IMG/VR virus record: IMGVR_UViG_3300020213_000028
Origin: an uncultured virus (IMG/VR IMGVR_UViG_3300020213_000028)
Lineage: Duplodnaviria; Heunggongvirae; Uroviricota; Caudoviricetes
DNA: 20,000 nucleotides
Strand: one strand, 5' to 3'
A model generated the notes under the pieces. That model was not told the origin of the DNA. It worked only from the letters and a program-made list of their open reading frames with translations, and made no database searches. Both the position numbers and the translations under genes were made by a program. Of the stretch, positions 1 to 20,000 are shown in pieces (positions within the stretch are counted from its first letter, which is position 1; each line of letters opens with the position of its first letter).

Positions 1-241
1 CCATGGCGGATTCGAGCCCAGACTTGACGTCGTAGACGCCGGCCTCGACCTGACGGCCCACGAAGCCGCGGTTCGCCATCGTGGCTTGCTCGTCGGTGAT
101 GCCCAGGGGCGCCTGCGTCACCTGGTCCATCATCGGCAGAGGGGCCGGCTCGGTCGACTGTGTCGGCGCGGCCATAGCGCGCTGCGCCTGGGCGTCCGCC
201 TGCTGGCGTTTGAACATGATGGTATCGAGTAGGCCGGCCAC
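1..241 (-). CDS. N-terminal part of a probable large internal virion/ejection protein (runs off the left edge)
   Basis: Not in the ORF track. GTG at 241 is preceded by GAAGGA and the frame stays open to position 1: MAGLLDTIMFKRQQADAQAQRAMAAPTQSTEPAPLPMMDQVTQAPLGITDEQATMANRGFVGRQVEAGVYDVKSGLESAM. Function is inferred from position only. Confidence 0.7.
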   Translation of the reverse strand, partial: MAGLLDTIMFKRQQADAQAQRAMAAPTQSTEPAPLPMMDQVTQAPLGITDEQATMANRGFVGRQVEAGVYDVKSGLESAM

Positions 242-284
242 GGTGTTTCCTTCAGGTAAAAGCTAAGGGGTCCTGCGTTTCACT

Positions 285-3050
285 TCACTCTGGCAGCTTC
301 CCAAAGGCGACCGGGTTCTTCTTCTTGATATGGGCCAGTTCCTCTTTGCTGTAGATTCGAGCGGCGGTAATACCACCCTGCTTGCCGTCGCGCACGAGCG
401 GCCGCCCTAGCACCGCGTCAGCGACCGCCGTCGGACGGCCGTTCTCCTGATAGATGTACTCGACGCGATCCATCAGGCCTTTAGTGGCCTGCGGATCAGT
501 AACCCCCGAGTCCGACCCGGGGGCGTTCCCCTTCACATTGGCGAACCCCATCTTGGCCGCCGACGAAATGTCCGCGAGATGGCTCCGCTGGTCGTCGGGG
601 TTGAGGTCCGCGTAGCGGCGCAGCTCGCCCGTCTTCGAGTCTTTGAACTGTTTCGTATTACCGATCGTCTTCATCTTGCCCACCAGCACCGCGGTCTGCT
701 GCGGGTTGAGCCCCTGCCCCGCGGCGTAGTCGCCCACCGTCTTGTCGATGCGGGCCTCGTTGTCTTTCTCGATCCCGCGCGCGGCCTCGGACTGCTTGTC
801 GAGGCGGGCCTGACCCTTCTCAGCCGTGGCGGCGTAGAGCTTCTCCAGCTCCACCCTGGCGTTCGCCGCGGCCACGTCCGCTGCGCCGCGCTGCGCCGAC
901 TTCTGCGCCGACTTCTGCGACGCCCGCGCGTCGGCGTTGTTCACCATCGAGGTGTGCGCTGCGAGCTCGGCGCCGTAGCGCTGGGTGTCCGCCTGGCCGA
1001 ACTGCGCCTGCTGCTGGCCCAGGTCCTTCAGCTGAGCGCGCATCTCCTTGCCCTCGGCCTTGGTGAACACGCCGCCGCGCAGGCGCTGCTGGATCCCAGC
1101 GATCGACGCCGCGGTCTGCGCCGTGGCGTCGGACGCCCGCATGGTAGGGGCGGACGGCAGCATGGCGCGCCGGCCGGACTCGGCCAGCGAGTCCTTGTAG
1201 TCCTGCACGTCCTGCGCCGTGGCGCCGCCGTACCCAGTAACAGCACCGGGTGCGTTGGTGCCCACGCCGGCGAAGTCGTTCATCTTGCCGCCCACGCCCC
1301 TGCTGCGGCCGAAGACTGATACGCCCGGCGTACCGAAGTCGCCCAGGTTCTGGTAGTCCTTGCTGCCCATGGCCATGCGCGCGCGGCGCGCGTCGTCGGT
1401 CGCCGGTCCAGCGCCGGCCTGCTGCGCCGGGGTGACACCCATCTTCTCGAACTCGGCCCGCTTGGCCGCGGAGACCGGGTCGATCGGTGCTGTCTCTACA
1501 GGCGGCGCAACTGCGCTCGGAGCACCTGGTGCGGAGTTCCCAGCACCGGGTGCGACGGGCTTCGAACCGGGTGCGACCGGGGCCGCGCGGGCGAAGCCGT
1601 CGACGAAGCTGCCGCCGCCAACAGCCTCGGCGATGCCCCGGCCGGCACGACTGGCGAGACCGAATGTCACGGCGTCGCCGGTGTTCTTGAGGAAATTCGT
1701 GGCGACCGTCGCGGCGTTCGCTTTGTCTGCCCCCACGCTTTGCGCGAACGCCTGGTGTTCCTCCGGACTGGCGGTCGCAGTCTCATAGGCACCGATGGCC
1801 GGAGCAAGCGCTGCCGAGGCTTTGCCCAGGCCTGCGACACCCTTCAAGGAGATCTTGGGATTAAAGACGCGCGCAAGGAGGCCGCGCTTGGGCGCAGCTG
1901 CTGAAGCAGCTGCCGGGGCGGCAGCGGCCGGGGCGGCAGCGGCCGGGGCGGCAGCGGCAGGCGCGGCCGGGGCTGCAGCGGCCCGGGCGGCAGCGACGGC
2001 GTCGTTCGCAGCATTGCCCGCAGCGGCTGCCTGCGTCGGCGGCAGCGTGCCGGCCCGGGTCGCTGCGGCCTGCGCGAGGCGCCCCTGCCCTGCCTGACCT
2101 GCCAGCTGCGGGTTGAGGCGCGCGCGGCGCTGCTCGATTGTTTCGCCCGGCACCGGGGTCTTGCTGTAGTCGATCTCTGGCACTTCGTTGACGATGTAGC
2201 CGCCAGCAGCGCGGCCGAACGTCGCCGCGGGCGGGCGACCGTCGTTGGTGGCCTGAACCATTGGGTCGAGTACGGCGGGGCCGCCGAGCTTCGCCGCGGT
2301 CTTGGCCGGCAGCACGTACTCGCCGTCGGACAGCATGGCGGGGATCTTGTCCTCGCGCGGGCCGCCCGGGCCGTCGACGGCGCCGCCGCCGGCGCGGCCG
2401 AAGATCAGCCGCTTGAGCTGCGTCATCGGCCGGTTGCCGCCAGTCGCATCGGTACGCACCGGTGCCGGCGCGGCAACCGGCGCGGCAACCGGCGCGGCAA
2501 CCGGCGCGGCAACCGGCGCGGGCGTACCGTTGACCGCAGCAGCTTCGGCCTCCTCCAGGCGACGGGGGCGAGCCTTGATCGCCTCAACTGCCTGGCCGAT
2601 CATGCCGCCGTCGGCCATCGGGTACCCGGAGGGCGAAAGCTTCTGGCTGTCGACCATCTGGTTCCAAGCCGCCGGGCTCTGCTGGTCGGTGGCGAGGATC
2701 CCGGACTTGTAGCCGCCAGGGGCGGCGGGCTGGCCGAAGGTCGCCGCCTTGGGCAGGTCGGGCACATACGGCGCCGCCGGGGTCACGGGCTTGGCGAGCG
2801 GCGGAGCCGCCGGGGCGACGGGAGCCGCCGGTGCGGCGATTGGGGCCGCAATCGGCGCAGTAGGTGCGGCGATTGGGGCGGCAGCGAGTGGAGCCACGGG
2901 CTTCTTGTACATGTCGGCCCACGGGCTCACCGAGCCGCCGCTGGCAAAGCTCTGCGCATGCCCGAAACAGGCCGCGTCGAGCTTGTCAGATGCGGCGGTT
3001 TTCTTCTGCCGCATGGCGCGGGCTTGAATGTCTTGTTCGCTCATCGCCAT
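285..3050 (-). CDS. Putative internal virion / DNA ejection protein, 921 aa, Ala/Pro-rich
   Basis: ATG with GAGGA RBS. Contains GGAVDGPGGPREDKIPAMLSDGEYVLP, the GGxVxGPG..D.IPAxLSxGExV motif typical of phage tape-measure and ejection proteins. Low-complexity linkers and a helical C-terminus. Confidence 0.7.
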   Translation of the reverse strand: MAMSEQDIQARAMRQKKTAASDKLDAACFGHAQSFASGGSVSPWADMYKKPVAPLAAAPIAAPTAPIAAPIAAPAAPVAPAAPPLAKPVTPAAPYVPDLPKAATFGQPAAPGGYKSGILATDQQSPAAWNQMVDSQKLSPSGYPMADGGMIGQAVEAIKARPRRLEEAEAAAVNGTPAPVAAPVAAPVAAPVAAPAPVRTDATGGNRPMTQLKRLIFGRAGGGAVDGPGGPREDKIPAMLSDGEYVLPAKTAAKLGGPAVLDPMVQATNDGRPPAATFGRAAGGYIVNEVPEIDYSKTPVPGETIEQRRARLNPQLAGQAGQGRLAQAAATRAGTLPPTQAAAAGNAANDAVAAARAAAAPAAPAAAAPAAAAPAAAAPAAASAAAPKRGLLARVFNPKISLKGVAGLGKASAALAPAIGAYETATASPEEHQAFAQSVGADKANAATVATNFLKNTGDAVTFGLASRAGRGIAEAVGGGSFVDGFARAAPVAPGSKPVAPGAGNSAPGAPSAVAPPVETAPIDPVSAAKRAEFEKMGVTPAQQAGAGPATDDARRARMAMGSKDYQNLGDFGTPGVSVFGRSRGVGGKMNDFAGVGTNAPGAVTGYGGATAQDVQDYKDSLAESGRRAMLPSAPTMRASDATAQTAASIAGIQQRLRGGVFTKAEGKEMRAQLKDLGQQQAQFGQADTQRYGAELAAHTSMVNNADARASQKSAQKSAQRGAADVAAANARVELEKLYAATAEKGQARLDKQSEAARGIEKDNEARIDKTVGDYAAGQGLNPQQTAVLVGKMKTIGNTKQFKDSKTGELRRYADLNPDDQRSHLADISSAAKMGFANVKGNAPGSDSGVTDPQATKGLMDRVEYIYQENGRPTAVADAVLGRPLVRDGKQGGITAARIYSKEELAHIKKKNPVAFGKLPE
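891..919. repeat. 12-bp tandem repeat (ctgcgccgactt x2.4), encodes QKSAQKSAQ
   Basis: Read directly from the sequence. Confidence 0.8.
1912..1956. repeat. 15-bp tandem repeat (gccggggcggcagcg x3), encodes AAAPA x3
   Basis: Three exact copies at 1912, 1927 and 1942. Confidence 0.9.
2465..2521. repeat. 12-bp tandem repeat (ccggcgcggcaa x4.75), encodes (VAAP)n
   Basis: Exact copies at 2465, 2477, 2489 and 2501, partial copy at 2513. Confidence 0.9.
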
Positions 3051-3052
3051 GG

Positions 3053-5035
3053 TTATTCCTCGTGGTTGTAGTTGTGCTGCACTGAATAGTTGTTGCTGGC
3101 AGTATTCGAATCCGACACGGCCGCGGACTTCGTCGCGCTCGCCTGCTTGTTTTCCGACGCACTGCCGGAGCTGGCGATCTGCGCGCCCACGCTGGTGCCC
3201 GCCATCGCGCCGGCGGCGAGGTTGGATGTGATCTGTCCGACCGCCTGCAGGCTCGACGCGTTGATCCGCGCGATCTCGATGATGTGCTGCACTCGCGCCT
3301 GGTAATTCGCCACCGACGCGGTGTAGCGTGCGACGACGTTGCGGGCGGCCTCGATCTGCGTGGTGATCTCCAAGCGCTTGACTTCGGTCTGGTACGTGCC
3401 CTCGGCCGCGGCGCGGCGCGTGGTGGCTTCAAACATCGAGGCGCCGGCCTGCACCGCGTTGAGCTGCTGGCCCGAGATCGTGCGCAGGCGGTCAAGCTCC
3501 TGCACCGCGTACTGGGTACGCAGCTTGTTGTTCTCGATCTGCACTTCCGAGCGCTTGAAGTAGACCTCGTTGATCTTGCCGATCGCCTCGACGCGGGACT
3601 TGAAGACCTGCGCGTTGGCGACTTCGAGGTCGGCCTTTTTGGCTTCACCACCGATGCGGGCGATGTAGGCGTCGAACTCCGTTTTCTTGCCGCCGACCGT
3701 TGCAACATAGCCGTCGATCTGGCCCTTGAACAGGTCGATCTTGCCGCGCTCGACATTGGCGCGCGCGACGGCCGCCTGCACCAGACCGGTGTAGGCGTCG
3801 ACCTGGGCCTTGAAGGCGTTGATCTTCGCCACGTAGGCGGCGATCAGCTGGTTGTCGACCTCGGCGATCAGGCGCTGCGCGTCGATCTGCGCCTTGAAGG
3901 ATTCGATCTGCGCAAGCGCGTACTGCAGGCCGACCTTGTACACCTCGATGCGCTGGGCGAAGATCGTCTGCTCGACGTTGAACGCGGCGACTTGTGCCTG
4001 GAAGATCTGGATCTGCGATTCCACCGCGAACTTCGCGAGCTGGAATGAGCGGTCGGTCACGGCGATGAAGATGTTGATGAGCAGGCCCTCGTAGGCGATG
4101 CCCTTCTCCACCGCGAACTGGCGGTTCTTCTGCTCGAGGTCCGCCTGCGCGATCGCGATGTCGCGGCCGAGCGTGCTGACCTTGGCGTTGCTGGCGTCGA
4201 GCGTGGCGATCACCGCTGCGCGCAGCTCGCCCGGCGGCAGGGTGTACCCGCGGCTGGCCCACTCACTGTCGGCCTCGCGCAGCGCCTTCACAGCGAGCAC
4301 GTCCTCCCGGCCGCGGGCGCGTTCCCAGATGGCGCGCTCGACATCGGCGGTGAGGCCGGTACCGCCGTCCATCATGGTGGTGAGCGTGTCCGTGACGCGC
4401 GTGCCGAACACCGACGTGTAGACAGGCTCAGCCCAGCCCACGAACGGATCAGGCACCTGGCCGGTGAACTGCGGCGCCGGCTCGTTGAACAGCGCGAGCG
4501 TCGGCGGGGTGAACGCCGGGATGGTCACGCCAGTCAGGTCGGGGATGTCGCCGTACGTGGCGACCGGCGCGTCCGGCGTGTCGAAGTCGAAGCTGACCAC
4601 AGGCGCCTGCGGCACCGTCGGCAGCACCAGCGGCGGCGGGTCGACGAAGGAGAGGCCAGTGATCAGAGGGACGTAGGTTGGGATGGTGCCGGTGACGTCA
4701 GGGATTACGATGTCGTCGAGGGTCAGATCGGCGCCGGCGCCCTGCGCGATTGTGCCGAAGTTGGGCGGCGTCACGTATCCCGGGGGCGTGAGCGCGCCGC
4801 CGAAGGTCGTGGTAATCGACGGCAGCACCGGCGGCTCCGGCAGGGCACTGGGGAACACGCCCTCCTGCAGCGCGGTGACCGCGTCGCGCGCGGCCTCTAG
4901 GGCTGAGTCCGCCTTGGCGTGCGCGACCTCGAGCATGCTCTGAACGGTTGCTTGCGTCTCGTCCATGAAACCATGCAGCGAGAATAGATCCTCGCCCTCG
5001 CCAGGACGGAAGAAGTCATTGATGTCGATTGCCAT
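3053..5035 (-). CDS. Putative phage virion/ejection protein, 660 aa: Pro-rich N-terminal region, long helical coiled coil, Ser-rich tail
   Basis: Long ORF with consistent codon bias. P-x-x-P-rich segment, then about 350 aa of Ala/Gln-rich heptad-like sequence. Sits in the structural operon. Confidence 0.7.
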   Translation of the reverse strand: MAIDINDFFRPGEGEDLFSLHGFMDETQATVQSMLEVAHAKADSALEAARDAVTALQEGVFPSALPEPPVLPSITTTFGGALTPPGYVTPPNFGTIAQGAGADLTLDDIVIPDVTGTIPTYVPLITGLSFVDPPPLVLPTVPQAPVVSFDFDTPDAPVATYGDIPDLTGVTIPAFTPPTLALFNEPAPQFTGQVPDPFVGWAEPVYTSVFGTRVTDTLTTMMDGGTGLTADVERAIWERARGREDVLAVKALREADSEWASRGYTLPPGELRAAVIATLDASNAKVSTLGRDIAIAQADLEQKNRQFAVEKGIAYEGLLINIFIAVTDRSFQLAKFAVESQIQIFQAQVAAFNVEQTIFAQRIEVYKVGLQYALAQIESFKAQIDAQRLIAEVDNQLIAAYVAKINAFKAQVDAYTGLVQAAVARANVERGKIDLFKGQIDGYVATVGGKKTEFDAYIARIGGEAKKADLEVANAQVFKSRVEAIGKINEVYFKRSEVQIENNKLRTQYAVQELDRLRTISGQQLNAVQAGASMFEATTRRAAAEGTYQTEVKRLEITTQIEAARNVVARYTASVANYQARVQHIIEIARINASSLQAVGQITSNLAAGAMAGTSVGAQIASSGSASENKQASATKSAAVSDSNTASNNYSVQHNYNHEE

Positions 5036-5039
5036 GAGG

Positions 5040-6185
5040 TCACCGCTTCCGGTTCGTCGTACCGAGTTCTAGGTGCGCGGAACTGATCTTGAAATCGTTC
5101 CCGTTCACATTGCTGAACTCGAAGCCGTAATACACAGAGTTGAACCCGCGCCCGAGCTGCGCGCGGTTGTTCTTCGCCTGCTCGGCGGTGGACAGATGCG
5201 TCGGGTAGATGAACTCGCCCTGCGCGCTCTTCACAGTCACGTTGATCTTGCCGTCGCTGGTGCCGGAGAGGATCATTCCATCCAGCACCTTGTTGTGTGG
5301 GTCGCCGAAATCCATGAGGCCGGTCATCACGCGCGCGTCGATGTCTCCGCCGGCGTCGGTGTCACCGGTGTCGATAATGTAGAGGCCGGCGTCGCCCACG
5401 CCGAGCAGGTACTCGCCGTGCTGCGCCAGCGAATTGAACGGGTACGCCGGAAAGCGCGCGCCGGCGGTCGTCTCGGTATTCATCCACAGCGCCGCGCCGG
5501 TGAGGTCCTCGACGAAGAAGTCGAAAGCCACACCGCGCGAAATGAGGTTCTGCGTAGCCACGAGGTGCTGCGCGGCTGCGTCTGTGGCGGCGGCGCGCTC
5601 AGTCACGTTGAGCGTCGGCGAGAACACGATCGCGACGGTGTCGGTGGCGTCGCCCGAAGAACTCAGTACTTCGTACGCGGCGAGGCCCGCGACGACGGCG
5701 TCGGTCGCCGCGGCGGTGGAACTTAGGTCGTTGGTGAATGAGATCTCGACCGCGTCGGTCGCAGCGGCGGTGCTGGTAAAAGCCGAGGTGAGCTCGATGC
5801 TGAGGGCGTCGGTGGCGTTCGCCGTCTCAGCGAGGGGCGTCTCCGCTGTCCCCACCAAGGTGTCGGTGGCGGCCGCCGTCTCGGCCACAACGGCTGTAAC
5901 CTGCTGCGTTACAGCATCCGAGGCCTGAGCGCGCTCTACCAGGTTCTCGGAAGTAATAACGTGTGCCGTTACTACTTCGGAGACGACCGCCGCCGCCGAG
6001 AGATTATGTAGGTGCTCCCCGACGAGCTCGTCCGTAGCCGCGCCCTCTGACGACAGGGCGAGAGCGACCGCAACGACAATAGCGCTCAGCGCGTTGGCGG
6101 TGTCACTCAGGGGCGAGTCAAGTTGGAACGCCAGGGCGTCGGTCGAAGCTCCACTTGACTCGAGTAGCTCACACGGATCCGGCAT
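5040..6185 (-). CDS. Putative tail structural protein, 381 aa: ~12 acidic L-x-[SE]-x-A-x-A-T-D repeats plus a C-terminal globular domain
   Basis: AGGAG RBS before ATG at 6185. Repeats are visible by eye. The C-terminal WMNTET..YPFNS..GLY..TGLMDFG region resembles the end of podovirus tail tube/stabilisation-type proteins (recalled resemblance, not searched). Confidence 0.65.
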   Translation of the reverse strand: MPDPCELLESSGASTDALAFQLDSPLSDTANALSAIVVAVALALSSEGAATDELVGEHLHNLSAAAVVSEVVTAHVITSENLVERAQASDAVTQQVTAVVAETAAATDTLVGTAETPLAETANATDALSIELTSAFTSTAAATDAVEISFTNDLSSTAAATDAVVAGLAAYEVLSSSGDATDTVAIVFSPTLNVTERAAATDAAAQHLVATQNLISRGVAFDFFVEDLTGAALWMNTETTAGARFPAYPFNSLAQHGEYLLGVGDAGLYIIDTGDTDAGGDIDARVMTGLMDFGDPHNKVLDGMILSGTSDGKINVTVKSAQGEFIYPTHLSTAEQAKNNRAQLGRGFNSVYYGFEFSNVNGNDFKISSAHLELGTTNRKR

Positions 6186-6209
6186 TAGTCCGCTCCTGCT
6201 CAGCCGGCG

Positions 6210-6229
6210 CCGCGGGAGTTACCCCGCGG
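6210..6229. other. Intergenic GC-rich hairpin without a U-tract
   Basis: ccgcggg (6210-6216) pairs with cccgcgg (6223-6229) around a 6-nt loop, inside the 58-nt gap between the 201-aa and 381-aa genes. Confidence 0.55.
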
Positions 6230-6243
6230 TTGTGCCGTGATCA

Positions 6244-6849
6244 TTAGGTCGAAGTCAGCGAGACCGTGTAGCCGATATTGAACAGATCGGCGTCGCTCAG
6301 CGAGCGCGCAGTGGCGAAGCGCGTGGCGGAGAACAGGACGCCGGTCGTGCCGCCGCGCACCGACGAGGACAGCAGGCCCACGCCGTTGACGGTGAGCGTC
6401 GTCGCCGTGACGATCGTGAACACGGCCTTGGAGGCGGTGTTGTTGATCGACGCCGCGGCAGCCGTGCTGTCTACGAATTCCTGGCGGGTCGCCTCGCTGT
6501 GGCCCTCGGTGAGGGACGTGATCTCGGAGGCGTTCGCCGTGAAGTTCGCAGCGGTCCAGGTGTTCACCGGGGAGATCGCGCCGGCGTACAGGGCGAGATA
6601 GAAGTTCGCGTATTTCGCCGTCGCGCCCAGGTACACGGCGAGCAGGCTGGTGAGCCCCTCGGTCGTCAGCAGGTTCGTGTCGGACTGCGGGTCGAGGCCG
6701 TTGACGTCGTGCTCGTACACGCCGCGAGCGACCATCTTGGAGGCCGGGAAGTACAGGCCGCCGTCGTCAGTCTGCTCGAACTTTAGATTGGAAAGGTCCC
6801 GAAGGAACTCGGGGGCGTGGTCGCGCAGGTCCTGAGTCAGGTTCAGCAT
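6244..6849 (-). CDS. Putative virion structural protein, 201 aa
   Basis: AAGGA RBS. NLLTTEG...FYLALY...WTAANF..ASEI pattern with a beta-rich C-terminus, typical of small phage tail/fibre subunits. Confidence 0.7.
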   Translation of the reverse strand: MLNLTQDLRDHAPEFLRDLSNLKFEQTDDGGLYFPASKMVARGVYEHDVNGLDPQSDTNLLTTEGLTSLLAVYLGATAKYANFYLALYAGAISPVNTWTAANFTANASEITSLTEGHSEATRQEFVDSTAAAASINNTASKAVFTIVTATTLTVNGVGLLSSSVRGGTTGVLFSATRFATARSLSDADLFNIGYTVSLTST

Positions 6850-6858
6850 GAGGTTCCT

Positions 6859-8106
6859 TTAGCTTAAGGTCGTGTCGGCCGCGTGCGCGGACCCGCTCAG
6901 ACCCATTGATTTTACAACAGAAATGACTTGCTTGATACCGCCGCGAGTCGTTACCAGCGAATTTGCCTCACCGGTGAAAGTCGCCTCTACCCGTTCGGCC
7001 TGGGGGGCCAGCGTCTGACCGTTGGGCAGGCCGAGGCAGAATCCAACTTTAGAGAGCCACACCGCTACGGCGCCGACGGTCGGGACGAACTTGGCGTTGA
7101 ACATCGCTCCCGGCGCCTTGGTGCCCGAGCCGCCGACCATCCCTTCGTCTGACGCCTGAAGAAGCTCGAAGGCGCCCGGGCCCTTCCCGGCCAGGAAGTA
7201 GACTTGCTCCTCCTGCCCCACAAAGATTCCGTTGTCCACCGGCACGACGCCGGTGATCTCCCCGGCGAAGCCGATCGACCCGGTGCGCAGCTGCCGCAGC
7301 CCGGGGTTGAACGGGTCGCTGTACTCGAGCCGGTTGCCCACAGCGACGTAGGTGCGGCCGTTGTAGTGGGTGATGAAGCGCCCGCCGGACAGCGGCCCCA
7401 GGAACTGATTGCGGGCCACGATGCTGAAGTCGGCTTGGGTCAAGAAGAAGATGTCCCCGGCCAGCACCTTGGCGACCAGCCGCAGCTCGGATTCGTTCGG
7501 CGGCGTCAGGTACAGGTTCACGTACTCGACGTAGCCGAAGTCCCACTTCACGTCGGCGACGATCAGGCCGCCTCCGGTGGAGTCGAGCCAGGTTGTGTCC
7601 GATAGTCCGGACTCCTCACCCAGGTCGTTGACCAAAGAATAAGACGCTCCGTAGCGTCCAGGCGCCAGCGAGCCGTTGGCGAAGGGGGAGACCGCCGGCC
7701 GGACCTCGGAGAGGTCGACGATGCCCGGCTTGCGCACCGCCAGCGTCGAGAGCACCTTGCCCACCAGCCCGGGCTGCGTGAACCAGACCTCGCCGTTCTC
7801 CTCGGAGTAGCCCACCGGCACGTCGGGTGTCAGGCCGGCGAACAGCGCCGTGAGGGCGAAGGCGCCCTCCTCCTCGGCCACCGAGTAGAGCGTCGCGCCC
7901 GCGGCGAGCAGCGTGATGCTCCCGCCCCACAGACTGTGCGCGCCGAGCGCGGCGGCCGCCAGCTCGTAGCCTCCGCGCCGGCGCACGCCGCCGTTGCGGT
8001 CGAACAGCACGTCGTCCGCGCGGCGCGCGGCGCCGGCGGGGAGCTCGGTCTCTTCCGACAGCACATCGAGGCCGCGCATGAACTTCGGTAGGGGTTGGGT
8101 TTTCAT
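6859..8106 (-). CDS. Putative tail hub/stabilisation (tail tubular B / P22 gp10-like) protein, 415 aa
   Basis: N-terminal GLD...LP.GA.R.A.DV.FD..G..RRR.GY motif and propeller-like segments (YNGRTYVA, YSDPF, GIFVG) resemble podovirus tail hub proteins. ATGA overlap with the upstream gene. Confidence 0.6.
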   Translation of the reverse strand: MKTQPLPKFMRGLDVLSEETELPAGAARRADDVLFDRNGGVRRRGGYELAAAALGAHSLWGGSITLLAAGATLYSVAEEEGAFALTALFAGLTPDVPVGYSEENGEVWFTQPGLVGKVLSTLAVRKPGIVDLSEVRPAVSPFANGSLAPGRYGASYSLVNDLGEESGLSDTTWLDSTGGGLIVADVKWDFGYVEYVNLYLTPPNESELRLVAKVLAGDIFFLTQADFSIVARNQFLGPLSGGRFITHYNGRTYVAVGNRLEYSDPFNPGLRQLRTGSIGFAGEITGVVPVDNGIFVGQEEQVYFLAGKGPGAFELLQASDEGMVGGSGTKAPGAMFNAKFVPTVGAVAVWLSKVGFCLGLPNGQTLAPQAERVEATFTGEANSLVTTRGGIKQVISVVKSMGLSGSAHAADTTLS

Positions 8107-10202
8107 AGGTGTCCGATGTAGGTGTAGTAGATTGAGTCAGCCACTTTATAGGGCAGGGGTCCGACCTGAGTGACCGTCTGCGGGGCCGTCGCCAGGCTGG
8201 TGTAGAGGGAGTTCGTATGGACATACGCCTCAGCGCCGTTGGCGTTGACCACCAGCTCCATGTAGTGCTGAAAATCGTCCTCTTTCAGCGGCACGTAGAT
8301 GATGGAGCCGACCGGCGCGGCGCCCGTCGGCGAGAACAGAGTCTTGGGGTCGGTCAGCTCGACCCGCCTGCCGTTGAAAAACAGGATGAGCCGGTCGTCG
8401 ACGACGGAGTAGCCCGTAAGAGCGTCCTCCCAGTTAACCGGGTAGATGATCGGCCCGGCGTCGCGCGGGAGCCAGTTGTGCTGCTCGCGCCCCTCCCAGT
8501 ACAGAGCGTAGGCCTCTCGGGTGCCGGGGACGGCTATTGCGTGGGTGCACGCAGCGTTATTCCCGTCGGACTGAGTGTATGCCCAGAAGTAGTGAACCTC
8601 TTGCCCCGTAATCGCGTTCAAAACATAAGGTCCGTATTTTGCCCAGGAATAGGTAGTCCAGTTGGCGCGGCGGTCGTTAGAAGTGCCGTAAAACGCGCCG
8701 GCGCCCTGAGTGTAGATGGCGGGGGTCGGGCCGATCACATAGTCATATACGAGCCGCCCATATACGTCGGTGGTTATGGCCAGGGACCCTTCAGGAACAT
8801 GCTCCGTGACCACGTCACTGAGATTCTCCCAGTACAGAATCTCTAACCGATCACCGTCAAAAAACACGTTGAGCGGTACGCTGTACGGCGCCTCGCTCCT
8901 TCTGGCGGCGCTGCGGCTGTCCACCGCTAGACCGCCGTTCATGTCTATTAGATACAGCTGCGAGCCCACACCGGTGGGAAGAAAGTACGGCGCCGCACTT
9001 ATTGGCCTGAAGGGCTCGTCGGTCGTGTTATTCGAGAGCCGCATGTCGTTGAATAGCTCGATCAGCACCGCAGAGCCGCTCCCAACAGGCTGCCCGACCG
9101 GCGGCGTGCGATCGTGCGCGGTCAAGCTGATACGGATCGCGTAATGCCCCGCCATAGGACCATCGCCTGAGACATACCGCTGGCACGTGTTGTGCGCCTC
9201 GGTGCCGGTGTCTGAGAACGCCCAGCCAAGGGTGGCGCCGTACGGACCCCACACCGCGTAGTAGGGATCGAGGTCGTCCTCCGAAATGAGCCGCAGCACG
9301 GTGCCCGCCGTGATCGCGTCGAGCAGATCGACGCCAGTGGGGAAGGTCTCGCCCGACGGCAGGCCCCCGAATTCTTCCAACACGGCTAGGGCGTCGAAAT
9401 CCCCGGCGGCCTGCGTAACATCGCGGTACGACGCGCCGGTCGTGCCGGCGAGCAGCGGCAGAGGCATGGCGATCACGCCCTGGTTGATGCTGATCTCCAC
9501 CAGCCAGTGGTTGCGCTGGCCGGCCTTGACGATTCCATGCGTGCGCACCCACTTGTAGTCGTACTCAACTTTCACGCCGCGGTCGATCAGCTCGCCGCCG
9601 GGCGCGAGATACCGAATGCGGCCGAGCCCCTGGATCGCCTGGATCACGCGCTTCATCGCGCCTGAGTACATACTGGCCTTGAGATAGGTCAGCTGCGACA
9701 CCGGCCAGCCGTCGATCGCAGGGCCGCTCAAGTCGCTGTGCACTGAGCCGGGTTCCAGGCCGAGTTTGAAGGGGTCGTGGTACTGGAACGGGATCTCGTG
9801 CGCCTGCGCGCAGTACGGCGTCGGGTGGAACGACGAACACACCGTCTCGCCGTCTACCTCGCGCTCTTTCAGCACGCCTTCATGCACCACGCCGCTGTAC
9901 ATGATGGGGCGTGCGCCTTCGCCTTTGGGTGGCGACGGCGCTGGTTCTGTCGTGACGGTGTCGACCGGACCCTTGCCGGTGGAGAGGATGACGATCTTCG
10001 CGGTGCCCGCCAGGATCACAGTGACCGTCGCGTTGCTGTTGGGGACCTTGCGCACCAGCGTAACGTGCGACACGCCCCCGGTGGCTTTCTGCTGCAGCGC
10101 CTTGAAGAGAAGATTGCGCCCGAGCCCGGCGAGCAGGCGGGCCTCAGCCAGGTCCCCTTCGACTCGGACAGATACATCAGTGGGGAAGTAGGTATCACTC
10201 AA
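8103..10202 (-). CDS. Putative tail protein, 699 aa, with an aromatic-rich and probably variable C-terminal half
   Basis: TTG start in a TTGA overlap with the upstream stop, GAGG RBS. Long ORF in the structural operon. No family recognised. Confidence 0.65.
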   Translation of the reverse strand: MSDTYFPTDVSVRVEGDLAEARLLAGLGRNLLFKALQQKATGGVSHVTLVRKVPNSNATVTVILAGTAKIVILSTGKGPVDTVTTEPAPSPPKGEGARPIMYSGVVHEGVLKEREVDGETVCSSFHPTPYCAQAHEIPFQYHDPFKLGLEPGSVHSDLSGPAIDGWPVSQLTYLKASMYSGAMKRVIQAIQGLGRIRYLAPGGELIDRGVKVEYDYKWVRTHGIVKAGQRNHWLVEISINQGVIAMPLPLLAGTTGASYRDVTQAAGDFDALAVLEEFGGLPSGETFPTGVDLLDAITAGTVLRLISEDDLDPYYAVWGPYGATLGWAFSDTGTEAHNTCQRYVSGDGPMAGHYAIRISLTAHDRTPPVGQPVGSGSAVLIELFNDMRLSNNTTDEPFRPISAAPYFLPTGVGSQLYLIDMNGGLAVDSRSAARRSEAPYSVPLNVFFDGDRLEILYWENLSDVVTEHVPEGSLAITTDVYGRLVYDYVIGPTPAIYTQGAGAFYGTSNDRRANWTTYSWAKYGPYVLNAITGQEVHYFWAYTQSDGNNAACTHAIAVPGTREAYALYWEGREQHNWLPRDAGPIIYPVNWEDALTGYSVVDDRLILFFNGRRVELTDPKTLFSPTGAAPVGSIIYVPLKEDDFQHYMELVVNANGAEAYVHTNSLYTSLATAPQTVTQVGPLPYKVADSIYYTYIGHL

Positions 10203-11200
10203 TTTGTCACCTCGGCTGTGCCGAATTGGCTGGTGTCGCCGATCGTTGGGTAGGCGATCTGCCAGCGGTTACACGCGTACTCGAGGGAGACGATCGGCTC
10301 GCCGAACTCCAGCGGCGCGATGCCGGCCGGGTTGATCGACGGGCTCGCCGACGCGGCGCCGAGCGCGGCTGAATCCCAGCCGCTGGGTTCCACGCTGCGG
10401 ATCTTGAACGCGACGAACGCAGTACCAGGTTCGTAGCTGTCAAACCCGGGGGCGTCGATGCTTCGTACGAGGTACTCGGTACGAGGTACGCCGAACTCGG
10501 CGGTGTCAAAGCCCGTCGCGCTGAGGGGGCGGTCGAGGAACCACACCGTGTGCGAGCCAAACTCCAGGTGGTCGTAGTCACCCATGCGGAGAGTGAGGGG
10601 CGCGTGGGCAACGCCGGGGCGCCCGCCAAACGGGGAGGCCGGCAGGCCGCCTACAAATACGCGCGAAGAATCCCAGCCAGTCGGCGTGATCGGCCGGTGA
10701 AGATGGCTGATGAACACTCCGCCGAAGCTCAGCCAGTCTGTCCCAGGGGCAACATCGACAGCGCCGTAGTGCCGGACTTTGTGTGCCCCGAACGCTACGC
10801 CGTCGAGCGCGACCGGGTAAATCGGACGGTTGAACAGCTCGACGGAAGTCGTGCCGAATATGCTCGCCGAGAGACCTACCGGGTAGACCTCTCGGTTCTT
10901 CTTCGTTACGGCTGTCGCGCCGAAGAACAGCGCCTGGATGCCGTTCGGGGCGATCCCTTGCGCAGCATTGGCGACGGTCGTGGCGCCGAACTGCAGTGAG
11001 TCAATGCCGGCGATGTCAAGCAAGTGCGCGATCGCGACGGAGCCGAATTGCAGAGAGTCGATCGCTGTCGGCAAGACATTCTGAGCGGCGGCCGCTACCG
11101 CCTCAGGGAACACCCCGACGAGCATCCGGCCGTCGTGCGTGGGGATGGCCGTGACAAAATTGAAGGCGGCTAACGCGCCGTTCGGCGGCGTGTAGCTCAC
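10199..11200 (-). CDS. Putative fibre/scaffold protein, 333 aa, ~13 x ~22-aa P-x-G-x-D-x-x-x-F-G repeats
   Basis: GTGA overlap start. Repeat examples: PTAIDSLQFG, IAGIDSLQFG, ATGFDTAEFG, PSGWDSAALG, TIGDTSQFG. Confidence 0.75.
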   Translation of the reverse strand: MSYTPPNGALAAFNFVTAIPTHDGRMLVGVFPEAVAAAAQNVLPTAIDSLQFGSVAIAHLLDIAGIDSLQFGATTVANAAQGIAPNGIQALFFGATAVTKKNREVYPVGLSASIFGTTSVELFNRPIYPVALDGVAFGAHKVRHYGAVDVAPGTDWLSFGGVFISHLHRPITPTGWDSSRVFVGGLPASPFGGRPGVAHAPLTLRMGDYDHLEFGSHTVWFLDRPLSATGFDTAEFGVPRTEYLVRSIDAPGFDSYEPGTAFVAFKIRSVEPSGWDSAALGAASASPSINPAGIAPLEFGEPIVSLEYACNRWQIAYPTIGDTSQFGTAEVTN

Positions 11201-11496
11201 AGGTATCCCACCTCAGGGTCCCCGAACGCCACGGCATCGCTGCCCGACGGGGCGACATCTCGGGCGAGCGAGGCGACGGCCGTGACCGGGTCCCAGATCA
11301 CCGCGTTGCCGAGACCGGATGGGTTATGCGCGATGATGGTGTAGGCGTCGTCGGTAATGAGTGCCGAGAACACAAACAGCCCCGCGGACGTAACGACCTC
11401 CTCTTCGAGCGAGCCATCATCCACGCGGTGCGCGCGGACAGTCGCGCCGCCCACCGCAGCACCTGCGTACGAGAGGTAGCCGGCAATATAGGTCAC
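11197..11496 (-). CDS. Small Ig-like / carboxypeptidase-regulatory-like protein, 99 aa; paralogue of the N-terminus of the 322-aa protein
   Basis: Start reassigned to GTG at 11496 (GTGA overlap with the upstream stop). VTYIAGYLSYAG..VRAHRVDDGSL aligns with MGYVAGSVKVAG..ARAYRLDDGTL. Confidence 0.75.
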   Translation of the reverse strand: MTYIAGYLSYAGAAVGGATVRAHRVDDGSLEEEVVTSAGLFVFSALITDDAYTIIAHNPSGLGNAVIWDPVTAVASLARDVAPSGSDAVAFGDPEVGYL

Positions 11497-12461
11497 AGCC
11501 AGGCCCTTGGCGTGTAGGCAGCCCCCTGATATTTGTCGAGCCCGACCAACAAGCGCGTCTGCGCTATGGATGTGTCTGGGGACTGAAGCCCGGCAAGCGT
11601 GTAGAAGGAGTAAGCGTCCGGCCCGAAGTAGAGCTCGTCGCACTGAAAGTCGGTCGTGTCTGCGACGCTACCGAGAAGCTCTCCTTCAAGAAAGAGCTGC
11701 ACCCCTTCGAGGGTCGTCGTGTTGTTACGAGTCATCGCGACCCGGAGTACTGTGTCAAGGTAGGGCTGGCACAAAAAGGTGTCGACGTACGGCCCTATCG
11801 ACCGGAAGATAGAAATGGTGGAATTGTCGAAATCTACGTACACTTGAAACCCGTCTGTGGTTACTGAGTCTGCGAGCGTGAACAGCAGCACCGGGCTCCC
11901 CGCAGAGTAGGTGCCGCTCGAGACAGTGAACATAGTTTCAAACGTGAAGTCCCCAGTACCGACGATGAGCTCCGTAGCTCCCGTCAGCGAGATAACGGCG
12001 TCGGCAGGGAGCTCGGCGACGGGCACCAAGTCGTCGTTCGGAAAGCCCCAGCGATTGCCGAAAACGGTCGTCGCCCCCACCGGCGTCCCGCCGCCGGCCG
12101 AGTTCGTGAAGTCAGTCTCGTAATTGAGGCGCAGTACTTCGTAGGACTCGTGATCCACGAAGCTGATCTCGTGGGCGCCGAGTCGCTGTGACTCCGCAGG
12201 GACTGCGAGCAGCGAGCGATTGAGCGTAGCGACCGCTGCCACCGAGTCGTAGACGATCGCGTTGTAGTTGGTGCCGCCAGCGAGGTCATGCGCCACCACG
12301 GTATACAAATCCCCGGTGGTGAGCGTTGACATAACGAACAAGCCGGTGCTATCCGTCGACGCCTCCTCTCCGAGAGTGCCGTCGTCGAGTCGATAGGCCC
12401 GCGCGAGAACCCCGAACGTCGGCACCCCAGCCACCTTCACCGATCCGGCGACGTAACCCAT
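11493..12461 (-). CDS. Putative tail fibre / receptor-binding protein, 322 aa: Ig-like N-terminal domain plus LamG/concanavalin A-like domain
   Basis: GTGDFTFETMF, RVAMTRN...QLFLEG, ELYFG and terminal Y...YTP motifs are typical of LamG-like jelly-roll domains in phage tail proteins. Confidence 0.7.
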   Translation of the reverse strand: MGYVAGSVKVAGVPTFGVLARAYRLDDGTLGEEASTDSTGLFVMSTLTTGDLYTVVAHDLAGGTNYNAIVYDSVAAVATLNRSLLAVPAESQRLGAHEISFVDHESYEVLRLNYETDFTNSAGGGTPVGATTVFGNRWGFPNDDLVPVAELPADAVISLTGATELIVGTGDFTFETMFTVSSGTYSAGSPVLLFTLADSVTTDGFQVYVDFDNSTISIFRSIGPYVDTFLCQPYLDTVLRVAMTRNNTTTLEGVQLFLEGELLGSVADTTDFQCDELYFGPDAYSFYTLAGLQSPDTSIAQTRLLVGLDKYQGAAYTPRAWL

Positions 12462-12464
12462 TGA

Positions 12465-12869
12465 TTACACGCGGAATATTTTATTAGTGCCGTTGTCCCA
12501 AGTCACGATGATGTCGCCGGAGTTCGGCGTGATCGCGAGACCTGTGGCCGTGTCGATGTAGGCGATCAAGCCCGACGTCGCTTCGACCCCGGTGCTCTTC
12601 ACCAAAAGGACCGCTTCGATCGACACGCCGGTGACCGCGGGGAACGTCACGTTGTCCGCGTCGCACGCGCCGGCGGTGGCCACGCGAGTGGTCAGCGTGA
12701 TCGGGCCAGCGATGCGTGAGGCCACCGCGACGTCGTCCAGAAAATCGTGCGCGGCGCTGTAGGTATATGCGCCAGTGTCGATGAGATATGCGACGACGGT
12801 GCCGCCGGTCCAGTCGAGGCCAGTCGTTGCGGCGAGCTGTCGAGCAGCGTCGTAGAGTGCGTTTGCCAT
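12465..12869 (-). CDS. Small virion structural protein, 134 aa
   Basis: GAGGA RBS. MANALYD..LDW..AYLID..DADNVTF..LIAYID..TPNSGDIIVTW..IF pattern is recognisable as a widespread phage structural protein type. Confidence 0.75.
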   Translation of the reverse strand: MANALYDAARQLAATTGLDWTGGTVVAYLIDTGAYTYSAAHDFLDDVAVASRIAGPITLTTRVATAGACDADNVTFPAVTGVSIEAVLLVKSTGVEATSGLIAYIDTATGLAITPNSGDIIVTWDNGTNKIFRV

Positions 12870-12889
12870 GGTGGTTCCTCAGTCTAAGA

Positions 12890-13420
12890 TCAGAGAGATA
12901 GTGCGAGTTTCGCCCGCGCCAGCAGCGCGCGGCGGTCGACGATGCCATTCAATCCGCCGTTGATCCTGCGGGTCACGCCCTCGAAGTCGCCCTTGTCAGC
13001 GAGCGCGCTCAAGCCCTTCCAGTTCCAAAACTCGACAGCAGACCGCGCTGCGTACTCCGGCTCGCACAGCCGCTCGGGGTTGTCGAGCAGCGTGCGTTCA
13101 GTGCCGAAGATCACCTTCGACATCTTGGCGTGGTTGGCGCGGCCGGTGATCTGGAAGATGCCGTGGCCCTTGTACTTCCTGCCGTCGCCCGGCTCGGTGT
13201 TGCCGAGGTCCTTGCGCCCTTCGTAGGCCTCGCCGCTGGCGAGCTCCGAGAGCCATTGGAAGCCTCCAGTCTCGTGCGCCGCCTGGGGGAGGAACATCTC
13301 CATGCGCTGGCGCGTGTCGATCTCGCCCGCGGCCATGGCCTGTACCAACGGCTCGTAGATCGCCGCGATCGCCGGTCGCTTGCTGTTGCAGATCGCCTGC
13401 AGTTGGAGGAGGGAGAACAT
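12890..13420 (-). CDS. Endolysin, glycoside hydrolase family 19 (chitinase class I-like), 176 aa
   Basis: Q-x-A-HETGGF, YEGRKDLGN..PGDG..YKG.G..QITGRAN, A..SA..FW and VTRRINGGLNG..DR are GH19 phage endolysin motifs. Confidence 0.93.
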   Translation of the reverse strand: MFSLLQLQAICNSKRPAIAAIYEPLVQAMAAGEIDTRQRMEMFLPQAAHETGGFQWLSELASGEAYEGRKDLGNTEPGDGRKYKGHGIFQITGRANHAKMSKVIFGTERTLLDNPERLCEPEYAARSAVEFWNWKGLSALADKGDFEGVTRRINGGLNGIVDRRALLARAKLALSL

Positions 13421-13836
13421 CAGCTTCCTTTGATGTGGTCACGCAGCCACTGCACGTCGATGCGGAGGCCTGCGACTTGTTCTTTCAGCGCGTGCACCTC
13501 TGCGGTGAGGCTCGCGATCTGGCGATCGGACTCGCTCAGTTTCGCCACCGCGGCGTCACGTTCGTCAGTCATCTTGGTGATCGCCACAACGCAGTCGTCC
13601 TGGATCCGGTCAGCCCGCGCGCGCTCGGCGTCGGCGCGGTCGGCGTACTTCCGGGCCTCGGCCTGCAGCGTACCGACGACGTCGGTCTCCGCGCGGTCCT
13701 TGGTCGTCTCGACTTTGTCGCGCGAGAGCATGCGCCACACGTAGCGGGCGAGGAACGTCGCGCCGAGCGTGAGCCCGGTCGACACCACGACGGGGTTGTT
13801 GGCAACAACCCCGGAGATCTCGGTGACTTCGCTCAC
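13420..13836 (-). CDS. Single-TM plus coiled-coil lysis-cassette protein (holin candidate), 138 aa
   Basis: Start reassigned to GTG at 13836 (GTGA overlap). Hydrophobic VVVSTGLTLGATFLARYVW followed by heptad-rich sequence. Stop overlaps the endolysin ATG (TGATG). Confidence 0.65.
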   Translation of the reverse strand: MSEVTEISGVVANNPVVVSTGLTLGATFLARYVWRMLSRDKVETTKDRAETDVVGTLQAEARKYADRADAERARADRIQDDCVVAITKMTDERDAAVAKLSESDRQIASLTAEVHALKEQVAGLRIDVQWLRDHIKGS

Positions 13837-14270
13837 GGGCCCGTCCAGCCGTCGTTGATTGCGGTGCGGAGCAAAACCCAGAAGGCGAAGCCGGCGACGA
13901 TCACCACCCCGGCGGGGGCGGGCAGCGAAGTGCCGAAGGTCATAGCGTAGGCGGGCGCCGCGTAGAGTACGAAACCCAGCGCGTTGACCGCGACGCCGAC
14001 GCGGGGCCGGCGCCACCGCTCATACACGCGCCACAGGCCTAGCACGCCGTAGACTGTGAACGCCGCGGCCCACGCGGCGGCGGGGGCGATGTCGTTCATG
14101 AGCTTATAGACCGGGGTGCCCAGCGCGTCGGGGACGGCGCGCAGCTTGTAGACCCAGACGAAGGCGCCTGCGGCCAGGCCGAACCGGACTGGCGCGGTGC
14201 TGCTGCCCCACAGAAGCTCTATGGTGTCGCGCCAGATCTCGCGCAGGCGGTAGTGAAGATCGAGGTTCAC
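13833..14270 (-). CDS. Multi-pass (~4 TM) membrane protein, holin/antiholin candidate, 145 aa
   Basis: Start reassigned to GTG at 14270 (GTGA overlap). Four hydrophobic segments: FGLAAGAFVWVY, AAAWAAAFTVYGVLGLW, VGVAVNALGFVLYAAPAYAM, AGVVIVAGFAFWVLL. Confidence 0.7.
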   Translation of the reverse strand: MNLDLHYRLREIWRDTIELLWGSSTAPVRFGLAAGAFVWVYKLRAVPDALGTPVYKLMNDIAPAAAWAAAFTVYGVLGLWRVYERWRRPRVGVAVNALGFVLYAAPAYAMTFGTSLPAPAGVVIVAGFAFWVLLRTAINDGWTGP

Positions 14271-14449
14271 TTGAGCTTTACGCAGTTGAGCTTGAACGGC
14301 TCGCTGAACTCTTTCGCTACCGCCTTGGCCGACACCTTGAGCTGCGCCTCGCACGCGGCCCGGCTCTCATACACCGTGGGAGTGCCGCTAGGGCCGTAAC
14401 CATAGCCGACGGTGGGGTTGGACAGCAGTACCAGGATGAGCACGAACAT
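14267..14449 (-). CDS. Small exported/membrane protein with two Cys, 60 aa
   Basis: ATG at 14449 with AGAGG RBS. MFVLILVLL N-terminus, YESRAAC and LNCVK. Confidence 0.65.
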   Translation of the reverse strand: MFVLILVLLSNPTVGYGYGPSGTPTVYESRAACEAQLKVSAKAVAKEFSEPFKLNCVKLK

Positions 14450-14459
14450 GGCAGACCTC

Positions 14460-14711
14460 TTAGGGTTGGGTGCTGATGTATTCGATGGCCGAGTCAAGGC
14501 GGTCAGCGCAGTCGTGGTGCTTGCGCGCGTTCTCGATCGTCATGCGGTCGTACTCCGCCTGTTTCGGGGACGTCGGCGGCTGTGGGCGCTCGCACGGCTG
14601 CAGCAGCTCCGCCGGCGTCGCGCGGGCCACGGGGGATCGCGTCGGTGAGGATGCGCAGGCGCTCAGCATCAAGATCGCAAGCGTCAGCAAAACTAGGTGG
14701 GTTGGTCGCAC
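14460..14711 (-). CDS. Rz1: Outer-membrane spanin lipoprotein (o-spanin), 83 aa
   Basis: Signal peptide with lipobox LSA-C and a Pro-rich mature region (PAELLQPCERPQPP). Starts inside the upstream i-spanin gene in another frame and extends past its stop. Confidence 0.88.
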   Translation of the reverse strand: MRPTHLVLLTLAILMLSACASSPTRSPVARATPAELLQPCERPQPPTSPKQAEYDRMTIENARKHHDCADRLDSAIEYISTQP

Positions 14712-14991
14712 GGTGGGCCTCGAGTTGTTGGAGAGCGGTTTCCGCGGCCTGGCGGGAGGCCCTAGCCTTGGCGAGCTGGCGCTTCACCAGGGCCTGGTCT
14801 TTTGCGAACTGCGCGTACGCCAGATCGGTGGCCTCGTTGAAGCCCTCGATCTGCGCTGCGTGCGCGGCGGCCGCCACGGCTTCGGCTTTGCCGGAGTGGC
14901 CCTTGAACCAGCCCACCCCGCCCATGACGGCAGCGACGATGAGGGCGATCAGGTAGGTCGCCGGGTTAAACGCGGCCGTGAGAAAACCCAT
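14503..14991 (-). CDS. Rz: Inner-membrane spanin (i-spanin)
   Basis: ATG at 14991 (TAATG overlap). N-terminal TM (YLIALIVAAVMGGVGWF), Ala-rich coiled coil, one Cys (ADACDL). Overlaps the lipoprotein gene. Confidence 0.85.
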   Translation of the reverse strand: MGFLTAAFNPATYLIALIVAAVMGGVGWFKGHSGKAEAVAAAAHAAQIEGFNEATDLAYAQFAKDQALVKRQLAKARASRQAAETALQQLEAHRATNPPSFADACDLDAERLRILTDAIPRGPRDAGGAAAAVRAPTAADVPETGGVRPHDDRERAQAPRLR

Positions 14992-15179
14992 TAGATGCAC
15001 CCGCTCTTAAGTCGTACTCGGTTTAGCTCTAACTTTAGAGCCTCGTTTTCTTGAAGCAATTCATTGACATACATGATTATACTCTGGCGCTCTGCCAGAG
15101 TGACGAGAGTGTAACCCTCCCCCACAACAAAAAACAAAACCACCAAAACAAAAATCAAAAACGCAGCTGTCTGTTTCAT
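14991..15179 (-). CDS. Small TM plus coiled-coil protein, 62 aa, AT-rich
   Basis: Coupled to both neighbours (ATGA and TAATG overlaps). FLIFVLVVLFFVV TM followed by LLQENEALKLEL. About 42% GC by hand count over 15001-15180. Confidence 0.6.
   Translation of the reverse strand: MKQTAAFLIFVLVVLFFVVGEGYTLVTLAERQSIIMYVNELLQENEALKLELNRVRLKSGCI
15076..15101 (-). promoter_or_regulatory. Candidate internal promoter -10 (TATAAT) abutting an 8-bp inverted repeat
   Basis: Minus-strand TATAAT at 15081-15076. actctggc (15081-15088) pairs with gccagagt (15094-15101). Only a weak -35 (TCGTCA, 19-nt spacer). Confidence 0.3.
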
Positions 15180-17974
15180 ACAATGTCCGATCGCGTCGAG
15201 GGCTGGACAACGTCGGCGCGAGCCTGCGCCGTTACTACGGTGCTACGAACCGGGGCGGTCGAAATGTCAGTACGGCGTTCCTGGTACGAGGCACTTCGTA
15301 CGTCGTACCGAGTGGGCAGAACCAGCGTGCCTACAAGGCCTTGGGTGAAGAACGCCTGCACCGCCAAGGCAGCGCGCCGCGCCACGCCGATGAGCTTCGA
15401 CACTGAGGCGCCGAGGGTGGACCCCGCCGACCTCGAAAGGTCGATCGCCCTAGCTACCAACGGTGCGTTGAGGGCTGATGAAGCGAGAACCTTCGAAACA
15501 CGCCTCGCCGCGGAAGCTGACGTAGCGGCCGTCGCGAGCAGCGCCAGCGCGTAGGCCCGAGCTGTGGTTACGGCGGCGCTGGTCGCCACCGATGCCGACA
15601 GCGTGCGGAGGAGAGCGCGTCCACTCTGGACGGAAGCCACCGCGGCGGCAGATGGGGACTTCACGACCTGCACCACGCGCGCTACAAGGGCCGATGCAGT
15701 TTTCGTCGCGACCCTCGTCGCGTAGACCGCCTTGCCCACCACCGCGCTGGTCGTTTTTGACGCCGCCCTCGATAGAGCGCTGGAGCGCGCGACAGCGGCG
15801 GCCGAGGCCAGCGCTGCCGATAGGACGAGCAGCAGCACCTTCAGGCTCGATACGGTTGCAACGGTGGCGGTGGTGGCGGCCAGGGTCAGAAGGTTGACGA
15901 CGCCACGCAGGAGGCTGGCGACCACGGTTGCGCTGGTGGCGCGCGAGGCCTGCACCACCCGCGATAAGAACGCGACCGGGGTCGACGTTGCCGTGGCGGT
16001 GTAGCTGGCCCCGGAGAGACGGACGACCGTAGCCACGATCGCGGTGGCCGCGGACTTGGTAGCGCTGGTGAGGCGCGCCCCGGAGGCCGCCGCCGAGCTT
16101 GATGCGCTGAGGACTGAGTCGAAGGCGCGGACCATGGACGGAACGGCGCCGGCTGGCGCCGACTTCAACAACAAGACCGCCTTCGCTATGGAGGCCGCTG
16201 GAGATGATGTTGCCAGGGCGGTGTAGCTGGCCCCGGAGAGACGGACGACCGTAGCCACAACAGCGGAAGCGGCGGCCTTGGTGGTGCTCATGAAGCGAAT
16301 GACGACAGAGGACGCCGCCGTCGTGGCGGCCCGTGCGGCGCCCACAGCACGAACCACGGCCGGCGTCACCGCCTTCGCCCCCGCCTTCGTTGTCGCGATC
16401 GAGCGCGCCATTGAACCGGCCAAAGAAGCGGACACAGACTTGGCAGAGACAGTCGACCGCAGCAGGGTCGCGGCGGCCGCTACAGACGCGGCGATCACGA
16501 CGGAGAGAGCTCTCGCAACGGTCGCTGAGCCGGACAAAGACGCGGACACGGACTTGAAGACGGCGCGGGTAGCGATAGCCGCGACCGCCGTGGTGGCCGA
16601 CAGGGCCAGCAGGTAAGCGCGCGAGGAAGACACGGTTGCGAGCGCAGCGGCCGCCGCGGACTTGGTAGCGGACGCGGCCTTGGTTGCCGATGCGCCGGCA
16701 GTGTGCTGTGCGCTCTTCACCGCGCCGACCGCGCGGACGAAGGCCGCGGACACCGCAGAACCCACAGCCCTGATGGCGAGAGTGGCGCGGGACAGAAGGA
16801 CGGCCGTGACGACGGCCGCCGACAACGTCATATAAGTTACCGTCTCGGCGACTGGCGTGTAATCAACCATCGCCCAAAGTGCGGACGACCTAATCTTATA
16901 CGTGCCCGCCGCAGTTAATTTGATGCCGATCTGCATCGCGTCCAGCTTGCTCGTTGACCACGCCGCACCATCGGGGTCAAGGTCTGCTGTGATTGGGTAC
17001 GGATTCAATGCCGTTGTACTCGGGCCGTTAGTCACCCACGTTGTTTTGTTATGGATCGTCGCGGTGGATGCCGTCACCGTCCCGCTCGCCTCTTTCTTCA
17101 GGCGCAATTGATACGCGGTAAGTCCGTCGCCAGTATCGTTAGCAATCCGGCAGCCGACATGCACTACACTGACAGTGTCGCTCGCGCCGATGCCAGACGC
17201 ACCGCAGTTGTAATCGTCAATCTGATTCAGAGTCAGCGACTCGACATAATCTGTGGCATCGTTCGGCGTCACCTCGTCCTGCTGTGACCAGTTCGCACCG
17301 CTGTCGGAACCGCCGCGCGTCCAGTCCGCGTTGTCACCCGTCGCATTAGGGCGCAGGCAAATGACCTTGCCCATCCCGGTCCAGGAATTGTTGTTACTCC
17401 CGCTCGTCGTGTTGACGGCAACGTCATCAATGTAATAGTCGTGGGTGACCGCTGCGCCCGTGCCGAACGCTAGAGTTCGTGGATCGGCGCCGTTGGTATT
17501 CTGACCCGTCACCGAAACGACCGATGATCCATCCAGCTTTACGTCAATCGTGCCCGTGCTCGCATGGCTTAGTACCTTAAACTCGAAGCAATACCAGGTG
17601 CCAGTCGTTAGCGCGATATCCGATCCGACTTGTGTATTCGGACCGTTCATGACCTTGAGCCCGGCCCCGGTCCCTCGGAACCGCATCAGGATCGTAGTGC
17701 CGGCGCTATCGGCGACGTATGACACTAACGTATTATTCGCCGGAAGCGTCGTTGCGTAGTACCAGAATCGTCCGTAGATAGTCTTATCGGTATTGGTCCC
17801 CAGAGAAATCGTTACATTCTGCACCGACGACGATGGATTGTTGCGATATGAATACGCCCCGGTATTTTTTGTCGTGCTGTTGATGCTGCCAGTAGGCGTT
17901 GACCCGACGAAGAAAAATTCCTTGTTCCCTGTCAGATCGTTAAGCTCAAACCCAGTCGTCAGTAATCGGGCCAT
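15176..17974 (-). CDS. Putative fibre protein, 932 aa: N-terminal LamG/ConA-like region (~375 aa) plus ~27 basic Ala/Ser/Thr/Val repeats of 18-20 aa
   Basis: IYGRFWYY, TGTWYCFEFKV..IDVKLDG and YYIDDVAVN are jelly-roll motifs. The repeat region starts near 16830. ATG directly abuts the upstream TAA. Confidence 0.75.
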   Translation of the reverse strand: MARLLTTGFELNDLTGNKEFFFVGSTPTGSINSTTKNTGAYSYRNNPSSSVQNVTISLGTNTDKTIYGRFWYYATTLPANNTLVSYVADSAGTTILMRFRGTGAGLKVMNGPNTQVGSDIALTTGTWYCFEFKVLSHASTGTIDVKLDGSSVVSVTGQNTNGADPRTLAFGTGAAVTHDYYIDDVAVNTTSGSNNNSWTGMGKVICLRPNATGDNADWTRGGSDSGANWSQQDEVTPNDATDYVESLTLNQIDDYNCGASGIGASDTVSVVHVGCRIANDTGDGLTAYQLRLKKEASGTVTASTATIHNKTTWVTNGPSTTALNPYPITADLDPDGAAWSTSKLDAMQIGIKLTAAGTYKIRSSALWAMVDYTPVAETVTYMTLSAAVVTAVLLSRATLAIRAVGSAVSAAFVRAVGAVKSAQHTAGASATKAASATKSAAAAALATVSSSRAYLLALSATTAVAAIATRAVFKSVSASLSGSATVARALSVVIAASVAAAATLLRSTVSAKSVSASLAGSMARSIATTKAGAKAVTPAVVRAVGAARAATTAASSVVIRFMSTTKAAASAVVATVVRLSGASYTALATSSPAASIAKAVLLLKSAPAGAVPSMVRAFDSVLSASSSAAASGARLTSATKSAATAIVATVVRLSGASYTATATSTPVAFLSRVVQASRATSATVVASLLRGVVNLLTLAATTATVATVSSLKVLLLVLSAALASAAAVARSSALSRAASKTTSAVVGKAVYATRVATKTASALVARVVQVVKSPSAAAVASVQSGRALLRTLSASVATSAAVTTARAYALALLATAATSASAARRVSKVLASSALNAPLVARAIDLSRSAGSTLGASVSKLIGVARRAALAVQAFFTQGLVGTLVLPTRYDVRSASYQERRTDISTAPVRSTVVTAQARADVVQPSTRSDIV
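15995..16258. repeat. Exact 42-bp direct repeat (15995-16036 and 16217-16258), 222 nt apart
   Basis: ggcggtgtagctggccccggagagacggacgaccgtagccac occurs twice and encodes VATVVRLSGASYTA. Confidence 0.9.
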
Positions 17975-19078
17975 TTACGCGGCCTCGTAGCAATTGATGT
18001 GCGTTTGCTGCTTGCCGAACACGCCACCAGCTAGGACTACGCGCCCATCATCAAGCGAGCAGATAGCGTTGCCGAGGAACGAATCGGGCAAAGGCTGCGC
18101 GTCGATCATCCACTTGTTCAGCGCGGGGTCGTAGACTAGCAACGCGTGTACTTTTCCATCCGGCCCGGTCGTTACCGGCCATACAACTTTGCCGTGCGAT
18201 TGCGCGATGCGTATTTCGATCAGCCTGACCAGCGCGCCATCAATCGGCGGTGTCGCCAATTCTTCGGTCGTATGTGCGTCGAGATGCCAGCGAAACATCA
18301 TCGGCACTTTGCTTGCGCCATCCGTGCGATAGCCGACGACGTAAACGTAGCGGCCGATCTTGACGTACTTGCCTTGCGCAAAGTAAGCCGCGATAAAATT
18401 GGCATCCCTCTTAATTGTGAGCGTCAAGTCGGGCAAGCGAGTGCCGAGATTTACGTCCCACCGCCGACATGCAAATCCGCCCGACGAATCCGCAAATGCA
18501 ACGATGTGCCCGTTGACCTCGTCAAAAGCACCGCCGTACAGACATCCTGTGTGCGTATGGTCTCCGCCAAAAAGTCGATTGTCCTGCGCACATTTGTTGG
18601 TCATGGGATCAATCCACCAAATGCCGCGCGCGTAGGCAATGACGGGATCGCCAGCCGCTTCATACCAATAATACGATCCAGGCCAAGCAATGAATTGCTT
18701 CCGCTTGACGACCCAGTCGAAGCCGGCGCCATCCTGCAAAGCGTGCGGCGCGGGCCGATAATCTTCGCCGAACTCCTGCCGCCAATCCGACAAATTGTCG
18801 AGCGGCGCACTCCACATGCCATCAGTTGCCGAGTGCGCCCAATCACCGCCGATGACGTACAGGCGATTGCCATCAGTCGCCATGTTGGTGTGCTTGCTGC
18901 TGCCATTCGCCGAATACGGCGCAAGTTTTCCAAGCGCCGGAAGTAAAGACGACGTGATCGTTCCGATCGCGCTGCCCGGAGGCTTTGGCGGCGGCACGAC
19001 AACGGGCGGCGGTGGCGTAATCGAGTTAAGGCGACCCCCAAGATAATCGCCACACTTCCGTCCCCGGGCCGCCACCAT
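17975..19078 (-). CDS. Kelch-like beta-propeller protein/domain; start uncertain, possibly the +1 frameshift extension of the upstream gene
   Basis: GNRLYVIGGDW, GRYVYVVG, LLVYDPALNKW and GRVVLAGG kelch-like blades. The credible sequence begins with the linker ITPPPPVVVPPPKPPG. Confidence 0.65.
   Translation of the reverse strand: MVAARGRKCGDYLGGRLNSITPPPPVVVPPPKPPGSAIGTITSSLLPALGKLAPYSANGSSKHTNMATDGNRLYVIGGDWAHSATDGMWSAPLDNLSDWRQEFGEDYRPAPHALQDGAGFDWVVKRKQFIAWPGSYYWYEAAGDPVIAYARGIWWIDPMTNKCAQDNRLFGGDHTHTGCLYGGAFDEVNGHIVAFADSSGGFACRRWDVNLGTRLPDLTLTIKRDANFIAAYFAQGKYVKIGRYVYVVGYRTDGASKVPMMFRWHLDAHTTEELATPPIDGALVRLIEIRIAQSHGKVVWPVTTGPDGKVHALLVYDPALNKWMIDAQPLPDSFLGNAICSLDDGRVVLAGGVFGKQQTHINCYEAA
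19025..19040 (-). other. Candidate programmed +1 ribosomal frameshift site (prfB-like)
   Basis: In-frame TGG GGG TCG CCT TAA C compared with prfB AGG GGG TAT CTT TGA C. The +1 frame continues for about 350 codons. Confidence 0.4.
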
Positions 19079-20000
19079 CAACTGTCAGCAGCGCACTAGT
19101 CCCGTCGGACAACAGATTAGATGCAGACATTACCACCGCGCGCGGCACTACATTTCCAGCAGCGAGCGATGGGCCTTTGCTCCATACCTTTGTCGTCAGA
19201 TTCAGAAACCATGTTGCTTGCCGCACCACGCCCGACCCTGCGGCGACCATGCCGGTACGCCCGCACCACGCAACGACGACATCCTGCCCCTCGACCAGCG
19301 TGGCGACAATACCAAGCGTGTCCGGCTTGTCGCCTGTCGTTGTCTGCATCGTCCACGCGCCATCGCCCGGCGGATGCGTCCAAAGCTGATTATCGTTGGC
19401 CAGCGTCCACAGCGTACCGTCGCGCGCATCGATGCCGCTGCGAGCGTAAGTCAATCGCGGCGATTCTTCTTCAGCGCCGCCATAGGATGGTTGCCGCGTC
19501 CACAGCGGAGACGCACCTGTGATATTGGCGATCACGCCGCTCATTAGATCGCGTTTGCGCAACGCCTGCGATCCAGACCATCCGCCGAAAGAGTAAAGGG
19601 CGCCTTGCCAGTACGCGTAGCACGCATCGCCAGCGCCCTGCCCCGGCGAATATGGCTGCGTATACTCCGCGCTCGCAAGAGCAAATTTTAGATCGCCAGT
19701 TTGGCTGTAGGCAACCGGGGCGCCAGCGCCGATCCACACACACGCGCGATCAGTGTCGTAGCACGCGCCATAATTCTCGCGCGCGCCGATGTCATATCCG
19801 ATACCCGACGACGCTGACGTTTTGGTCCATAGCCCGGTCGCGGCTGACCACGTAAACGATCCGTGTTGGGCACTCTGTGCGTTGCTGCCCCACGCCGCCC
19901 ACAGTCCGCCTGGGATCACTACCGGACGCCGAAAGTAGGCGCCAAACATCCCGCCGTTGCCAACGTCAACGCGCGCCCACGTAGCGACGCCGGTCGTCTG
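19026..20000 (-). CDS. Kelch-like beta-propeller protein (5' end beyond the right edge)
   Basis: The frame is open from 20000 (QTTGVATWARVDVGNGGMFGAY...). GALYSFGGW, WFLNLTTKVWSKGP and GAWTMQTTTGDKP resemble kelch blades. Confidence 0.7.
   Translation of the reverse strand, partial: QTTGVATWARVDVGNGGMFGAYFRRPVVIPGGLWAAWGSNAQSAQHGSFTWSAATGLWTKTSASSGIGYDIGARENYGACYDTDRACVWIGAGAPVAYSQTGDLKFALASAEYTQPYSPGQGAGDACYAYWQGALYSFGGWSGSQALRKRDLMSGVIANITGASPLWTRQPSYGGAEEESPRLTYARSGIDARDGTLWTLANDNQLWTHPPGDGAWTMQTTTGDKPDTLGIVATLVEGQDVVVAWCGRTGMVAAGSGVVRQATWFLNLTTKVWSKGPSLAAGNVVPRAVVMSASNLLSDGTSALLTVDGGGPGTEVWRLSWGSP

What the first reader, a model, noticed from the sequence alone, without database searches (positions are those of the whole stretch)
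18960..19081. prfB-like +1 frameshift cassette that would fuse two beta-propeller ORFs
Seen: the upstream ORF ends TGG GGG TCG CCT TAA C (minus strand, 19040-19025). The next ORF is in the +1 frame, has no convincing start of its own, and its first credible residues are a Pro-rich linker. A +1 shift at CCT gives ...EVWRLSWGSP-NSITPPPPVVVPPPKPPG-, a natural junction between two propeller domains. Established: the RF2 (prfB) site AGG GGG UAU CUU UGA C has the same layout (SD-like GGGGG, 3-nt spacer, C-N-U shift codon, stop, C), and several phages add C-terminal domains to virion proteins by +1 shifts at Pro-codon/stop sites. Inference: this phage may make short and long forms of a propeller protein by SD-stimulated shifting. 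Caveats: CCU to CUU re-pairing needs G:U wobbles, and a single-base insertion (sequencing error or recent mutation) gives the same picture.
Basis: partly seen in the sequence, partly recalled or inferred. Interest (0 to 1): 0.78.

Follow-up and report, generated by a model that had tools for sequence, protein, structure and literature searches.

The report
Phage frameshift site copying the RF2 gene
An uncultured phage and its distant relatives keep, between two propeller-shaped protein domains, the same ribosome-slipping signal that bacteria use in their release factor 2 gene, which most likely lets them make a short and a long form of one virion-associated protein.

Summary
On the minus strand, ORF1 ends TGG GGG TCG CCT TAA C (19040-19025). 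A 350-codon ORF follows in the +1 frame, opening with a Pro-rich linker. Both ORFs model as six-bladed Kelch-type propellers.

It is not an error. Eight contigs in four lineages (53-100% protein identity) keep TGG GGG TCN CYT TRA C at the junction. A fifth lineage (42%) gives the same site when deduced from its two proteins. Two lineages with DNA carry the exact prfB core CTT TGA C. Contigs from four further runs show no 1-nt indel there, only a stop-preserving TAA/TGA polymorphism.

In one lineage (L008) the +1 frame is closed four codons before the site and has no start codon for 28 codons after it. Distant relatives encode both propellers in one ORF, with the junction at the homologous residue. 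Other relatives have split genes, and there ORF2 has its own start and N-terminal peptide, which the frameshift lineages lack.

Best reading (about 0.8): an SD-stimulated, stop-codon-dependent +1 ribosomal frameshift of the RF2 type, giving short and long forms. Efficiency, host and function are untested. I found no report of this cassette outside prfB in the literature I could search.

The parts
19026..20000 (-). ORF1: first Kelch-type propeller, 5'-truncated by the window/contig end. Ends WGSP plus a TAA stop.
   Evidence: The full-length 358-aa homologue in L002 (98-99% identical) models as a propeller (pLDDT 81.8) whose last strand is TEVWRLS, residues 348-354. Foldseek top hits are Kelch-type propellers. 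Among close relatives there are 54 synonymous and 14 non-synonymous differences in this frame.
19035..19039 (-). SD-like GGGGG (from TGG GGG), 3 nt upstream of the shift codon.
   Evidence: Invariant in all 8 contigs of 4 lineages. The Gly codon is GGG in every lineage although GGG is only 17.5-21% of Gly codons.
19032..19034 (-). 3-nt spacer TCG (Ser). It would be the E-site codon when the shift codon is in the P site.
   Evidence: TCG or TCA in relatives. The spacing equals that in prfB (Atkins 2016 passage).
19029..19031 (-). Proposed shift codon CCT (Pro), followed by the T of the stop (CCT_T). Relatives have CTT_T.
   Evidence: CCT is 30 of 301 Pro codons in the window's ORFs.
19026..19028 (-). 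ORF1 stop TAA, polymorphic with TGA in the natural population.
   Evidence: 19027 T>C on the + strand is seen in 3 of the 4 runs laid.
19025..19025 (-). C directly after the stop, the weak-termination context of prfB.
   Evidence: C in all 4 lineages with DNA.
18962..19027 (-). Pro-rich linker in the +1 frame (NSITPPPPVVVPPPKPPGSAIG), read only after the shift.
   Evidence: Mean pLDDT is 54 for residues 1-20 of the model. An 18-nt in-frame length polymorphism lies here.
17975..18961 (-). Second Kelch-type propeller in the +1 frame, including its stop.
   Evidence: AlphaFold model pLDDT 88.7, pTM 0.88. Foldseek hits are Kelch domains, E about 1e-10. There are 39 synonymous and 19 non-synonymous differences in this frame.
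19029..19081 (-). Stretch of the +1 frame that is open upstream of the site and overlaps ORF1. It holds TTG/ATG/GTG at 19081/19078/19075 and is probably not translated in this frame.
   Evidence: No SD-like motif before any of the 3 starts. The 2 variants in this stretch are synonymous in frame 0 and non-synonymous in +1. In L008 the homologous stretch is closed by a TGA 4 codons before the site.

Best explanation
This is a programmed +1 ribosomal frameshift site of the release factor 2 (prfB) type, set at the end of a phage gene for a Kelch-type propeller protein.

Proposed mechanism (inferred by analogy with prfB, not shown here): a ribosome with peptidyl-tRNA on the last sense codon (CCU here, CUU in relatives) meets a poorly terminating stop, UAA-C or UGA-C, in the A site. 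The GGGGG(U) three nucleotides upstream pairs with the 3' end of 16S rRNA. At this short spacing that pairing destabilises P-site pairing. Some ribosomes then slip one base forward and read AAC (or GAC) onward.

Termination gives the short product, a single complete propeller. Slipping gives the long product: propeller 1, a Pro-rich linker, then propeller 2. Because the competing event is termination at UGA or UAA, the long:short ratio should depend on host RF2 (and, for UAA, RF1) activity.

Gene context suggests a virion-associated fibre or decoration protein. In the 96-99% relative the gene lies after those for scaffold, major head protein and two small proteins, and before a minor-tail-like gene. 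That function is an inference with low confidence.
For: (1) The cassette is conserved. TGG GGG TCN CYT TRA C sits at the ORF1/ORF2 junction in 8 contigs of 4 lineages: the window group at 96-100%, L004 at 59/55%, L008 at 54%, and L009/L010 at 53/51% protein identity. L004 and L008 have the exact prfB core CTT TGA C. A fifth lineage is deduced from protein pairs only: P0165 ends ...ALQWGSL and P0204, listed with the same longest-contig length (49148), reads ...CSGGRFDDPEEP. Together these force TGG GGG TCG CTT TGA Y.

(2) The conservation lies at synonymous sites. By my reading, 8 of the 9 codons with a conserved residue and a synonymous choice in the last 30 codons vary among the 4 lineages. 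The only invariant one is the GGG of the SD-like run. GGG is 17.5-21% of Gly codons and CCT is 10% of Pro codons.

(3) There is no independent start. In L008 the +1 frame has a TGA 4 codons before the site, and the first ATG/GTG/TTG comes 28 codons after it. L004 has only TTG TTG upstream. No start position is shared among lineages, and gene callers began ORF2 at non-homologous places.

(4) Natural fusions exist. 16 of the 27 representatives with E <= 1e-30 are 675-976 aa long with the ORF2 match in their C-terminal part. In the 776-aa single ORF of L015, ORF1 residues 71-324 align to 117-409, ending GSP, and the +1 product residues 22-349 align to 412-775.

(5) Split relatives differ in the expected way. 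ORF2 in L022 and L024 starts at a TTGA/GTGA start-stop overlap and has its own N-terminal peptide (MTTRAVIVIRRP.., MTRAVIVIRKP..). P0169, P0176, P0178, P0186 and P0191 are similar. L022 lacks the GGGGG run and L024 has no match to the site pattern. The frameshift lineages lack such a peptide.

(6) It is not an error or decay. Contigs of 4 other runs show no 1-nt indel at the site, only in-frame indels elsewhere and TAA/TGA. Selection switches frame at the site: upstream, 54 synonymous to 14 non-synonymous in frame 0 against 7:61 in +1; downstream, 39:19 in +1 against 9:49 in frame 0. All 3 variants in the overlap are silent or stop-preserving in frame 0 and non-synonymous in +1.

(7) The domain is complete at the stop. 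The last propeller strand ends 4 residues before it.

(8) The prfB motif as described in print (AGGGGG, 3-nt spacing, CTTT, TGA in over 99% and otherwise TAA, then C) matches (passages).
Against: No protein, ribosome-profiling or reporter data exist. No RNA run holding the stretch was listed.

The window lineage and L009/L010 use CCU_U, not CUU_U. According to the Atkins 2016 review (passage), CUU_U was by far the most efficient of 32 shift codons tested at the RF2 site. I could not read the primary paper, so the efficiency at CCU_U is unknown and may be low.

The window has TAA, which RF1 also reads.

In the window, L004 and L009 a TTG or ATG in the +1 frame lies 17-19 codons upstream of the site, so independent initiation is not physically excluded there.

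Split relatives show that propeller 2 can work as a separate protein.

The lineages share ancestry, so the conservation counts are not fully independent.

The host and its anti-SD sequence are unknown.
Confidence: 0.8

Rival explanations
1. These are two separate, overlapping genes. ORF2 is translated on its own from TTG/ATG/GTG at 19081-19075, or re-initiated after ORF1 terminates with GGGGG serving as its Shine-Dalgarno. The resemblance to prfB is a by-product of the conserved residues W-G-S.
For: Start codons exist in the +1 frame in the window, L004 (TTG TTG) and L009 (TTG ATG). Split relatives with an independent ORF2 exist (L022, L024, P0169, P0176, P0178, P0186, P0191). SD sequences near gene ends are common in coupled phage genes (Atkins 2016 passage).
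Against: L008 has a +1-frame stop 4 codons before the site and no start for 28 codons after it. No ATG/GTG/TTG lies in the +1 frame within the 7-10 codons after GGGGG that were read in each of the 4 lineages. No SD-like motif precedes any of the 3 window candidates. Both variants in the overlap upstream of the stop are non-synonymous in +1. The split forms carry an N-terminal peptide and an NTGA overlap that the frameshift lineages lack. W-G-S does not explain the invariant GGG, the C-Y-T codon that switches between Pro and Leu, or the C after the stop.
Confidence: 0.12
2. Transcriptional slippage is responsible. RNA polymerase drops one G in the GGGGG run, producing an mRNA in which the two ORFs are in frame (junction ...SWGRLNSIT...).
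For: A loss of one G in the run would give the same downstream frame (what the sequence shows). The run is invariant.
Against: From my own knowledge, not from a call: known bacterial slippage sites are long A or T runs, and a 5-nt G run forms a stable hybrid. This reading also does not explain the conserved C-Y-T, the stop, or the C placed exactly 3 nt downstream. DNA contigs show no length variation in the run.
Confidence: 0.04
3. It is a sequencing or assembly error, or a recent inactivating 1-nt insertion in a gene that was once a single ORF.
For: Single-ORF relatives exist. Frame errors do occur in such Pro-rich linkers: L028, a MAG contig, changes frame twice at C-homopolymers.
Against: The same layout appears in 8 contigs from separate assemblies and in contigs of 4 further runs, with no 1-nt indel. 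It is kept across lineages down to 53% identity. Both ORFs are under purifying selection, each in its own frame. The stop varies only between TAA and TGA.
Confidence: 0.02

Closest known systems
Autoregulatory +1 frameshift of bacterial release factor 2 (prfB): AGGGGG-NNN-CUU-UGA-C
   Same: A G-rich SD-like run, an identical 3-nt spacing, a C-N-U shift codon whose last U is followed by the U of the stop, a UGA (or UAA) stop, and C after the stop. Two lineages with DNA have the exact CTT TGA C (motif as described in the passages).
   Different: The gene encodes propeller domains of a phage, not RF2, so there is no autoregulatory loop. The site lies at the end of a complete 350-aa domain, not at codon 26. 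The short product is a complete propeller domain in the model, not a short peptide that is degraded. The window, L009 and L010 use CCU rather than CUU. The run starts with U, not A.
+1 frameshifts that extend phage structural proteins at a Pro codon plus stop: Listeria phages PSA/A118/A500 tsh (CCC_UGA) and Bacillus phage SPP1 gp17.1* (CCC_UAA, 3:1 ratio)
   Same: The shift is on the last sense codon before the stop, and it gives a long form carrying an extra folded C-terminal domain beside a short form, in a phage structural gene region (passages).
   Different: Those sites rely on CCC, which re-pairs perfectly with CCU. The passages I read do not mention an SD-like stimulator. Here the codon is CCU or CUU and a conserved GGGGG lies 3 nt upstream.
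-1 frameshifts of phage tail assembly chaperones (lambda G/GT type) and capsid extensions (T7 10A/10B, T3)
   Same: Two products with a common N-terminus in a fixed ratio from overlapping phage structural ORFs (passages).
   Different: The direction is opposite (-1), and they use heptanucleotide slippery sites, often with a downstream structure. No significant structure is predicted here (z = 0.08).

Membership tests
RF2 (prfB)-type SD-stimulated +1 frameshift cassette | Purine-rich SD-like sequence (consensus AGGGGG) upstream of the shift site | tested here: met
   GGGGG at 19039-19035. Invariant in 8 contigs of 4 lineages. Window genes use GAGG/AGGA-type SDs.
RF2 (prfB)-type SD-stimulated +1 frameshift cassette | Exactly 3 nt between the SD-like run and the shift codon | tested here: met
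   The spacer is TCG (TCA in L004) in every lineage. The 3-nt rule is taken from passages.
RF2 (prfB)-type SD-stimulated +1 frameshift cassette | Shift codon CUU followed by U (CTTT) | tested here: not met
   The window has CCT_T, as do L002, L017-L019, L009 and L010. L004 and L008 have CTT_T, and so does the P0165/P0204 lineage by deduction. So the window itself departs from the consensus while close family members match it.
RF2 (prfB)-type SD-stimulated +1 frameshift cassette | In-frame stop read by RF2 (TGA in over 99%, otherwise TAA), followed by C | tested here: met
   TAA C in the window, L016 and L017; TGA C in all other contigs. TAA/TGA are polymorphic in 3 of the 4 runs laid.
RF2 (prfB)-type SD-stimulated +1 frameshift cassette | The gene product is RF2, closing an autoregulatory loop | tested here: not met
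   Both ORFs are Kelch-type propellers. This is therefore not a prfB gene; it can only work like one.
RF2 (prfB)-type SD-stimulated +1 frameshift cassette | A trans-frame protein is actually made, and its amount responds to the SD and to RF2 level | not testable with these tools
   No RNA or protein data are available. Only DNA contigs were available.
Phage C-terminal-extension frameshifts (PSA tsh, SPP1 gp17.1* type) | +1 shift on the last sense codon before the stop, adding a folded domain to part of the molecules | tested here: inconclusive
   The layout and the natural fused relatives fit. The product itself has not been observed.
Phage C-terminal-extension frameshifts (PSA tsh, SPP1 gp17.1* type) | CCC shift codon (perfect re-pairing on CCU) | tested here: not met
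   The codon is CCT or CTT.
Kelch-type six-bladed beta-propeller | Propeller fold resembling solved Kelch domains | tested here: met
   The models have pLDDT 88.7 and 81.8. Foldseek PDB top hits are Kelch domains or specifier proteins, E 7e-11 to 1e-10, TM 0.5-0.66.
Kelch-type six-bladed beta-propeller | Pfam Kelch repeat models at gathering score | tested here: not met
   Only sub-threshold hits were found: PF24681 at 26.6 bits against a cut-off of 50, and PF13964 at 24.1 against 25.3.

The most novel reading that the evidence does not exclude
A family of uncultured phages has taken over the complete RF2 frameshift cassette (SD-like run, 3-nt spacer, C-Y-U_U, UGA/UAA, C). The ratio of one-propeller to two-propeller virion protein would then be set by how well the host terminates at that stop, that is, by host RF2 activity and growth state. 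This would be the first natural use of the prfB-type, SD-stimulated +1 frameshift outside prfB. The family would also offer natural fused, frameshifted and split versions side by side.
Probability: 0.55. Interest if true: 0.8.

Novelty: new variant of a known kind. Interest (0 to 1): 0.72.

Why it matters
Programmed +1 frameshifts are rare in bacteria and phages, and no general motif for them is recognised (PRFect paper, passage). That paper states that every CUU-stop +1 frameshift in the RECODE database belongs to prfB.

A conserved copy of this cassette in an unrelated phage gene would show that the RF2 signal is a portable module. It would give annotation tools a concrete +1 motif to search for. 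It would also link virion composition to the host's termination capacity.

The family contains fused, frameshifted and split arrangements of the same two domains. That makes it a natural series for asking what a fixed short:long ratio is good for.

In practice, these ORF2 genes are currently called with arbitrary starts inside or after the linker, which is probably wrong.

Tried and rejected
- Whole-genome search: no genome is held for this window.
- blastn of 17900-20000 against the phage records: no match.
- RNA evidence: no RNA holder was listed among the 11 runs. All laid runs are contigs, so nothing can be said about expression.
- Downstream stimulatory RNA structure: the fold of 19060-18940 gives z = 0.08, and 96 of 200 shuffles fold at least as well. 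None is supported.
- Earlier findings of this scan: nothing on record.
- Curran 1993 (PMC309422), the primary data on shift-codon variants: not held. The FSscan supplement could not be searched. The efficiency of CCU_U therefore rests only on the review's summary.
- Literature searches for 'prfB-like', 'RF2-like frameshift', 'prfB-type' and 'RF2-type frameshift' returned 0 papers. Kelch + bacteriophage + ribosomal frameshift + virion returned 2 irrelevant papers. Subscription journals are not covered.
- DNA of the fifth lineage (P0165/P0204) and of P0163: not in viral contigs.
- Scan of viral contigs for TGGGGGTCNCYTTGACGACCC: only the 4 contigs already known.
- Folding the fused window protein: reading CCTT as one step also shifts at a second in-frame CCTT at residue 636 and spoils the C-terminus. 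I folded the two parts separately instead.
- Sequence search of solved structures: only weak Kelch hits, best E 0.0025.
- Tree: the careful search did not finish, so only the quick SH-aLRT tree was used. 39 of 41 candidate rows were kept; P0015 and L025 were dropped for aligning over fewer than 250 residues. The frameshift label needs 2-3 changes on this tree, so a single origin is neither shown nor excluded.
- L028: its frame changes fall at C-homopolymers inside the linker of a MAG contig and look like assembly errors, not a related site.
Full report
**1. What is there**

All the genes discussed lie on the minus strand. ORF1 (19026-20000) is cut at its 5' end by the end of the window and ends ...TEVWRLSWGSP, then TAA. 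ORF2 (17975-19081) lies in the +1 frame. From the site onward it reads NSITPPPPVVVPPPKPPGSAIG, followed by about 330 residues.

The pattern GGGGGNNNCYTTRAC occurs once in the window, against 0.01 expected; 1 of 200 shuffles had a match.

The window is phage DNA. It holds an endolysin, holin-like and spanin-like genes, a head-closure protein and other PHROG families. In the 96-99% relative L002 the gene pair follows the scaffold protein, the major head protein and two small genes, and precedes a phrog_14065 gene. In L008 and L015 the gene after the pair matches a minor tail protein family.

**2. What the two ORFs encode**

Pfam gives only sub-threshold Kelch hits. AlphaFold models built on alignments of relatives are confident:
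- ORF2 from the site onward: pLDDT 88.7, pTM 0.88. The first 20 residues, the linker, average 54.
- The full-length ORF1 homologue of L002: pLDDT 81.8, pTM 0.83. Its last strand is TEVWRLS, residues 348-354 of 358.

Both models match solved Kelch-type propellers (E about 1e-10, TM 0.5-0.66). The ORF2 model also matches predicted Kelch-like proteins of large phages, some of which are annotated as virion structural proteins.

ORF1 therefore ends four residues after a complete domain, and ORF2 begins with a flexible linker.

**3. It is not an error**

The locus L016 is 100% identical to the window and appears to be its own contig. Three further near-identical assemblies (L017, L018, L019/L002) have the same two-frame layout. 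Two have TAA (L016, L017) and two have TGA (L018, L019).

Contigs of four other runs laid on 18700-19400 show no 1-nt indel. They show only an 18-nt and a 3-nt in-frame indel elsewhere, and a TAA/TGA polymorphism at 19027 in three of the four runs.

Among the close relatives, selection switches frame at the site:

| Region | Frame 0 (syn : non-syn) | Frame +1 (syn : non-syn) |
|---|---|---|
| Upstream of the overlap | 54 : 14 | 7 : 61 |
| Downstream of the site | 9 : 49 | 39 : 19 |

The three variants inside the 56-nt overlap are silent or stop-preserving in frame 0 and non-synonymous in +1.

**4. The cassette is conserved far beyond what the protein needs**

Three more lineages keep the layout and the site:

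| Lineage | Protein identity | Site |
|---|---|---|
| L004 | 59/55% | TGG GGG TCA CTT TGA C |
| L008 | 54% | TGG GGG TCG CTT TGA C |
| L009/L010 | 53/51% | TGG GGG TCG CCT TGA C |

In all, 22 of the 42 loci fetched have exactly one match to the pattern, always at the junction. These 22 loci are cuts of 8 contigs.

A fifth lineage is known only from proteins. P0165 (42% identical to ORF1) ends ALQWGSL. P0204 is listed with the same longest-contig length and contains CSGGRFDDPEEP. Overlaying the two readings forces TGG GGG TCG CTT TGA Y.

By my reading, 8 of the 9 codons in the last 30 that have a conserved residue and a synonymous choice vary among the four lineages. The exception is the GGG inside the G run. 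GGG makes up only 17.5-21% of Gly codons in these genes, and CCT is 30 of 301 Pro codons. The last sense codon switches between Pro (CCT) and Leu (CTT). The pattern C-Y-T followed by T is kept, which points to selection on the nucleotides rather than on the residue.

**5. ORF2 has no start of its own**

- In L008 the +1 frame is closed by a TGA four codons before the site. The first ATG/GTG/TTG comes 28 codons after it, while the Pro-rich linker is open and coding-like from the site onward.
- L004 has only TTG TTG upstream. The window and L009 have TTG ATG, a by-product of the conserved residues V-D in frame 0.
- None of the window's three candidate starts has an SD-like motif, whereas 8 of 15 mechanically listed ORF starts in the window have one 5-10 nt upstream.
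- There is no start codon in the +1 frame within the 7-10 codons after the G run that were read in each lineage. The G run therefore cannot be the SD of a coupled start.
- Gene callers placed the start of ORF2 at non-homologous positions in the different lineages.

**6. Natural controls**

*Fused forms.* 16 of the 27 representatives with E <= 1e-30 to ORF2 are 675-976 aa long, with the match in their C-terminal part. Eight of the 21 further loci examined are open for 421 or more codons upstream in the same frame.

In the 776-aa single ORF of L015, ORF1 residues 71-324 align to 117-409, ending GSP. The +1 product, residues 22-349, aligns to 412-775. The junction is thus the one the frameshift would make. 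There the DNA reads GGA GGT TCG CCG CAT, with no G run and no stop.

*Split forms.* In L022 and L024, ORF2 is in the -1 frame and starts at a TTGA or GTGA start-stop overlap. L022 lacks the G run and L024 has no match to the site pattern. Each carries its own N-terminal peptide (MTTRAVIVIRRP.., MTRAVIVIRKP..) before the linker. P0169, P0176, P0178, P0186 and P0191 are similar. Their peptides resemble the N-termini of ORF1 homologues, such as MTVTVYAPGLTVEV... ORF2 of the frameshift lineages has no such peptide, which fits its being attached through ORF1.

On the quick tree the frameshift lineages are not one clade, and L022 groups with L004 and L024 (support 99). The arrangements have therefore interconverted (the careful search did not finish).

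**7. Mechanism**

The site matches the prfB cassette as described in print: AGGGGG, three nucleotides, CTTT, TGA (TAA in the rest), then C (passages). For +1 shifts the stimulatory SD lies 3 nt from the shift codon.

The steps are inferred, not shown. The ribosome stalls on a weak stop. Pairing with the anti-SD at short spacing destabilises the P-site tRNA. The tRNA slips from CYU to YUU, and AAC or GAC is then read.

By my own base-pairing count, both the canonical CUU-to-UUU shift and the CCU-to-CUU shift need one G:U pair outside the wobble position: first position for CUU, second for CCU. The review states that CUU_U was by far the best of the 32 codons tested. The window's CCU_U with TAA may therefore shift less often than the CTT TGA C sites of L004 and L008.

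No stimulatory RNA structure is predicted.

**8. Rivals**

- Independent initiation or coupling is the main rival (about 0.12). L008, the absence of SD motifs and of a shared start, and the pattern of variants argue against it.
- Transcriptional slippage on G5 (about 0.04) would give the same frame but does not explain the conserved codon, stop and C.
- Error or pseudogene (about 0.02) is contradicted by sections 3 and 4.

**9. Comparison and novelty**

Phages are known to add C-terminal domains by +1 shifts at CCC_UGA (Listeria phages) or CCC_UAA (SPP1, ratio 3:1) (passages). The passages I read mention no SD stimulator for those sites.

The PRFect paper states that all CUU-stop +1 frameshifts in RECODE belong to prfB. 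My searches for prfB-like or RF2-like frameshifts found no paper. The library lacks most subscription journals, so this is not proof of absence.

I file the site as a new variant of a known kind. It works like prfB and is not a prfB gene. The window's own shift codon departs from the consensus.

**10. What remains open**

- whether the long product is made, and in what proportion
- the host
- whether the ratio responds to RF2
- what the propellers bind

Noticed in passing
window 15176-17974 (-): This 932-aa protein has an N-terminal domain of about 460 aa (phrog_14065, function unknown) followed by about 470 aa of Ala/Ser/Thr/Val-rich, repeat-like low-complexity sequence. In the close relative L002 the homologous region is organised as two ORFs (5039-6244 and 6241 onward).
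   Followed up: no
window 11197-12461 (-): ORFs 11493-12461 and 11197-11643 overlap by about 150 nt as mechanically listed. Both match the N-terminal part of phrog_37978, and one has a weak CarboxypepD_reg hit. They may be tandem paralogues or a mis-set start.
   Followed up: no
window 12890-15000 (-): A lysis cassette sits in the middle of the structural genes: a GH19-like endolysin (phrog_181, E 7.5e-55), a holin-like ORF and a weak Rz-like spanin ORF.
   Followed up: no
window 18986 and 19106: Natural length polymorphisms among strains: an 18-nt insertion (one more PPPVVV unit) in the Pro-rich linker, and a 3-nt insertion in ORF1. Both are in frame.
   Followed up: partly
L022:2400-2470 and L024:60-130: In these relatives the second propeller is a separate gene in the -1 frame. 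It starts at a TTGA/GTGA start-stop overlap and has a conserved N-terminal peptide, MT(T)RAVIVIR[RK]P. The DNA around the L022 stop (CCT TGA CGA C) still resembles the frameshift site.
   Followed up: partly
L028:2330-2480: In a MAG contig the reading frame changes twice inside the poly-Pro linker at C-homopolymers. This looks like an assembly error rather than recoding.
   Followed up: partly
L002:2893-3000; P0155-P0165 N-termini: ORF1 homologues begin with a short peptide of two kinds (MSTKAQVV.. helix-like, or MTVTVYAPGLTVEV.. strand-like), followed by a poly-Pro run and then the propeller. The peptide is possibly a virion-attachment module. Some relatives (P0162) carry an extra inserted domain there.
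   Followed up: no
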